From an uncultured Bacteroidales bacterium (GTDB lineage Bacteria > Bacteroidota > Bacteroidia > Bacteroidales > FEN-979), in contig CAIYUC010000211.1 of assembly GCA_903929315.1 (NCBI GenBank), forward strand, positions 8,274 to 72,273: a stretch of DNA of 64,000 nucleotides, written 5' to 3'. This document shows, one piece after another, positions 1 to 64,000 of the stretch. Each line of letters opens with the position of its first letter. The stretch's first letter is position 1. The position numbers and the translations under genes were made by a program. A model generated the notes under the pieces. That model had not been told where the DNA came from. It did no database searches and was given only the letters and a program-made list of their open reading frames with translations.

Positions 1-646
1 GGGTTCCCGGAGGCCTTGTCCATGTAAAATTAATTGCCTGGGGGGTAGCAGCCAGTATCTCCTCGCCGCAGACTGGCAGCAGAATGACAGGTGGCTCCAC
101 ATTGGTCACGGTGAATTTATTGCTGCATCCCAGTGGATCTTCCTGGGAAAGAGGCTGGAGGGTATTGTAATCAAAGGCCTTGAGGCAAATTGTATAATCT
201 CCTTCCGGCAGACCGGGTCCATAAAGAAGTTCATTCTTGGTTATACCTTGAAAAATAAGGTGGTTGGCATCAAAAGCATCCCCAATATTCTGGCGGTTCA
301 TCAGGTATGGCCTCCCCGGGTGAAGCACGATCGATTCCGGCATTTTGTAAGATGGGCTTGTTTCGACTTTTATACCGCCTTCCCCAAAAAATTTTCCCCG
401 CAAAAAAATCTCCTTATCACTGCCAGACGTGTTAATAAGCATCACCATGATCTTATTTGGTTGGGACGTGTAATCATTGATGCGCGAAGTATAGGGCGGA
501 GTTACAGCAATGGAAATGGTTACGGGATAAGTCTGGCTCCTGGCAGGAGAAAAAATAAGGATATTGATTATGATGATCATTTGCATAACCAGGAAAACCT
601 TTCTTTTTCCTGATTTCGCCGGATTAAATTCAGAATTTGTAAACAT
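1..646 (-). CDS. TANFOR-like domain-containing secreted protein, N-terminal part (runs off the left edge; absent from the ORF track)
   Basis: Manual translation from ATG at 646: MFTNSEFNPAKSGKRKVFLVMQMIIIINILIFSPARSQTYPVTISIAVTPPYTSRINDY...GLPEGDYTICLKAFDYNTLQPLSQEDPLGCSNKFTVTNVEPPVILLPVCGEEILAATPQAINFTWTRPPG, open to position 1. Signal peptide followed by Gln. LPEGxYxIC...C...EPP...FxW pattern resembles TANFOR/FN3 proteins. Overlaps the upstream gene end by 17 nt. Confidence 0.8.
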   Translation of the reverse strand, partial: MFTNSEFNPAKSGKRKVFLVMQMIIIINILIFSPARSQTYPVTISIAVTPPYTSRINDYTSQPNKIMVMLINTSGSDKEIFLRGKFFGEGGIKVETSPSYKMPESIVLHPGRPYLMNRQNIGDAFDANHLIFQGITKNELLYGPGLPEGDYTICLKAFDYNTLQPLSQEDPLGCSNKFTVTNVEPPVILLPVCGEEILAATPQAINFTWTRPPGT

Positions 647-2309
647 AGCCTATCTCACCTTTAGATTCATTGAACGATGGATTTTGTGAACCGGGGTTGG
701 TATAGTTCCCGGTAAAAAACAGATTTAATTTTATAGAATGATGCTTAGTGATCTTGTAATTTCCATTAATGTTTGAATTCCATACCCAACTCTTATCCTG
801 AATTTGTCCCGAATACATTAATGAATTATTCCAGGTCAGCGATATTTTGTCATTGATAAAGGATTTCGATATTCCAAAGGTTCCTCCATCAGAGATATTA
901 TTGGAAAGACAAGTTTTGACAGAGAAATAGGTTAAGCCGAAGGAAAATGACCATTTGCTTTTGATAAGACCCAGGACATAAGATAATTGAGCAGTCTGGG
1001 AATTAAAAGCGGCAGCATTTGAGGTAAATTCATTTTTATCAGTGAAATTAGCCAAATTATAGACCAGCATGATCATATGGCTCTTTTTTGAATTGAAAAA
1101 AAGAAGGCGGGGCATCAGCGAAAAATTTTGGTTTATCTGGTGAATTTTTGCAGTATCGTTCAATGGGAGCCTTCCATCCCGTTGGCCGATGCTGTAATTA
1201 CCGTAGCTTGCATCAACCCCGAATGTGGACGATGGATTGCAAGAAACATTTACATTTCCTATGGTTCGCAGGGAAGTAGCCCGTTTAGTGCCTGCCAGAT
1301 TATCCCGCTGAAGGCCGGCACTTCCGCTTATCGCCAGTTTTTTCTTAAAAAGGGCAAAAGATGGACTAATGGTAAGGTTTTCCAGGTCGTTATTGAAAAA
1401 ATAGGCTCCCATGGAACGGTAATTCGGGTCAATGCGCTGATATTCCAGTTTGAGTGACCATGTCTTCGCTTTATATTTCAATGAAGAGCGAAATGCAGTG
1501 TAATATTCAGAGGACTGGTTGATCACGAGAAATTTATTCATTCTCCTGATGATTGAAGCCGTCGAGCTGTCAAGCGACGGGTTTGCCCACATATTGTTGG
1601 TATAAAGGCTGATGGCTCCTTCAACTTCCCACACCAGTTTCTTGAAAAATGTGAACCGGCTGTTAATTCCTGCCACTACATTCTGTTCAGGAGCACGGAT
1701 AGCGCCTGTATCGGGTTGATGAAGAGACGTACTGTCGTCACGGATACGCAGAAAAATCAGGTCAAAGAAGTTATTTTCGGTCCCGACTCCGAGTTTGACG
1801 GCAAAACCTTTTCTTTTAAACTCGGGCAATGGATCAGTTTCAAACACGGGACTTCCTGATGTTTCCCGTTGAAAACGGCCATACACGAAACCGAACCGAA
1901 AGATACCGGGATTCAATTCAATTCCACCTCCCAGGAAGGTATGACCGGCAAGTGTAAAATTTGAAAAAGTGACATTCCTGTACCCGGCATGAAGGGTAAT
2001 CCACTTGTATTTCGGACTGATCCCGAATTCATCGAAGGATTGAGCGTAGCTTCTTTGTTTATCAGAAAACACAAAGGCAAAGGGGAACTCGAATCCATAA
2101 ATGCTGACAGTTGCATTTGCCGAAAAAATATAGGAGAACGGCAATTGACGGGCAGGGATCCCATCCACCGCATATCCCATGATATCCAGTCCTATATTTC
2201 CATGTAGAGTAACGGGCTTCTCCTTTGCAATGTTTTCTATATCCTGGGAGAACAAAATTCCTGAGAAGGAAAACAAAACACAAAGAATCCACAACCTGGT
2301 TGCACGCAT
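630..2309 (-). CDS. putative outer-membrane beta-barrel protein
   Basis: 559 aa; signal peptide followed by Gln; alternating amphipathic aromatic-rich strands; C-terminal YVYKF ending in Phe (BAM-type signature). Confidence 0.7.
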   Translation of the reverse strand: MRATRLWILCVLFSFSGILFSQDIENIAKEKPVTLHGNIGLDIMGYAVDGIPARQLPFSYIFSANATVSIYGFEFPFAFVFSDKQRSYAQSFDEFGISPKYKWITLHAGYRNVTFSNFTLAGHTFLGGGIELNPGIFRFGFVYGRFQRETSGSPVFETDPLPEFKRKGFAVKLGVGTENNFFDLIFLRIRDDSTSLHQPDTGAIRAPEQNVVAGINSRFTFFKKLVWEVEGAISLYTNNMWANPSLDSSTASIIRRMNKFLVINQSSEYYTAFRSSLKYKAKTWSLKLEYQRIDPNYRSMGAYFFNNDLENLTISPSFALFKKKLAISGSAGLQRDNLAGTKRATSLRTIGNVNVSCNPSSTFGVDASYGNYSIGQRDGRLPLNDTAKIHQINQNFSLMPRLLFFNSKKSHMIMLVYNLANFTDKNEFTSNAAAFNSQTAQLSYVLGLIKSKWSFSFGLTYFSVKTCLSNNISDGGTFGISKSFINDKISLTWNNSLMYSGQIQDKSWVWNSNINGNYKITKHHSIKLNLFFTGNYTNPGSQNPSFNESKGEIGYVYKF

Positions 2310-2426
2310 GCGAAGACTTTTAGGAAATAATTTTCCGATTTTAACAGAACATTTTACATATCCTGTCTTATTCAGGATTTCGTCTGTAATATTAGAAAAC
2401 TTAACATGGCAAAACCTAACAAATGA

Positions 2427-2476
2427 GTGAACGGTATATTCTGTTGAATGAATGGAGCTTATTGGGTGTTAATCGG
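2427..2476 (-). promoter_or_regulatory. putative LytTR-type binding site (21-bp-phased direct repeats) upstream of the barrel gene
   Basis: GTGAACGG (2427), ATGAATGG (2448), TTAATCGG (2469) on the + strand, exactly 21 bp apart. Confidence 0.45.
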
Positions 2477-2525
2477 AGTCAGCAGTCCTCAATCTGTAGT
2501 CGGAATGTTTAATAAAAGTATAAAA

Positions 2526-2573
2526 GCAACTAAAAATTAGTTGCAAATACAACAAAACTTATTATATTTGCAA
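2526..2573 (+). promoter_or_regulatory. native hicAB promoter/operator, now separated from hicA by the IS
   Basis: -7 box TATATTTG 2563-2570 with GTTG 19 nt upstream; palindromes GCAACTAA-N3-TTAGTTGC (2526-2544) and TTGCAAATA-N15-TATTTGCAA (2541-2573). Confidence 0.6.
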
Positions 2574-2574
2574 A

Positions 2575-3932
2575 CACATCCGTCCAAAATAAATTTTTAT
2601 AAAAAAAAGTAGGGATTGGAGATACCCCTAAAAGGGGTAATTTTACAATAACGACAAAAACCAATCCCTATGGTAAAATTATCACTTTTTTCACAAATGA
2701 CAAGTTTAATCCCCAGAGAATTGTTTAGCAATATTGTAAAAAAATACGATACCGATAAATACAGCAAAGGTGTTGATAGCTGGACGCATTTCGTCAGTAT
2801 GCTATTCTGCCATTTGGGGCATGCAAATTCAGTCAGAGACATTTCAAATGGATTAAGAAGTATCACAGGCAACATTAGTCATCTGGGATGCAGTCATGCT
2901 CCTGCCAAATCCACGGTGTCATATGTAAACGAGCATCGCAATTATCAGGTATTTCAAGAGTTTTATTATGTGCTTGCAGATTATCTGCGTAAACAGACCT
3001 CGTTCCCAAAACCCGCTCTAAAACGGATCAAACGTAAAATTTTCTTACTGGATGCAAGTGTGATCTCATTATCACTTTCGCTTTATGATTGGGCTAAATT
3101 TCGTACCCGTAAAGGGGCAGTTAAACTTCACCTACTGCTCGATTATGAAGGATGCCTGCCCGCTTTTGCTGATCTTACCCATGGGAATGTCCATGAAATA
3201 CAGGTAGCACATAAGATGAGATTACCCTCCGATAGTATCATTGTGTTTGACATGGGCTATTATGATTTTTCTTGGTGGTATAATTTGGACAGCATGAACA
3301 ACTGGTTTGTAACCCGTGCAAAAGACAATATGGATTATGAAATAGTTGAAGACTTTGATTTGACGGATGAAAAGGATAAAAATGTGTTGCAGGACTGTAA
3401 TATCCGACTCAAAGGCAATAAAGCTCGGACAGAATACCCTAAAATGTTACGAATGGTAAGGTATTGGGATGAAGAGAACCAAAATGAGCTGGTATTCATC
3501 ACCAATAACTTTTCTTGGACAGCAACGACTGTTGCCATGATATATAAAGAGCGATGGAACATTGAAGCGTTTTTTAAAATGATCAAACAGAACCTGAAAA
3601 TCAAATCATTTGTGGGAACCTCTGAAAATGCGGTTCAAATACAAATATGGACGGCTTTAATCACCATCTTGCTATTGGCATACCTGAAGACAAAGGCAAA
3701 ATACAAATGGCACATGTCGAACCTTATCACTTTTATCCGACTAAATTTATTTGTAAAAATCGACCTGTGGGCTTGGATTGATGAGCCATTTATCCGTCCA
3801 AGTACCCATAAATCGGAACAACTTATGCTTTTTGAGAGGGAGGGTTAATTTTAAAAAGGAACAAAATAGAATTCTATATTATTGATTCTTAGACGATATT
3901 AACTATATTTAAATTTATTTTGGACAGCTGTG
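2575..3932 (+). mobile_element. IS4-family insertion sequence, complete (1358 bp)
   Basis: Left IR CACATCCGTCCAAAATAAATTT (2575-2596) versus reverse complement of right end CACAGCTGTCCAAAATAAATTT (3911-3932), 20/22 identical; 9-bp direct repeat ATTTGCAAA at 2566-2574 and 3933-3941. Confidence 0.93.
2670..3848 (+). CDS. IS4 family DDE transposase (DUF4372-type N-terminus)
   Basis: 392 aa; LLDAS, VFDMGY and Y-KERWNIEAFFK (Y-2-R-3-E-6-K-like) motifs; flanked by IRs. Confidence 0.93.
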   Translation: MVKLSLFSQMTSLIPRELFSNIVKKYDTDKYSKGVDSWTHFVSMLFCHLGHANSVRDISNGLRSITGNISHLGCSHAPAKSTVSYVNEHRNYQVFQEFYYVLADYLRKQTSFPKPALKRIKRKIFLLDASVISLSLSLYDWAKFRTRKGAVKLHLLLDYEGCLPAFADLTHGNVHEIQVAHKMRLPSDSIIVFDMGYYDFSWWYNLDSMNNWFVTRAKDNMDYEIVEDFDLTDEKDKNVLQDCNIRLKGNKARTEYPKMLRMVRYWDEENQNELVFITNNFSWTATTVAMIYKERWNIEAFFKMIKQNLKIKSFVGTSENAVQIQIWTALITILLLAYLKTKAKYKWHMSNLITFIRLNLFVKIDLWAWIDEPFIRPSTHKSEQLMLFEREG

Positions 3933-3950
3933 ATTTGCAAACAAAAATTC

Positions 3951-4211
3951 ATGAGCAGACAGGAAAAACTAAGAGAAAAACTCCTTAGATTGCCCGGGAA
4001 CTTTACTTATAATGAAATGGTTACATTATTAAGAGGTTTTGGATATATTGAAGAAGAAAGAAGAAGGTCTTCCGGGTCAGCCATTATGCTTTACCATAAG
4101 GAATTAAATGACAAAATAATGTTTCACAAACCTCATCCGGAAAAAGAATTAAAAAAGATGTACATACTTAAAATGATAATTGAAAAACTAAAAAATAATA
4201 AAATGCTTTAA
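3951..4211 (+). CDS. hicA: HicA-family toxin (type II TA)
   Basis: 86 aa, basic; FTYNEMVTLLRGFGY...SGS...FHKPHP pattern; upstream of hicB. The ORF-track GTG at 3930 lies inside the IS end, so ATG 3951 is preferred. Confidence 0.85.
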   Translation: MSRQEKLREKLLRLPGNFTYNEMVTLLRGFGYIEEERRRSSGSAIMLYHKELNDKIMFHKPHPEKELKKMYILKMIIEKLKNNKML

Positions 4212-4272
4212 TTCAGGAAGATTTCTTTGCACTTGAAAATTGAAAAACATAAAACAATCAAAACTTTAATCC

Positions 4273-4611
4273 ATGAATATACTCACCTATAAAGATTATA
4301 TCGGATCTGTCAGTTTTTCCTCTGAAGATGAAGTTTTCTACGGGAAAATAGAGCATATAAATGATTTGATTACATTTGAGTCGGATAAATCTCATGATGT
4401 AAAAAAAGCATTTGAAGAGGCCGTGGATGATTATATCACATTCTGCCAAGAAAAAGGTGTTAAACCTGATAAACCATTTAAAGGGAGTTTTAATGTCAGG
4501 GTGAAACCCTCAGTCCACAAGCTTGCCTATCAGAAAGCAATTCAGCAAGGGATGTCATTGAATAAATTTATTGAAACCACGCTGGAGAAGGAACTGAGAA
4601 CTGCCGACTAA
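4273..4611 (+). CDS. hicB: HicB-family antitoxin with C-terminal ribbon-helix-helix
   Basis: YKDYIGSV...FEEAVDDY...PDKPFKGSFNVRV...SLNKFI. Confidence 0.9.
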   Translation: MNILTYKDYIGSVSFSSEDEVFYGKIEHINDLITFESDKSHDVKKAFEEAVDDYITFCQEKGVKPDKPFKGSFNVRVKPSVHKLAYQKAIQQGMSLNKFIETTLEKELRTAD

Positions 4612-7559
4612 GTACTGACCGGCACCACCAACACCACCCTCGTCCCTGGATTCGGGCTGCCGGGAGAGTTTTCACAGAATTTGATACAGGTCGGAACATT
4701 GAATTTTTTTCCAAGAAGATCCAACCGCTTACGGGTCATCTCCATGCCAAGGTGTAAATGCTTTTCTCTTGTTATTGAGTATTCCGCCGATCGCTTCATC
4801 CCGATGCCATTATCCTCGATAATGACTATGACAGATTTTTCATCCTGCATGCGGAATTTGATGTTGATCTGGCCTTTGTTTTCCAGTGCAGCAATTCCAT
4901 GCCAGATTGCATTCTCTACAAAAGGCTGAATGATCATGGAAGGGATCTGGACTTCATCCGCCTCCACATCCTGATCCACCTCAATATTATAATCAAATTT
5001 ATTTTCCATTCTCAGCTTCTCGAGATCAAGATAATTCTTTAACCTGTCGATCTCTTCCTCGAGATTGATGCTGGCGGCATTGATGGCATTGAGGTTCTGC
5101 CTGATCAGCCGGGCAAACTGTGATAGGTACAACCCGGCTTCACCAGACTTTTGTTGCAGGAGATAATTCTGTATGGAACCCAGGGAGTTGAAAATAAAAT
5201 GCGGGTTCATCATCGATTGCAGAGCTTTCTGCTCCAATGTGATCAACTGGTGGTCTATTTCCCTGCGTTTGATAAGGATGTTTTTTCTCCGGATTATTGC
5301 AAGGAAAACAATCGCCAGGAATATCAGCAAAAGAACTGTAAGAAAAAGAGGATGCTCCCAGAAATGAGCTTTGATAATAATTTTAAATTCAATGGGCTTG
5401 CTCCATTCTGTATTCGGTTTGCTTGTCCTTAATTTAAAAATATATTTCCCTCTCGGAAGATTTTGATAAACAACAATCTTTCCTGTCCCATTTGACCAGT
5501 CATGATCGGCTCCTTCAAGCTTGTAGGAGAAAAGTACCGGTGTGGAGGAGTAGTTAATGCTGCTGAAAATAAACTTGATCCTGTTGTTTCCGGTTAATGT
5601 GATATTTTGTTGTGACAGGTCTGCTTCTATGTCGTTGATCAGGATGGATTGAATATAGGGTATGGGCGTATGGGTTGTGATATTGCTGATCAGTGCTTCC
5701 GGGATGATCGTCAGCCCGTCATCTGAAGCAATGTAAAGCGAATCCTCGTTGACAATTATATCATGGATATTCCGGAAATTGATATCCACCAATTGCAGCT
5801 CTACCGGCTTATTTTCAAAGAGGTGCAATGGGTTGTCGCATTTATAAATATTTCTAAAGGTTGACAGATATAATGTAGGGTCCTCGTAAACAGCTTTTCT
5901 CACCTGAAGGTCAATAGGTGAACCAAAAGCTGCGGTGAGGTTAATAAAATTGTGCTGGTTATAAAGATAAATACTATCATCTTCGATATTATATAATTCG
6001 GTGGAGTCGTTCAAAATAAGATGATCCGTGATTATTTTATTGTCGAAGCGGGATAATTCTTTACAGGGCAGAATTTTTTCATTTCGGTACAGGTAGTTTT
6101 TCTTTGCATTGATGACAATGTCATTATAGATATTATAAAAAGTATTATTAATACGTTCGTCTAAATCTATTTCTTTCATATCCCTGAATAGTGTTTCTGT
6201 GCTCAAAAGAAACAATCTTGAGACAATGAAGGAGTTAATCTTTTCACATGTACTATTTACTGTTATTTTATTAAGGTTAGTTCCTGGGTTGAATGAATAT
6301 TGGTATAATATTCGTTTCACTGCAAATTCCGTTCTGATACCTTCGAAAGCAAAAAATTTTAATCCTCTTTCCCCGACAATTAAATTTTTATTATTCAACT
6401 GGCAGATCAGGTTAAATTGAGAGTTTTTATTCCGGAAATTCAAAGTATAGAAATCATTATTTTTTAAGAGGTATACTGTTTTTCCATTCGTAAGCCAAAT
6501 ACCCTCTCCGGGCTTAGAATCCAAAGCTGTTATACCTGTATTTTGAAACAAATCATTCTCATAATGCTTATGAGAGTTCAGGTAAGGGTTGATCTTATAT
6601 ACCCCATCTTTCATCGAACTTATCCATATATTGTTCTCGTTGTCCTGGATTATGGACTGGCCCTCGATTAAATCAAAATGACGTACAATTTGGTTATTCC
6701 GGAGACAAAAAACACCCCGATCAAATGTAACAATCCATAAAAACCCGCCGGAATCTTCCAGAATGGACTTTATCCCCATATATGCATTCGGCATTTTAAA
6801 TGGCATTGAAACAGCCTCAATCTGAAATTTATCGTTAATTTTGAATACTCCATTTTCGTAAGCGGAAATATAAAAAGATTTATTTTGGCCTGGAAAGACC
6901 CTGTAAATCCCGATTGAATCAAAGATTTTTGCCGGCTTTTGAATTAAACTATTCAGTTTGAACATCCCGCAACTTGTCCATACTATGAATTCACCCTTAG
7001 AATTCTTACCCAGATATCTTAACCCCAAATCTCCATTGTATTTACAATTTGTTTGATCTTTGACAATGTTTTTGTCTATTTCGTACTTTTTAACATTGTT
7101 TTGTGGGTCTATAGCAAATATTTCAAACCACCAGTTATAGAAATAGATCATTTTATTCTTATCCTGGTAAAAATCGATAAAGAAATTTTTATTTTTTATT
7201 GAATCCAGAAATGGAGCATTAATTTCATTAAAGATTTTGTTCTGATAGAAAAAATTAAGTCTGCTGTTTAAATTAAAGAACCAGATACGTCCAAATGAAT
7301 CTTCTTTGATGCGGATCACCTCATTACTATTTAAACCATCGTTCTTACAGAAATTTGTAAATATTGTACCATCATATCGTATAACACCTGCATCCGTTGC
7401 AAACCAGATAAATTTTTTGCTGTCCTGGTAAATATAGTAAACAGTATTTGTTGGCAGGCCATCATAAGTGGTATAATGCTGGATATAGGGGTTCTGTGCT
7501 GACAAGAAAGATTCAGCAAACGATAGAAAAAAGAAGAAAAGAATTAACAACTTTCTCAC
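4608..7559 (-). CDS. LytS-type sensor histidine kinase with periplasmic beta-propeller and Y_Y_Y domains
   Basis: Signal peptide; DGLPTNTV/QDSKKFIWFAT propeller repeats; YKLEG...YQNLPRGKYIF; one TM; QSMMNPHFIFNSL, QPFVENAIWHG, EDNGIG; GTG start. Confidence 0.9.
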   Translation of the reverse strand: MRKLLILFFFFLSFAESFLSAQNPYIQHYTTYDGLPTNTVYYIYQDSKKFIWFATDAGVIRYDGTIFTNFCKNDGLNSNEVIRIKEDSFGRIWFFNLNSRLNFFYQNKIFNEINAPFLDSIKNKNFFIDFYQDKNKMIYFYNWWFEIFAIDPQNNVKKYEIDKNIVKDQTNCKYNGDLGLRYLGKNSKGEFIVWTSCGMFKLNSLIQKPAKIFDSIGIYRVFPGQNKSFYISAYENGVFKINDKFQIEAVSMPFKMPNAYMGIKSILEDSGGFLWIVTFDRGVFCLRNNQIVRHFDLIEGQSIIQDNENNIWISSMKDGVYKINPYLNSHKHYENDLFQNTGITALDSKPGEGIWLTNGKTVYLLKNNDFYTLNFRNKNSQFNLICQLNNKNLIVGERGLKFFAFEGIRTEFAVKRILYQYSFNPGTNLNKITVNSTCEKINSFIVSRLFLLSTETLFRDMKEIDLDERINNTFYNIYNDIVINAKKNYLYRNEKILPCKELSRFDNKIITDHLILNDSTELYNIEDDSIYLYNQHNFINLTAAFGSPIDLQVRKAVYEDPTLYLSTFRNIYKCDNPLHLFENKPVELQLVDINFRNIHDIIVNEDSLYIASDDGLTIIPEALISNITTHTPIPYIQSILINDIEADLSQQNITLTGNNRIKFIFSSINYSSTPVLFSYKLEGADHDWSNGTGKIVVYQNLPRGKYIFKLRTSKPNTEWSKPIEFKIIIKAHFWEHPLFLTVLLLIFLAIVFLAIIRRKNILIKRREIDHQLITLEQKALQSMMNPHFIFNSLGSIQNYLLQQKSGEAGLYLSQFARLIRQNLNAINAASINLEEEIDRLKNYLDLEKLRMENKFDYNIEVDQDVEADEVQIPSMIIQPFVENAIWHGIAALENKGQINIKFRMQDEKSVIVIIEDNGIGMKRSAEYSITREKHLHLGMEMTRKRLDLLGKKFNVPTCIKFCENSPGSPNPGTRVVLVVPVST

Positions 7560-7560
7560 A

Positions 7561-8355
7561 TCAATCCAGTGATTTTGAGAAATGTCTCACGGCTTCCCGG
7601 AAGTCGTTCAGTTTTCGTCTTGAAATACTCAGTTTTGTGCCGTCATTCAGCTCAGCAAAATTTCCTTCATAACTCGAATAAGCCTGCAAATAGTTCATGT
7701 TGATGATCGTTGATTTATGGATCCTGAAAAAAGCAGGTTGTTCAAGAATCTTTTCAAATTCACCCAGCGACCGGGTTGCAACGATCTTGTCCAATCCCGA
7801 CAAATGCAGGATCGTATAATTACTGTCGGCCTGCAAATACATGAGGTCGCCTACATTCACCATCCGGAACCCAAATTGCTCAGTAACCGTGATCTTTGAG
7901 ATCGGTTTATCTCCCGATTGGATCTGCTCATGCAGGTTATCCAGTGACTCATGATAAATTTTCCGGACATCTGCCTTGCTTTGCCTCAGCTCATGATATT
8001 GAACAGCCTTCGATACCGCTTCACGAAGTTCAAGCGCATTGACCGGTTTTAGCAGGTAATCAATGGCGCTTGCTTTCAATGCTCTTAATGCATATTCCTG
8101 GTAAGCGGTGACGAAAATTATCCCGTATTCCTCCTTTGGGATAGAACGAAGAAAAGCAAAACCATCTTCCTTCGGCATTGATATGTCCAGAAAGATAAAA
8201 TCAACCTCGTTTGTCTTTAAAAGTTCACGTCCTTCAACAGCCGAAGCAGCAGATCCGCAGACTTGAATCTCAGGACAATGGTCTGCCAATAAAAGCATCA
8301 ATGCCTCACGGACATTCCTTTCATCGTCAATAATAATTGCACTGTAACTTTTCAT
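7561..8355 (-). CDS. LytTR-family response regulator
   Basis: IIDDE, FLDISMP, DYLLKP receiver motifs; FFRIHKSTIIN...ISRRK LytTR domain. Confidence 0.93.
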   Translation of the reverse strand: MKSYSAIIIDDERNVREALMLLLADHCPEIQVCGSAASAVEGRELLKTNEVDFIFLDISMPKEDGFAFLRSIPKEEYGIIFVTAYQEYALRALKASAIDYLLKPVNALELREAVSKAVQYHELRQSKADVRKIYHESLDNLHEQIQSGDKPISKITVTEQFGFRMVNVGDLMYLQADSNYTILHLSGLDKIVATRSLGEFEKILEQPAFFRIHKSTIINMNYLQAYSSYEGNFAELNDGTKLSISRRKLNDFREAVRHFSKSLD

Positions 8356-8400
8356 GAAAACAAAAATACCATGGTAAAGTTAGAAAAATTAAAGGAATGT

Positions 8401-8450
8401 GTGAAATGCCACTTTCATCTCTTGAATGGTATTATTTATTGAAGGAACGG
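8401..8450 (-). promoter_or_regulatory. putative LytTR autoregulatory site (21-bp-phased repeats)
   Basis: GTGAAATG (8401), TTGAATGG (8422), AGGAACGG (8443) on the + strand; same core and spacing as 2427-2476; -7-like TAACTTTA on the - strand at 8375-8382. Confidence 0.45.
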
Positions 8451-8468
8451 CGATAGATCATAATTCAG

Positions 8469-8580
8469 AATGCAGTAATGTAGTAATGCAGAAATTAAGG
8501 TTTCACAGTTAATTCGTAATACGTAATACGTAATCATCAAGATAATCCCGACTGTCACGATTGTAACGATTGTCACGATC
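8469..8580. repeat. three short-period tandem arrays (8-, 7- and 9-nt units)
   Basis: AATGCAGT/AATGTAGT/AATGCAGA at 8469; AATTCGT/AATACGT/AATACGT/AATCAT at 8511; GACTGTCAC/GATTGTAAC/GATTGTCAC at 8550. Confidence 0.8.
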
Positions 8581-9331
8581 TTAAATAAGACGCCCCATTT
8601 ACATCAATAATGCCACCGGTCATATATTCTGAACCATCTCCGGCGAACATCAGGATCGCATAAGCTACTTCTTCCGACCTGGCGGTCCGTTTCAGAGGGC
8701 TCTGCTCACGGATCGGATTCCCGGCGGGCCCGGTTAAGATCTCACGGGTCATATCGGTTTCCACCCACCCGGGTGCAACGACGCCTACATAAATGTTATA
8801 GGGTCCCAACGCCTGGGCCAGCGATTGGCTCATGGCATTCAACCCGGCTTTACTGGCACCGTAAGCAGGGCTGTCAGGTTCACCACGGAAAGCACCGCGT
8901 GAGGAAACATTAATGATCTTGCCCCCTCCTTGCTTTATCATCTGCCGGACTACATAATAACACATGTTAGCAGGACCCATAAGATTGGTGTTAATTGTAT
9001 TTTCCCAATCTTTCTGCCATTTCTCAAAAGGATCAGATTGTATATTGTGTTGAACAAAAATACCGGCATTGTTAACGAGAATATCTATCCTGCCAAACCG
9101 TCGTACCACAGTTTCAACAAGATCCGATATCTGCTGAGCACTTGTCAAATCAGCCTTCATCTTTAAATGAGGTCCGCCATTTAAAAGAAGTAGGGTAGCA
9201 TCGGCTGCTACATCATCCTCTTTATATGTGATAACCACCTTTGCACCTTCATCTGCAAAAGCAATGGCCGTAGCTCTTCCAATCCCTTTAGAACCTCCGG
9301 TAATCAAAACAATTTTATCCGTAAATCTCAT
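8573..9331 (-). CDS. short-chain dehydrogenase/reductase (SDR)
   Basis: TGGSKGIG, NNAG and YGASK motifs. Confidence 0.9.
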   Translation of the reverse strand: MRFTDKIVLITGGSKGIGRATAIAFADEGAKVVITYKEDDVAADATLLLLNGGPHLKMKADLTSAQQISDLVETVVRRFGRIDILVNNAGIFVQHNIQSDPFEKWQKDWENTINTNLMGPANMCYYVVRQMIKQGGGKIINVSSRGAFRGEPDSPAYGASKAGLNAMSQSLAQALGPYNIYVGVVAPGWVETDMTREILTGPAGNPIREQSPLKRTARSEEVAYAILMFAGDGSEYMTGGIIDVNGASYLRS

Positions 9332-9356
9332 AATTCCTTGTTGTCCGCCTGTCTTT

Positions 9357-9416
9357 AGTCAACAGTCAGCAGTCAGCAGTTCAGCTCGTAATCCGTAATT
9401 CGTAATCCGTAATCAT
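9357..9416. repeat. two heptamer tandem arrays
   Basis: AGTCAAC/AGTCAGC/AGTCAGC at 9357; CGTAATC/CGTAATT/CGTAATC/CGTAATC at 9387. Confidence 0.85.
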
Positions 9417-9449
9417 TCTTGTCCACCTTCCAGCTGCCCATCTCAGAAC

Positions 9450-10853
9450 CTATTTGTGATTATAGGCTCCCAAATCAGGTGGATTCCCTCGCATGACACC
9501 CTTGATATCAGAATATACAGTCGTAGGGATCCCTTTCCCGATAGCCGGCGATATACTGTCAATCTGGTAGTTGAATGTCAGAGGATCAATGAACCGGGGA
9601 TCCTGGTTGACAAAACAACCACTGAAATGAGTGAGATTTGTGGTTTTCTGCTCTGTTTTTATAAGACAGTGGTCGAACTGGAATTTGAACTGGGCGGCAC
9701 TTGTCGAATCGGTGAACATTTCTTCGGTCTGGTCGCCGTAAATGATCGAATTTATGATGTTTGCATGCGTCAAATCATTTGAGACCTTGATTCCTTTGCT
9801 GTTATAAGTATAATTTGTGATATAAATCGATGGGGCTGTCCTTACCGAGTTGTTCCAGTAATTCCCGATTGTGAGCTGACGAAAATCATACGTTCCTCCT
9901 TTTACCATGGAAAGGGAAGATCCTCCGCAATTCCCGACCACGCAGTTCGTAGATACTACTGAGGTAGAATAAGCATAAATACCGCCGTAAGCAACATTCT
10001 GGATGATTGTATTGTCGATTTTCAATACTGGTGGGGGAGAGGCACTGCTGGAATCAATATAGATACCCCAATTACCATTTTTAATGATTGCATAATCGAT
10101 ATAGTTGGTTTTACTTCCGCGTTTAAGATAGATACCGTTCCATTGGCCGGGAAGATCCCTGTAAAAAGGATCCAGGCGGTCTCCCTGAAAGGTCACAGGG
10201 TGATCCAGGTTCCCATAAACATTCAGTGTGGCATTATAGGATATATCCAACTCGGATTTACCGTGGAAAAACATTTTTACACCTGGCAGCAGGGTCAGGG
10301 ATGAAGCGGTGTCCACCCTCAGTGCCCCATATATGACACGGGGTTTAAGGCTATCCCATGTAATGTTTCCTTTGAGGATTATGTTTTTATAGAAATAAGC
10401 GTCCTGCCCCCAGGCTACCAGCTTTACATTTTGATGGTTGCCGTTTGTCAGGAAGAGGATGGAATCAGAGACGATAAATGGTGCGTTTTGGTTGTTCGGA
10501 TTGATCGTGACTTTGACGAAAATGTAAATGCTGTCATTGGCAGGGATGTCAACATCACTTACGGAATTTGCTGCAACCCCGTCGATATTAAGGCTGTAAT
10601 TTGATTGGGAACCACCGGCAAGCTGAATAGAGGAAACCTGGATTTTTGAATTATTGTTATTAAACACCAGAAGTCGCTGGTTAACCGATCCGACAGTGCT
10701 AAATACAGTATCAAAGAAAACTGTGTCGGTCGAGAAATTAAGCACCAGGGAAGGGTTCGAATCAATCTTGTCTTTTTTACGGCAGGAGATCAAACCGATA
10801 GTAGCTGAAAATACGATCAGAAAAATAAGCAATTTACCTGTTTTCAAAATCAT
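9450..10853 (-). CDS. lipoprotein with probable right-handed beta-helix region
   Basis: Lipobox LISC; Ig-like N-terminal part; GQWNGIY, DYAIIKNG repeats; DPRF...SPAIGKG...PDLGAY C-terminal motif. Confidence 0.65.
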   Translation of the reverse strand: MILKTGKLLIFLIVFSATIGLISCRKKDKIDSNPSLVLNFSTDTVFFDTVFSTVGSVNQRLLVFNNNNSKIQVSSIQLAGGSQSNYSLNIDGVAANSVSDVDIPANDSIYIFVKVTINPNNQNAPFIVSDSILFLTNGNHQNVKLVAWGQDAYFYKNIILKGNITWDSLKPRVIYGALRVDTASSLTLLPGVKMFFHGKSELDISYNATLNVYGNLDHPVTFQGDRLDPFYRDLPGQWNGIYLKRGSKTNYIDYAIIKNGNWGIYIDSSSASPPPVLKIDNTIIQNVAYGGIYAYSTSVVSTNCVVGNCGGSSLSMVKGGTYDFRQLTIGNYWNNSVRTAPSIYITNYTYNSKGIKVSNDLTHANIINSIIYGDQTEEMFTDSTSAAQFKFQFDHCLIKTEQKTTNLTHFSGCFVNQDPRFIDPLTFNYQIDSISPAIGKGIPTTVYSDIKGVMRGNPPDLGAYNHK

Positions 10854-10871
10854 CTACATGGATTTAGAATG

Positions 10872-10933
10872 CAAATATATTGGAAATTAAGAATTAATTA
10901 ATAACGAAAAACCCGGCTTTTATTGTAAATTTG
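10872..10933. promoter_or_regulatory. divergent Bacteroidota -7 promoter boxes
   Basis: TATATTTG on - strand (10872-10879) before the lipoprotein gene; TAAATTTG on + strand (10926-10933) before the glycogen operon. Confidence 0.55.
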
Positions 10934-10992
10934 CAGCCCGTTTATTCATTTATTTAGTTTAAATAGAAAGCATTTCGGAAAAACATGCATCA

Positions 10993-12945
10993 ATGAGCTA
11001 TATCAATTTTGACAAAAACCAGTTAGTAAATTTAGAATATTCTTTAAGCCGGGAAATAATACGATCTAACCGGGCAGGTTCATATGCAAGTTCCACCATT
11101 ATTAATTGTAATACGCGAAAGTACCATGGAATGCTGGTAACTCTTCAACCGGGGATCGATAATGAAAACCATGTGCTATTATCCTCACTCGATGAGACGA
11201 TTATTCAACGTGAAGCTGACTTTAATCTGAGTATTCATAAATATCCTGGTGGAGTTTATAATCCCAAAGGTCATAAATATGTCACCGATTTTGTGACGGA
11301 ACCCATTCCAAAACTGACATACAGGGTAGGAGGCGTGGTACTTACAAAAGAAATGATCTTTACCACCAGCGAAGACAGGATGATAATAAAATATACCCTT
11401 GAAGATGCTCATTCCAGTACAAAGTTAAGACTGCGGCCATTCCTGGCTTTCCGTAATGTTCACCGGCTGAGTAAACAGAATATTTTTGTCGAAAAGAAAT
11501 ATGAAAAAATCGGGAACGGAATAAAAGTAAGAATGTATTTGGGGTATACTGATCTTTTCCTCCAGATTTCCAGGACAAATGATTATACTCATGTTCCCGA
11601 ATGGTATTATAATATTGAGTACCAGGAAGAAATGGAAAGGGGTTATGAATACCAGGAAGATCTGTATGTCCCCGGTTATTTTGAATGTGAAATTGCTAAA
11701 GGGGAAAGTATATATTTTTCTGCCGGCATAAGTGAGATCAATCCTTCTGGTATCAAACGGGCTTATAACCTTGAGTTGAAAAAACGGATCCCGCGGAATA
11801 ACTTTGAGAACTGCCTTTTCAATTCCGCCCATCAGTTTATTGTTAAAAAGGGAAGCAAGGTAGAAATCATCGCTGGTTTTCCCTGGTTCGGAAGATGGGG
11901 TAGGGATACCTTCATTTCCCTGCCAGGCCTTACTTTGGTAACAGGAGAATACAAAACATGTAAGAGCGTTATTGACAGCATGATTGCTGACCTCAAAGGA
12001 CCTTTATTCCCAAATCTTGGTTCAGGCGGTAATTCAGCATATAATTCTGTTGATGCTTCGTTATGGTTCTTTTGGGCATTGCAGCAGTATGCGGAATTTA
12101 CCAAAACCCAGGATCAGATATGGAAGGAATATGGGAAAAAAATGAAGTTGATCCTTGAAGGATACCGGGCTGGGACCCAGTTTAACATCCATATGGACGA
12201 GAATGGTCTCATCTATGCAGGCGAACCTGGAAAAGCGCTTACATGGATGGATGCTATCGTGCATGGGAAGCCCGTAACACCAAGGATCGGGTTTGCCGTG
12301 GAGATAAATGCTCTGTGGTACAATGCCGTTTGCTTCAGTATTGAAATGGCAAAATTGGGCGGAAACAAGGCTTTTGTCAAAGCATGGACCCCAATCAGGG
12401 ACAGAATACCGGATGCTTTTATACAGACGTTCTGGAACCCGGCAAAGAAATACCTTGCTGATTATGTCAACGGGGATTATAAGGACTGGTCGGAACGACC
12501 GAATATGGTTTTTGTCACTTCCTTGCCATACAGCCCGGTAAATGAGGATATTTGCAAGGATGTCCTGAATACGGTCAAGCAAGAATTATTAACGCCAAGA
12601 GGACTACGCACTTTATCACCCAAAAATCCAATCTACAAAGGGACTTATTATGGAGACCAGGCCCAGCGTGATCTCGCTTATCACCAGGGAACTGTCTGGC
12701 CATGGTTGTTGGGCCATTTCACAGAAGGATATCTGAAAATCTATGGTAAAACCGGTCTTCCTTTCATTAAAGCCTTATACCAGGGTTTCGAACCGGTAAT
12801 GACCGAAAATGGGATCGGGACCATCTCTGAGATCTATGACGGCGATCCGCCCCATACCGCCAGGGGAGCCATTTCCCAAGCCTGGAGCGTAGCGGAATTA
12901 CTCAGGATTCATTGGCTGATTAAAAAATATGAAGGGGGAAAATAA
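10993..12945 (+). CDS. glycogen debranching enzyme (amylo-alpha-1,6-glucosidase, archaeal/Bacteroidota type)
   Basis: NTRKYHG, AGFPWFGRWGRDTFISLPGL, LTWMDA, YHQGTVWPW, SQAWSVAE. Confidence 0.9.
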   Translation: MSYINFDKNQLVNLEYSLSREIIRSNRAGSYASSTIINCNTRKYHGMLVTLQPGIDNENHVLLSSLDETIIQREADFNLSIHKYPGGVYNPKGHKYVTDFVTEPIPKLTYRVGGVVLTKEMIFTTSEDRMIIKYTLEDAHSSTKLRLRPFLAFRNVHRLSKQNIFVEKKYEKIGNGIKVRMYLGYTDLFLQISRTNDYTHVPEWYYNIEYQEEMERGYEYQEDLYVPGYFECEIAKGESIYFSAGISEINPSGIKRAYNLELKKRIPRNNFENCLFNSAHQFIVKKGSKVEIIAGFPWFGRWGRDTFISLPGLTLVTGEYKTCKSVIDSMIADLKGPLFPNLGSGGNSAYNSVDASLWFFWALQQYAEFTKTQDQIWKEYGKKMKLILEGYRAGTQFNIHMDENGLIYAGEPGKALTWMDAIVHGKPVTPRIGFAVEINALWYNAVCFSIEMAKLGGNKAFVKAWTPIRDRIPDAFIQTFWNPAKKYLADYVNGDYKDWSERPNMVFVTSLPYSPVNEDICKDVLNTVKQELLTPRGLRTLSPKNPIYKGTYYGDQAQRDLAYHQGTVWPWLLGHFTEGYLKIYGKTGLPFIKALYQGFEPVMTENGIGTISEIYDGDPPHTARGAISQAWSVAELLRIHWLIKKYEGGK

Positions 12946-12953
12946 AGATTAAC

Positions 12954-12983
12954 TGACTAATGACTAAATTACTAAATGACTAA
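12954..12983. repeat. TGACTAA-type 7/8-nt tandem array between operon genes
   Basis: tgactaa tgactaa attactaa atgactaa immediately before ATG 12987. Confidence 0.7.
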
Positions 12984-12986
12984 AAG

Positions 12987-14276
12987 ATGCGCGTTTTAAT
13001 GTTCGGGTGGGAATTTCCACCACATATTACAGGAGGGTTGGGAACTGCATGTTACGGATTGACAAAAGGATTGGTCCAGCATGGAGTTGAAGTGATCTTT
13101 GTGGTTCCCAAAGCTTACGGCGACGAAGCAGAGGATGGATTCCGTCTGATGAATGCGGGCGATGTATTGATTGATTATAATGATTTGCAATTTCGTGAGC
13201 ATTTAAGCAAGATAAAATTCATGGAGATCGGTTCCAATCTTATTCCTTATGTCGGACCGGAAGAATTTGAATTATTGGTCGGTCAGGAAGAGAAAAAAGA
13301 AACTTCTCAAACAAAGATTTCGCACACAAAAAGATTTGAATTTTCAGGAAAATATGGGCATAACCTGATGGAAGAAGTTGCCAGGTATGCTCTCGTCGCA
13401 TCTTCCATTGCACTAAACAATGACTTTGACGTTATTCATGCGCATGATTGGCTGACCTATCCGGCCGGAGTAGCTTCAAAAAATATCAGTGGCAAACCAT
13501 TGATCGTGCATGTTCATGCGACCGAATTTGACCGTTCGGGAGAGAATATAAACCAGGATGTCTATGATATTGAACGGAAAGGAATGGAAGCAGCGGACAG
13601 GGTGATCACCGTAAGCAATTTCACCCGCCAGATCGTGATCGAGCGATATAACATTTCTCCGGATAAGGTTGTCACCGTTCATAACGCCGTCGAGTCGGTT
13701 GAAAAGCCTGGCCTGGATGACGTTCAGAAGCATATCAATGAAAAGGTCGTAACTTTTCTTGGCCGTGTTACATTTCAGAAAGGGCCTGATTATTTTATTG
13801 AAGCTGCGAACAAAGTATTAAAAAAGGATGAAAATGTGAGGTTCGTGATGGCTGGCTCTGGCGATCTGCTGAACCGGATGATCAGGCGGGTGGCTAAATT
13901 ACACATTGCGACGAAATTTCATTTCACGGGTTTTTTAACCGGGCCCGATGTCGACAAAATGTTTACCCTGAGTGATGTCTATGTCATGCCATCGGTGTCT
14001 GAACCCTTTGGAATATCTCCACTTGAGGCAATGCGTTCAAATGTACCGGTCGTCATATCAAAACAATCCGGCGTTTCTGAAGTATTGAAACATGCTTTAA
14101 AGGTAGACTTCTGGGATATCGATGCTTTGGCTGACGCGATATATGCACTGTTGCATTATGAGGGAATAAAAAAAATGTTCCTCCGGTATGGCAAGACCGA
14201 AGTCGATAACCTCAAGTGGGATAATGCAGCATCAAAAGTATTGGAAGTCTATAACGAGGTAACAATCAATGTCTAA
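12987..14276 (+). CDS. GT4-family glycosyltransferase (glycogen-cluster type)
   Basis: WEFPPHITGGLG, HAHDW, QKGP, SEPFGISPLEAM. Confidence 0.9.
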   Translation: MRVLMFGWEFPPHITGGLGTACYGLTKGLVQHGVEVIFVVPKAYGDEAEDGFRLMNAGDVLIDYNDLQFREHLSKIKFMEIGSNLIPYVGPEEFELLVGQEEKKETSQTKISHTKRFEFSGKYGHNLMEEVARYALVASSIALNNDFDVIHAHDWLTYPAGVASKNISGKPLIVHVHATEFDRSGENINQDVYDIERKGMEAADRVITVSNFTRQIVIERYNISPDKVVTVHNAVESVEKPGLDDVQKHINEKVVTFLGRVTFQKGPDYFIEAANKVLKKDENVRFVMAGSGDLLNRMIRRVAKLHIATKFHFTGFLTGPDVDKMFTLSDVYVMPSVSEPFGISPLEAMRSNVPVVISKQSGVSEVLKHALKVDFWDIDALADAIYALLHYEGIKKMFLRYGKTEVDNLKWDNAASKVLEVYNEVTINV

Positions 14277-14338
14277 TGACTTATTCCCTATTTTCTAATG
14301 CCTATTGCCTTTCATTTTGAACGAGTAACAAAAAAAAT

Positions 14339-15946
14339 ATGAGATCCATTTGTTTATATTTCCAGGTCCATCAACCTTACCGGTTAAAAACCTATCGGTT
14401 TTTCCATATCGGTGATGACCACCAGTATTTTGATGATTATCAAAACCGAAGCATTCTTCGCCGGGTATCTGAGAAATGTTATCTTCCTGCCAATAAAATT
14501 ATGCTCGGTCTTATTCGTGAATATGGTAGTGCATTTAAAATCAGTTATTCTATCTCGGGAACTGCATTGGAGCAACTTCAGCAATATGCTCCTGAAGTTA
14601 TTCAAAGCTTTAAGGAACTGGCTAATACCGGTAGTGTTGAATTTTTAGCAGAGCCATATGCCCATTCACTCGCATCACTAAGCAGTCCTGAGGAGTTTGT
14701 TCAACAGGTGAAACTTCATACTGATACAATAGGGGGAATTTTTGGCCATCGCCCCACAACATTCCGTAATTCCGAATTGATCTATTCCGACAAGATTGGT
14801 GAGATGATCGCAGAAATGGGATTTAAAACTATGATCACGGAAGGCGCAAAACATATCCTCGGATGGAAAAGTCCGAATTATTTGTATTGCAGTGCTGTAA
14901 ATCCAAAATTAAAGATTTTTTTAAGGAACTCCAGATTGAGTGACGATATTTCTTTCCGCTTTTCTGATCATGCCTGGGCAGAATGGCCCCTCACAACAGA
15001 AAAATTCGCAGAATGGCTGAACCGCATTGATCCCCTGGAAGAAGTGATGAATGTAGCGATGGATTATGAAACAATAGGGGAAAGACAATGGAAAGAAACC
15101 GGAATATTTGACTTTTTCAAATCTCTTCCCAAAACTATTTTTTCAAAATCAAATTATACTTTTAATACACCGGCCGATCTTACTGAAAAACTTCAGCCTG
15201 TCGCATCAATTCATGTTCCTTATCCCATATCCTGGGCGGATGAAGAAAGGGATATTACTTCCTGGTTAGGGAATGAATTACAGGATGAAGCATTTGCCAA
15301 ATTATACTCTGTCCAGGAAAAGGTAAGTCATTGCAAGGATGCTGCTTTACAGCGGGATTGGAGATTATTGCAGACCACCGATCATTTCTACTATATGAGT
15401 ACAAAATGGTTCTCCGATGGTGGTATTCATAAGTATTTCAACCCTTACCCATCTCCTTATGAGGCATTTATTAATTATATGAATGTACTTTCGGATTTTA
15501 TTCTTAGAGTGGAAAGTGAATTAATTACCCATAAAATAACGCGAACCATTGGCCGGAATATAAAGGTTGAAAAACCGATAATGAAAGGTAAAAAAACTTT
15601 ACCAGTAAGGAAAGCCCGGGAAATAGTATCCATGAAAAGCAAAGGAAAGAGAATGCCGGAAGTTGGAAAAAAGGAAAGTAAAAGTCCTGGAATTGACTTT
15701 AATAATATCCTGCAGCTTTCCGACCGTAAAATAAAGGAAATGGTTAAAAAGTTTGACATTGAAACAATAACAATTGCATTGAAAGGATCCAAAAAAGAGA
15801 TTAAAGATAAAATAGAGAAGAATATGGGGAAATCAGTGTTAAAAAAGTATACTGAGCTTTTTACTCAACTCAAGAAAGTTAAAACTTCAGAAGTTGAAAA
15901 AAACCGGAAGAAAATCGAAAAAGAGATCATTTCATTATTGAAATAA
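14339..15946 (+). CDS. GH57 alpha-amylase-like glycoside hydrolase with a lysine-rich linker and C-terminal FliG-C-like domain
   Basis: FQVHQP, FRNSELIY, MDYETIGE, SWADEERD, QTTDHFYYM GH57 motifs to about aa 395; tail FNNILQLSDRKIKEMVKKFDIETITIALKGSKKEIKDKIEKNM. Confidence 0.88.
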   Translation: MRSICLYFQVHQPYRLKTYRFFHIGDDHQYFDDYQNRSILRRVSEKCYLPANKIMLGLIREYGSAFKISYSISGTALEQLQQYAPEVIQSFKELANTGSVEFLAEPYAHSLASLSSPEEFVQQVKLHTDTIGGIFGHRPTTFRNSELIYSDKIGEMIAEMGFKTMITEGAKHILGWKSPNYLYCSAVNPKLKIFLRNSRLSDDISFRFSDHAWAEWPLTTEKFAEWLNRIDPLEEVMNVAMDYETIGERQWKETGIFDFFKSLPKTIFSKSNYTFNTPADLTEKLQPVASIHVPYPISWADEERDITSWLGNELQDEAFAKLYSVQEKVSHCKDAALQRDWRLLQTTDHFYYMSTKWFSDGGIHKYFNPYPSPYEAFINYMNVLSDFILRVESELITHKITRTIGRNIKVEKPIMKGKKTLPVRKAREIVSMKSKGKRMPEVGKKESKSPGIDFNNILQLSDRKIKEMVKKFDIETITIALKGSKKEIKDKIEKNMGKSVLKKYTELFTQLKKVKTSEVEKNRKKIEKEIISLLK

Positions 15947-15952
15947 TTGACT

Positions 15953-18900
15953 ATGCAAAGCGAAAGTGCCCTGCTAAAACCCGATTATTTGTTTGAAACA
16001 AGCTGGGAAGTATGCAATAAAGTCGGAGGGATTTACACTGTCATTTCTACCAAAGCACTTACCCTGGTTAATGAATTTAATGACAACTATATCCTGATTG
16101 GCCCGGATGTCTGGAAGGAGACGCACCAGAACCCTGAATTCCTTGAAGATAAGTTTCTTTATAAAGCCTGGAGGCAGAAAGCTGAAAGTGAAGGTCTCAG
16201 GATTAAAATCGGCCGGTGGAACAGCGTTTTCAAACCGGTCGTAATCCTGGTTGATTTCACTCCTTATTTTTCCGAGAAGGACAAGATCTTTGCATGGTTA
16301 TGGGAAACCTATAAGTTGGATTCCCTCACCGGAGGATGGGATTATATTGAGCCGGCTCTTTTCGGTTATGCTGCAGGAAAGATCATCGAAAGTTTTTACA
16401 ATTTTAACATTTCATTTCATGATAAGATCGTGGCCCAATTTCATGAATGGATGACCGGAACAGGCATTCTTTACCTGAAGAATAAAGTGCCCCAAATAGG
16501 AACTGTCTTTACTACACATGCCACGGTTGTCGGGCGTTCCATTGCCGGTAACGGATTGCCCTTATATAAGGACATGAAATTCTTTAATGCTGAAAAAATA
16601 GCGGAACAATTCGGTATAATGGCTAAACAATCCCTTGAAAGACTTTCAGCGGAGGAATGTGACAGTTTTACTACCGTCAGCCAGATCACAAATACCGAAT
16701 GCAGTCAATTTCTTGGTAAAGAAGCAAGTGTGATCACTCCGAACGGGTTCGAAGATACATTTGTTCCTGAAAAAGAAAAATATTATGAGAAGCGCGCGCA
16801 GGCTCAACAAAAGTTATTCCAGGTTGCTGAAGGCCTGATGAACCAGCATCTTCCAAGGAATAGTATTCTGATCATTAACAGCGGGAGATATGAATTTAAA
16901 AATAAGGGAATTGACATTTTTGTTGATGTCCTCGGGACATTGAATAAACAACCCCAACTGGACAGGCAAATTATCGCATTTATTACCATCCCTGCTTACC
17001 AAACAGGTCCAAGACTTGAAATCCTTGACAGGATGCAAAAAGCAGATTTTAGTACGCAGGTAACAGATCAATTCCTGACACATGGACTGCATGAACCGGA
17101 AAATGATCCGATCCTGCGAAGAATTCATCAGAACAACCTTCATAATCTCCCGGAAGACAAGGTAAAAGTGGTGTTTGTACCGGCATATCTCAATGGCTCG
17201 GATGGTATCTTTAATCTTAATTACTATGATTTTCTGATCGGTTTCGACGGATCGATTTTCCCTTCCTATTATGAACCGTGGGGATATACTCCGCTGGAAA
17301 GCATGGCATTTCACATCCCGACAATTACTACATCACTTTCCGGATTCGGACAATGGATCAAAACCCTTAGCCCCGGTGAGAATAATTGTATTACCATTGT
17401 TCCCCGGGATGATGACAATCATGATTTTGTAGTAAATGAAATCGTCAGCAAGGTATTGCTGGATAGCGGTAAACCGGAATCTGAGATTCAAAAAATGCGA
17501 TCCGATGCCTGTAAGATTTCGCATGCTGCATTATGGGCAAAACTAATTACGTTTTATTTTGAGGCATTTTCTTTTGCACTTGAAAAAGTATCCTCCAGAA
17601 TCGATTTATTTAAAAATAAACAACCACAGTTTCATATGATCACTGTGAAAAGTGTAACTGAAACAAAACCCGAATGGAAAAAAGTCCTTGTCAAACCTAA
17701 GGTGCCTTCAAACCTGGAAGGGCTATTAAGGATCGCAAAGAATTTATGGTGGACTTGGAATCATGAGGGTTCGGAATTGTTTGAGATGATCAACAAGGGA
17801 CGCTGGAAGGAACAAAAATTCAACCCGATTGCCCTGATCGAATCACTCACCTATCAGGATCTTCAGAAATTAAGCACCAACCAAAAATTCCTTGATAAAC
17901 TGCATGCAGTGACTATTCTCTTCGATGGATACATGTCAAAAGTTACTGAAAAAGACAAAAAAATGGTGGCTTATTTCAGTATGGAATATGGGTTACATGA
18001 CACTATTAAGATCTTTTCGGGAGGACTTGGTATGCTGGCAGGCGATTACCTGAAACAAGCGAGCGATTCCAATTTTAATGTAATTGCAATTGGTTTATTA
18101 TACCGTTACGGCTATTTCCAGCAAAGGATTTCAATCACCGGCGAGCAGATTGCATCTTACACTCCACAAAAATTCGCACACCTTCCCATTGAAGCTGTAA
18201 GGGATAAGGACAATAACTGGCTTAAGATATTTTTTGCTTTACCAGGACGGACAATGTATGCAAAAATATGGAGAGCTGATGTAGGCAGAATTCCTTTATA
18301 CTTGTTCGATACGGATATCGAAGAAAACATCGAAACCGACAGGGTGATTACTCATCAGCTTTATGGCGGTGACTCGGAGAACCGGCTGAGACAGGAGATC
18401 CTGCTGGGTATTGGCGGGATCCGGCTTCTGAATCTTTTAGATATAAAACCTGATATTTATCACAGTAATGAAGGTCATTCGGCTTTTATTGGGATAGAGC
18501 GATTAAGTATCCTGATACAAAAAGACAAATTAACCTTCAGCCAGGCATTGGAAGTAGTCCGTTCGTCCACTTTATTTACTACGCATACACCTGTGCCGGC
18601 AGGGCATGATACTTTCACCGAAGATCTTCTGCGAAAATATCTTTCACATTATCCCGATCGTCTTAATATAAAATGGGAACAGTTCATAAATCTGGGACGA
18701 ATGACAGAAAATGATCCTGACGAAAAGTTTTCCATGAGTGTGCTTGCCGCGAAATTATCCCAGGAAATCAATGCGGTAAGCCGTATCCATTGTGAAGTCA
18801 CCAGGCAGATGTTCGCCAAGCTTTACCAGGGTTATTATCCACACGAACTCCATATCGGCTATGTGACAAATGGTGTGCATTATCCCACCTGGACTGCCCT

Positions 18901-20203
18901 TCAATGGCAACAATTATACCTTAAACAATTCGGCGAAGAATTTCTTGCAGATCAGTCCAACCTTAGTTATTGGAAATCCATTCAGAATGTAGATGATGAA
19001 ACAATATGGAGGATCAAACTTGTACTGAAAAGACACCTGGCTGAATACCTGCTGGATCGTCTCTTTGATGAAATGACACGACGCAATGAAAATCCTAAAT
19101 TAATATTTAAGATTAAGGAGTCAATCCCCCAAAATGCCATGACAATTGGCTTTGCCCGCCGCTTTGCTACTTATAAAAGAGCTTATCTCCTGTTTAGTAA
19201 CCCGGGGAGACTTTCAAAAATTGTAAACAACGTCGATCGGCCTGTGGTGTTTATATTTGCAGGGAAAGCACATCCTATGGATACTGCAGGACAGGATATG
19301 ATAAAACGGATCTATGAAATGTCCAAAACAGATGAATTTCTCGGGAAGATCTTTTTCCTTGAAAACTATGATATGGAACTGGCTAAATATCTAATCCAGG
19401 GGGTGGACATTTGGTTGAATACACCCGAAAGGAAAATGGAAGCATCCGGCACGAGTGGAGAAAAAGCAGTGTTGAATGGAGTTGTGAATTTCAGTGTATT
19501 GGATGGCTGGTGGGCAGAGGGGTATAAGTCCAAAGCAGGCTGGGCATTACCGGAAAAAACGACATATAAGAGCACCCAAATCCAGGATGATCTTGATGCA
19601 GAGACTATATACAGTGTTCTTGAAGAAGAAATAATCCCATTGTTCTATGAAGTCAATTCAAAAAAAATACCCGTTAAATGGATCTCGTACATTAAAAATA
19701 CTATCTCAGAGATTGCACCTCGTTATACCATGAAAAGGCAGTTGGATGACTATATCAGTCTGTTTTATTCGAAACTTTTTTTACGGTCGACTGAAATGGT
19801 GGTCCGAAATTATGAAATGGCCCGTCATATAGCATCATGGAAAAGAAATGTCCTCCGGGGTTGGGAAAGCGTTGAAGTGGTTTCTATAAATATACCCGAC
19901 TCAACACAGAAACCGCTTGACCTCGGGGAAACATTCAATGCAGAAATTGTTCTTGATATGAATGAACTATCAGGGACGGATGTGGGAATAGAGGTTGTAT
20001 TTGGTATTAAAGAAAATGACGAAATCGCTGAACCGGTAAAGGTTTATGAAATGAAACTGAAAAACATAGACAAACATCTTGTTACCTTTACCTGTGATAT
20101 ACCCATTGATCAGCCTGGGGTTTATAACTATGTGTTCAGGCTTTTCCCTAAAAATTCTTTATTACCCCATCGGCAGGATTTCAATCTTGTGAAATGGATT
20201 TAG
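15953..20203 (+). CDS. glgP: fused glycogen synthase (GT3) / alpha-glucan phosphorylase (GT35)
   Basis: N-half WEVCNKVGGIYTV, FHEW, PSYYEPWGYTPLE (GT3); C-half AYFSMEYG, GGLGMLAGD, NEGHS, FARRFATYKRA, EASGTSGEK (PLP lysine). ATG 15953 preferred to TTG 15947. Confidence 0.92.
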   Translation: MQSESALLKPDYLFETSWEVCNKVGGIYTVISTKALTLVNEFNDNYILIGPDVWKETHQNPEFLEDKFLYKAWRQKAESEGLRIKIGRWNSVFKPVVILVDFTPYFSEKDKIFAWLWETYKLDSLTGGWDYIEPALFGYAAGKIIESFYNFNISFHDKIVAQFHEWMTGTGILYLKNKVPQIGTVFTTHATVVGRSIAGNGLPLYKDMKFFNAEKIAEQFGIMAKQSLERLSAEECDSFTTVSQITNTECSQFLGKEASVITPNGFEDTFVPEKEKYYEKRAQAQQKLFQVAEGLMNQHLPRNSILIINSGRYEFKNKGIDIFVDVLGTLNKQPQLDRQIIAFITIPAYQTGPRLEILDRMQKADFSTQVTDQFLTHGLHEPENDPILRRIHQNNLHNLPEDKVKVVFVPAYLNGSDGIFNLNYYDFLIGFDGSIFPSYYEPWGYTPLESMAFHIPTITTSLSGFGQWIKTLSPGENNCITIVPRDDDNHDFVVNEIVSKVLLDSGKPESEIQKMRSDACKISHAALWAKLITFYFEAFSFALEKVSSRIDLFKNKQPQFHMITVKSVTETKPEWKKVLVKPKVPSNLEGLLRIAKNLWWTWNHEGSELFEMINKGRWKEQKFNPIALIESLTYQDLQKLSTNQKFLDKLHAVTILFDGYMSKVTEKDKKMVAYFSMEYGLHDTIKIFSGGLGMLAGDYLKQASDSNFNVIAIGLLYRYGYFQQRISITGEQIASYTPQKFAHLPIEAVRDKDNNWLKIFFALPGRTMYAKIWRADVGRIPLYLFDTDIEENIETDRVITHQLYGGDSENRLRQEILLGIGGIRLLNLLDIKPDIYHSNEGHSAFIGIERLSILIQKDKLTFSQALEVVRSSTLFTTHTPVPAGHDTFTEDLLRKYLSHYPDRLNIKWEQFINLGRMTENDPDEKFSMSVLAAKLSQEINAVSRIHCEVTRQMFAKLYQGYYPHELHIGYVTNGVHYPTWTALQWQQLYLKQFGEEFLADQSNLSYWKSIQNVDDETIWRIKLVLKRHLAEYLLDRLFDEMTRRNENPKLIFKIKESIPQNAMTIGFARRFATYKRAYLLFSNPGRLSKIVNNVDRPVVFIFAGKAHPMDTAGQDMIKRIYEMSKTDEFLGKIFFLENYDMELAKYLIQGVDIWLNTPERKMEASGTSGEKAVLNGVVNFSVLDGWWAEGYKSKAGWALPEKTTYKSTQIQDDLDAETIYSVLEEEIIPLFYEVNSKKIPVKWISYIKNTISEIAPRYTMKRQLDDYISLFYSKLFLRSTEMVVRNYEMARHIASWKRNVLRGWESVEVVSINIPDSTQKPLDLGETFNAEIVLDMNELSGTDVGIEVVFGIKENDEIAEPVKVYEMKLKNIDKHLVTFTCDIPIDQPGVYNYVFRLFPKNSLLPHRQDFNLVKWI

Positions 20204-20296
20204 TTATCTCAAACCAACACTGGACCGTCAATTCTGGCACCGGGTCTGGTTGTTCTTTAAAAGTTCCTATCTTTGGGGGAATTTAATCATGCACAC

Positions 20297-21043
20297 ATGA
20301 AACTTCTGGAAGGAAAAACTACAATTATTACCGGAGCTAACAAAGGGATAGGTAAAGGTATTGCACTGAAGTTTGCAGAACATGGCTCGAATGTTGCATT
20401 TTCTGATTTAGCTTATAATGAAGATTCTAAAAGACTGGAAAACGAACTGGAATCTTTTGGTGTCAAAGCCAAAGGTTATGCATCTGATGCGAGCTCATCT
20501 AGCGAAAGTGAGAAGCTTATCAATGATATAATCAGTGATTTTGCAGTCATTGATATCCTGGTAAATAATGCAGGTATAACACGTGATATGTTGCTTCTCC
20601 GCATGACTGAGAACGATTGGGATATGGTGATCAATGTGAATCTCAAATCTGTGTTTAATCTTACAAAAGCTATTCAACGATATATGATTAAGCAGCGGTT
20701 TGGCGTTATAATAAATATGAGTTCAGTTGTAGGGATAGAAGGAAATGGCGGACAGTCGAATTATGCAGCATCGAAAGCCGGAATTATCGGGTTTACTAAA
20801 TCGGTTGCCCAGGAACTCGGATCACGTAACATTCGTTGTAATGCCATAGCTCCAGGGTTCATCGATACGGAGATGACAGCAAAACTTTCTCAGGAAATCA
20901 GGGAAAACTGGACAAACGATGTTCCGTTAAAAAGACCCGGTACACCAGAGGATGTCGCCAATGTTGCACTTTTTCTTGCTTCTGACTTGTCCTCTTATGT
21001 GAACGGACAGGTCATCAGTGTTTGTGGCGGTTTACACACTTAG
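20297..21043 (+). CDS. fabG: 3-oxoacyl-ACP reductase
   Basis: MKLLEGKTTIITGANKGIG, NNAGITRD, GQSNYAASKAG, APGFIDTEMT. Confidence 0.9.
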   Translation: MKLLEGKTTIITGANKGIGKGIALKFAEHGSNVAFSDLAYNEDSKRLENELESFGVKAKGYASDASSSSESEKLINDIISDFAVIDILVNNAGITRDMLLLRMTENDWDMVINVNLKSVFNLTKAIQRYMIKQRFGVIINMSSVVGIEGNGGQSNYAASKAGIIGFTKSVAQELGSRNIRCNAIAPGFIDTEMTAKLSQEIRENWTNDVPLKRPGTPEDVANVALFLASDLSSYVNGQVISVCGGLHT

Positions 21044-23133
21044 TAATTACAATCGGTTTGGATCTTATTGTTGAATACCCTTCATGGTTTATCCTTTTCT
21101 GCCTTCTCCTCGGAGCAGGAGGTGCATTTTTTCTTTATTTCAAAACAAAAAGGAATGACCTGAAACCCTGGATCCTGAAGCTGATGGTCGTTTTGAGGTT
21201 CCTCAGCATTACTATCATCTCCTTTTTGCTTCTCTCTCCGTTGATAAAAAAAATAACCGAAACAACTGAAAAGTCAATTATAATCATTGCACAGGATAAT
21301 TCACTTTCTGTTACATCAGGAAAAGATTCATCTTTTTACCGGAAGGACTATCGTTCAAAACTAATGGGTCTTGCAGATGAGTTGAAAAAAAAACAGGATG
21401 TTGCCTTTTTTTCTTTCGGAGAAAAAGTTTCAAATACACTATTAACAGGCTTTTCTGAAAGACAAACGGATATTTCCGAATTACTCGATGAATTGAACAG
21501 CCGGTATTCAAACAGGAACGTAGGAGCAATAATTCTTGCAAGCGACGGTATCTATAACCAGGGCTCAAATCCTTATTATACTGCACAAAAATTAAAGTGC
21601 CCCATATATACCATTGCTTTAGGGGATACGATTTATAATAAGGATATTATCCTTAAAAAAATCATCTATAATCATACTGTATTTATGGGAGATAAATTTC
21701 CTGTGGAGATCAATATAGAAGCGGATAAATGTGCAGGTGAATCAACCGATGTAGTGGTTAAGAAAGGAGACCAGGTCTTATTCACCCGGAAAATTTTATT
21801 TCCTTCCGGGAAGTCCGTGCAGAAGGTAAATATTCTCCTTGAAGCCCGGGAAAAGGGAATGCAGCGGTATACTATAATGGTTACTCCGGTAAATGGAGAA
21901 GTAAGCAAAGTCAACAACCAGCAGGATATATTTGTTGAAGTTTCCGAGGTTCGTCAGAAAATCGCTATCCTTTACCAGGCACCGCATCCTGACATTGCTG
22001 CGATAAGATCGGCACTGGAAAGTTCGTTAAAATTTGATGTTGAAGAACATAAATTTGATGATTTCAATCAGCATCCTGATAAATATGACCTGATCATCCT
22101 TTATCAGCTACCCTCACAACCAGAAATATCAAACCTGGCTAATTTGATAAAATCACATACTTCACTGCTTTATTGCATCGGGAGCGAAACAGATATGAAT
22201 GCCTTTAATGATCTGAAAACAGGATTAGAGATCCATTCTTCAAAAATAACCTTTATTGAATCGTTACCTCAATGGAATGAATCGTTTTCACTTTTTACAA
22301 TAGACAAGAGCTTGTTGAAGGTGATCAAAGAGTTCCCTCCTTTATCAACTCCCTTCGGAATTTTCCAGTTTTCTCCTGTTTCTGACATTTTATTTTATCA
22401 GAACATCGGGACGGTTCAATCTAAAATACCATTGATCTTGTTTTTTCAGAATTCCGGTCAAAAGATTGGGATTGTAGCCGGGGAGAATTTATGGAAATGG
22501 CGGTTATCCGATTATCAGCAAAAGGGTAATCATGATATATTTAATGAGATGATGAATAAAATCGCACAATATTTATCCGTCAAAGCCGATAAAAGTTTCT
22601 TTCGGGTAAAGTGCAATGATAAATTCCTGGAAAATGAACCTGTTGAATTTGAAGCCGAGGTTTATAACGAAAGCTATGAACTCATCAATCAACCTGATGT
22701 TAACCTTATCATCACTGATGAGAACAATAAATCTTATCCGTTTGTTTTTGGAAAGACAGATAAAGCCTACTACCTGAACTCGGGCAATTTCCCGGTTGGC
22801 ACCTATAAATACCAGGCTACGGTGAAGGTTGGCAATAATCTTTACCAGAAGAGAGAGGAGTTCGTTATAACTCCATTGAACCTTGAAATGATGAATACAA
22901 CAGCTGATTTTAATCTTCTTTACAGGCTCGCCCGATCGCATGACGGAGACATGGTATACCCGCGAAACATGGATCATCTTGCCAAAATGATCAATGACCG
23001 TGAAGATATGAAATCTGTTTCCTTTACCCAGAAACGATATGCTGATCTGGTTGGGAATCTATGGGTATTCCTTTTGATTTTAGTATTGATCTCAGCAGAA
23101 TGGTTTATCCGTAAACGTAGTGGAATAACTTAA
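21022..23133 (+). CDS. membrane-anchored vWA-like / Ig-like domain protein (start uncertain)
   Basis: Two N-terminal TMs; DNSLS and LASDG MIDAS-like motifs; C-terminal TM ending EWFIRKRSG. Confidence 0.7.
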   Translation: MWRFTHLVITIGLDLIVEYPSWFILFCLLLGAGGAFFLYFKTKRNDLKPWILKLMVVLRFLSITIISFLLLSPLIKKITETTEKSIIIIAQDNSLSVTSGKDSSFYRKDYRSKLMGLADELKKKQDVAFFSFGEKVSNTLLTGFSERQTDISELLDELNSRYSNRNVGAIILASDGIYNQGSNPYYTAQKLKCPIYTIALGDTIYNKDIILKKIIYNHTVFMGDKFPVEINIEADKCAGESTDVVVKKGDQVLFTRKILFPSGKSVQKVNILLEAREKGMQRYTIMVTPVNGEVSKVNNQQDIFVEVSEVRQKIAILYQAPHPDIAAIRSALESSLKFDVEEHKFDDFNQHPDKYDLIILYQLPSQPEISNLANLIKSHTSLLYCIGSETDMNAFNDLKTGLEIHSSKITFIESLPQWNESFSLFTIDKSLLKVIKEFPPLSTPFGIFQFSPVSDILFYQNIGTVQSKIPLILFFQNSGQKIGIVAGENLWKWRLSDYQQKGNHDIFNEMMNKIAQYLSVKADKSFFRVKCNDKFLENEPVEFEAEVYNESYELINQPDVNLIITDENNKSYPFVFGKTDKAYYLNSGNFPVGTYKYQATVKVGNNLYQKREEFVITPLNLEMMNTTADFNLLYRLARSHDGDMVYPRNMDHLAKMINDREDMKSVSFTQKRYADLVGNLWVFLLILVLISAEWFIRKRSGIT

Positions 23134-23147
23134 TTGAGCAAAACTCA

Positions 23148-24419
23148 ATGTCTTCAACTTTCTTATATATTATTCTTGCCATCCTTGTCTTTGAGTATAT
23201 TCTTGAAAGGATACTGGCTTATTTGAATTCAACATACTGGAGCGACCATCTTCCCAAAGAACTCATCGGTATCTATGACGAAGAAAAGTACAAAAAATCT
23301 ATGGCCTATGAGAAGCAAAAGCAGAAATTCGGGTTGGTGGTCAACACGCTGACTTTCCTTGCTATGTTGGTGGTGCTTACTCTGGGCGGGTTTGGATGGT
23401 TGGATCATTTCATCAGGAATTATACGGAAAATCCGTTCCTGATGGCTCTTTTATTTTTTGGTATGCTGGGGTTGGTCTCATCGATCCTTTCCATACCTTT
23501 TGAGCTCTACCATGTATTTGTTCTTGAAGAGAAATTCGGCTTCAATCGTACGACACCGAAAACCTTCATTCTTGATAAAATCAAAGGATTAGTCATTGGG
23601 GCAATCATTGGTGGTGGTTTACTTTTATTGATCATCTATATTTATTTATCGACAGGAAATTATTTTTGGATCATAGCATGGGTTGTTATTGCTTGTTTTA
23701 TGATCTTTATGACAATGTTTTATTCTAACCTGATTGTACCTTTATTTAATAAGCAGAAGCCCCTGGAGCCAGGAACACTGCGGGTTGCGATCGAAGCTTT
23801 TGCAATAAAGGTTGGATTTAAGCTGAAAAATATTTATGTTATCGACGGATCCAAACGCTCCAAAAGAGCAAATGCATACTTTACCGGTTTGGGGATGAAA
23901 AAAAGGATCGTCCTGTATGATACACTGATCACCGATCATACCACCGAGGAATTAGTAGCCGTATTGGCACATGAGATCGGACATTACAAGAAAAAACACA
24001 CAACCTTATCCATAATTCTTTCACTATTGCAGACAGGTTTGATGCTTTTCATCCTGTCACTTTTCATCAGAAGAGAAAGTCCGCTTTCTCAAATGCTTTG
24101 TCAATCCCTGAGCGGCTTTGCAGGTATAGGAATTAAACAAAGCTTTCATATGGGGATCCTCGCATTTGGACTTTTATATTCTCCACTCTCATTAATCCTG
24201 GGAATATTGTTAAACATGCTTTCCAGGGCCAATGAATACCAAGCCGACCGTTATGCAGGGCTTAAATACAATCCGGAATCATTGCAGAATGCACTGAAAA
24301 AGTTATCCGTGAATAATCTCAGCAATCTCAGGCCTCATCCTGTTTATGTGTTCTTTTATTATTCGCATCCCTCTTTATTACAACGCCTTTCTGCGCTGGA
24401 AAAGTTAAAGGAACAGTAA
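23148..24419 (+). CDS. M48 (Ste24-like) membrane zinc metallopeptidase
   Basis: DGSKRSKRANAYFTG, HEIGH, EYQAD, SHPSLLQRL; multiple TMs. Confidence 0.92.
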   Translation: MSSTFLYIILAILVFEYILERILAYLNSTYWSDHLPKELIGIYDEEKYKKSMAYEKQKQKFGLVVNTLTFLAMLVVLTLGGFGWLDHFIRNYTENPFLMALLFFGMLGLVSSILSIPFELYHVFVLEEKFGFNRTTPKTFILDKIKGLVIGAIIGGGLLLLIIYIYLSTGNYFWIIAWVVIACFMIFMTMFYSNLIVPLFNKQKPLEPGTLRVAIEAFAIKVGFKLKNIYVIDGSKRSKRANAYFTGLGMKKRIVLYDTLITDHTTEELVAVLAHEIGHYKKKHTTLSIILSLLQTGLMLFILSLFIRRESPLSQMLCQSLSGFAGIGIKQSFHMGILAFGLLYSPLSLILGILLNMLSRANEYQADRYAGLKYNPESLQNALKKLSVNNLSNLRPHPVYVFFYYSHPSLLQRLSALEKLKEQ

Positions 24420-24438
24420 TCTCGATTTATGTGTTAAT

Positions 24439-24465
24439 AAAAAAGCCGGGCATTGCTGCCCGGCT
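24439..24465 (-). terminator. intrinsic terminator (possibly bidirectional)
   Basis: AGCCGGGCA-TTGC-TGCCCGGCT stem-loop preceded by an A-tract on + (U-tract on -), between convergent genes. Confidence 0.8.
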
Positions 24466-24490
24466 GTTCAACCAACCTCATCTATCCATG

Positions 24491-24925
24491 TTAATCTTTT
24501 TCTGAAGGTATTGGATAAAGATTAAATTGATAGATTTTGCCTTCTACAAATGGACCTGGTTTTGAATCCGGGTAAGGATAGAGCTTAAAGAGTTGCCAAC
24601 CACCTTCTGATGGTAATACCAGACGAGCTACCGTGGCGCTGATTATTGAATTTAAGCGTCTGATGTCGGTAAAATAATAGACCCCGGTGCCCAACGAGAA
24701 CATTTGTGCGGGTGCAACCATACGTCCGATTTCATCTGTCATTATTACATAAAGCTTCGGTAGAGGCAAACCTAAATTGGAAGCCGGATGAATATTTACC
24801 TGATATTGAATACGACCAGGTACCTGTGATTTGCTTTGGGGGTTATTTGATTTGGAATAAACTGCATTTACCCCAATGATGATCAGTGCAAGACTGAGAA
24901 CGGTGACGATTATTAGTGTTTTCAT
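24491..24925 (-). CDS. hypothetical secreted protein
   Basis: 144 aa with signal peptide MKTLIIVTVLSLALIIIGVNA; own terminator; no family recognised. Confidence 0.7.
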   Translation of the reverse strand: MKTLIIVTVLSLALIIIGVNAVYSKSNNPQSKSQVPGRIQYQVNIHPASNLGLPLPKLYVIMTDEIGRMVAPAQMFSLGTGVYYFTDIRRLNSIISATVARLVLPSEGGWQLFKLYPYPDSKPGPFVEGKIYQFNLYPIPSEKD

Positions 24926-25119
24926 GTTTTTTTGTTTTAAAGGTTAATACTTTTTTTCATGATGTAAAGGTATTATCGCCAAGTGGACGGGATCAAGAGA
25001 GAAAACACCTGATATTACTGTGGTTTTAGACGCTTTTTCAGAATATATATTTACTTTTATAAAGGATATGTATTTGCGTATTTTTTATGCGTAGTTTTGC
25101 ATAATGGGAGTTGAAATTG

Positions 25120-25166
25120 ACCTGATATGTAAATAACAGGTTCATTTATAATTTGTATTATATTTG
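25120..25166 (+). promoter_or_regulatory. CRP/FNR-like palindrome plus -7 box upstream of the usp genes
   Basis: ACCTGATA-TGTAAA-TAACAGGT (7/8 inverted match) at 25120-25141; TATATTTG at 25159-25166. Confidence 0.45.
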
Positions 25167-25207
25167 CTTTGTTCTATTCCTACCGTGCGTGTTTTACTGA
25201 AACGAAG

Positions 25208-26014
25208 ATGAAAAAGAAAATAGTCGTTCCAACCGATTTGACAAAAACGGCAGATCAAGCGATCAGACAGGCTACAGTCATTGCACTGAAAGCTCGGGCA
25301 AAGCTGGTACTGTTGCATATTCTGGATAATAAATCTCCCTCTGCAATCGAAGTAGAAAAAACGTTGAATCTACAAGTAAACACCATCATGGAACAAACCG
25401 GTCTGGAGTGTGAGATCATCCTGAAAGAAGGGTCGGTTTTTGATGTAATCCCTTATGTAGCCCGTGAAAAAGACTACGATCTGATGGTGATCGGCACTCA
25501 CGGCATCAAAGGTATCAGGCAGATGCTGATAGGCGCAGATATTCTTAAACTCGTTGCAAAAGTCTCCATACCGGTTCTGGTCGTTCAGGAAAAAGCTGCC
25601 CTGGTTGAAGACTTCAAGAGAGTCATTCTTCCTGTCAGCAGCCATGAGGCATTCATTCCAGCAATTGAAGCATTGCTATTCTTTGCCGGAATATATAATT
25701 TAGAAGTTCATCTTTATTCCATCTATAAAGCAGGCTTTGAATGGCCAAAACAATTATTATTGAATATTGATGAAACCATTAAACGGTTTGAATCAAAGGG
25801 TGTTCAATTCAAAAGAATAAAGGAAGATCAGAACAGTTACTCCATGGGGTATGCAAAACAGACATTAAAATATGCGGAATCCGTTGATGCGGATTGTATC
25901 TGTGTCATGTCAGTCCCGTCGAAGGAATATTACTATTTTGCACAATCCGATAAGGAAACATTATTGCTGAATGAATCTAACATACCTATACTCTGTACAG
26001 GGGGTGGGTATTAA
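25208..26014 (+). CDS. universal stress protein (tandem USP domains)
   Basis: KKIVVPTDL, DLMVIGTHGIKG, IPVLVV; ATG 25208 lies after the promoter. Confidence 0.88.
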   Translation: MKKKIVVPTDLTKTADQAIRQATVIALKARAKLVLLHILDNKSPSAIEVEKTLNLQVNTIMEQTGLECEIILKEGSVFDVIPYVAREKDYDLMVIGTHGIKGIRQMLIGADILKLVAKVSIPVLVVQEKAALVEDFKRVILPVSSHEAFIPAIEALLFFAGIYNLEVHLYSIYKAGFEWPKQLLLNIDETIKRFESKGVQFKRIKEDQNSYSMGYAKQTLKYAESVDADCICVMSVPSKEYYYFAQSDKETLLLNESNIPILCTGGGY

Positions 26015-26030
26015 AATAATAATGATTACT

Positions 26031-26909
26031 ATGGAAACAAAGCACAAGAAAGAAGTAAAGTATAACAGTATTATACTCATTCCTACTGATTTTTCAGAGA
26101 ATTGTGAGAATGCGGTCAGTCATGGAGTTGAGTTGGCCCGATTCCTTCATTACAATGTTTGCATTCTGCATGTCATTGATAAACAAGCCGAAAGTACAAT
26201 AAAAAAAGATGAGCCCGCGTTGGATGTCGTCAAACAAAAGCTGCAAAAGAACAAAGAGGAATATGAGAAAAAGTTTAATGTGAATATAGAAACCCTTATC
26301 AGATACGGTAATATTCTGAAAGTTATCGATAAAGTAGCTGTTGAGCTGAAAGCCAATCTGATGCTCCTGGGAACACCTGGGAAACAAGGGCTTCAGCATT
26401 TACTTGGAAGCCATGCCCTGAAGGTCGTTCTTGATTCACCCTGTCCGGTTGTCGTAGTACAAAAACGTTCATTCGACAATGGGTACAAGAACATCGTTTT
26501 ACCGGTAAGTAATGAACTTGAATCACGACAGGCAATCGAATGGGTAATGCTGATGAGCAGACTTTTTAATTCAAGGATACTTCTCTACCAATCGCTGGAA
26601 TCGGATCCTGCATTGATCAGCCGCCTGAAAATCATCATCCAGCAGATCAGTAAAGTTTTGAACGATGAAAAGGTTCCACACACCGTTAAAGTTGCCGAGA
26701 AACCGAAAGATTTTGCAGCCCAGGTTATATCTTATGCTGTCGCGAATAAATCGGATATGATCATGATTATTACCATGTCGGGAGCCGAGGTGCCGGGTTT
26801 CATTTTCTCAGTCTGGGATGAACGCATGATGTTCAATGAAGCCCAAATACCGGTAATGTGTATCAATCCTATTGAACTGGGAGAATATTATTACGACTGG
26901 ATGGGATGA
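26031..26909 (+). CDS. universal stress protein (tandem USP domains)
   Basis: ILIPTDFSENCENA, LMLLGTPGKQG...GSHA, CPVVVV; start at 26022 or 26031. Confidence 0.88.
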   Translation: METKHKKEVKYNSIILIPTDFSENCENAVSHGVELARFLHYNVCILHVIDKQAESTIKKDEPALDVVKQKLQKNKEEYEKKFNVNIETLIRYGNILKVIDKVAVELKANLMLLGTPGKQGLQHLLGSHALKVVLDSPCPVVVVQKRSFDNGYKNIVLPVSNELESRQAIEWVMLMSRLFNSRILLYQSLESDPALISRLKIIIQQISKVLNDEKVPHTVKVAEKPKDFAAQVISYAVANKSDMIMIITMSGAEVPGFIFSVWDERMMFNEAQIPVMCINPIELGEYYYDWMG

Positions 26910-26953
26910 TACCTAACTAAAAATTGGTGTTTGCTAAAAATCCCCGATTGATT

Positions 26954-27592
26954 TTATTTCGGCCCTTTGGTTTTGTTACAATCGCAATTGGGTGGACATG
27001 GTTCCACAGAAAAAGTATTTTGGGTTGTTGATTTGATATCGTTACCAATTTGATCAACACCACATACAACAATGCATTCAGTACCATTAGAAGTATTACC
27101 GGGAGTCAACCTGAATCCCGACACTGGCGTTTTAAGGTTAGAAGCAGTTTGTATTTTTTTCATAGCATTATATTGATCCATAGTCAGATAAATTATTACA
27201 AAATTCGGTTGACATGTTCCCATATCGGTGGTTTTGGATGTGTTTGGAATTACGGAACCATTGGTATCAATTCCGTCGATCAAAATGAAATAATTATTCT
27301 TCGTCTTAGAACCCACAGTCAACCTGAATGCATCCACCGGCGTGGGAAGGTGTTGAGTACTTAGAATTTTTGTCATCGTATCATATTGACTCTTAAATAT
27401 AGTCATTCTCCAGAAATGACCAGGGGAGGGAGGAGGCTTGAGCTTCCCATTGAAATAGATTTGTTTCTCTTTGGCTATATTTTTTTTAGGTACTGCCTGG
27501 GTATTTTGCCCTTTTAATCCTATCACTCCAACTCCGACTATTAAGCCAATTACAAGAGCTGTTACGAACAAAATAAAATTATTATTTTTCAT
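26954..27592 (-). CDS. membrane-anchored hypothetical protein with a tandem 71-aa duplication and C-terminal PCPPNCDC motif
   Basis: N-terminal hydrophobic segment; QYxxMxKI...TPVxxFRLTxG...G[IV]DxxG occurs twice; divergent from the cyclase gene. Confidence 0.75.
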   Translation of the reverse strand: MKNNNFILFVTALVIGLIVGVGVIGLKGQNTQAVPKKNIAKEKQIYFNGKLKPPPSPGHFWRMTIFKSQYDTMTKILSTQHLPTPVDAFRLTVGSKTKNNYFILIDGIDTNGSVIPNTSKTTDMGTCQPNFVIIYLTMDQYNAMKKIQTASNLKTPVSGFRLTPGNTSNGTECIVVCGVDQIGNDIKSTTQNTFSVEPCPPNCDCNKTKGPK

Positions 27593-27696
27593 AGTGTGTA
27601 AATTTTAGTTGTTTCGATAATTTTATATATTTTCGCTATAAATATAAAGACTTTTTTGTAAATGACAATTTCTGTGTAAAATTTTATCCTATTCTT

Positions 27697-29934
27697 ATGT
27701 TCCGGATTTCAACTTTACGCAATAATACATTACAAAGATATTCTGCTTCAGCTGCTTTAGCTCTCTTTTTCATCTTTAACCTTCACGTCGAAAAAATGGC
27801 CGGACAAGTAGAACCAACAAGCTATATAAACAACTTGTCACGGGAATATAAAAATGCAAAAAACGATAGCATGAGAATTGAGCTTCTTTCAAAGCTTGCT
27901 TCTTTCTATTTAAATTACATGGATGATTATATCCTTGCCGATAGTATCAGTGAAGCCGCTATTGAAACTGCTGACAAGAGCTCACTTCCCGGACTTCAGT
28001 TTCTTGCCTTGACCAGGTACATCCAATCGAACGATCTTGAAAAGTATCCCGAGAAGGCTTTTGCTCATGCAAAAAGATCTATGGAGCTTTCCAGGAAAAC
28101 CCATAATCCGTTTGATGAATGGCGTTCTCTCAAAAACATGGATACGGTGTGTTTGTCCAACCATGACTCCTCCATGGCTTATGATTTTGCTTCAAAAGCA
28201 ATGATAACTGCCGGGAAATTGAACAATGACAAGTTAAAAGTTGAAAGTTACCTTGACATCGGGAGATGTCTTGAAGATAAAAAAGAGAAATTAGAGGCAT
28301 TAATGAAATATATAAAAGCGAAGGACCTTGCGGAGAGATTGAATGACCCTTCTTTATTGAAGAAATGCTATCATGTTTTGGCAAATTTCTATAGCATGGC
28401 TAAGTTCCTCAATAAAGCGGTTGAATTCAAGGATAGTGAAGATATTCTCGTCCGGAATATCCGTCCGGTTGACTCCACGGCTCTTATGTGGATCCAATAT
28501 GACAGGTTGACGATTGATATTGCCAATAACAACAATCGTATGATCGAAAAAGATTTGCAGTATATTCTTGACTTTGCCATGAGACATGGAGCCCAAAGGC
28601 TGAAAAGATTTGAATTCGCACTCTATCGAACTCATCTTCTCACGGCTAATTCAATTGACCAGCTCTATGACCTTTATAATAAAAAATATCCCTCAGAATT
28701 GAAACAAATGTTGTTAAACGAACCGGCAAGATTTTACCTGCTGAAAGCTTATTTTACTGAAAAAGAAAACAAGACAGATTCCGCCACATATTATTTCAAT
28801 AAAGCCGAACAATTAATGCGCACCCAATCGTCTTTTCTCAGATCTCAGTTTTATTACAGGTTTGCCCAGTTTTTGATCCGGCACGGGCGAAAAATGGAGG
28901 CCATCGATAAACTGCACCAATCGTATAAGCTGGCGAAGGAGGCTGATTACCTGGATAATGAGCTCAGTGCATCCGAACTGCTTGATTCTCTTTATTCTCA
29001 AATAGGAGATTATAAAAATGCCTATATCTGTTCACTGCAAAATAACAAACTGCAAAATAACATATATGAATGGTCAATGAAAGAACAATTGTTCAGGACA
29101 CAGATCGAACATGATGCCCAGCAACATGAGATGGCTGTAGCACTGGAAAAAGAAAAATCCGATAAAGAGATCAAGCAGAAAAAGACAGAAAGAAATATGA
29201 TGGCTGCTGGTATTGGGTTCCTTGTCATACTTTCGTTTGCTATTTACAGGAACTACAGGAACCAGAAAAGATCGAACAAGCTGCTGGACGCTGCAAAGAA
29301 ACAATCCGACGATCTCTTATTAAATATCCTGCCATATGAAACAGCAGAAGAATTAAAGTTGACAGGAACAGCAAAAGCAAAACGGTTTGATGAGGTTACA
29401 GTCATGTTCACAGACTTTAAAGGTTTTACCCAACTCAGTGAAAAAATGGGTGCAGAAGATCTGGTTAAATTGGTAGATTTCTATTTCAGCGAATTCGACA
29501 AGATCATTGCCCGTCATAATATTGAAAAGATCAAGATCATCGGTGATAGTTACATGTGCGCAGGAGGATTACCTATTACTAATAAGTCCCATGCATATGA
29601 TGTGGTTTCTGCTGCACTTGAAATGCAGGAATTCATGAATATCCAGAAAAATGAAAGATGTTCACGCGGGGAAATTTTCTTCGAATTAAGGATTGGTATC
29701 AATACCGGTCACGTGGTGGCTGGTATAGTCGGATTAAAGAAATTCGCTTATGATATCTGGGGCGATTCGGTGAATATTGCATCAAGGATGGAAAGCGGCG
29801 GTGAGACCGGAAAGGTAAATGTCTCCGGGTTTACCTTTGAGTTAATAAAACATCAATTCCATTGCACTCCCAGAGGAAAAATTGAAGCGAAGAACAAAGG
29901 ATTGATTGATATGTATTTTGTGGATATAAAATAA
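27697..29934 (+). CDS. receptor-type class III adenylate cyclase (extracytoplasmic TPR-like helical domain, one TM, cyclase domain)
   Basis: TM MMAAGIGFLVILSFAIY; SDDLLLNILP signalling helix; MFTDFKGFT, KIKIIGDSYM, YDIWGDSVNIASRMES with both metal-binding Asp, Asn/Arg and the ATP-specifying Lys/Asp. Confidence 0.9.
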   Translation: MFRISTLRNNTLQRYSASAALALFFIFNLHVEKMAGQVEPTSYINNLSREYKNAKNDSMRIELLSKLASFYLNYMDDYILADSISEAAIETADKSSLPGLQFLALTRYIQSNDLEKYPEKAFAHAKRSMELSRKTHNPFDEWRSLKNMDTVCLSNHDSSMAYDFASKAMITAGKLNNDKLKVESYLDIGRCLEDKKEKLEALMKYIKAKDLAERLNDPSLLKKCYHVLANFYSMAKFLNKAVEFKDSEDILVRNIRPVDSTALMWIQYDRLTIDIANNNNRMIEKDLQYILDFAMRHGAQRLKRFEFALYRTHLLTANSIDQLYDLYNKKYPSELKQMLLNEPARFYLLKAYFTEKENKTDSATYYFNKAEQLMRTQSSFLRSQFYYRFAQFLIRHGRKMEAIDKLHQSYKLAKEADYLDNELSASELLDSLYSQIGDYKNAYICSLQNNKLQNNIYEWSMKEQLFRTQIEHDAQQHEMAVALEKEKSDKEIKQKKTERNMMAAGIGFLVILSFAIYRNYRNQKRSNKLLDAAKKQSDDLLLNILPYETAEELKLTGTAKAKRFDEVTVMFTDFKGFTQLSEKMGAEDLVKLVDFYFSEFDKIIARHNIEKIKIIGDSYMCAGGLPITNKSHAYDVVSAALEMQEFMNIQKNERCSRGEIFFELRIGINTGHVVAGIVGLKKFAYDIWGDSVNIASRMESGGETGKVNVSGFTFELIKHQFHCTPRGKIEAKNKGLIDMYFVDIK

Positions 29935-29981
29935 TTTTTGGGTGTATTTTTAATCCGGAATAATTTGTTCTGTTAATACCT

Positions 29982-30629
29982 ATGATAATGGCAACAAAAA
30001 AGAAAATAATAACGGTCGAAGATCATGCAATTTTCCGGGAAGGATTGAGACGGATCATTAGTGAAATGGATGATATGGAATTGGTCGGTGAAGCTCCAAA
30101 CGGAGTCGAGTTTTTAAAAATGTTAAAGAAAGTCACTCCCGACCTTGTAATAATGGATATACAAATGCCGGAAATGGATGGTATCGAAGCTACCGAGAAA
30201 GCGCTGCAATTTAATCCATCCCTAAAGATCCTTGTTTTAAGCATGTTCGGTGAGGAAGAATACATTTTTTCAATGGTGGATAAAGGAATATATGGTTTCA
30301 TCCTGAAAAATTCCGATGTGACGGATTTCAAAAAAGCAATTACGAGGGTTTCGGACGGACAACATTACTATTCCGAAGAAGTCATGCAGGTGCTCGTAAA
30401 AAAAGTCAGAGGATACGATACCATGGATAAGATCACCTTCACCCATAAGGAAAATGAAGTCCTGCGATTACTTTGTAAGGGATTGTCAAATGCTGAGATT
30501 GCGGAAAAAATTTTTATCAGCACCCGTACTGTTGAAGGGTACCGGAATAAACTGCTTCAAAAGACAGGCACATCCAATGTTTTGAACCTGGTCATATTTG
30601 CTTTACGGAATAAACTTGTAATTTTATAA
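29982..30629 (+). CDS. NarL/FixJ-family response regulator (receiver + LuxR HTH)
   Basis: VEDHAIFREG, MDIQMPEMDG, LSNAEIAEKIFISTRTVEGYR. Confidence 0.92.
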   Translation: MIMATKKKIITVEDHAIFREGLRRIISEMDDMELVGEAPNGVEFLKMLKKVTPDLVIMDIQMPEMDGIEATEKALQFNPSLKILVLSMFGEEEYIFSMVDKGIYGFILKNSDVTDFKKAITRVSDGQHYYSEEVMQVLVKKVRGYDTMDKITFTHKENEVLRLLCKGLSNAEIAEKIFISTRTVEGYRNKLLQKTGTSNVLNLVIFALRNKLVIL

Positions 30630-30630
30630 C

Positions 30631-31689
30631 ATGATCCATCCTATGAATACCTCCTTCCATGAAAGTGAAGCCCTTTTTAAAACCCTGGTAAAGCATCTTC
30701 CGAATCCTATCCTCATTCATATGGATAGGAAAGTCGTGTTCGCGAATGATTTCATTATACAGATCTTAGGGTATCCAAAAGATGAGATAATAGGAAAGGA
30801 TCTTGCAACGTTGTTAATCGACCCGGTAGATCACGAGAACACCCATTTCTTGTATGACCTTTTTATTAACCCTCGTGTTATTGAGGAGGAAATTGAGATC
30901 CGTACAGTAAGCCAGAAAGTGATCCTGAAAACATTTCTTCTCAGGAACAGCAGGATAAAGTATAAAGGAAGGAATGCCGTCATGACTACGCTTTTTGATA
31001 TTACAGAGCGGAAGAATCTCGAAAGATATGTTCTTGGTAAAGTCATTGAAGCAGAAGAAAAAGAACGGAAGCGATTCGCAGCCGATCTTCATGATGATCT
31101 GGGACCTACTCTGTCCAGCATAAAGCTTCACCTGAGTCTTCTTGAAAACCCTAAGGATCCTGAAACCTTCTTATCAGATCTTAAAATGTGTAAAGAGCTC
31201 CTGAACGATTCTATCGGAAAAATGAGGATCATCGCTAACAACCTGATGCCTCGGCTGATTGACAATTATGGGCTTGAAGCAGCGTTAAATTCCTTTATTA
31301 AAATGATGCAGAAGGAAGGGCAATATACAATTGAATTTATTTCAAACCTGAATGGGAAACGTTTTGCAAAACAAGTTGAATTGCATCTATACAGGATCAT
31401 TTGCGAATTGATCAATAATACCGTCAAGCATTCCGGCGCCACAAAATCCAAAATAAATCTGGATTTTAAAGGGAAAATTCTGATGTTGTATTACGCAGAC
31501 AATGGAAAAGGTTATAAAGTTGAAGAAATTCATGACAGATCAAAAGGAATGGGTATTGACAACATTCTTCAACGGGTAAGCCTGATCAATGGAACTATTA
31601 AATTTCAGAAAAAAGGAGGAAAAATAGAAGTCAGAATAGGAAAGGAAATTGAGCCCTCTGAACTCCCTGAAATGGCAAAAGACAAATGA
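30631..31689 (+). CDS. cytoplasmic PAS-domain histidine kinase (HisKA_3 type)
   Basis: PAS/PAC ending DITERK; EERKRFAADLHDDLG-type H-box (EKERKRFAADLHDDLG); ELINNTVKHS, DNGKG, GMGIDN; no TM. Confidence 0.9.
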   Translation: MIHPMNTSFHESEALFKTLVKHLPNPILIHMDRKVVFANDFIIQILGYPKDEIIGKDLATLLIDPVDHENTHFLYDLFINPRVIEEEIEIRTVSQKVILKTFLLRNSRIKYKGRNAVMTTLFDITERKNLERYVLGKVIEAEEKERKRFAADLHDDLGPTLSSIKLHLSLLENPKDPETFLSDLKMCKELLNDSIGKMRIIANNLMPRLIDNYGLEAALNSFIKMMQKEGQYTIEFISNLNGKRFAKQVELHLYRIICELINNTVKHSGATKSKINLDFKGKILMLYYADNGKGYKVEEIHDRSKGMGIDNILQRVSLINGTIKFQKKGGKIEVRIGKEIEPSELPEMAKDK

Positions 31690-31762
31690 ATTGTTGTAAA
31701 TTTGCACGGGTAAAATATCTTTCCAACTTTAAACAAAATAATAGACTAAAACTACTTATTCG

Positions 31763-32350
31763 ATGAACTTTCAAGGTGCAGAGAAATACATTGTAAGCAG
31801 GTTAAAAAAAGAACTGCCCAACTCCATGTTTTACCATACACTGGAACATACGCTTGATGTCCAGAAGGTAACAAAACAACTGATCAAAAAGGAAAAAATT
31901 GATCCACAGACAGGCTTGATCATTGAAACAGCAGCATTATTCCATGATATAGGAATGCTGATCAATTATAAAGAACATGAACTTGCATCCGTTGAAGTTG
32001 CCAGAAATTCACTTCCACACTATTCCTATTCAACAAAAGAGATCACGGAAATTTGCGACCTTATAATGGTAACCTGTCTTCCGCAACGGCCGGAAACATA
32101 TACAGGCCAGATCCTCTGTGATGCTGATATGGATAACCTGGGTCGGGATGATTTCTTTATTCAGTCATTCAGGCTCAAACTGGAACTGGAAATGAATGGC
32201 ATTGGCACCACAACCATAAAGAAATGGCTGGCAAAACTTGTTCAATTCCTCGAGGAGCATACTTTTTACACAGCATCCGCAATTGAACTGCGACAAGCAA
32301 AAAAAATGCAGAATCTTTCTGAGCTCAGAGAGATCGTCATCCTTTACTAA
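31763..32350 (+). CDS. HD-domain phosphohydrolase
   Basis: YHTLEHTLDV, AALFHDIG, HELAS, ILCDADMDNLG; own -7 box TAAATTTG at 31697-31704. Confidence 0.85.
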   Translation: MNFQGAEKYIVSRLKKELPNSMFYHTLEHTLDVQKVTKQLIKKEKIDPQTGLIIETAALFHDIGMLINYKEHELASVEVARNSLPHYSYSTKEITEICDLIMVTCLPQRPETYTGQILCDADMDNLGRDDFFIQSFRLKLELEMNGIGTTTIKKWLAKLVQFLEEHTFYTASAIELRQAKKMQNLSELREIVILY

Positions 32351-33177
32351 ATATCCCTCCTTAGCATGATCCGGAATACAATTCCAATCATCACTGCAGA
32401 ATAGATTAAGGGAACAATGCAATCCAGAATAGATACTGTATCCTGTAAATGGATTCCCGCAATTTTTTGCAGGGAAGAAATATTTGGATATTCCACGATC
32501 TTAAGAACAGAATTTACGGGCAGACGGGGTGAAATGTTATTGGGTTGGAAATAAGGAATTTTCAAAATGTAATAGATAACAGGCTCAATGATCAAAGTAT
32601 ACAAAGTGAAAAGTGCAATAGTAAGACCTGTATTTCGGAATATAAATCCAAAGAAAAAAGCAAAGAGAAGAAATGTCAGGATTTGAATGAAAAAACCTGG
32701 TACAAAGACAATCTTCTTCATCATCAGAGAAAAATTTGGATGATCCGTATGAATAACTCCAAGGAGAAATATGATTACAGCAAGAATGATTGTAATGATC
32801 AATGATAATAGAATTATGACCTGTAGTTTGGATACCAGGAATTCCTGTTTACTCATGCCATTTATAAGGTTTTGTCGGATGGTCTTGAATGTGAATTCAT
32901 TTGTTATCAGGATGATAATAATAATCGCTGGAAAGATCAGGAAATAGCGGATACTGGCGAAGAACATCATGTTTTGCCAGATATCAGGAAAGAAATAAAG
33001 TGTTATATGAGGCAATGGAATTGGGAGCCTTTTATTGAAATTGTCGATCCAATTATTTAAGGTAAACTCAGCCATGAGGATCCCCAATGCCAGGAAAACA
33101 AAATATAACCCGATCAGGATCCAGAAAACTTTATAGTTCACGATTTTCTTTAGTTCTATTTTTAACAGCTTTATCAT
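32347..33177 (-). CDS. ABC-2 type transporter permease
   Basis: About 6 TMs; ITNEFTFKTIRQNLINGMSK motif; 4-nt overlap with the ATPase gene. Confidence 0.85.
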   Translation of the reverse strand: MIKLLKIELKKIVNYKVFWILIGLYFVFLALGILMAEFTLNNWIDNFNKRLPIPLPHITLYFFPDIWQNMMFFASIRYFLIFPAIIIIILITNEFTFKTIRQNLINGMSKQEFLVSKLQVIILLSLIITIILAVIIFLLGVIHTDHPNFSLMMKKIVFVPGFFIQILTFLLFAFFFGFIFRNTGLTIALFTLYTLIIEPVIYYILKIPYFQPNNISPRLPVNSVLKIVEYPNISSLQKIAGIHLQDTVSILDCIVPLIYSAVMIGIVFRIMLRRDI

Positions 33178-34070
33178 TGATTTTCCTGTAAAAGTTCCAG
33201 AAAATGTTTTTCAAGACTTCTTTGCTTTTCTGAAAGATGAGTAAGAACAATACCATTTCGAAACAGAAATTCATTAATCTCCTGTGGTTTTATTGCCTGC
33301 GTGAAATAAACCAATGATTTCCCATCGGAATGGATTAACGATTTAAAATTTGCATGCGACTGAATCGTTTTATCGAGTAATTCCTGATTTTCTGCAGCAA
33401 TTTCAATACAATCTGCAATAGCAACCACCTCACTGACTTTTCCTGAAAATAATTGTTGTCCTTTGTTCAAAACTGCAACATGGCTGCAAATCTTTTGTAC
33501 CTCATCCAGGAGATGACTGGCAAGGATTATCGTTGTTCCTTTGGAGGCAACCCGGAGAATGATCTCACGGATCTGTGCGATTCCCTGTGGATCAAGACCA
33601 TTCGTGGGTTCGTCAAGGATCAGGACTTCAGGATTTCCAAGCAGGGCCGACGCAACCGCCAGTCGCTGTTTCATTCCATATGAAAAAGTATTGAACCTTG
33701 AATTCCTCCTTTCATACAGACCTGTTATCATTAAAACATCCGGGATACCATCAAAAGATAAATCTTTAATAGATGCGACAATCTCAAGGTTTTTGACAGC
33801 GCTCAGATAGGGGAAAAAATTAGGACTCTCAATAACTGCCCCGATTCTCTTAAGGCTTTTTTTTGAGGGAGCATCACCAAACCACAGGAAGTCGCCTGAA
33901 TCAGCTTTCATCAGGCCAAGCATGATACTTAATGTAGTGGTTTTTCCACTTCCGTTTGGGCCGAGGATACCATAAACCTGGCCTTGCAATACATCGAGGG
34001 ATAGTACTTTTACTGCCTGGATTTTTCCGTATCGTTTGGAAATCTTGTGAAGCGAAAGAACAGATTCCAA
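33174..34070 (-). CDS. ABC transporter ATP-binding protein
   Basis: GPNGSGKTT, FSYGMKQRL, ILDEPTNGLD; TTG start. Confidence 0.92.
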   Translation of the reverse strand: MESVLSLHKISKRYGKIQAVKVLSLDVLQGQVYGILGPNGSGKTTTLSIMLGLMKADSGDFLWFGDAPSKKSLKRIGAVIESPNFFPYLSAVKNLEIVASIKDLSFDGIPDVLMITGLYERRNSRFNTFSYGMKQRLAVASALLGNPEVLILDEPTNGLDPQGIAQIREIILRVASKGTTIILASHLLDEVQKICSHVAVLNKGQQLFSGKVSEVVAIADCIEIAAENQELLDKTIQSHANFKSLIHSDGKSLVYFTQAIKPQEINEFLFRNGIVLTHLSEKQRSLEKHFLELLQENQ

Positions 34071-34149
34071 TCTTTAATTTTTAGAGGATGATTATTTATA
34101 TGATGATAAAGAAATTTCCCTTCAACTATGGACTACAATGAACATTTTC

Positions 34150-34857
34150 CTACCGGTACAGGAGAAAAACAGTCGGTTTTTTATTAATATCCGGGATATC
34201 GTTTTTCCATTCTTTAACTGTTTTTACCTGGATTGATTCTTTTTCAGTAGTCAAATCTGTGGCTGTACACAGGATAATCGCAGTCTGACAGGTTGTAACA
34301 ATCGCGTGAAAAAGCTGGAGATTTCTGTAAGGGGCTTCAATGAATATTTGGGTCTGGTCTTTAGAATATACGGCATTTTCCATTTCTTCTATCTTTTTTG
34401 TCCTTGCTGTTTTTTCAATCGGCAGATAACCATGAAAAATAAAATTTTGCCCATTAAAGCCTGAAGCCATCAGTGCCAGAAAGATAGAAGATGGACCGGA
34501 AAGAGGGACAACTTTAATTTTATGCCTGTGTGCAAGGCGTACAATTTCCGAACCCGGGTCTGCAATACATGGGAAGCCCGCTTCAGAAAGGATACCCATA
34601 TCATGTCCCTGGAGAAGAGGTTCAATATATTGTTCCAAATGTTTTTTATCCGAATGTTCATTGAATAAAAGGAAATGAAAATCATTAAAATCACCCGTCA
34701 CGCCTGTTTTTCGTAAAAAACGCCGGGATGTTTTGATTTCTTCCACTACAAAATGCCGGAGCCTGAGGATACACCTGATATTTGAAGCAGGAAGTGAGTT
34801 TTCAACAGGATCGTCATTTAAAACCGTTGGCAGCAGATATAATGTTCCTTTATCCAT
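34150..34857 (-). CDS. tetrapyrrole-methylase-family SAM-dependent methyltransferase (RsmI-like)
   Basis: SEAGFPCIADPG, PLSGPSSIFLALMASG, FIEAPYRN. Confidence 0.85.
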   Translation of the reverse strand: MDKGTLYLLPTVLNDDPVENSLPASNIRCILRLRHFVVEEIKTSRRFLRKTGVTGDFNDFHFLLFNEHSDKKHLEQYIEPLLQGHDMGILSEAGFPCIADPGSEIVRLAHRHKIKVVPLSGPSSIFLALMASGFNGQNFIFHGYLPIEKTARTKKIEEMENAVYSKDQTQIFIEAPYRNLQLFHAIVTTCQTAIILCTATDLTTEKESIQVKTVKEWKNDIPDINKKPTVFLLYR

Positions 34858-34897
34858 CTTATTTTTTCATATCCTAAACTACACCTTCATTACTTCA

Positions 34898-35869
34898 TTA
34901 CTTTTTTGTGATCCACGGTAACTTATCCAGGTCGACATTCCCGCCTGAAAGGATGATCCCGATCTTCATTTTACTGACTGCAACTTTCTTTTCCAAAATT
35001 GCAGCAAAAGGTACGGCAGCAGAAGGCTCTATCAATATCTTCATTCTTTCCCAGATAAACCGCATAGCCATGACAATCGATTTCTCGCTGACTGTAACGA
35101 TTTGATGAACATTATCCAGGATAATAGGGTAGGTGAGGGTTCCAAGGGAAGTCCTTAAACCGTCAGCGATGGTGTTTGGGTTCACAGATGGAATGAATTT
35201 TTTTTGAGTAAACGAGAGGAATGCATCATTCGCTTGTTCAGGCTCGGCTGCTATGACTCTGGTCTTTGGAGAAAAATACCTGGCAGATAATGCAGTTCCG
35301 CTCAGTAATCCACCGCCACCGACAGGAGCCATCAGAATATCAAGAGCCGGAATTTCTTCAATCAGTTCTTTTGCAGCAGTAGCTTGTCCTGCAATTATGC
35401 GAAGGTCATTATAAGGATGTATTTCGATTGCCCCCGTTTCGGCTATGACCTTTGCCAGTGTTGCTTCCCGTGCTTCAAGTGTCGGCTTACAAAATGTTAT
35501 TGTCCCTAAATAATTTTTGACAGCTTCAACTTTAACTTTTGATGAATTGGATGGCATAACAATGAAAGCTTTCGCTTTTCTTAAAGAGGCCGCCCATGAT
35601 AATGCCTGGGCATGATTCCCGGATGAATGGGTTGCAACACCATTTACCAGCGATGAATTGTCAAGCAAGAAAATTGCATTTGTTGCTCCCCTGGCTTTAA
35701 ATGCTCCTACTTTCTGGAAATTTTCACATTTGAAATAGATCTCACAATGAAAGGCAGCATTGATACTGTGTGAAGTTAAAACAGGAGTTTTGTTGATATG
35801 GTGTTTAATACGATCTGCTGCTTGCAGAATTTTGTTAACATCAGGAAAGTTATAGGCTGGTGACTCCAT
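34898..35869 (-). CDS. PLP-dependent serine racemase / threonine-serine dehydratase family protein
   Basis: KCENFQKVGAFKARGA, HSSGNHAQA, PVGGGGLLSG, EPSAA, LSGGNVD. Confidence 0.88.
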   Translation of the reverse strand: MESPAYNFPDVNKILQAADRIKHHINKTPVLTSHSINAAFHCEIYFKCENFQKVGAFKARGATNAIFLLDNSSLVNGVATHSSGNHAQALSWAASLRKAKAFIVMPSNSSKVKVEAVKNYLGTITFCKPTLEAREATLAKVIAETGAIEIHPYNDLRIIAGQATAAKELIEEIPALDILMAPVGGGGLLSGTALSARYFSPKTRVIAAEPEQANDAFLSFTQKKFIPSVNPNTIADGLRTSLGTLTYPIILDNVHQIVTVSEKSIVMAMRFIWERMKILIEPSAAVPFAAILEKKVAVSKMKIGIILSGGNVDLDKLPWITKK

Positions 35870-35903
35870 GTAACTTTTTTACAGGATACAAAAGGATTTG
35901 GAA

Positions 35904-36374
35904 TTATGATTTATATTGTTCCCGGATCATTTCTGCAATGATTTCACAGGCTTTTTCCAGTTGAATAAATACCTCTTCAAAAGCAGATATTCCATTATAC
36001 CAGGGATCATGAACCGGGATGTTTTGCATCGGATAGAGTACGTTCATCACATAATCGACTTTTTCTTTATCGTTATCATTTCTTGATAACCTCATGGTAT
36101 TATCGAAATGCCAGGCATCCATGACATAAATTTTATCAAAACGATCGAAGTCAGCCCTGGTAAATAACCTTGCCCTGTGATCAGTGATATCGATGTCATG
36201 TTTCCAGGCAATTTTTATTGCGCGTTCATCAGGAAGATCGCCGATGTGAAAGTTTTCAAACCCTGCCGAGTCAATCTCCGCCGTAATACGTTTTTTGCGC
36301 AGTTTATCCTTAAGAATACCTTCGGCCAAAGGGGACCGGCAAATATTACCGGTACAGACAAAGAGCACTTTCAT
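35904..36374 (-). CDS. low-molecular-weight protein-tyrosine phosphatase
   Basis: VCTGNICRSPLAE P-loop; DPWY. Confidence 0.92.
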   Translation of the reverse strand: MKVLFVCTGNICRSPLAEGILKDKLRKKRITAEIDSAGFENFHIGDLPDERAIKIAWKHDIDITDHRARLFTRADFDRFDKIYVMDAWHFDNTMRLSRNDNDKEKVDYVMNVLYPMQNIPVHDPWYNGISAFEEVFIQLEKACEIIAEMIREQYKS

Positions 36375-36396
36375 CGGAGACCTGACGGCGAAGGAT

Positions 36397-37836
36397 TTAT
36401 AATTTGATTTTTTTATCCAATTCTTCTACAAACACCCGGAATTGCTTATCGGTTTCAACAAGGTTATTCACGGTCCTGCATGCATGTAAAACAGTGGCGT
36501 GGTCTTTATTTCCACAATGCAAACCGATACTTGCGAGGGAAGCTTTTGTATGTTTCTTTGAAAAGTACATGGAAAGTTGTCTTGCCTGGACGATCTCTCT
36601 TTTCCTGGTTTTGGAATTGATCATATCAATCGGTATTTTGAAATAATCACAAACAATCTTCTGGATATAATCGATGGATATTTCGCGGGAAGTGTTCTTG
36701 ACGAATTTATCGATCATCTGTTTTGCAAGCTCAAGAGTGATGGTCTTTTTATTGAGAGATGACTGTGCAAGAAGCGAGATCATAGCTCCCTCAAGTTCAC
36801 GGATGTTGGTATTTATACTATAGGCAAGGTATTCGACAACTTCCTTGGAAATCTCAATACCATCGTTGTAAAGCTTCTTATGTAATATGGCAATCCGTGT
36901 TTCGAGGTCCGGTATCTGAAGATCGGCGGATAAACCCCACTTGAACCGTGATAACAAACGTGGTTCAATTCCTTTCATTTCGACCGGAGATTTGTCGGAT
37001 GTAAGAATGATCTGGTTGCTTTTTTGATGCAAATGATTAAAGATGTGAAAGAAAACATCCTGCGTTTTCTCTTTTCCCGCAAGGTTATGAATATCATCGA
37101 TAATCAGGACATCGATCATCTGGTAGAAATGAATGAAATCATTCTGGTTATTGTTCTTTACCGAGTCGATGAATTGATTGATAAATTGGTCTGTTGTAAC
37201 ATACAGGACTGTCTTATCCGGGAAATTATCCTTGACCTGCAGGCCGATAGAATGTGAGAGATGCGTTTTTCCCAAGCCTGTATTGCTGTATATTAACAAA
37301 GGATTGAAGGCGGTCTTGCCGGGATTATTGGCGACAGCATATCCTGCTGAACGGGCCAGACGGTTACAATCTCCCTCGACAAAATTATCGAAGGAATAGC
37401 TTTCGATCAGTTGGGAATTGACCTTGATCTTCTTTAACCCTGGAATAATAAAGGGGTTTGGAATTTCCTTTGATGAACCACGGTTCAAATCAATGGGCAT
37501 TGAAACAGAAGGGTTGGATGTCGGTTTCTTTTCTCCAGCCGGAACATTGATGGAGAACGGGCCTGGATCCTTCTCGGTATTATCCATGATAATACTGTAT
37601 TCCAGCCGGCCCTCATTACCCAATTCCTTTTTAATCGTCTTTTTCAGAAGGCCGATATAATGTTCTTCCATCCATTCATAAAAGAATTGGCTTGGAACCT
37701 GGATAGTGAGAACATTATCCTTTAGCTTTAAAGGTTTTATCGGAAGAAACCATGTTTTGAAACTTTGATAATTGATATTGTCCTTTATTATTTTGAGACA
37801 ATTTCCCCAAATTTCGACCACGTTCTTTTCCATCAA
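36397..37836 (-). CDS. dnaA: chromosomal replication initiator DnaA
   Basis: YSFDNFVEG, NPLLIY..TGLGKTHL, IDDIH, RLLSRF, NIRELEGA, KDHATVLHA. Confidence 0.97.
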   Translation of the reverse strand: MMEKNVVEIWGNCLKIIKDNINYQSFKTWFLPIKPLKLKDNVLTIQVPSQFFYEWMEEHYIGLLKKTIKKELGNEGRLEYSIIMDNTEKDPGPFSINVPAGEKKPTSNPSVSMPIDLNRGSSKEIPNPFIIPGLKKIKVNSQLIESYSFDNFVEGDCNRLARSAGYAVANNPGKTAFNPLLIYSNTGLGKTHLSHSIGLQVKDNFPDKTVLYVTTDQFINQFIDSVKNNNQNDFIHFYQMIDVLIIDDIHNLAGKEKTQDVFFHIFNHLHQKSNQIILTSDKSPVEMKGIEPRLLSRFKWGLSADLQIPDLETRIAILHKKLYNDGIEISKEVVEYLAYSINTNIRELEGAMISLLAQSSLNKKTITLELAKQMIDKFVKNTSREISIDYIQKIVCDYFKIPIDMINSKTRKREIVQARQLSMYFSKKHTKASLASIGLHCGNKDHATVLHACRTVNNLVETDKQFRVFVEELDKKIKL

Positions 37837-38149
37837 TGACTAACCTTCAAAAATTCGTTATTCGACAATTACTATATTATGCGCTTTTTCAAGGTGTTAG
37901 ACTTTGGCCGCAAGTCAAAATCCTTTTTAGGAGGCAATCTTTCAATTAAGTAACAAATATGATAAAAAAAAAATTAAAAAAAAACTTTTTTGGTCATAAT
38001 TTTTTAAAAAATATTTTATGCAAAGTTTCGTCAACCCTTACATCTAAGCGGGTTTGATCTAAGCAGATTTTTTCACCAAGTAGTTACGGATGAATATGTT
38101 AAAAGTGTATATGGGATTTATTTAAAATAGGTATAAATAGCATTATGTC

Positions 38150-38199
38150 TTATTCACAATTATATAAAAAAATATGAATATGTTCCTTATACAAAATTA
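38150..38199 (-). promoter_or_regulatory. putative dnaA promoter with DnaA boxes
   Basis: TTATTCACA at 38150-38158 (consensus TTWTNCACA); 1-mismatch TTATACAAA at 38187-38195 overlapping a - strand TAATTTTG box (38192-38199). Confidence 0.45.
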
Positions 38200-38228
38200 G
38201 TCTAAATAACAATTTCTTTCACGAAATA

Positions 38229-38849
38229 TCAAGAATAAAAAATACCTTCAAACTTTATCGAGATACCATTGATCTTTTGTAAACGGGATAAAATTTTATC
38301 TAACCGGGTTCTCCTTATGGAAAAGGTTAGTTTACAATTATTATCAAAAACCTGATTGAGAATAGTAGCACTATCATCTTTCAGGGTTTTCATCACTTCA
38401 TTCATCGCAAGATAATCATACCTGATTTCAACCCTGACATTAATTGTTTTTTCCACTATCGTAGCCTGGTCCAGTGCTTCTTTCGCGGCGGTTTTGTATG
38501 CTTTTATCAATCCCGGAATACCAAGCTTTGTTCCTCCAAAATATCGTATGACCACAATTAATATATTCGTCAGATCATTGGATAGTATTTGCCCGTAGAT
38601 GGGTCTTCCGGCACTTCCTGACGGTTCACCATCATCGTTAACGCGATAGACCTGATGATCCTTACCAAGCCGGAATGCATAACAATGATGCTGTGCATCG
38701 TGATATTCTTTCCTCCATTTCGTGAGTTGATCTTTTATTTCATCTTCCGAATTAACCGGATAGGCAAGAGCAACAAATCTGCTGCCTTTTTCTTTGTAGA
38801 TTCCTTGTGAAAGGGAACTCACAGTCTTATAGGAATCTTCGGAAAGCAT
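38229..38849 (-). CDS. yigZ: YigZ/IMPACT family protein
   Basis: KGSRF, AQHHCYAFR, DDGEPSGSAG, RYFGGTKLG. Confidence 0.9.
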   Translation of the reverse strand: MLSEDSYKTVSSLSQGIYKEKGSRFVALAYPVNSEDEIKDQLTKWRKEYHDAQHHCYAFRLGKDHQVYRVNDDGEPSGSAGRPIYGQILSNDLTNILIVVIRYFGGTKLGIPGLIKAYKTAAKEALDQATIVEKTINVRVEIRYDYLAMNEVMKTLKDDSATILNQVFDNNCKLTFSIRRTRLDKILSRLQKINGISIKFEGIFYS

Positions 38850-38907
38850 AACATGAAAATAACAATGAAATACCCCGCTAAATTAATTTATTTTTTAACT
38901 TCGGTGC

Positions 38908-39795
38908 ATGGAAAACCAATCAAATTCTATAAAAAATTTTCTCCGGTTGTTTAAAAACCGGTTAAAGAATCAGTACGATGAAAATGAAATTATACAGTTC
39001 TTGTATATTCTGTTTGAAAAGTATTTTGGATGGGGGAAAGCTGAGGTACACCTGAGATCAAACGATGTTCTTCCTGAAAAGGATGCGACCCGTCTCTATC
39101 ATGCTCTTTTCGAACTTAGCTGTAACAGGCCTATACAATATATTACAGAGGTGGCATTTTTTGCCGGGCTGGAACTGAAAGTGAATCCAGATGTTTTGAT
39201 TCCCCGCCCCGAAACAGAAGAGCTTGTGGGGTGGATAATAAAAGAAAATGATAAAAGAAAACGCACCGGTCTGACAATCCTGGATATTGGAACCGGTTCC
39301 GGTTGTATAGCTATAAGTCTGAAACTGAAACTGCCAAATGCTATCATAACGGCCATGGATGTTTCTCCTTCCGGATTAGAGATTGCCAGGGAAAACGCGA
39401 ACCGTTATGGATGTGAGATCCGGTTTCATCAGGGAAACATATTGGATCCGGAGGTCCTGAAGGATTTTCCCGCTTATAATATTATTGTTAGTAACCCGCC
39501 TTATGTCCTTGAACGCGAAAAGGAAGTGATGAGACAACATGTCCTTGATTTCGAACCGGCCGAGGCATTATTTGTTCCTGACAATGATCCGATGCGCTTC
39601 AATAAAGCAATTGCCGGATTCGCTTCCCATCACCTGACAAGACCGGGAATCCTGTACCTGGAAATCAATGAGCTTTTTGGTAATGAAGTTCGGGAACTTT
39701 TATTACTCAGGGGATTTGAAAATGCAGAAGTAATTCAAGACATTCATGGCAAGGACAGGTTTGTGAAGGCTTTCCTCTCAGACCATTCATTTTAA
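38908..39795 (+). CDS. prmC: release factor glutamine methyltransferase
   Basis: PIQYI, VLIPRPETEELV, LDIGTGSGCIA, VSNPPY. Confidence 0.93.
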   Translation: MENQSNSIKNFLRLFKNRLKNQYDENEIIQFLYILFEKYFGWGKAEVHLRSNDVLPEKDATRLYHALFELSCNRPIQYITEVAFFAGLELKVNPDVLIPRPETEELVGWIIKENDKRKRTGLTILDIGTGSGCIAISLKLKLPNAIITAMDVSPSGLEIARENANRYGCEIRFHQGNILDPEVLKDFPAYNIIVSNPPYVLEREKEVMRQHVLDFEPAEALFVPDNDPMRFNKAIAGFASHHLTRPGILYLEINELFGNEVRELLLLRGFENAEVIQDIHGKDRFVKAFLSDHSF

Positions 39796-40938
39796 AAAGG
39801 GTTGCAGAACGCCATCCTGTTTTATCATTGTTTTCAACTCGCTGAATGTTAGAAAACAACTATTAGGACTGCTGGCATAAGGCGCAATTTCATAATGGTT
39901 ATAGAAGAATCCAATCCCTTCACTTGTTAAATAAAAATTGTCATTTGGTTTTACCTCATCCGTAAAGAAGCCGGCTTTGGTAAGTTGTTGAACGGGCTTA
40001 AGCGAATTTAGATTTTTGAATTTCCGGGTGATCGTCATGGTAAGCTCTTTTTCATAACCCTCATGGAAAATATCATCGAGTGCAAGAATTTTCCCATTGT
40101 TCAGGTTGACTACATAAAATTCATAGGTCTCAAGTCCATGGGCACCACCAGTAAAAGCATAGTTGATAATATAAAAAGTGAGAAAGTGTTTATCATTGTA
40201 TAAAACATGCATAAATTCAAGCGATTCCCAATTCAGATTGGGTCCACCGGTTTTATTACCATATAGTGCTTCATTACCCGAGATATACCTGTCGTAATAA
40301 ACCTGTTTCAGGGAATTCAGGTTCATATCGGGATTGTAATTCGTTACAGGCCTTTTTATGAATTTCCCGAGAATGATTTTCTTCAGACTATCTGAAATGA
40401 CAGGGTTACTGGATTCAACCGGAGTAAGTAATGCCATCTCAATGCTTCCTTTTGGTGATCCGGGCTTTTTAACAAGAGGCATAAATCCTTTAAGATAAGA
40501 GACATTGAATTGCACACTTCCTTCAGCGTATTTCTCCATGATTTCAAAGGGGAATTTCCCGTCTTCATTCTCCCAGGTGCCAGTCAGCTTTTGATCCTTT
40601 GTAAGTTGTCCGGTAAGGATCGGCGATGTCCTGGAAAAAGGTGCACTGAGTGAACAACTCCCGTCAGCTTTCATTTTTCCACAGACAACCGGGATGTTTC
40701 CACTATTCGCAAGAGACGAAGAATTTTCATTTGCATCCGTTGTTAAAGCACGACATTGATAATCTCCGTACAGACTGTCGTTGATCTTTACAAGATTCAT
40801 GGTTAGTTCATATTTCTTTCCTATCTGACCTGTGAGATGCATATAACTTCTTTTCGGGATCATTGTTTGTCCAACAGTACTCTTTATCGCAAAAAGGGTC
40901 AAAGGAACAAAGATAAAATTCAAATATCGGGTTTTCAT
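39787..40938 (-). CDS. secreted DUF4163/DUF3298 (RsiV/PdaC-like) protein
   Basis: Signal peptide; YAFTGGAHG, LALDDIF, NFYLT...YEIAPYA. Confidence 0.75.
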   Translation of the reverse strand: MKTRYLNFIFVPLTLFAIKSTVGQTMIPKRSYMHLTGQIGKKYELTMNLVKINDSLYGDYQCRALTTDANENSSSLANSGNIPVVCGKMKADGSCSLSAPFSRTSPILTGQLTKDQKLTGTWENEDGKFPFEIMEKYAEGSVQFNVSYLKGFMPLVKKPGSPKGSIEMALLTPVESSNPVISDSLKKIILGKFIKRPVTNYNPDMNLNSLKQVYYDRYISGNEALYGNKTGGPNLNWESLEFMHVLYNDKHFLTFYIINYAFTGGAHGLETYEFYVVNLNNGKILALDDIFHEGYEKELTMTITRKFKNLNSLKPVQQLTKAGFFTDEVKPNDNFYLTSEGIGFFYNHYEIAPYASSPNSCFLTFSELKTMIKQDGVLQPFLK

Positions 40939-40995
40939 ATATTGTGTTATTATTTTTAATTTTATGGATAATGGCTTTACATAAAAATTGCGTCT

Positions 40996-41667
40996 TTAAT
41001 TGTACATCCTGTCGCTGAATACCGCCGTGCCTATTCTTACCATAGTACTTCCTTCCTCAATAGCGATCCTGTAATCTCCTGACATGCCCATTGAAAGCTC
41101 CCTGAACTCCGGGGAATTTATGAAATATTCTTGTTTTAATAAAGTAAAATACTGTCTCAGCATTCTGAATTCCGTCCTGACAACTTCCGGATCAGTACAA
41201 AAAGTTGCCATTCCCATAACACCTGCTATCCTGATATTCCGCATTTCTGAAAATTCCTTTGAGTCCAAAAGACATCGGGCTGATTCTTTATCCAGTCCAA
41301 ACTTCGTCTCTTCTGATGCTATGTGAAATTGTAAAAGGCAATTGATCATCCTGTTATTTTTTTGTGCCTCTTCATTAACTTCAATGAGAAGCTTCAGGCT
41401 GTCGATACTTTCTATATAATCTATAAATGATGCAATCTGCCTGACTTTATTGGTTTGGAGATGCCCGATAAAATGCCATTCAATATCCTTGGGAAGGATA
41501 ATTTGTTTTGTGACCAGCTCCTGAACTTTATTTTCGCCGAAAACTGACTGCCCGGCTTGATAAGCGTCCATAATTTCATTGGTGGGCTTTGTCTTGGAAA
41601 CAGCAACGAGCTTCACACTGTCAGGAATTTCCTGCCGGAGTTTCCGGAGATTCTCTTGGATAGTCAT
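40996..41667 (-). CDS. yggS: PLP homeostasis protein (YggS family)
   Basis: LVAVSKTKP, FGENKVQE, WHFIGHLQTNKV, LSMGMSGDY, STMVRIG; ATG at 41667 preferred. Confidence 0.93.
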   Translation of the reverse strand: MTIQENLRKLRQEIPDSVKLVAVSKTKPTNEIMDAYQAGQSVFGENKVQELVTKQIILPKDIEWHFIGHLQTNKVRQIASFIDYIESIDSLKLLIEVNEEAQKNNRMINCLLQFHIASEETKFGLDKESARCLLDSKEFSEMRNIRIAGVMGMATFCTDPEVVRTEFRMLRQYFTLLKQEYFINSPEFRELSMGMSGDYRIAIEEGSTMVRIGTAVFSDRMYN

Positions 41668-41787
41668 GAAATTGAATACCTTTAATATATGACAAAGATA
41701 CGCATTTAGATTTCGCTCTTCCGCGGGTAAAAATAAAATCACGAATGATAATAACGATTATTTGTAATTTTACGTTCTCTCTTAACT

Positions 41788-43647
41788 ATGAAAAAAGTCA
41801 TCTATTCATTCCTCCGACAACTCTTGTTCTGGATACTCTTTTTCGATTTCACAAGGGTGGTCTTTCTTCTTTATCACTTCCGGCTTATCGTCGCCGAGAA
41901 GATCAGACTTTTTGATATCCTTGGAGTCTTCTGGTATTCCCTGAAACTGGATCTCGCCACTGTTGGGTATATAATGATCTTCCCGTTTCTACTACTGGTC
42001 ATACAATCCATCTGGAGTCCCAGATGGTTCAATTACATCAATAAGGTTTATACGGCTGTGTTGATTTTCGCATATTCACTGACGACGGCAGGGGAGATGG
42101 GGATCTATTCAGAATGGAAAACAAAGCTTACCTATAAGGTCATAAAATATTTAAGCCATCCCTCCGAAATATATAATTCGGCAGAATCCGGCGTTTTTCT
42201 CTTTTTACTGATTCTATTAGTATTCCTGTTCTTTGCAGGATTCATTTCCTATCTTAAAATATTCTATCTGGATATCATCAAAGAAAAACGTAACCTGGTA
42301 TTCACATTTGTATTTCTGATCATTATGCCCCCATTAATTTTTATAGCCATGCGCGGCGGGATTCAAGCTATTCCGATCAACCAAAGCCAGTCTTATTATT
42401 CTAAAAACAACATGCTGAATCTTACATCGGTCAATAATTTTTTTAATCTTTATATAAGCATTTTTGAGAATCTTCCGAATTTTGAAAAAGATCCTTATAT
42501 CTTTTTCGATCAGCAAAAAGCTGAAAAACTGGTTGCGGAGATATATCGTACGCCAAAAGACACAACCATCTCAATTCTGAAGACAAACCGACCGAATATT
42601 GTGATCCTTATCCTTGAAAGCTGGTCAGCCGATTTGATTCAGGACCTCGGGGGTGAACCGGGGATAACTCCTCAATTTAAAGAGCTGGAAAAGAACGGTA
42701 TTTTATTCGACAGGATATATGCTTCAGGTTCGCGTTCTGAACAAGGGATGGCATCGATATTCAGTGCCTTTCCCGCACATCCTGTTTCTTCCATCACTGT
42801 CCAGCCTGATAAATTTGTCAAACTGCAAAGCCTCCCTCAAATGTTGAAGCGCCAGGGATATAAAACCTCTTTTTATTTTGGCGGACAACTGATCTATGGT
42901 AATATTAAAAGCTATATTTTCTTTAATGGATTTGATAAGATCATGGAAGGTTCTGATTTTCCAAAGAATTTTTTTCGCGGAAAACTTGGAGTTCATGATG
43001 AGTACACTCTTGGCTATCAGTTGAACGATTTGAGTAAAGAACAACAACCCTTCTTTTCTGCATTATTTACGGTCAGCACTCATTCACCATGGGATCAGCC
43101 ATATCCTAAGCCATTAAAATGGGGCAAAAATGAACATGAATATATAAATGCCGCATATTATACAGACCATTGTCTGGGTGAATATTTTAAAAAAGCCAGG
43201 TTGGAACCATGGTTTAATAATACGCTATTCATTGTCGTAGCCGACCATAGCCACAATTCCTACCGGAACTGGGATCCGCAATCAAAGGAATATCATAAAA
43301 TCCCGCTGTTATTTTATGGGAATGTGATTCGGGATGAATTCAAGGGAAAAACATGGCATAAATTGGGAGATCAGCATGATATTGCTGCCACATTGCTTGC
43401 GCAGATGAAATTAAGAAGTGATAAGCTTAAATGGAGTAAGAATCTATTCAATCCCTATACGCCTGATTTTGCCTACTTTTCAACAGAAGATGGGGTTGGA
43501 TGGATCCGGCTTGATTCTTACTTTTCATATGATAAAGGAACGGATTATTATCATTTTCTACAGATCGATCCATCCATTCGTGATTCCATACTGAATGAAG
43601 GAAAAGCCTATCTTCAGGTGCTATTTTCGGAATATATGAGCGATTAA
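41788..43647 (+). CDS. LTA-synthase-family / sulfatase-like membrane protein
   Basis: Five N-terminal TMs; NIVILILESW, STHSPW, YTDHCLG, VADH. Confidence 0.85.
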   Translation: MKKVIYSFLRQLLFWILFFDFTRVVFLLYHFRLIVAEKIRLFDILGVFWYSLKLDLATVGYIMIFPFLLLVIQSIWSPRWFNYINKVYTAVLIFAYSLTTAGEMGIYSEWKTKLTYKVIKYLSHPSEIYNSAESGVFLFLLILLVFLFFAGFISYLKIFYLDIIKEKRNLVFTFVFLIIMPPLIFIAMRGGIQAIPINQSQSYYSKNNMLNLTSVNNFFNLYISIFENLPNFEKDPYIFFDQQKAEKLVAEIYRTPKDTTISILKTNRPNIVILILESWSADLIQDLGGEPGITPQFKELEKNGILFDRIYASGSRSEQGMASIFSAFPAHPVSSITVQPDKFVKLQSLPQMLKRQGYKTSFYFGGQLIYGNIKSYIFFNGFDKIMEGSDFPKNFFRGKLGVHDEYTLGYQLNDLSKEQQPFFSALFTVSTHSPWDQPYPKPLKWGKNEHEYINAAYYTDHCLGEYFKKARLEPWFNNTLFIVVADHSHNSYRNWDPQSKEYHKIPLLFYGNVIRDEFKGKTWHKLGDQHDIAATLLAQMKLRSDKLKWSKNLFNPYTPDFAYFSTEDGVGWIRLDSYFSYDKGTDYYHFLQIDPSIRDSILNEGKAYLQVLFSEYMSD

Positions 43648-43654
43648 CAACCGG

Positions 43655-44902
43655 TTATTCCAACGAATGCACCACCAGCCCACTACGCAGTTTCGGTTCA
43701 AACCATGTTGTTTTCGGAGGCATGATATTTCCCGAATCCGCAATATCGATAAGTTGTTTCATTGAAACAGGGTAAAGTGCAAATGCTGCCTTCATTTCAC
43801 CACTGTCAACTCTTTTTTTCAATTCACCGAGGCCACGTATTCCTCCGACAAAATCAATACGATCGGAAGTTCTGAGGTCTTTAATATTCAGGATCGGTTC
43901 AAGGATTAAACGTGAAAGGATCGTGACATCAAGCACTCCGATAGGATCGGAATCATTGTAAGTACCTTGTTTAGCAGTAAGAGAGTACCATGTACCATCG
44001 GTATATAAACCAAAATTATGCAATCTGTCAGGTTTGTATATAGAAGTACCAACCTCTTCAACAAGAAAGATCTCTGATAATTTCGCCAGGAATTCCGGCT
44101 TATCCAATCCGTTCAGATCTTTCACAACACGGTTGTAGTCGATAATCGTCAGTTGATTATCAGGGAAATGAACAGCGAGAAAAAAATTATACTCTTCGGA
44201 ACCTGTATGATTTGGGTTCCCCTTTCTTTTCTCATTTCCAACAAGGGCAGCCGCTGCGGTCCTGTGATGACCATCAGCGACATAAGTATAGGGTATCTTC
44301 CCGAAAAGATCAATGATCGTTTTAATCGTTTGGTCACTGTCAATCACCCAAAAATGATGCCCGACGCCGTCGGTTGCCACAAAGTCATACTCAGGAGGCT
44401 TTGATTTAACGATTTTGGAAACAATTTCATCTATTTTGCCGACAGCAGGATAAGTGAAAAATACAGGTTCCATATTGGCATTTGTTATCCTCACATGTTT
44501 CATCCGGTCTTCCTCTTTATCTTTCCTTGTCAGCTCATGTTTCTTAATGATTCCATTCATATAATCATCAACACCGGCACAACCTACAATACCGTATTGT
44601 GTTTTGCCATTCATCGTCTGGCCATATATATAAAGGAGATCTTTTGTATCTTTTATCAACCAGCCATTTTTTTTAAATAAAGTAAAATTTTCTTTCGCTT
44701 TTTCATAAACAGGCTGTGAATGAATATCCAGCTCTTCCGGAAGATCAATTTCCGGTTTTATGATATGAAGAAGGGAAAACTTATTATTTTTTGCTTCTTC
44801 TCTTGCTTCTTTTGAATTTAACACATCATATGGCCTCGAAGCCAAATCTTTAGCGATTTCCTTAGGAGGCCTGAGTCCTTTAAAAGCTTTTAAAATAGCC
44901 AT
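43655..44902 (-). CDS. DUF1015 family protein
   Basis: PYDV, IKKHELTR, YVADGHHR, MPPKTTWFEPKLRSGL. Confidence 0.9.
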   Translation of the reverse strand: MAILKAFKGLRPPKEIAKDLASRPYDVLNSKEAREEAKNNKFSLLHIIKPEIDLPEELDIHSQPVYEKAKENFTLFKKNGWLIKDTKDLLYIYGQTMNGKTQYGIVGCAGVDDYMNGIIKKHELTRKDKEEDRMKHVRITNANMEPVFFTYPAVGKIDEIVSKIVKSKPPEYDFVATDGVGHHFWVIDSDQTIKTIIDLFGKIPYTYVADGHHRTAAAALVGNEKRKGNPNHTGSEEYNFFLAVHFPDNQLTIIDYNRVVKDLNGLDKPEFLAKLSEIFLVEEVGTSIYKPDRLHNFGLYTDGTWYSLTAKQGTYNDSDPIGVLDVTILSRLILEPILNIKDLRTSDRIDFVGGIRGLGELKKRVDSGEMKAAFALYPVSMKQLIDIADSGNIMPPKTTWFEPKLRSGLVVHSLE

Positions 44903-44983
44903 AATTCTCTTTTCTGAATGAATATAGTTGGCAAAAAATCCAAAATGTTCAGTGGTTTGATATTGAAGGAATGAAAAACGGGA

Positions 44984-45412
44984 TTATTCCGTTTCTTCTT
45001 CATCGTTTGAATGTTCTTCAGGCCTGGTGCTTCTTTGTAATGAACCGATCAATGCCCCGATCATTTTCGTCATTTCCATCAGATGATTCTTCGAATCTTC
45101 ATATACTTCTTTTGAAAACCAGGTACGGTTTTGGGCTATCGTCGATAACACCACACATTCCCGAACCGAGCTTTTTGCCATTTTCAGGTAATAAACGAAC
45201 TGACTCTTGTTTCGTGATGAGCCTTCTGCTATGTTCAGGGCTATACCGTTAGCAGATGATATAAAGCGCTCAAAGAAAAATCTTACATACGGATCATCTT
45301 TACTGTTTTTTGATACAGAGTAAGCCCAATTAATGTATTCAAGGGCTTTATGATAGATTCTCAAATCTTCAAACCTGAAAAAGGTGATGGGTTTTTCTTG
45401 TTCGTTTTCCAT
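44984..45412 (-). CDS. four-helix-bundle protein (23S rRNA-IVP / bAvd-like family)
   Basis: FRFEDLRIYHKA...IALNIAEGSSR...FVYYLKMAKSSVREC. Confidence 0.85.
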   Translation of the reverse strand: MENEQEKPITFFRFEDLRIYHKALEYINWAYSVSKNSKDDPYVRFFFERFISSANGIALNIAEGSSRNKSQFVYYLKMAKSSVRECVVLSTIAQNRTWFSKEVYEDSKNHLMEMTKMIGALIGSLQRSTRPEEHSNDEEETE

Positions 45413-45504
45413 AGGAAATTGGTATTAAAATAAATAATATCCAAGGGTGACGGAAGAATATATCAAATGTATCATTATACGTGGCAAGATCTGATAATTC
45501 ATGA

Positions 45505-46428
45505 TTATTTATTAACCTGAAACGTACGATCACCATTTTTCAAAAAAACTACAATTTGCTTTGCTGCAGCAATACCTGCATTGATGTTCGCTTCCTCAGT
45601 CTGGGCACCCATTTTCTTGGGGGTAAAGAAATAACGGCCCTTGAATTTGGCTTCAAATTCTGCTTTATTAACAGGTTCAACATCGGAAAGATAAGCAAAT
45701 GCCTTTTTTTCCTCAAAGATTCGCAGCAGATCTGCTTCATGGATGACTTCAGCCCTGGCTGTATTGACAAGAACTGCCGGTGCAGGAATCCTGGATAAGA
45801 GGCTATAATTGATTGATTCTTTAGTCTTACTATTTGCCGGAATATGAAGGGAAATAAAGTTGCAGGTACTGTACAATTCTTCGGCGGAGCCTAAACATTT
45901 TACTCCATCTTTTTCGATATCTTCTTTTGAAATAAAAGGATCGTAAGCATATACTTCCATCCCAAATCCTTTGGCTATACGGGCTACATTCTTGCCAACA
46001 GCGCCGTAAGCGTGAATACCAAGCTTTTTATCTTTCAGTTCGGTTCCTGATTTTCCATTAAAAAAACTCCTTACGTAATAGACCATCATTCCCAAAGCAA
46101 GTTCAGCTACAGCATTCGAATTCTGACCCGGGGTATTCATCACGCATACTCCCTTTGCACTTGCAGCCTGCAGATCGATATTATCATATCCGGCTCCTGC
46201 ACGTACTACAATTTTCAACGCTTTACCGGCATCAATAACGCTTTTATCAGTCTTATCGCTTCTGACAATAACCGCATCGACATTTTCTACCGCCTTGATA
46301 AAATCTTCCTGTTTCGGATAACTTTCCAGAAGGACCAATTCAAACCCGGCACCTTCAACAACTTTTCTGATCCCTTGAACCGCGACAGGTGCGAAAGGTT
46401 TATCCGTTGCTATTAAAACTTTTGTCAT
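45505..46428 (-). CDS. serA: D-3-phosphoglycerate dehydrogenase (short form without ACT domain)
   Basis: RAGAGYDNID, MNTPGQNSNAVAEL, VNTARAE, KMGAQTEEA; adjacent to serC. Confidence 0.85.
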   Translation of the reverse strand: MTKVLIATDKPFAPVAVQGIRKVVEGAGFELVLLESYPKQEDFIKAVENVDAVIVRSDKTDKSVIDAGKALKIVVRAGAGYDNIDLQAASAKGVCVMNTPGQNSNAVAELALGMMVYYVRSFFNGKSGTELKDKKLGIHAYGAVGKNVARIAKGFGMEVYAYDPFISKEDIEKDGVKCLGSAEELYSTCNFISLHIPANSKTKESINYSLLSRIPAPAVLVNTARAEVIHEADLLRIFEEKKAFAYLSDVEPVNKAEFEAKFKGRYFFTPKKMGAQTEEANINAGIAAAKQIVVFLKNGDRTFQVNK

Positions 46429-46458
46429 AGAATATCACCGTTTATTGTTATTACAGAC

Positions 46459-47529
46459 TTATGCGTTGATTTTTTCAAATTCATGCATGCAATCGATCAA
46501 TGCCTGAACACTTTCAATAGGTAATGCATTGTAGGTCGAGGCTCTGAAACCACCTACTGAACGGTGTCCTTTAATTCCAACCATCCCTTTGCTTTTTGCA
46601 AAATCCATAAAGGCATCTTCTTTATCTTTATATTGTTCTTTGAGAACAAAGCAAATATTCATAATCGACCGGGATTCTTTTTCAACCGTTCCTACGAACA
46701 TTTTGCTATTGTCAATAGTATTATAAAGAAGATTTGCTTTTTCAATATTCATTTCCTTGATCTTCTCAATACCCCCCAGGCTTTTGATCCACCGTAAGGT
46801 TTCCATACATGTGTATATCGGTAAACAAGGTGGTGTATTAAAAAGAGAGCCTTCCTTAATATGTGTTTTATAATTTAACATGGTAGGAATAGGTCTGTCG
46901 ACTTTACCCAGTATATCTTCCCTGAGAATAACAAAAGTAACACCGGCAGGACCCAGATTCTTTTGTGCACCCCCATAGATCAAAGCATATTTTGAAATAT
47001 CAATGGGCCTTGTTAATATATCAGAAGACATATCAGCGACCATATTGACAGGGCTGTCCATATCATACCGGATCTCGGTACCGAAAATAGTATTGTTCGT
47101 GGTAATATGAAAATAATCTGCATTCTCTGGAATGGTAAAATTCTTTGGGATATAGTTAAAGTTCTTGTCACCGGAAGAGGCAACAATATCAACCGCACCG
47201 AAAAGTTTGGCTTCTTTGATCGCTTTCTGCGCCCAGACGCCGGTTTCCAGGTAAGCTGCTTTCTTCTGAAGCAGGTTATATGGAACCATGCAGAATTGAA
47301 GGCTTGCACCACCACCTAAAAACAATACATGGTAATTGTCGGGAATTTTTAACAGTTCTTTGAATAGGGCAACTGTTTCATCAATAATAGCCTGAAAATC
47401 CTTGCTTCTGTGCGAGATTTCAAGAATTGACATCCCGATACCATTCAGTTCAAGAACAGCCTTTGCAGTGTTCTCAATCGCAATTCTGGGAAGAATGGAA
47501 GGCCCTGCATTAAAATTGTGTTTTTTCAT
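46459..47529 (-). CDS. serC: phosphoserine aminotransferase
   Basis: [47 protein letters not shown]; -7 box TACCTTTG on - strand at 47590-47597. Confidence 0.96.
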
Positions 47530-47691
47530 AAGAAATAAGATTAAAATATAGTAAAACCAAAGTAAAGAAATAGATATTGATTATTAAAACAAAGGTAAAA
47601 GATTTTACTGTGAAAAATCAAACTTGGAAAATAAAATTTTTACGGAAAAGAAAATTAATATAAGAGAGGAAATTCAATGGGTGACAAAGCA

Positions 47692-48630
47692 TTATTTTCT
47701 TTTTTTAGAAGGTAATGGACTGTTTCTGGCATCCACTTCATGAAGGAAAATCCATGCATCTTTTGAAAATACAAAAGCATCATATGTATCAGCTTCAGGC
47801 ACATAAAACTGGTACTGGTTCTCTAATTGAGGTTCCAATGGAACAAGATGGTCAAAAATGATCATTTTCGCCTTTTTGCCTTTTATTCCGGATTGTTTTA
47901 ATAAGGCAGCCGATTTATTCCCTACAGGTAAGCCCATCTCATTATAATTTAATGCCATTTTTGCTGATAAAGAATATTTGAATATGACTCTTCTTACCTG
48001 TCCATCTTGAAAATTTTTAAAGATCTTTGCCCCCATATGTGGTATTCCATCTTTATCAAATGTTAAAACTTCGATGATTTTCTCAGCAATGAATCTGTTT
48101 TTCGCTATCCACCCCAGAAGAGTATAATATTTTTTGTTATCCGGAATGGATGAATTCTCAATGATTTTATAATATAATGTACCATACCAATGATTGACAT
48201 CCAGTGTTTGGATCGCCGGTTGGTCTATCGAATCTGATCTGTCGGCCAGGTCAAAGGTTTCATATTGATCCTTGCTCTTATTATAAACCTGCAGGAAACA
48301 AAAAGAAATGTTGGTCCCATCGCTTTTAGGGAGGTTCCAATTATACATCCTGAATCTCTTGTCAGGTGATTTCAATTTTCCCAGTATCTTTATAGAATCG
48401 AAGGGGTAGTCGAAAGAACCGGGGAGATGGATAGCCTGGTCCAATGTAATAAAGAACAGGGCATTCAAATGCAACCTGGCTGAATCTGAAGATGACTCCT
48501 TTATCAATTTACCAATGCTTTTAAGGGAATCTTCAGACTGTTTGAGTGATGGGTTGTTTTGTGCGACCACAGAAATAGCGAAAAAAATCAGACAGACGTA
48601 AAGTTGAGACTCAAATAACCGCTTAAACAT
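47692..48630 (-). CDS. hypothetical secreted protein
   Basis: Signal peptide followed by Gln; SFDYPFDS, WYGTLYY, YTLLGW, IIFDHL; function not recognised. Confidence 0.75.
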   Translation of the reverse strand: MFKRLFESQLYVCLIFFAISVVAQNNPSLKQSEDSLKSIGKLIKESSSDSARLHLNALFFITLDQAIHLPGSFDYPFDSIKILGKLKSPDKRFRMYNWNLPKSDGTNISFCFLQVYNKSKDQYETFDLADRSDSIDQPAIQTLDVNHWYGTLYYKIIENSSIPDNKKYYTLLGWIAKNRFIAEKIIEVLTFDKDGIPHMGAKIFKNFQDGQVRRVIFKYSLSAKMALNYNEMGLPVGNKSAALLKQSGIKGKKAKMIIFDHLVPLEPQLENQYQFYVPEADTYDAFVFSKDAWIFLHEVDARNSPLPSKKRK

Positions 48631-48691
48631 GAATGCTGATTCTGATTTAATTGTGGAAAATTGTATTAAACCTCAAAACTCATCACCTTAA

Positions 48692-48845
48692 TGGGGTTGA
48701 CCAAAAAGTCTTTGTGATCTTTGTGTGAAACTTTGTGACCATTGTGGTTAATTCATAAAACGCTGAACCACAATAAACACTAAGAAGGCACTGAGTACAC
48801 AAAGAAGAAATAATTATCTTCAGACCTACCTTTTAGTCAACCTCA
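48692..48845. mobile_element. MITE-like element (154 bp) with terminal IRs and internal inverted CTTTGTG arrays
   Basis: TGGGGTTGACCAAAAAGT (48692-48709) versus reverse complement of 48828-48845 TGAGGTTGACTAAAAGGT, 15/18; non-coding; no clear TSD seen. Confidence 0.55.
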
Positions 48846-48949
48846 AGCCACGAGTTTTCGTGCGGGGGTGAGGTTATTTAACGGGAAATCCTGTTCATTA
48901 TTTCTACTACCTGTGAATAAGTTAAATTTGTACAAAATTTGAATCCATT

Positions 48950-50008
48950 ATGACCCTGAATGAAAGGATAGATTCATTTGTAGGGCTCGGAGAACTTTTC
49001 CGGAATTTCCCCGGCGAAACGGATGATCCGCAATTGGAAATAATCCGGGCTGCAGCAAAACAAGCGCAGATTGAAAATCCCTGGTTTTTACAAGAGAATA
49101 TTTGTCATGCTCTTTTATCACTTGCCGAAAGGTTAACTCATGAAAAGCTCGAGAAATGGCTTAAACCTTATATGAGAAAGATCGCTGACAATGATCAACC
49201 GCAAACTATAGCCATAGTAATGGCGGGAAATATCCCCCTTGTAGGTTTTCATGATTTTCTCTCTGTATTGATAACAGGACACCGGTTGATCGCTAAATTA
49301 TCTTCGCAGGATGCTGTATTGCTTCCGGCTATTATTGAGGTTTTAATTGCCAATCATCCGGAATGGAAGGATTATACCAGTATTACCAGACAACCGTTAT
49401 CTTCCTTTGATGCAATCATTGCCACCGGAAATAATAATTCCTCCAGGTACTTTGAGTATTATTTCGGAAAATATCCGAATATTATACGAAAAAACCGTAA
49501 CAGCATAGCTATTATTACTGGTGAAGAGACAAATGAGGATCTCTATGCACTGGCAGATGATGTACTGCTCTATTTCGGATTGGGGTGCAGAAGTGTTTCA
49601 AAATTATATATTCCGGTTGGTTACGATCTGAAACAGTTTATAAACAACCTTGGGAAATTCGAATATTACAGGTATCATCATAAATACAGGAACAATTATG
49701 ATTATTTTAAATCCATTTATATCATAAATAAGATCCCGTTTATTGATACGGGAGATATCATCCTGACAGAGAACAATTCAGTTTCATCACCAGTCTCTGT
49801 TATATTTTATGAATATTATGAAGATCTGAGAACTTTGTCAAAACAAATCGGGGACATGGACAGTCAATTACAAAACATTGTTTGTCATAAACGGATAAAA
49901 AGTCATTGGATTTTACCTGGTACGGCTCAACATCCTGAATTATGGGATTATGCAGATCGGATCGATACAATCGATTTTTTACTGAATCTTGGAAAGAAAG
50001 ATGAATAA
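48950..50008 (+). CDS. acyl-CoA reductase (LuxC-like) family protein
   Basis: ENPWF, MAGNIPLVGFHD, IATGNNN, YFGLGCRSVSK, LWDYAD; -7 box TAAATTTG at 48923-48930. Confidence 0.85.
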   Translation: MTLNERIDSFVGLGELFRNFPGETDDPQLEIIRAAAKQAQIENPWFLQENICHALLSLAERLTHEKLEKWLKPYMRKIADNDQPQTIAIVMAGNIPLVGFHDFLSVLITGHRLIAKLSSQDAVLLPAIIEVLIANHPEWKDYTSITRQPLSSFDAIIATGNNNSSRYFEYYFGKYPNIIRKNRNSIAIITGEETNEDLYALADDVLLYFGLGCRSVSKLYIPVGYDLKQFINNLGKFEYYRYHHKYRNNYDYFKSIYIINKIPFIDTGDIILTENNSVSSPVSVIFYEYYEDLRTLSKQIGDMDSQLQNIVCHKRIKSHWILPGTAQHPELWDYADRIDTIDFLLNLGKKDE

Positions 50009-50091
50009 ATGGCAAAATCAATAAATGATTTTTTTGTGATCTAAAGAAAAATCTTTAATTTTGCACACTTATTTGAAAAATCAGTCAAAAA

Positions 50092-50361
50092 ATGAAAAAA
50101 GATATTCACCCGAAAGATTACAGGCTGGTCGTTTTTAAGGATATGTCGAACGATTATGCATTCTTATCCAAGTCCACCATACAAACAAAAGAAACGATCC
50201 TTTGGGAAGATGGGTTGGAATACCCTTTGGTTAAACTTGAAATATCACATACCTCACATCCTTACTTTACAGGTAAAATGAAGCTTATCGATACTGCCGG
50301 CAGGGTTGACAAATTTAAAAGCAGGTATCAGAAACACATCGATCAGAGAGCCAATAAATAG
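50092..50361 (+). CDS. rpmE2: 50S ribosomal protein L31 type B
   Basis: [17 protein letters not shown]...SHPYFTGK...DTAGRVDKF; no cysteines; -7 box TAATTTTG at 50056-50063. Confidence 0.95.
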
Positions 50362-50386
50362 CTGGAATGTTTTACAATCAGCATTG

Positions 50387-50421
50387 AAAGCCTCCTTTTA
50401 CACAAAATGGAGGCTTTTTTT
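50387..50421 (+). terminator. intrinsic terminator after rpmE2
   Basis: AAAGCCTCC...GGAGGCTTT stem followed by a T-tract. Confidence 0.85.
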
Positions 50422-50504
50422 ATAAAATTAAATAATAAATGTCTAATTTTGTCAGTTGACTATATGACAATTACCTGAGATACAACATAAAACTATCAGT
50501 ACAA

Positions 50505-51695
50505 ATGAACTATATCTTATTCGACGAAAGTATTGTCAGAAATAACTTACTTCCGCTAACATTTACCAGACCGGTCGCGGATATCCGGATAGGGATCCTT
50601 ACCATCCGCGAAAAGTGGGAAAAATATCTGAAAGTGAAAACCTCTACTTTAACTGAAACGTATTTATCCCGTAAATACCCCATTATAAAGGAAAATAATA
50701 ACATTCTTATCAATGGATCGGTTTGTCCTAACGAGGAGATCATCAACATCATTAAAAAGCTGAAGCCAAACCAGACGGTTGTTTCACGTGATGTTATCAT
50801 TGCCCTGCACATTACGGCAGAAGAGCTTGATAATATCAGTGAAGCCACAAATGAAGGGATCGAAGAGATTAACGTGAAAAATATTCCATTAAAAGTAAAT
50901 CAGCTATGGGACATTTTTTCCAAGAATGAAGCTGCGATTTTGGAAGATTTTATTTTACTTACAAACAATAAAAAATCGCAGGAATTAAGCTCAAGTAACA
51001 AGGTGCTTGGACAGGAAAATATTTTTGTTGAGAAAGGAGCCGAAATCGAGTGCGCAGTATTGAATGGATCAACCGGACCGATCTTCATCGGCAAAAACGC
51101 GGAAATTATGGAAGGAAGCGTTATCCGGGGACCCTTTGCACTTTGCGATCATGCGCAGGTAAAAATGGCAGCAAAAATTTATGGTCCTACTACCATAGGA
51201 CCTTACTGCAGAGTAGGAGGAGAGGTGAATAATTCGGTTTTCTTTGGATTCTCAAATAAAGCCCATGATGGATTTTTAGGACATTCTGTCATAGGAGAAT
51301 GGTGCAATCTTGGTGCAGACACAAACACATCCAACCTTAAAAATACATATGATTCAGTGCGGCTGTGGAGTTACAGTAAACAGACTTTTGTTGCGACAAA
51401 CCTGCAGTTTTGCGGATTGATCATGGGAGATCACTCGATGTCCGGGATTAATACAATGTTTAATACCGGTACGGTTGTTGGTGTCAATGCAAATATATTT
51501 GGATCCGGTTTTCAGAGGAATTTCATTCCTTCATTCAGTTGGGGAGGTACCTCAGGTCATTCCAACTATAATCTGAACAAGGCCATGGAAGTTGCTGAAC
51601 TCGTTTATAAAAGAAGGAACCGGGTCTTTGATGAAACGGAAAAAGAGTTGCTCTCCAATGTCTACCACCTTACGCTGAATAATAAGTGGTTTTAA
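50505..51695 (+). CDS. GlmU-related sugar nucleotidyl/acyltransferase family protein
   Basis: LLPLTFTRPVADIRIGILTIREKW; hexapeptide beta-helix; NKAHDGFLGHS, NLGADTNTSNLKN. Confidence 0.85.
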   Translation: MNYILFDESIVRNNLLPLTFTRPVADIRIGILTIREKWEKYLKVKTSTLTETYLSRKYPIIKENNNILINGSVCPNEEIINIIKKLKPNQTVVSRDVIIALHITAEELDNISEATNEGIEEINVKNIPLKVNQLWDIFSKNEAAILEDFILLTNNKKSQELSSSNKVLGQENIFVEKGAEIECAVLNGSTGPIFIGKNAEIMEGSVIRGPFALCDHAQVKMAAKIYGPTTIGPYCRVGGEVNNSVFFGFSNKAHDGFLGHSVIGEWCNLGADTNTSNLKNTYDSVRLWSYSKQTFVATNLQFCGLIMGDHSMSGINTMFNTGTVVGVNANIFGSGFQRNFIPSFSWGGTSGHSNYNLNKAMEVAELVYKRRNRVFDETEKELLSNVYHLTLNNKWF

Positions 51696-51811
51696 AATAA
51701 TCTGACCTGAGTTTGTCATTATATTTTTTCCTGTAGAAAATTGGCATATATATTGCCATTGCTTTTCTTTTTTAAGCAATAAGTTGTAATTTAGAACCGA
51801 TTTCTTTGCAA

Positions 51812-54268
51812 ATGGAAAATCCAATCCTATATTCACCACTATTATTTTCGGAAATCCTGGATGCTGAGACTGAATTCATCCCTTTATTATCCTCGGAAGA
51901 CGAGGAAGTAATTAATTCGGAGGATGTCCCCGAAATTCTGCCAATACTTCCGCTACGGAATACTGTTTTATTTCCCGGAGTCGTCATTCCGATCACGGTC
52001 GGAAGAGACAAATCAATTAAATTAATTAAGGATTACTACAAAGGTGACAGGATTATCGGAGTGATTGCACAGAAAGATGCCTCTATTGAAGATCCGGAGT
52101 TTCATGACCTGCATACTGTCGGGACCGTCGCCTATATCATCAAGATCCTGCAAATGCCGGATGGCAGCAATACAGCTATCCTTCAGGGAAGAAGAAGATT
52201 TAAGGTAAATGAACCTCTACAAACAGACCCTTACATCAAAGCAAAAGTTTCAGCTTATAATATCCCGGTCAATTCACCTGCTGATAAGAAAGAATTTAAT
52301 GCACTGATCTCATCATTGAAAGACCTTGCAATTCAAATTGTCAATAAATCTCCCAATATACCATCGGAAGCAGCATTCGCGATTAAAAATATCGAAAGTC
52401 CTGATTTCCTGGTTCATTTCATCTCTTCAAATCTGGCCATTGAATTGATTGAAAAGCAGAAGATTCTGGAAATGACTGACCTCGCTGAAAGGGCCAACCT
52501 TGTTCTGACGCATCTTACCAGGGAAATTCAGATGCTTGATTTAAAACAACAAATTCAAAGTAAAGTAAAAGTCGATCTCGATAAGCAACAACGGGATTTC
52601 CTTCTCAACCAGCAGCTGAAAACCATCCAGGAAGAGCTTGGGGGGACTCCAAATGCGCAGGAGGTGAATACGCTCAGGGAACAGGCGAAGAATAAAAAGT
52701 GGTCAAAAGAAGTGGAAGCTGTTTTTGAAAAAGAGATGAGCAAACTTCAAAGAATGCATCCGGCTGCCGCTGAATACTCAATCCAGGTAAATTATCTTGA
52801 AACGCTTGTCCAACTTCCATGGGATACCTTTACAGAGGATAATCTCGACCTGAATCATACGCAGAAAATTTTAGATGAGGATCACTTCGGACTTGAAAAG
52901 GTTAAAGAAAGGATCATAGAATATCTGGCGGTTATCAAGCTTAAAAAGGATCTGAAATCACCCATTCTTTGCCTTGTCGGGCCTCCGGGTGTTGGAAAAA
53001 CTTCTTTAGGACGGTCGATTGCAAGAGCTTTAGGGAGAAAATATATAAGGATGTCGCTCGGTGGGTTAAGAGACGAATCGGAATTGAGAGGGCACCGGAA
53101 GACCTATATTGGCGCAATGCCTGGCAGGATAATCCAGAATCTGAAGAAAGTGAAATCTTCAAATCCTGTTTTTGTGCTGGATGAGATCGATAAGGTAAGC
53201 GGGATGAACTTCAGTGGGGATCCGCAAGCAGCTTTGCTGGAGGTCTTGGACCCTGATCAAAACGTAGCGTTCTATGATAATTTTCTCGAGATCGAATACA
53301 ACCTTTCAAGGATCATGTTCATCGCAACTGCGAATACATTGAGTACTGTGCATCCTGCCTTACGTGACAGAATGGAGGTAATCGAACTTCCTGGTTATAT
53401 AATCGAAGAAAAGATTGAAATCGCTACCCGTCATCTGGTACCCAAACAAATGAAAGAACATGGCTTACGAAAAACCCAATTGATATTCAGCAGGGACCTG
53501 TTACAAAAAATCGTCGAAGACTATACACGGGAATCAGGCGTCAGGACGTTGGAGAGAAATATTGCCAGGATCATCAGGAACAAAGCTAAATCCATTGTCA
53601 CCAAAGAAAAATTTACAAGGAATCTCGGTACTGAGGATCTTAATAAAATCTTAGGTCGTCCTATTTTCCAGGTTGAAAAATCCATATCAAATGTGGTGGC
53701 CGGTGTTGTAACCGGTCTTGCCTGGACCGCTACAGGAGGAGAAATTCTTTTCGTAGAAGTCAGCCTGAGTAAGGGGAAAGGTGAACTTACACTGACCGGT
53801 AATCTGGGAGATGTAATGAAAGAATCGGCTTCCATTGCACTGGCATATTTAAAATCACATGCTTTTCTCTTTGGGATCGATCCCAATGTCTTTGAAAAAT
53901 GGAATGTACATATTCATGTACCTGAAGGTGCAACTCCAAAAGATGGGCCGTCAGCCGGGATTACCATGTTCACTGCGCTTGCTTCTGCTTTCACCCAGCG
54001 AAAAGTAAAGGAAAAGCTCGCCATGACTGGCGAAATCACATTACGCGGGAAAGTGCTGCCGGTAGGGGGGATCCGGGAGAAAATCCTTGCTGCCAAACGA
54101 GCCAATATTACTGACATCATCCTGTCAGTTGAGAACCGGAAAGATATCGAAGAGATAAAACCTGATTATATCAAAGGTTTGAATTTCCACTACATTGAAG
54201 AGATGGCAGAAATCAATAACCTTGCAATGCTAAATGAGAGGGTAGCAAATCCTATTTCTTTTAGTTAA
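51812..54268 (+). CDS. lon: ATP-dependent Lon protease
   Basis: [34 protein letters not shown] catalytic Ser, [10 protein letters not shown] catalytic Lys. Confidence 0.97.
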
Positions 54269-54292
54269 TTGCCGTTTGGATTATATCCCTAA

Positions 54293-55978
54293 TCATTTCG
54301 ATTTTGCTTTTATTTTATGCACTATTGTCGTTGCTTCCTTTATAAGAATATTCTCATATGGATCGAAAACTGCAGTAATAGGGCGTTTGGTAAAGACAAA
54401 CTCAAATACCTGAGGATTAAAGGTATTATCCACCTTAATTAATGTATCGCTTTTATCTGAGAATCCAACCAGCATTTGTAAAGGCATCTGAAAAAAAGGT
54501 GCATTCGATTGAGTTTGTTCAACCATATATTTAACTTTCCATTTATTTTTTCCTAAAGCGCTGATCTCAAAAGTATTTTTATATACAGGATGGTTTGAAG
54601 AATAGATCCATTCATGAAAGTACCATGAATAATCCTTTCTGCTGACCTGGTTCACCTTTGCGATAAAGTCCTTTGTCACAGCATTTTTAAATATAAAATT
54701 GGTATCCGTTATATATTCGTACAGAACACGGAAAAAAACAGAATCTCCTAAGAGGTACCTGAGCTGATGAAGAATGCAGGCTCCTTTATCATAGATAACC
54801 GAAGCAGTATAAAGCATATTCACCGGTGGGGTTTGGAAAACCCATCCGGGGTTATATACTGGAAATCCAGGGTTATTATTCAGGTAAACATTGGCCTGAT
54901 TGTTCAAATGATCCTGATAAGCCGGATAACCTGTTGTATGCTCAAGCCATAACGATTCGCAATAAGTGGCAAAGCTTTCGTTCAGCCAGATATCAGCCCA
55001 GGTCCCGCAGGTAACAAGATCACCAAACCACTGATGCGAAAATTCATGGGCAATCAGACCTTCCCGCCATCCGTTCAGTTGAAGATTGATCATTGTCTGG
55101 TTTTCCATTCCACCCCATTGGAAAAGCCCGTTTAATGTTGCGAATCCGATTTTCTCAAAAGGATATTCGCCAAATTTCCGGGAATAGAAATCTGTCATAG
55201 GGATAATAATGGATTCAACAGAGAATGGATTTTCAGATTGCTTATAATAAAATCTCACCGGGATGCTATCCTTTGGATTTCCCGGTTTATGCCAGTATTT
55301 TATATCAATGTTGTAACCTTTTCCTGAAGTCAGGGTCATCAGGTAGGTTGCCATCGGATCATGGCTGATCCAATGGTAATATATGGTATCTCCGGTTATC
55401 ACAGAATCAGCCAATATCCCGTTTGATGCAAGCCTCACAGATCCAGGCACTTTAGCTGTCAATTCCCATTTTGCTTTATCGGAAGGTTTGTCCCAGCATG
55501 GAAAACATCTTCTTGCCCCTTCTGCCGGAAAGTCGAAGAAAACATAGCCACCACCGGAATAAAATGCATGATCGGCAGTATCCTTATGCCTGTAAAAAAT
55601 CTTTACGTTGACAGTCTCACCCGGCAGATAGGTCCGGTTTAAATAAACGTTCAGGGTGTCCCGGGCATGGGTGAAGGAAACCCCGGCCATTTCGACAGAA
55701 TCAATTTGTAAAGAACTATTGACAGCATTGAGTTTGATCAGATTTAAAGATGAATCAACCCTGAAAGTGATCATTTCTTTCGCCGTGAATGACTTAGGGT
55801 AAGGGGAATCATAACAGGGATAAATATCGATATCGAGCTTGTATTTCTGAACATCATATGAATGCTTCAGATAATAATGAGCCGTATCAATGGAGGTGGG
55901 TTTATCTGCATGAATGGTTGAAATAAATCCGATTGTAAGCAAGCTCAAAAAGTGGATCTTTCGGATGAGATGTCTCAT
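54293..55978 (-). CDS. M1-family aminopeptidase, secreted, without T9SS CTD
   Basis: GGMEN, HEFSH-18-E (NESFA), YDKGA; ends TIVHKIKAKSK. Confidence 0.9.
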   Translation of the reverse strand: MRHLIRKIHFLSLLTIGFISTIHADKPTSIDTAHYYLKHSYDVQKYKLDIDIYPCYDSPYPKSFTAKEMITFRVDSSLNLIKLNAVNSSLQIDSVEMAGVSFTHARDTLNVYLNRTYLPGETVNVKIFYRHKDTADHAFYSGGGYVFFDFPAEGARRCFPCWDKPSDKAKWELTAKVPGSVRLASNGILADSVITGDTIYYHWISHDPMATYLMTLTSGKGYNIDIKYWHKPGNPKDSIPVRFYYKQSENPFSVESIIIPMTDFYSRKFGEYPFEKIGFATLNGLFQWGGMENQTMINLQLNGWREGLIAHEFSHQWFGDLVTCGTWADIWLNESFATYCESLWLEHTTGYPAYQDHLNNQANVYLNNNPGFPVYNPGWVFQTPPVNMLYTASVIYDKGACILHQLRYLLGDSVFFRVLYEYITDTNFIFKNAVTKDFIAKVNQVSRKDYSWYFHEWIYSSNHPVYKNTFEISALGKNKWKVKYMVEQTQSNAPFFQMPLQMLVGFSDKSDTLIKVDNTFNPQVFEFVFTKRPITAVFDPYENILIKEATTIVHKIKAKSK

Positions 55979-56009
55979 TTACAAAACAATACTGGTATCA
56001 ATGATCGGG

Positions 56010-58235
56010 TTACTTCAGTAAGATGACCTTCCGGGTTGCAACCCAGTTTTGTCCGGTCAGCCTTAAAAAATATATTCCTTGCCATTCGGATGACAGATCA
56101 AGGTTTATTACCTGGTCATTGGCTTTTATCTCACGGATGATCTTCCCGGTTGAATTATAAACGGTTAAATTTTCAAAAGGAAGATCTGACTGAATCTGGA
56201 TAACCCCGGAAGCAGGATTGGGAAATATTTTGATAATTTCTGGTTGCTTTTCCGCGATTCCACTGGTTGTTCCTTCTTGGATGACCGTAAAAGAGAAGGG
56301 AGGTAGTATCGAATCCCTGATAGTAAATGGTGAAGACCGTTGTGAGGTGTTCGGATTGGAAACCAATGTATGAAAAATAAGCGTATCCATATTATAACTC
56401 CCTGTACCATAGGTCTTGTTTACAGTCAACCAAAAAGGCATAGTACCCTTGAGAGCCCAATGGCCCATAGTCAGAACAGTGAATTTTCCATAACTGTCCC
56501 CGGTTGACCCTAAAATAACTCTTGTTGTTTGCTTTAATACAATCTGGTTCCCAGGATCAAACTGGAAACTTACCGGTCGTTTGTTAAATGTCCAACTGAA
56601 ATTTTGATTATTCGAATCATTCATGACCCGGAATGTTGTATCCGTGCTATCGGCAAATTGGACATTCATTTCAAGGATCATGGGAAAGAAGGATGGATTC
56701 GCTTGTACCTGGCTTGCCATGAAGTCTACTTTCCATTGTCCGGAGCCAATATCCTGGAAATCATAAGAATTCTGGTAAATTGGATGATTGGGCTGATAAA
56801 CCCATGCATTGAAGTACCAGTCATAATTTTTTCCGGTGACCTCGTTCACCTTTGCATTAAAATAAGCAGTTGTGGCATTCTTGAATCTTAAATTAGTATC
56901 TGTGGCATAGGACTGTAATGTGCGGAAGAATAATGTATCACCAAGCATATATCTTAGCTGGTGCAATATACAGGCGCCTTTTTCATAGGTAATGGCATAA
57001 TTGAATAAAATATACGCGGGGGGAGTATGAATTGCCCAATCCGGAATATAAATTGCCCATCCGGGATTGTTTGCAAGATAACCTGCTGCAAAATCATCTA
57101 TTGTGGTTTTGTATGCAGCTATTCCACCTGAATACTCCTTCCAGAAAGCTTGTGACCACGTGGCAAACCCTTCATTCAACCAGATATCAGCCCAGGTGGC
57201 ACAAGTGATCATATCTCCGAACCATTGATGGCAAAATTCATGGGAAACAAGATCCACTTGCCAGCAATTCTTGCAAAGGCTTGTTAATGTCTGGTTCTCC
57301 ATTCCACCCCATGGAAAAAGAGTATCCAAGGTGGCAAACCCATTTTTCGGATACGGATGTTCACAATAATTCTGTGAATAATAAGTAGTCATCTGCTTGA
57401 TAATATTTTCAACTGGAGAAGGATTTTCACCAGCATTATAATAAAACCGGAAAGGAATGCTGTCATTCGGATTACTCAACTTATGCCAGTAAATAATATC
57501 CAGGTTATAATTCACTTTTGCTGACATGACGATCAAATAGGTCGATATCCTGTTTGTACTCACCCAGTGATAAGTTATAGTATCCGCGACTTTTATTGAA
57601 TCCATCAGTATCCCGTTAGATCCAAGCTTCACTGTAGCGGGCACCCGTGCAGTCAGATCCAGCGTTGCTTTATCAGAAGGTTTATCCCAGCATGGATACC
57701 AGCAACGTGCTCCTTCCGGCTCGCAATCAGTAAAAACCAGGCCACCTGAAACATAAAATCCATTGTCACTAACATCATTATGATGATAATAGATCTTAAC
57801 CCGGACGATTTCACCGGAATTATAGGCTCTGTCAAGCTGAACCGTCAAAGTGTCATTGGAATGTGTGAAGGAAATTCCGGCCAATCTCACCGAATCAATC
57901 GTCAGGGAAATATTTACAGCATTCAGCTGGATCGAACTCAGTGTGGAATCAACCTGAAACGTGATGGTATTCGATGCCTGAAAATCTTTTGGATAAGCAT
58001 TGATTAAAGAATCATAGATAAAACAATGATAGATATCAAGATTCAGTGTATAATCCAATACATCATATAAATGGGTAGGTCCACTTTCGATGTTTCCCGG
58101 AGAAGGCGGCAGGTATTTCATAGCCGATTTTTTCATTGAGCAGGCCCGGGAACCTGTCATTGTCATTATATCCTGTGAATAAGCCGTGATAACAGTGAAT
58201 ATTGCAATACTACATATCGCAAGAATTTTATTCAT
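56010..58235 (-). CDS. M1-family aminopeptidase with BACON-like insert and T9SS type A CTD
   Basis: GGMEN, HEFCH-18-E (NEGFA), YEKGA; CTD IFPNPASG...GIYFLRL...RKVILLK. Confidence 0.9.
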   Translation of the reverse strand: MNKILAICSIAIFTVITAYSQDIMTMTGSRACSMKKSAMKYLPPSPGNIESGPTHLYDVLDYTLNLDIYHCFIYDSLINAYPKDFQASNTITFQVDSTLSSIQLNAVNISLTIDSVRLAGISFTHSNDTLTVQLDRAYNSGEIVRVKIYYHHNDVSDNGFYVSGGLVFTDCEPEGARCWYPCWDKPSDKATLDLTARVPATVKLGSNGILMDSIKVADTITYHWVSTNRISTYLIVMSAKVNYNLDIIYWHKLSNPNDSIPFRFYYNAGENPSPVENIIKQMTTYYSQNYCEHPYPKNGFATLDTLFPWGGMENQTLTSLCKNCWQVDLVSHEFCHQWFGDMITCATWADIWLNEGFATWSQAFWKEYSGGIAAYKTTIDDFAAGYLANNPGWAIYIPDWAIHTPPAYILFNYAITYEKGACILHQLRYMLGDTLFFRTLQSYATDTNLRFKNATTAYFNAKVNEVTGKNYDWYFNAWVYQPNHPIYQNSYDFQDIGSGQWKVDFMASQVQANPSFFPMILEMNVQFADSTDTTFRVMNDSNNQNFSWTFNKRPVSFQFDPGNQIVLKQTTRVILGSTGDSYGKFTVLTMGHWALKGTMPFWLTVNKTYGTGSYNMDTLIFHTLVSNPNTSQRSSPFTIRDSILPPFSFTVIQEGTTSGIAEKQPEIIKIFPNPASGVIQIQSDLPFENLTVYNSTGKIIREIKANDQVINLDLSSEWQGIYFLRLTGQNWVATRKVILLK

Positions 58236-58253
58236 AGGAAACAGAATGATGAT

Positions 58254-60263
58254 TTACCTTGTAATTATCATTTTCCTGGTTGCTGAAGAATTTCCTGCAA
58301 TCATCCTGTAGTAATACATACCGGGTGCAAGACTGTTACACTCGATATCGGTAAAATATTTTCCAGCCGGTTTTACTTCATTAACCGGCATCATTAAGAC
58401 TTTACCGGTTAGATCTGTGATCTCAAGCTTTATGGGCATGGGTTCTGAAGTTTCGTAAACGATCCTGGTTGAATTCGTAGCAGGATTCGGGATATTCTGC
58501 CATAGGAAGAATTTCTCCTTTTTTGCCTGATTATCAACAATTCCAACAACCGTTGATCCTTGTTTCAGTACAATCTGGTCATTCATGTCGAACCGGAAAA
58601 CAGCGGGTTGTTTATGAAAGGTCCATGTATAATACTGGATATTGTGATCATTCATAAACTGGATGGTAGTATCGGAAAGATCTGGAAAAATGATTGTCGC
58701 ATTAAGAAGCATCGGGAAAAATGTTCCGTTTGTCTGGATCTGGGTAGCAAGGAAATTGACATTCCACATACCTGATCCTATATCCTCGAAATTATAGGTG
58801 TTCTGGTAAACGGGATGATCTGCCTGATAGATCCATGCATTAAAATACCAATCATAATTGCTGCCTGTGACAAGGTTGACTTCTGCATTAAAATCAGCGG
58901 TAACGGCTGATTTATATTTTAAATTTGTATCGGCACAATATGCCTGAAGTACAGCCAGGAACACAGAATCACCCAACATATAGCGCAATTGATGCATTAC
59001 ACATGCAGCCTTGTCATAGACTATGGCTGAATTAAATAAGGTATCGACGGGAGGAGTATTCAGCGCCCATTCTGGCATGGAAATGGGAAAATGGGGGTTC
59101 GCTTGAAAGTAATAGGCAGCATCATTGTTAATAAAACTTTTATAACCCGTATACCCATGTGAATTTTCCCACCAGAATGCTTCACAATATGTGGCGAACC
59201 CTTCGTTCAGCCAGACATCTGCCCAGGTTCCACAAGTGATCATATCGCCAAACCATTGATGAGCGAATTCATGTGAAACAAGGTCTTCACTCCAGCAAGA
59301 CGGGCACAAGCTTGTGAGTGTCTGGTTCTCCATTCCACCCCAGAAAAACTGAGAATTTAATGTCGCAAATCCATCCTTGGGAAACGGATGTTCACAAAAA
59401 TTCTGAGAATAATAGGTAGTCATTGGTCCTATGATACTTTCAATATAGGAAGGATCTTCACCGCTGTTATAATAGAATCTTATGGGAATACTGTCACTCG
59501 GATTGCTGATTTTATGCCAGTATATAATATTTAATTGATAGTTTACTTTTGAAGAAATTACCATCAGGTAGGTTGCTATTCTATCGGAGCTGACCCAATG
59601 ATAGGTGAGAGTATCTCCGACCAGGGTTGAATCGGTCAATATTCCGTTAGAGCCGAGTTTTACAGAATCCGGAACTTTTACCGTAATATCCATCGTTGCT
59701 TTATCGGAAGGCTTATCCCAGCAAGGAAACCATTTTCTGGCACTTTCTGGTTCACAGTCTGTGAAGACCATTCCATCGGAAGCATAAAAGGCACGGTCAG
59801 GAACGGCATCCGAGATGTTTTTATGATGATAGCAAACCTTCACCTGGGCGATCTCATTGGGGTTATAGGTGCGGTTCAGATTAATGGTCAGAATGTTATT
59901 TGAATTCGTAAAGGAGATACCTGCCATTCTCACAGAATCAATGGTGAGAAAACCTGTATCTGCATTAAGTTTAATGGAATTCAAAGTGGAATCTACTTTA
60001 AAGGTAATAATATTGGTCGCCCTGAAATCCTTTGGATAAGGACTCGTATAACAATGATAAATATTAAGGTTCAGGGAATAGCTGAGAACATCAAAGCTAT
60101 GTGGCATAAATTGCTCGGAATTATCCACTTTAGAAGGATTCAAAGGCATATGCGACTTTTTGTAAGAACAATATTCCGATCCGCTCATTTTCGGAAAAGT
60201 TTGGGAGTACCCGAATAAACATATGATAGCTGAAATAATAGTGAGTATTAATACTTTTTTCAT
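58254..60263 (-). CDS. M1-family aminopeptidase with T9SS type A CTD
   Basis: ATG 60263 (MKKVLILTII); GGMEN, HEFAH-18-E; CTD QNIPNPA...GMYYYRM...RKMIITR. Confidence 0.9.
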   Translation of the reverse strand: MKKVLILTIISAIICLFGYSQTFPKMSGSEYCSYKKSHMPLNPSKVDNSEQFMPHSFDVLSYSLNLNIYHCYTSPYPKDFRATNIITFKVDSTLNSIKLNADTGFLTIDSVRMAGISFTNSNNILTINLNRTYNPNEIAQVKVCYHHKNISDAVPDRAFYASDGMVFTDCEPESARKWFPCWDKPSDKATMDITVKVPDSVKLGSNGILTDSTLVGDTLTYHWVSSDRIATYLMVISSKVNYQLNIIYWHKISNPSDSIPIRFYYNSGEDPSYIESIIGPMTTYYSQNFCEHPFPKDGFATLNSQFFWGGMENQTLTSLCPSCWSEDLVSHEFAHQWFGDMITCGTWADVWLNEGFATYCEAFWWENSHGYTGYKSFINNDAAYYFQANPHFPISMPEWALNTPPVDTLFNSAIVYDKAACVMHQLRYMLGDSVFLAVLQAYCADTNLKYKSAVTADFNAEVNLVTGSNYDWYFNAWIYQADHPVYQNTYNFEDIGSGMWNVNFLATQIQTNGTFFPMLLNATIIFPDLSDTTIQFMNDHNIQYYTWTFHKQPAVFRFDMNDQIVLKQGSTVVGIVDNQAKKEKFFLWQNIPNPATNSTRIVYETSEPMPIKLEITDLTGKVLMMPVNEVKPAGKYFTDIECNSLAPGMYYYRMIAGNSSATRKMIITR

Positions 60264-60427
60264 AGGATGTTTTGTTAGAGATGTTGGAATGTCAAAATTA
60301 CAAAATATATGGTCACAACAGTATTTGCATGGAGCATTTGAATTTTGAATAAATTTGTTACGGTTCCCTGAAGGCAAAAGATTTTCTTTTATTTCTGTGC
60401 TTCCGAGGTGAAGATAAGTTTACACCC

Positions 60428-62056
60428 ATGAAATATCTTACCATTTTCCTTATCCCTGTTATTTTGTTCTTTAGATGTACCAGGGAAAACGACAAAAATG
60501 CAGGAAAAACTGTCTTCCGGTACAATGAAGCAGCCAATATCACGTCATTAGACCCGGCATTTGCCCGTGACCAGGCAAATATATGGCCGGCACACCAGCT
60601 GTTTAACGGGTTGGTTGAATTGAACGAAAAGGCTGAAATTATTCCTTGTATCGCTACGACCTGGAGCATTTCAAAGAATGGCCTTGAATATATTTTTCAC
60701 TTACGGTATGATGTAGTTTTTCATGATAGCCCTGCATTCACAGGAGGTAAAGGAAGAAAAGTCAAAGCATCAGATTTTGTATTTAGTTTTTCGAGGATCA
60801 CTGATCAGAAAAACGAATCTCCCGGTTCTTGGATATTCAATAATGTGGAACAGAAGAACAGTACTTATTCTTTCGAAGCTCCCGATGACAGTACATTTCT
60901 GATCCGGCTTCAGCAGCCATATCCCCCGTTCCTGGGATTATTAACGACACTTTATTGTTCAGTTGTACCGAAGGAAGCTATTGGTTACTACGCTGAGAAT
61001 TTCAGGAAAAACCCGGTCGGCACCGGCCCCTTTCAGTTTAAAATGTGGAAAGAAGGAGTAAAGCTGGTATTTGTAAAAAATCCCCGCTATTTTGAGTTTG
61101 AAAATGGCAGGAGGTTGCCTTATCTTGATGCCGTTGCAATTACCTTCCTTCCTGATAAGCAATCGGTTTTTCTTGAATTTTCTAAAGGGAATCTTGATTT
61201 TATATCCGGGATTGACCCTGATTATAAAGATGAACTTCTTACCATGGAGGGAAAGCTAAATCCCAAATTTGCCGGTAAATTCCAGTTGATTACCCAACCT
61301 TATCTGAATACGGAATATCTCGGATTTCTTGTTGATTCCAATTCACTTGTGGCCCATAATAACCCGGTACGGTTGAAGAACATCCGGAAAGCGATCAACT
61401 ATGCATTTGACCGCAAAAAAATGATCCGGTTCCTTCGCAATAATATAGGAACTCCCGGGATAAACGGGATCATTCCCAAGGGTATGCCAGCCTTCGATTC
61501 CACCAGTGTCTGGTATGAATACAATCCCGGTAAAGCGAGGATGCTCTTAACAGATGCCGGATTTCCAAATGGGACTGGTTTACCGGATGTAGTGCTCTCC
61601 ACCACGGCCGATTACCTCGATCTGTGTAAATACATCCAACACGAAGTATCTGAGATAGGAATAAACATGAAGATCGATATCACCCCGCCAGCAGCGCTTA
61701 AAGAAATGAAAGCACAAGCCAAACTGCCATTTTTCAGAGCTTCATGGATTGCAGATTATCCCGATGCGGAAAGTTACCTGTCTCTTTTTTATAGCAGGAA
61801 TTTTTGTCCTCAGGGTCCCAATTATACACATTTCTCAAGTAAAGCTTTTGACAAGCTCTATGAAAAGTCAATGGTAGAGGTGGATGATTCTATCCGGTAT
61901 CAATATTACCATCAGATGGAAAGATTGATCATGGAAGAATCTCCTGTTGTCATCCTTTATTATGACCAGATTTTGCGGTTTGTTCAAAAGAACGTTAGAG
62001 GGTTGGGGAGTGATCCTATGAATTTGCTGACACTGAAACGAGTTAGAAAAGAATAG
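60428..62056 (+). CDS. family 5 ABC substrate-binding (OppA/DppA-like) probable lipoprotein
   Basis: Cys after hydrophobic leader; TSLDPA, LFNGLV, PVGTGPF, WIADYPD. Confidence 0.88.
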   Translation: MKYLTIFLIPVILFFRCTRENDKNAGKTVFRYNEAANITSLDPAFARDQANIWPAHQLFNGLVELNEKAEIIPCIATTWSISKNGLEYIFHLRYDVVFHDSPAFTGGKGRKVKASDFVFSFSRITDQKNESPGSWIFNNVEQKNSTYSFEAPDDSTFLIRLQQPYPPFLGLLTTLYCSVVPKEAIGYYAENFRKNPVGTGPFQFKMWKEGVKLVFVKNPRYFEFENGRRLPYLDAVAITFLPDKQSVFLEFSKGNLDFISGIDPDYKDELLTMEGKLNPKFAGKFQLITQPYLNTEYLGFLVDSNSLVAHNNPVRLKNIRKAINYAFDRKKMIRFLRNNIGTPGINGIIPKGMPAFDSTSVWYEYNPGKARMLLTDAGFPNGTGLPDVVLSTTADYLDLCKYIQHEVSEIGINMKIDITPPAALKEMKAQAKLPFFRASWIADYPDAESYLSLFYSRNFCPQGPNYTHFSSKAFDKLYEKSMVEVDDSIRYQYYHQMERLIMEESPVVILYYDQILRFVQKNVRGLGSDPMNLLTLKRVRKE

Positions 62057-62057
62057 T

Positions 62058-62141
62058 CGAATGACATGAATTACGGATAACGAATGAAATTAAAGGATTC
62101 CTGAATTGTATTCGTCATTCGTCATTCCCGGATTCGTCATT
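62058..62141. repeat. inverted pair of ATTCGTC-type heptamer arrays between convergent genes
   Basis: Left cgaatgac-atgaattac-ggataac-gaat; right attcgtc-attcgtc-attcccgg-attcgtc-att. Confidence 0.7.
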
Positions 62142-62181
62142 ATCTGGTATATGACAGGCGAAGTAAGTAAACCGGGTCATC

Positions 62182-62946
62182 TTAAATCTCGATTTTCTGC
62201 CCGTCAAATCCAAGCTGTATAAAATCGGGTAATTCTTTTGAAACATCTTTATAGGTTCCCATCTGGTGACTGATATGAGTGAGAATCCCCCGGGCAGGGT
62301 GAAGTTCTTTCAATATAGTCACCGCCTCCTCAAGATTAAAATGGGAATAATGCTTCTTTTTCCGGAGAGCATTTATCACGATCACTTTTGACCCGGCCAT
62401 TTTTTCTTTTTCTTTATCGGAAATTTCTACCGCATCCGTGATATAAGTGAAATCATGGATCCTGAAACCATAGACGTATTGTTCATGGAAATGCCTGGCT
62501 TCTATCGGGATGATCCCGATTTCTGAGATCATGAATGGTTGGTTTTCAAAGTGTTTCAGTATAATCTCAGGAACCCCCGGATATTTGTTCTCGTGAAAAG
62601 CATAGGCAAATTCATTCCGGATAACAGCCGATACATCCTGAGTCGCATAAACATCAGTAGGTCTTTTCAGAATATAATTGAATGCACGGACATCATCCAA
62701 TCCTCCGATATGGTCTTTGTGTGCATGTGTTACCAGAATCGCATCGATGGAACGAATGTTTTCACGTAACATCTGCTGCCGGAAGTCAGGACCGCAATCA
62801 ACCACTATGGATTTTCCATCCGTCTCAATGAGTATGGATGCACGAAGTCGTTTATCACGAGGATTATCCGAACGGCATACGTCACATTCACAAGCAATGA
62901 CCGGGACACCTTGAGAAGTTCCGGTTCCAAGAAAAGTAATTTTCAC
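62182..62946 (-). CDS. MBL-fold metallo-hydrolase (PhnP-like)
   Basis: FLGTGTSQGVP, CECDVC, THAHKDHIGGLDD, SHFNL, LTHISH; GTG start. Confidence 0.9.
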   Translation of the reverse strand: MKITFLGTGTSQGVPVIACECDVCRSDNPRDKRLRASILIETDGKSIVVDCGPDFRQQMLRENIRSIDAILVTHAHKDHIGGLDDVRAFNYILKRPTDVYATQDVSAVIRNEFAYAFHENKYPGVPEIILKHFENQPFMISEIGIIPIEARHFHEQYVYGFRIHDFTYITDAVEISDKEKEKMAGSKVIVINALRKKKHYSHFNLEEAVTILKELHPARGILTHISHQMGTYKDVSKELPDFIQLGFDGQKIEI

Positions 62947-63050
62947 CAGAAGTAGTTTAAAAGAACAAATTTATTGATATTACACACATATCGTTCATTG
63001 GAATGATTAATTTTGCAGGTCAAATCTCATTTGGTATAATAACTGTAAGT

Positions 63051-63608
63051 ATGTTCTGTAAGTTAAGAATGATCATTGGCAAATATTTTTTTAACAAGGA
63101 ACTCTCCAAAACAGGCCATGATCATAAACTTATCAACCTTGAGAAAGCCAGGTGCGTTGGTATTCTTTATACTCTTGATGACCCTCCGGTCTATGATGTT
63201 GTTTCTGAATTTGTGTCACAACTCCAACGTATGCATATTGAGGTTAAAGCTTTGGGATTTGTAAGGAATAGAAACCTGATCAGCAGATTTTTACCAAAAT
63301 TATCCTATGATTTTTTTTCAAAAAAAGATATTAACTGGTTTTACAGGCCAATCCATGCCAAAGTGAAGGATTTTATCAATAAGGAGTTTGATATTCTTAT
63401 TGATCTTAGTCTGCAGGAAAGTTTCACTTTAAAATATATTTCAGGCCTTTCAAGATCATTTTGCAGGGTTGGAAAGTTTTCGGAAGAAAATACACATTAT
63501 TATGACTTACTGTTTGATGTTAATCCCTCGGTAACACTTCCTGACTATATCAAGCAAATTACACATTATCTCACCATTATCAACCACCATGCAACAATTA
63601 AACGATAA
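63051..63608 (+). CDS. conserved hypothetical protein preceding dapA (DUF6913-like)
   Basis: KDINWF, FDILIDL, FCRVG, YDLLF; a TAATTTTG -7 box at 63008-63015 lies inside the ORF-track start, so ATG 63051 is preferred. Confidence 0.7.
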   Translation: MFCKLRMIIGKYFFNKELSKTGHDHKLINLEKARCVGILYTLDDPPVYDVVSEFVSQLQRMHIEVKALGFVRNRNLISRFLPKLSYDFFSKKDINWFYRPIHAKVKDFINKEFDILIDLSLQESFTLKYISGLSRSFCRVGKFSEENTHYYDLLFDVNPSVTLPDYIKQITHYLTIINHHATIKR

Positions 63609-64000
63609 ATTCAGGGGAACAGGGGTTGCTGTTGTTACACCCTTTGCAAAATCAGGAGATATTGATTTCGAATCCTTTGGTAAAGTACTGGATCATCTCA
63701 TAGTTAATGGCGTCGAATACCTGATAGTAATGGGAACAACCGGGGAAACACCCACACTTTCCAAAGACGAGAAGAAAGCAGTGTTGGACTTTTCAATCAG
63801 GAAAATAAAATCCAGGGTTCCCCTGGTCATTGGGATCGGTGGTAATAATACTGCGGAGGTTGTGCATTCCATTCATGATACAAAGTTTGAAGGAATAGAT
63901 GCGATATTATCTGTTTCTCCTTATTACAATAAGCCACAACAGCAAGGTATCTTTGAACATTTCAAAGCTATCGCCGAAGCAAGTCCGGTGCCGGTTATTT
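63589..64000 (+). CDS. dapA: 4-hydroxy-tetrahydrodipicolinate synthase, N-terminal part (runs off the right edge)
   Basis: Manual translation MQQLNDKFRGTGVAVVTPF...VMGTTGE...GIGGNNT...SVSPYYNKPQQQGIFEHF. Confidence 0.95.
   Translation, partial: MQQLNDKFRGTGVAVVTPFAKSGDIDFESFGKVLDHLIVNGVEYLIVMGTTGETPTLSKDEKKAVLDFSIRKIKSRVPLVIGIGGNNTAEVVHSIHDTKFEGIDAILSVSPYYNKPQQQGIFEHFKAIAEASPVPVI

Follow-up and report, generated by a model that had tools for sequence, protein, structure and literature searches.

A small CX3C-tail protein as candidate partner of a receptor-type adenylate cyclase in an uncultured Bacteroidales bacterium

A small anchored protein of 212 residues is functionally coupled to the receptor-type class III adenylate cyclase encoded beside it, a conclusion well supported by the recurrence of the pair in related genomes. 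The two genes lie on contig CAIYUC010000211.1 of an uncultured Bacteroidales bacterium (FEN-979), in a stretch of 64,000 nt that we call the window and to whose positions all coordinates refer. What binds to receptor-type cyclases in bacteria, or to the periplasmic TPR sensor domains that are common in Bacteroidota, is mostly unknown, and the locus offers a testable candidate partner. To our knowledge a dedicated protein ligand has not been described for any bacterial receptor cyclase, and our literature search found none. The locus also reveals a family of proteins, about 2,500 sequence clusters in size, that is systematically linked to signal-transduction genes.

The gene of the small protein occupies 26954..27592 on the minus strand. 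Its product ends in ...VEPCPPNCDCNKTKGPK; the C-P-P-N-C (CX3C) motif at residues 199-203 is encoded by 26984..26998 on the same strand. A divergent spacer of 104 nt (27593..27696), which contains the conserved block TTTTCGCTATAAATATAAAG, separates it from the gene of the 745-aa cyclase on the plus strand (27697..29934). Also on the plus strand follow a NarL/LuxR-type response regulator of 215 aa (29982..30629), a soluble PAS-HisKA_3 histidine kinase of 352 aa (30631..31689) and a stand-alone HD-superfamily hydrolase of 195 aa (31763..32350). The initial annotation had described this head-to-head pair, its 104-nt spacer and the co-directional genes after the cyclase, and the list of open reading frames gives identical coordinates. 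The gap between the cyclase and regulator genes is 47 nt, with no terminator-like site on the plus strand. Four peat RNA libraries contain contigs that overlap each of the genes in part, although such contigs cannot prove transcription.

By the Pfam cut-off and its canonical residues, the cyclase is predicted to be a class III adenylate cyclase. Its catalytic domain (residues 560-742) matched Guanylate_cyc (PF00211) with E=1.1e-54 and 185.2 bits against a cut-off of 21.9. Alignment to the C1 and C2 domains of mammalian AC8 and AC5 placed all six canonical ATP-type residues: the metal-binding Asp residues in FTD and IIGD, the adenine-specifying Lys in IKIIGD and Asp in YDIWGD, and the transition-state Asn and Arg in VNIASR. 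The intact ATP-specific active site proposed at first reading is thereby borne out. There are two hydrophobic segments, at residues 15-32 (signal or TM1) and 500-518 (TM2), with about 465 residues between them, which agrees with the roughly 460 aa of outward TPR-like region claimed earlier for a single-pass cyclase. The order is thus signal or TM1, TPR-like ectodomain, TM2, linker and catalytic domain, and the Pfam scan found nothing between TM2 and the catalytic domain. The TPR_12 match in the ectodomain is weak (25.5 bits, under the cut-off of 30.1). The only widely conserved Cys of the ectodomain is Cys224, present in 25 of 26 homologues. Three other identities were tried and rejected. A FimS-type TPR sensor kinase was set aside because residues 386-532 alone matched the FimS model (NCBIfam NF053520), with a score of 32.7 bits where the cut-off is 600, and because the output here is a cyclase. 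For a Pycsar defence cyclase, the best PADLOC match was PycC with E=1.3e-12, compared with 1e-54 for the general Pfam model, and no neighbour matched an effector. An animal-type receptor guanylyl cyclase does not fit an ectodomain in which Pfam finds only the weak TPR_12 match, nor a chain in which it finds no kinase-homology domain.

The 212-aa protein has a single hydrophobic segment (residues 3-29, a predicted TM anchor), followed by a linker and two copies of an alpha/beta domain of about 70 aa, the second of which ends in PCPPNCD (Cys199, Cys203). The internal repeat reached a local score of 111, compared with 27.6 +/- 5.3 (maximum 49) in 500 shuffles. The AlphaFold2 model has a mean pLDDT of 80; both domains are mostly above 90, while the linker (residues 31-59) and the tail (residues 201-212, disordered in the model) are below 50. 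A single-domain partner was modelled with a pLDDT of 88. As read from the sequence, positive charge is heavier after the anchor than before it, so we take the topology of this protein from its relatives. Among PDB chains, Foldseek gave no match at E<=0.001 (best 0.07, TM 0.11), and the best VIA-align Z among 48,161 chains was 3.3.

We searched 60 other genomes of the same family with the ectodomain of the window and obtained 28 loci with 31-47% identity. A member of the small-protein family is directly adjacent at 24 of them, and five of these loci have one on each side. By contrast, none of 11 control loci of other cyclases of the order has such a neighbour. The initial annotation had named linkage of homologues to sensors as a test, and these counts support it. 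As these loci belong to a few paralogue lineages in 20 related genomes of six genera, the counts represent few independent events. Adjacency is kept in both the divergent and the convergent orientation of the small gene. The four loci without an adjacent partner are L094, L105, L114 (which is at a contig end) and L108 (a weak partial match). In the three closest metagenome loci the divergent pair is retained with spacers of 100-103 nt, and head-to-head pairs occur also in other families of the class (L115, L143). Partner clades mirror receptor clades (5/5 for one cyclase clade and 9/9 for the short class), and the distances of partners and receptors correlated with a Mantel r of 0.74 (n=22), which none of 5000 permutations reached. 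Mirrored trees also follow from plain co-inheritance. The branch of the window protein itself is very long compared with those of the other partners, at 3.3 changes per column. The export signal follows the type of partner: an N-terminal hydrophobic anchor was found in 27 of 29 TPR-linked partners, and 16 of the 17 same-class members listed that have no TPR partner lack one. Several single genomes carry paralogous pairs (G458, G472, G492, G516 and G484), which provide built-in specificity controls.

The reading we consider most likely, and hold with modest confidence, is that the 212-aa protein is a dedicated extracytoplasmic partner of the receptor adenylate cyclase, acting as co-sensor or regulatory subunit. 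We infer a periplasmic location, in which the partner would be tethered to the inner membrane through its N-terminal anchor, and its alpha/beta domains and flexible PCPPxCD tail would share a compartment with the TPR ectodomain of about 465 aa. Through physical contact, partner and cyclase would form one sensing unit, the state of which would set cAMP synthesis by the cytoplasmic catalytic dimer. Two universal stress proteins, the soluble PAS kinase and the NarL regulator would probably act downstream of the cAMP signal or parallel to it. As a further guess, the CX3C motif and Cys224 of the ectodomain might constitute a thiol or metal switch.

It is rather unlikely that the small protein is instead a regulated output, namely an envelope protein that has no contact with the cyclase, whose gene and the cyclase operon have a promoter region in common and whose control lies with the module, through the NarL regulator or cAMP. 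The genes are divergent and their spacer is strongly conserved: it is nearly identical in L029 and L031 (103 nt there), and TAAATATA, probably the -7 promoter box of the small gene, occurs in 11 of 14 spacers of relatives. Elsewhere in Bacteroidota, a family member is usually the first gene of an operon and is followed by a 6-TM protein, a histidine kinase without ectodomain and often a NarL regulator; such operons are headed by the small gene and encode their own kinase and regulator, a layout often seen in autoregulated operons. However, adjacency tracks the TPR ectodomain and not the regulator, since clade B cyclases and short TPR proteins are accompanied by the partner and by no kinase or regulator. 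Moreover, convergent copies located downstream of the cyclase have no promoter in common with it, and an export signal that matches the partner type is unexpected for a mere output.

Beyond the window, the profile search recovered 2,526 clusters at E<=1e-3. Members share a domain of about 100 aa that has a (V)G(V)D..G.D block, an Arg within a G-x-R-x-Y block and, at the C-terminus, C-P-x-x-C, all of which the window protein has; its second domain matched the A2 profile with E=1.6e-25. Conservation in the family is highest in the tail motif. In 26 sequences R161, C199, P200, P201 and C203 are invariant; family-wide, C199, P200 and C203 never vary and R161 hardly does, with the C..C pair kept in 51/51 aligned members and in 124/124. 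The initial annotation had mentioned proteins with R...GVD..G.D...CPPxC beside Bacteroidota sensor genes, and both motif and setting proved correct. As for the neighbours, TPR kinases or cyclases had been expected; family members are paired with this TPR ectodomain or, in the larger number of cases, with the 6-TM protein and its ectodomain-less kinase. These kinases have one N-terminal TM and no ectodomain, so sensing must fall to the small protein together with its 6-TM neighbour. The 6-TM proteins gave no Pfam match, and none has a homologue in the genome of the window. Most same-class members of the CX3C-tail family have no export signal, so the domain is not intrinsically periplasmic. Eight family members, including the window protein, matched nothing in Pfam or NCBIfam; the nearest Atlas clusters have no Pfam family, and "hypothetical protein" is the sole name in use. 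The CX3C-tail family is large and undescribed, its confidently predicted fold gave no match to solved structures, and it would merit family definition and structural work. More speculatively, and with clearly lower confidence than the partnership itself, CX3C-tail proteins might be widespread, undescribed modular co-sensors that serve unrelated membrane transducers, namely TPR receptor cyclases, TPR proteins with a multi-TM C-terminus and 6-TM proteins that feed ectodomain-less kinases. Here, the small protein would be the cognate, genetically encoded partner of the cyclase, and its CX3C tail would form with Cys224 of the ectodomain a thiol or metal switch that gates cAMP synthesis. If true, this would also suggest a concrete candidate for what periplasmic TPR sensors in Bacteroidota recognise.

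The invariance of the CX3C motif could also point to a maturation or stability factor, for example a thiol-disulfide helper that acts on the lone Cys of the ectodomain. Each partner type has one conserved Cys: Cys224 in the cyclase homologues and that of an FLC motif at the C-terminus of the 6-TM proteins, conserved at the 60% level in 16 sequences. Nevertheless, we consider such a role improbable. No likeness to a thioredoxin-like or Dsb fold was found in either sequence or model, one-to-one co-diversification with paralogous receptors suggests specific recognition over a general helper, and leaderless members would be in the reducing cytoplasm.

Taken strictly, the proposal of the initial annotation would mean that a disulfide-looped peptide is cut from the C-terminus and diffuses to the TPR ectodomain as its ligand, much like a quorum-sensing signal, while the HD protein removes cAMP. 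Peptide binding by TPR domains is possible, as PMC11053733 states for the periplasmic TPR domain of FimS; the tail behind the last strand is of low confidence in the model of the window protein and is the best conserved part of the family. We regard this version as quite improbable, however, because the anchor is retained in nearly all TPR-linked partners and conservation extends over the whole domain of about 100 aa, with R161 and the GVD..G.D block, for which a fold is confidently predicted. In addition, no conserved protease or exporter gene lies beside the pair, the same CX3C tail is kept where the partner lacks a TPR domain, and the HD gene neither recurs consistently with the pair nor encodes a recognised phosphodiesterase. 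Finally, although two of the three family members in the genome of the window adjoin no sensor gene, a chance neighbourhood of unrelated genes is hardly credible given 24/28 against 0/11, pairing that outlasts changes of orientation and reaches outside the family, and mirrored trees.

The partner reading can be compared with known systems. Natriuretic peptide receptor A and guanylyl cyclase C, two animal receptor guanylyl cyclases, are likewise single-pass proteins with a large outward domain and a class III catalytic domain, and their chains matched the catalytic domain of the window with E=2.4e-31 and 7.9e-30. Their ligands are small disulfide-containing peptides. They differ in having a PBP-type ectodomain instead of a TPR-like one and a kinase-homology domain that is absent here; the substrate residues of the window cyclase are of the ATP type, and its kind of partner is an anchored, folded protein of 150-212 aa, unlike the free peptide in animals. 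RRNPP receptors of Gram-positive bacteria are cytoplasmic and bind imported peptides of 5-10 aa. They too use a TPR scaffold, here proposed to recognise a linked small gene product, but the TPR domain of the window lies between signal sequence and TM, and the partner is anchored and folded. In LuxP-LuxQ and TorT-TorS, a separate extracytoplasmic protein, which is a periplasmic binding protein, acts on a histidine-kinase sensor. LiaF-LiaS and BceAB-BceS are intramembrane-sensing kinases with accessory membrane proteins; this likeness concerns the ectodomain-less kinases after 6-TM genes in the wider family and not the window, and we found no sequence relation between these systems and the 6-TM proteins.

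In FimS of Porphyromonas gingivalis, two membrane segments flank a periplasmic TPR domain; a polypeptide ligand is suggested and the signal is stated to be unknown, with no partner gene reported in the accessible part of the source (PMC11053733). The window cyclase likewise has two membrane segments around its TPR domain, whereas the output of FimS is a kinase. In the same species, PorA binds PorY in the periplasm through its C-terminal domain according to the abstract of PMC12152298, a section title of which states that PorA tethered to the inner membrane still activates. As proposed for the window pair, the output of a membrane sensor is set there by a second protein, which binds it outside the cytoplasm, although that sensor is a histidine kinase and its partner a T9SS C-terminal domain. 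Binding is part of PorA-PorY, LuxP-LuxQ and TorT-TorS, and for the window pair it is a prediction. The non-catalytic membrane part of class III cyclases has been treated as a ligand receptor for the Rv1625c type (PMC4821796). Like the window cyclase, cyclases of that type have a membrane-bound catalytic domain of class IIIa type, and their chains matched the window catalytic domain at about E=1e-39. Lipids or quorum signals are sensed there by anchors built as 6-TM bundles, while the receptor part here is a repeat domain of soluble type, located outside the membrane, with a separately encoded partner.

We compared the neighbouring genes of 14 cyclase-type loci of relatives by blastp. The proposed module held for the small protein, which is tied to the cyclase ectodomain, and for the NarL/PAS-kinase pair in its neighbourhood, but not for the HD gene. 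Orthologues of the NarL/PAS-kinase pair lie within 8 kb of the cyclase at six of the 14 loci, in keeping with the earlier proposal, and at a seventh the contig ends within a fragment of the kinase; the regulator orthologues share 68-82% identity. Kinase orthologues (E<=1e-90) occur in 8 of the 60 other family genomes, all eight within the 20 that bear the ectodomain. The pair is of the NarL/FixJ two-component type: the regulator matched Response_reg (1.5e-25) and GerE (4.1e-14), and the kinase, which has no TM-like segment, matched PAS_9 (3.2e-9), HisKA_3 (2.9e-12) and HATPase_c (5e-7). The best NCBIfam rows were far below equivalog cut-offs, and no named orthologue could be assigned from them.

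The HD gene is beside the cyclase at one of the 14 loci (G458, of the same genus) and elsewhere in the genome in G459, G472, G473 and G848; its product is a peripheral member of the module. The suggestion that it erases cAMP fares poorly, given the same single linkage and a generic HD match alone (27.8 bits against 22; HDIG 25.7 against 27.6), and an HD-domain cyclic-nucleotide phosphodiesterase (HD-GYP, PDEase_I and others) was rejected on that generic match. Its best solved relative is PDB 2pq7, a 'predicted HD superfamily hydrolase' (E=0.009, weak), and its 190 homologues have generic names, with 'HD superfamily phosphodiesterase' in 2 of the 120 rows listed.

Two universal stress protein family genes precede the small gene on the plus strand, Usp1 at 25169..26014 (Pfam Usp E=5.5e-21) and Usp2 at 25971..26909 (E=5e-26); Usp2 is convergent with the gene of the 212-aa protein. 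The best match of Usp1 lies beside the cyclase at 7 of the 14 loci (46-61% identity) and that of Usp2 at 6 (38-69%), and Usp2 is 90-92% identical in the metagenome loci L029 and L030. At least one Usp gene is present at nine loci. The order of the NarL/PAS pair and the two Usp genes in relatives differs from that in the window, and in a cyclase clade of 5 loci the partner is present and Usp, kinase and regulator are absent. Further upstream, at 24491..24925 on the minus strand, the list of open reading frames has a 144-aa protein with an N-terminal hydrophobic leader, as judged by eye. It had no match in Pfam, NCBIfam or PADLOC, and homologues with 29-37% identity occur in the modules of G459, G472 and G516, the last with three copies.

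The ORFs reported in the initial annotation were recovered exactly as placed. A 212-aa ORF for the small protein (26954-27592, minus strand) lies head-to-head with a 745-aa cyclase ORF (27697-29934, plus strand) across a 104-nt divergent spacer, and co-directional plus-strand ORFs of 215, 352 and 195 aa follow the cyclase. Pfam identified these three as a receiver-GerE regulator (29982-30629), a PAS-HisKA_3-HATPase_c kinase (30631-31689) and a generic HD protein (31763-32350; 27.8 bits), and the two ORFs upstream of the small gene as Usp proteins (Usp1, 25169-26014; Usp2, 25971-26909; both plus strand). Cyclase residues 560-742 matched Guanylate_cyc (E=1.1e-54), which makes the enzyme class III; a TPR_12 match stayed under the cut-off. 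The ATP-specific active site is intact, as had been claimed: both metal Asp residues, the ATP-specifying Lys/Asp pair and the Asn and Arg all align with mammalian AC8 and AC5. Hydrophobic segments were found at cyclase residues 15-32 and 500-518 and, singly, at residues 3-29 of the small protein; none was found in the kinase. Taken alone, the cyclase is an ordinary class III member; its identity as a Pycsar-type defence cyclase was rejected. An Rfam search of 24000-33000 gave no match at E<=0.1.

In the three metagenome loci most similar to the window's, the pair is still divergent and its spacer measures 100-103 nt. By itself this is weak evidence, because the cyclases there are 73-78% identical. 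The linkage was also examined by searching 60 other genomes of the organism's own family with the window ectodomain alone. Matches of 31-47% identity appeared in 20 of them, at 28 places, and the 1.5-kb flanks of all 28 were scanned with a profile of the small protein's family, an unnamed family with a CX3C tail. A family member lay directly adjacent to the ectodomain gene at 24 of the 28 places, and on both sides at five. The four places without an adjacent member were loci L094, L105, L114 (a contig-end fragment) and L108 (a weak partial match). At the controls, 11 loci of other cyclases in the order, no adjacent family member was present. Across ectodomain loci the small gene is either divergent upstream or convergent downstream, and other families of the class added two more head-to-head small-gene/TPR pairs. 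All gene calls came from a simple ORF picker.

The TPR proteins at these loci are of two types: one of about 745-770 aa with a cyclase domain, and one of about 605-645 aa that ends C-terminally in three or four hydrophobic segments and has no cyclase domain. Short homologues include L088:1378-3225, L095:1420-3237 and L094:1411-3219; a small partner gene stands head-to-head with the first two, L094 being the exception. In one genus (loci L078 and L080; genomes G474 and G463), a family member adjoins not a sensor gene but a DUF1846 gene, and at L105 the cyclase of G463 has no adjacent partner; in this genus the partner may act in trans.

The partner and receptor trees mirror each other, with partner clades matching receptor clades in 5/5 cases in one clade and 9/9 in the short class. 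A Mantel comparison gave r=0.74 (n=22), equalled by none of 5000 permutations; with the window pair and locus L030 included, r was 0.43, equalled by 16 of 5000. Two paralogous pairs are present in each of the genomes G458, G472, G492, G516 and G484. Such mirroring is also expected from plain co-inheritance, and since the genomes of this family are kin, few independent events lie behind either the adjacency or the mirrored trees.

The small proteins also differ in predicted compartment. An N-terminal hydrophobic anchor or signal was present in 27 of 29 TPR-linked partners. Among members linked to a 6-TM protein in other classes, 14 of 18 carried one by a script test with a 60-residue limit; L035 is a fifteenth, its signal lying beyond that limit. 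By contrast, among same-class members lacking a TPR partner only one of the 17 listed had an anchor or signal. These are proteins of about 104 aa that start M-x-F-x-G-x-E, and those at L120, L123, L124, L126, L129 and others have no export signal. The same domain is apparently present on either side of the membrane, and the coincidence of an export signal with a periplasmic partner fits physical contact. TPR-linked members carry TM anchors; other-class relatives carry cleavable signal peptides.

Taken together, we judge it somewhat better than an even bet that the TPR ectodomain has a dedicated extracytoplasmic partner in the small protein, the two jointly controlling the cyclase in a neighborhood of Usp and PAS kinase/NarL genes. 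That the partner binds the ectodomain is inferred, as are the way the signal runs and any chemistry of thiols or metal. Two rivals, both judged unlikely, are that the small protein is a co-regulated output of the locus and, with slightly lower odds, that it acts as a maturation factor. Release of a peptide ligand from the small protein, one of the modes put forward in the initial annotation, did not hold up, and neither did its assignment of the HD protein as signal eraser; its coupling of small protein and cyclase and its two-component link did. Chance placement of the small gene beside the cyclase is the weakest rival, as either position of the small gene keeps the pair together, so that the adjacency outlasts rearrangement.

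The small protein itself arose by internal duplication (local score 111 vs 27.6 +/- 5.3 in shuffles). It had no NCBIfam or PADLOC match, and its sole Pfam row was sub-threshold and fell on the membrane anchor; seven relatives gave only chance-level rows against Pfam and NCBIfam. In ten close homologues an MKNNNF... anchor precedes a domain that is single or doubled; all end in an invariant EPCPP.CD, and R161 is nearly invariant. The alignment of close homologues found one weak locus in the genome-collection contigs, in a Gemmatimonadales MAG (35% identity over 40 residues). A profile built from 26 members and run against 1.84 billion representatives matched 2,526 clusters at E<=1e-3, of which 980 also passed E<=1e-10, in both single- and double-domain forms, and the source names read only "hypothetical protein"; all 30 of the nearest Atlas clusters lacked a Pfam family. 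In one subclass of upstream partners, a run of 4-8 Cys directly follows the membrane anchor (L098:3102-3566, L110:809-1267, L091:823-1290, L090:3119-3565 and L111:808-1260).

AlphaFold2 modelled a single-domain partner with a mean pLDDT of 88, as a TM helix followed by a strand-helix-helix-strand-strand-strand domain. For the window protein the mean was 80; most of both domains exceeded 90, and the 12 C-terminal residues fell below 50. Foldseek found no PDB match to these models at E<=0.001, and VIA-align against 48,161 chains found no credible fold match (best Z 3.3). Weak LOV/PAS-like, sliding-clamp-like and PepSY-like rows had TM 0.11-0.28 or Z<=3.3, the Atlas structure rows all had TM <=0.40 by query, and the family profile met solved-structure sequences only at chance level (best row MnmG, E=0.0029).

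Outside the organism's own class, the family matched 15 of 401 sampled genomes of the phylum. At 16 of 18 loci there, the family member is directly followed by a 6-TM protein of about 210 aa without a Pfam match, and at 16 of 18 a histidine kinase lies within four genes; a NarL-type regulator occurs at seven and hybrid kinases at three. The recurrent operon (L032-L051 in other classes, L117-L144 in the same class) runs CX3C-tail protein, 6-TM protein, a kinase with one N-terminal TM and no ectodomain, and then often a NarL regulator. The 6-TM protein conserves RFW...G...Y and a C-terminal FLC motif; its candidacy as a diverged HD protein was rejected (phmmer, no match; hmmsearch, E=0.15). Within the class, 69 of 401 genomes matched, of which one unpublished genome (G670) was left out of further analysis, and at the 28 loci analysed the next gene was 6-TM in 22, a TPR ectodomain in two and neither in four. 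The family's membrane partners are thus of two different kinds, and the operon has the look of a multi-component sensing system not yet described. These neighborhoods bear out the statement in the initial annotation that such proteins sit beside Bacteroidota sensor genes. At L047 (8696-10402, minus strand; other class), the gene just upstream of a family member and a hybrid kinase encodes a cNMP-binding-GAF-SpoIIE phosphatase, another family link to cyclic-nucleotide signalling.

For the rest of the module, the window proteins were set against 14 cyclase-type loci from relatives. In six of these (genomes G458, G459, G472, G492, G516 and G484), the cyclase has an orthologue of the kinase (53-68% identity) and one of the regulator (68-82%) no more than 8 kb away, which supports the NarL/PAS pair as part of the module; a seventh locus (G480) has a kinase fragment at a contig end. 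Kinase orthologues occur in 8 of the 60 genomes, all eight among the 20 with the ectodomain. The usual order in relatives is kinase, regulator, Usp1, Usp2, small gene (minus), cyclase, small gene (minus); the window differs in having the regulator-kinase block after the cyclase. At least one Usp gene is present at 9 of the 14 loci, and one clade of five loci has the partner and lacks Usp, kinase and regulator. A leader-bearing 144-aa protein (24491-24925, minus strand; N-terminal hydrophobic leader, no family match) has homologues of 29-37% identity inside the modules of G459, G472 and G516, with three copies in G516, interleaved with kinase, regulator and Usp genes. A role for Usp as cAMP receptor is a lead only. 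According to PMC11107214, cAMP-binding Usp proteins like Rv1636 occur in three actinobacterial genera only.

Among the relatives, the HD gene lies inside the module in G458 only (57% identity). Homologues elsewhere, in G459, G472, G473 and G848, are outside it, its relatives are widespread with generic names, and the closest match among solved structures, at E=0.009, is an HD hydrolase that is itself uncharacterised. P0010, a small-protein homologue, and P0164, an 81%-identical HD homologue, each stem from a 13,180-nt Logan contig, probably the same one; if so, the HD gene would be linked in a second lineage.

The window's genome encodes three family members, and only the window's has sensor genes beside it. 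The other two (C228:1949-2383 and C83:923-1309) have none alongside; by eye, one adjoins a dimethylarginine-hydrolase-like ORF, and the other has no leader and sits on a 3.5-kb contig. No 6-TM homologue was found in this genome. Four further cyclases share about 61% identity with the window's cyclase in the catalytic domain (two full-length signal-TM cyclases, one running off a contig end and one receiver-cyclase fusion), and a fifth is more distant (~35%); none of these, on contigs C194, C66, C225, C81 and C153, has an adjoining family member. Six cNMP-binding-domain proteins are encoded elsewhere in the genome.

The window system would work most like accessory-protein-dependent sensors, of which LuxP-LuxQ and TorT-TorS are examples. 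PorA-PorY (PMC12152298) is another of this kind. In architecture the cyclase resembles animal receptor cyclases and FimS-type periplasmic TPR sensors (PMC11053733). Membership tests placed the window system outside each of these named families. What is new is the partner family, that it apparently lacks a solved fold, that it pairs systematically with transducers of two unrelated kinds, and that a receptor adenylate cyclase has a candidate partner encoded genetically. Literature searches on the CX3C-tail family and TPR receptor cyclases, with bioRxiv supplements and subscription journals outside their range, found nothing.

Cys224 is the only widely conserved ectodomain Cys (25 of 26 homologues). 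In the spacer, a TTCGC-N-TAAATATA block is present in 11 of 14 cases, and its complement resembles the Bacteroidetes -7 promoter box. An imperfect inverted repeat at 27619-27653 (14-nt arms, 79% complementary) overlaps the block and could serve as a promoter element, as an operator or in both roles. A sigma-70 promoter scan stayed at shuffle level (21 sites vs 18.6 expected), its consensus being unsuited to this phylum, and no terminator-like site was found on the plus strand in the cyclase-regulator gap. Four peat RNA libraries, from four studies, contain contigs that cover each gene in part, which is presence in RNA libraries, short of proven transcription; some bins are uncovered, which says nothing on expression there. 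The cyclase-regulator junction lies within one such contig, which has 35 differences.
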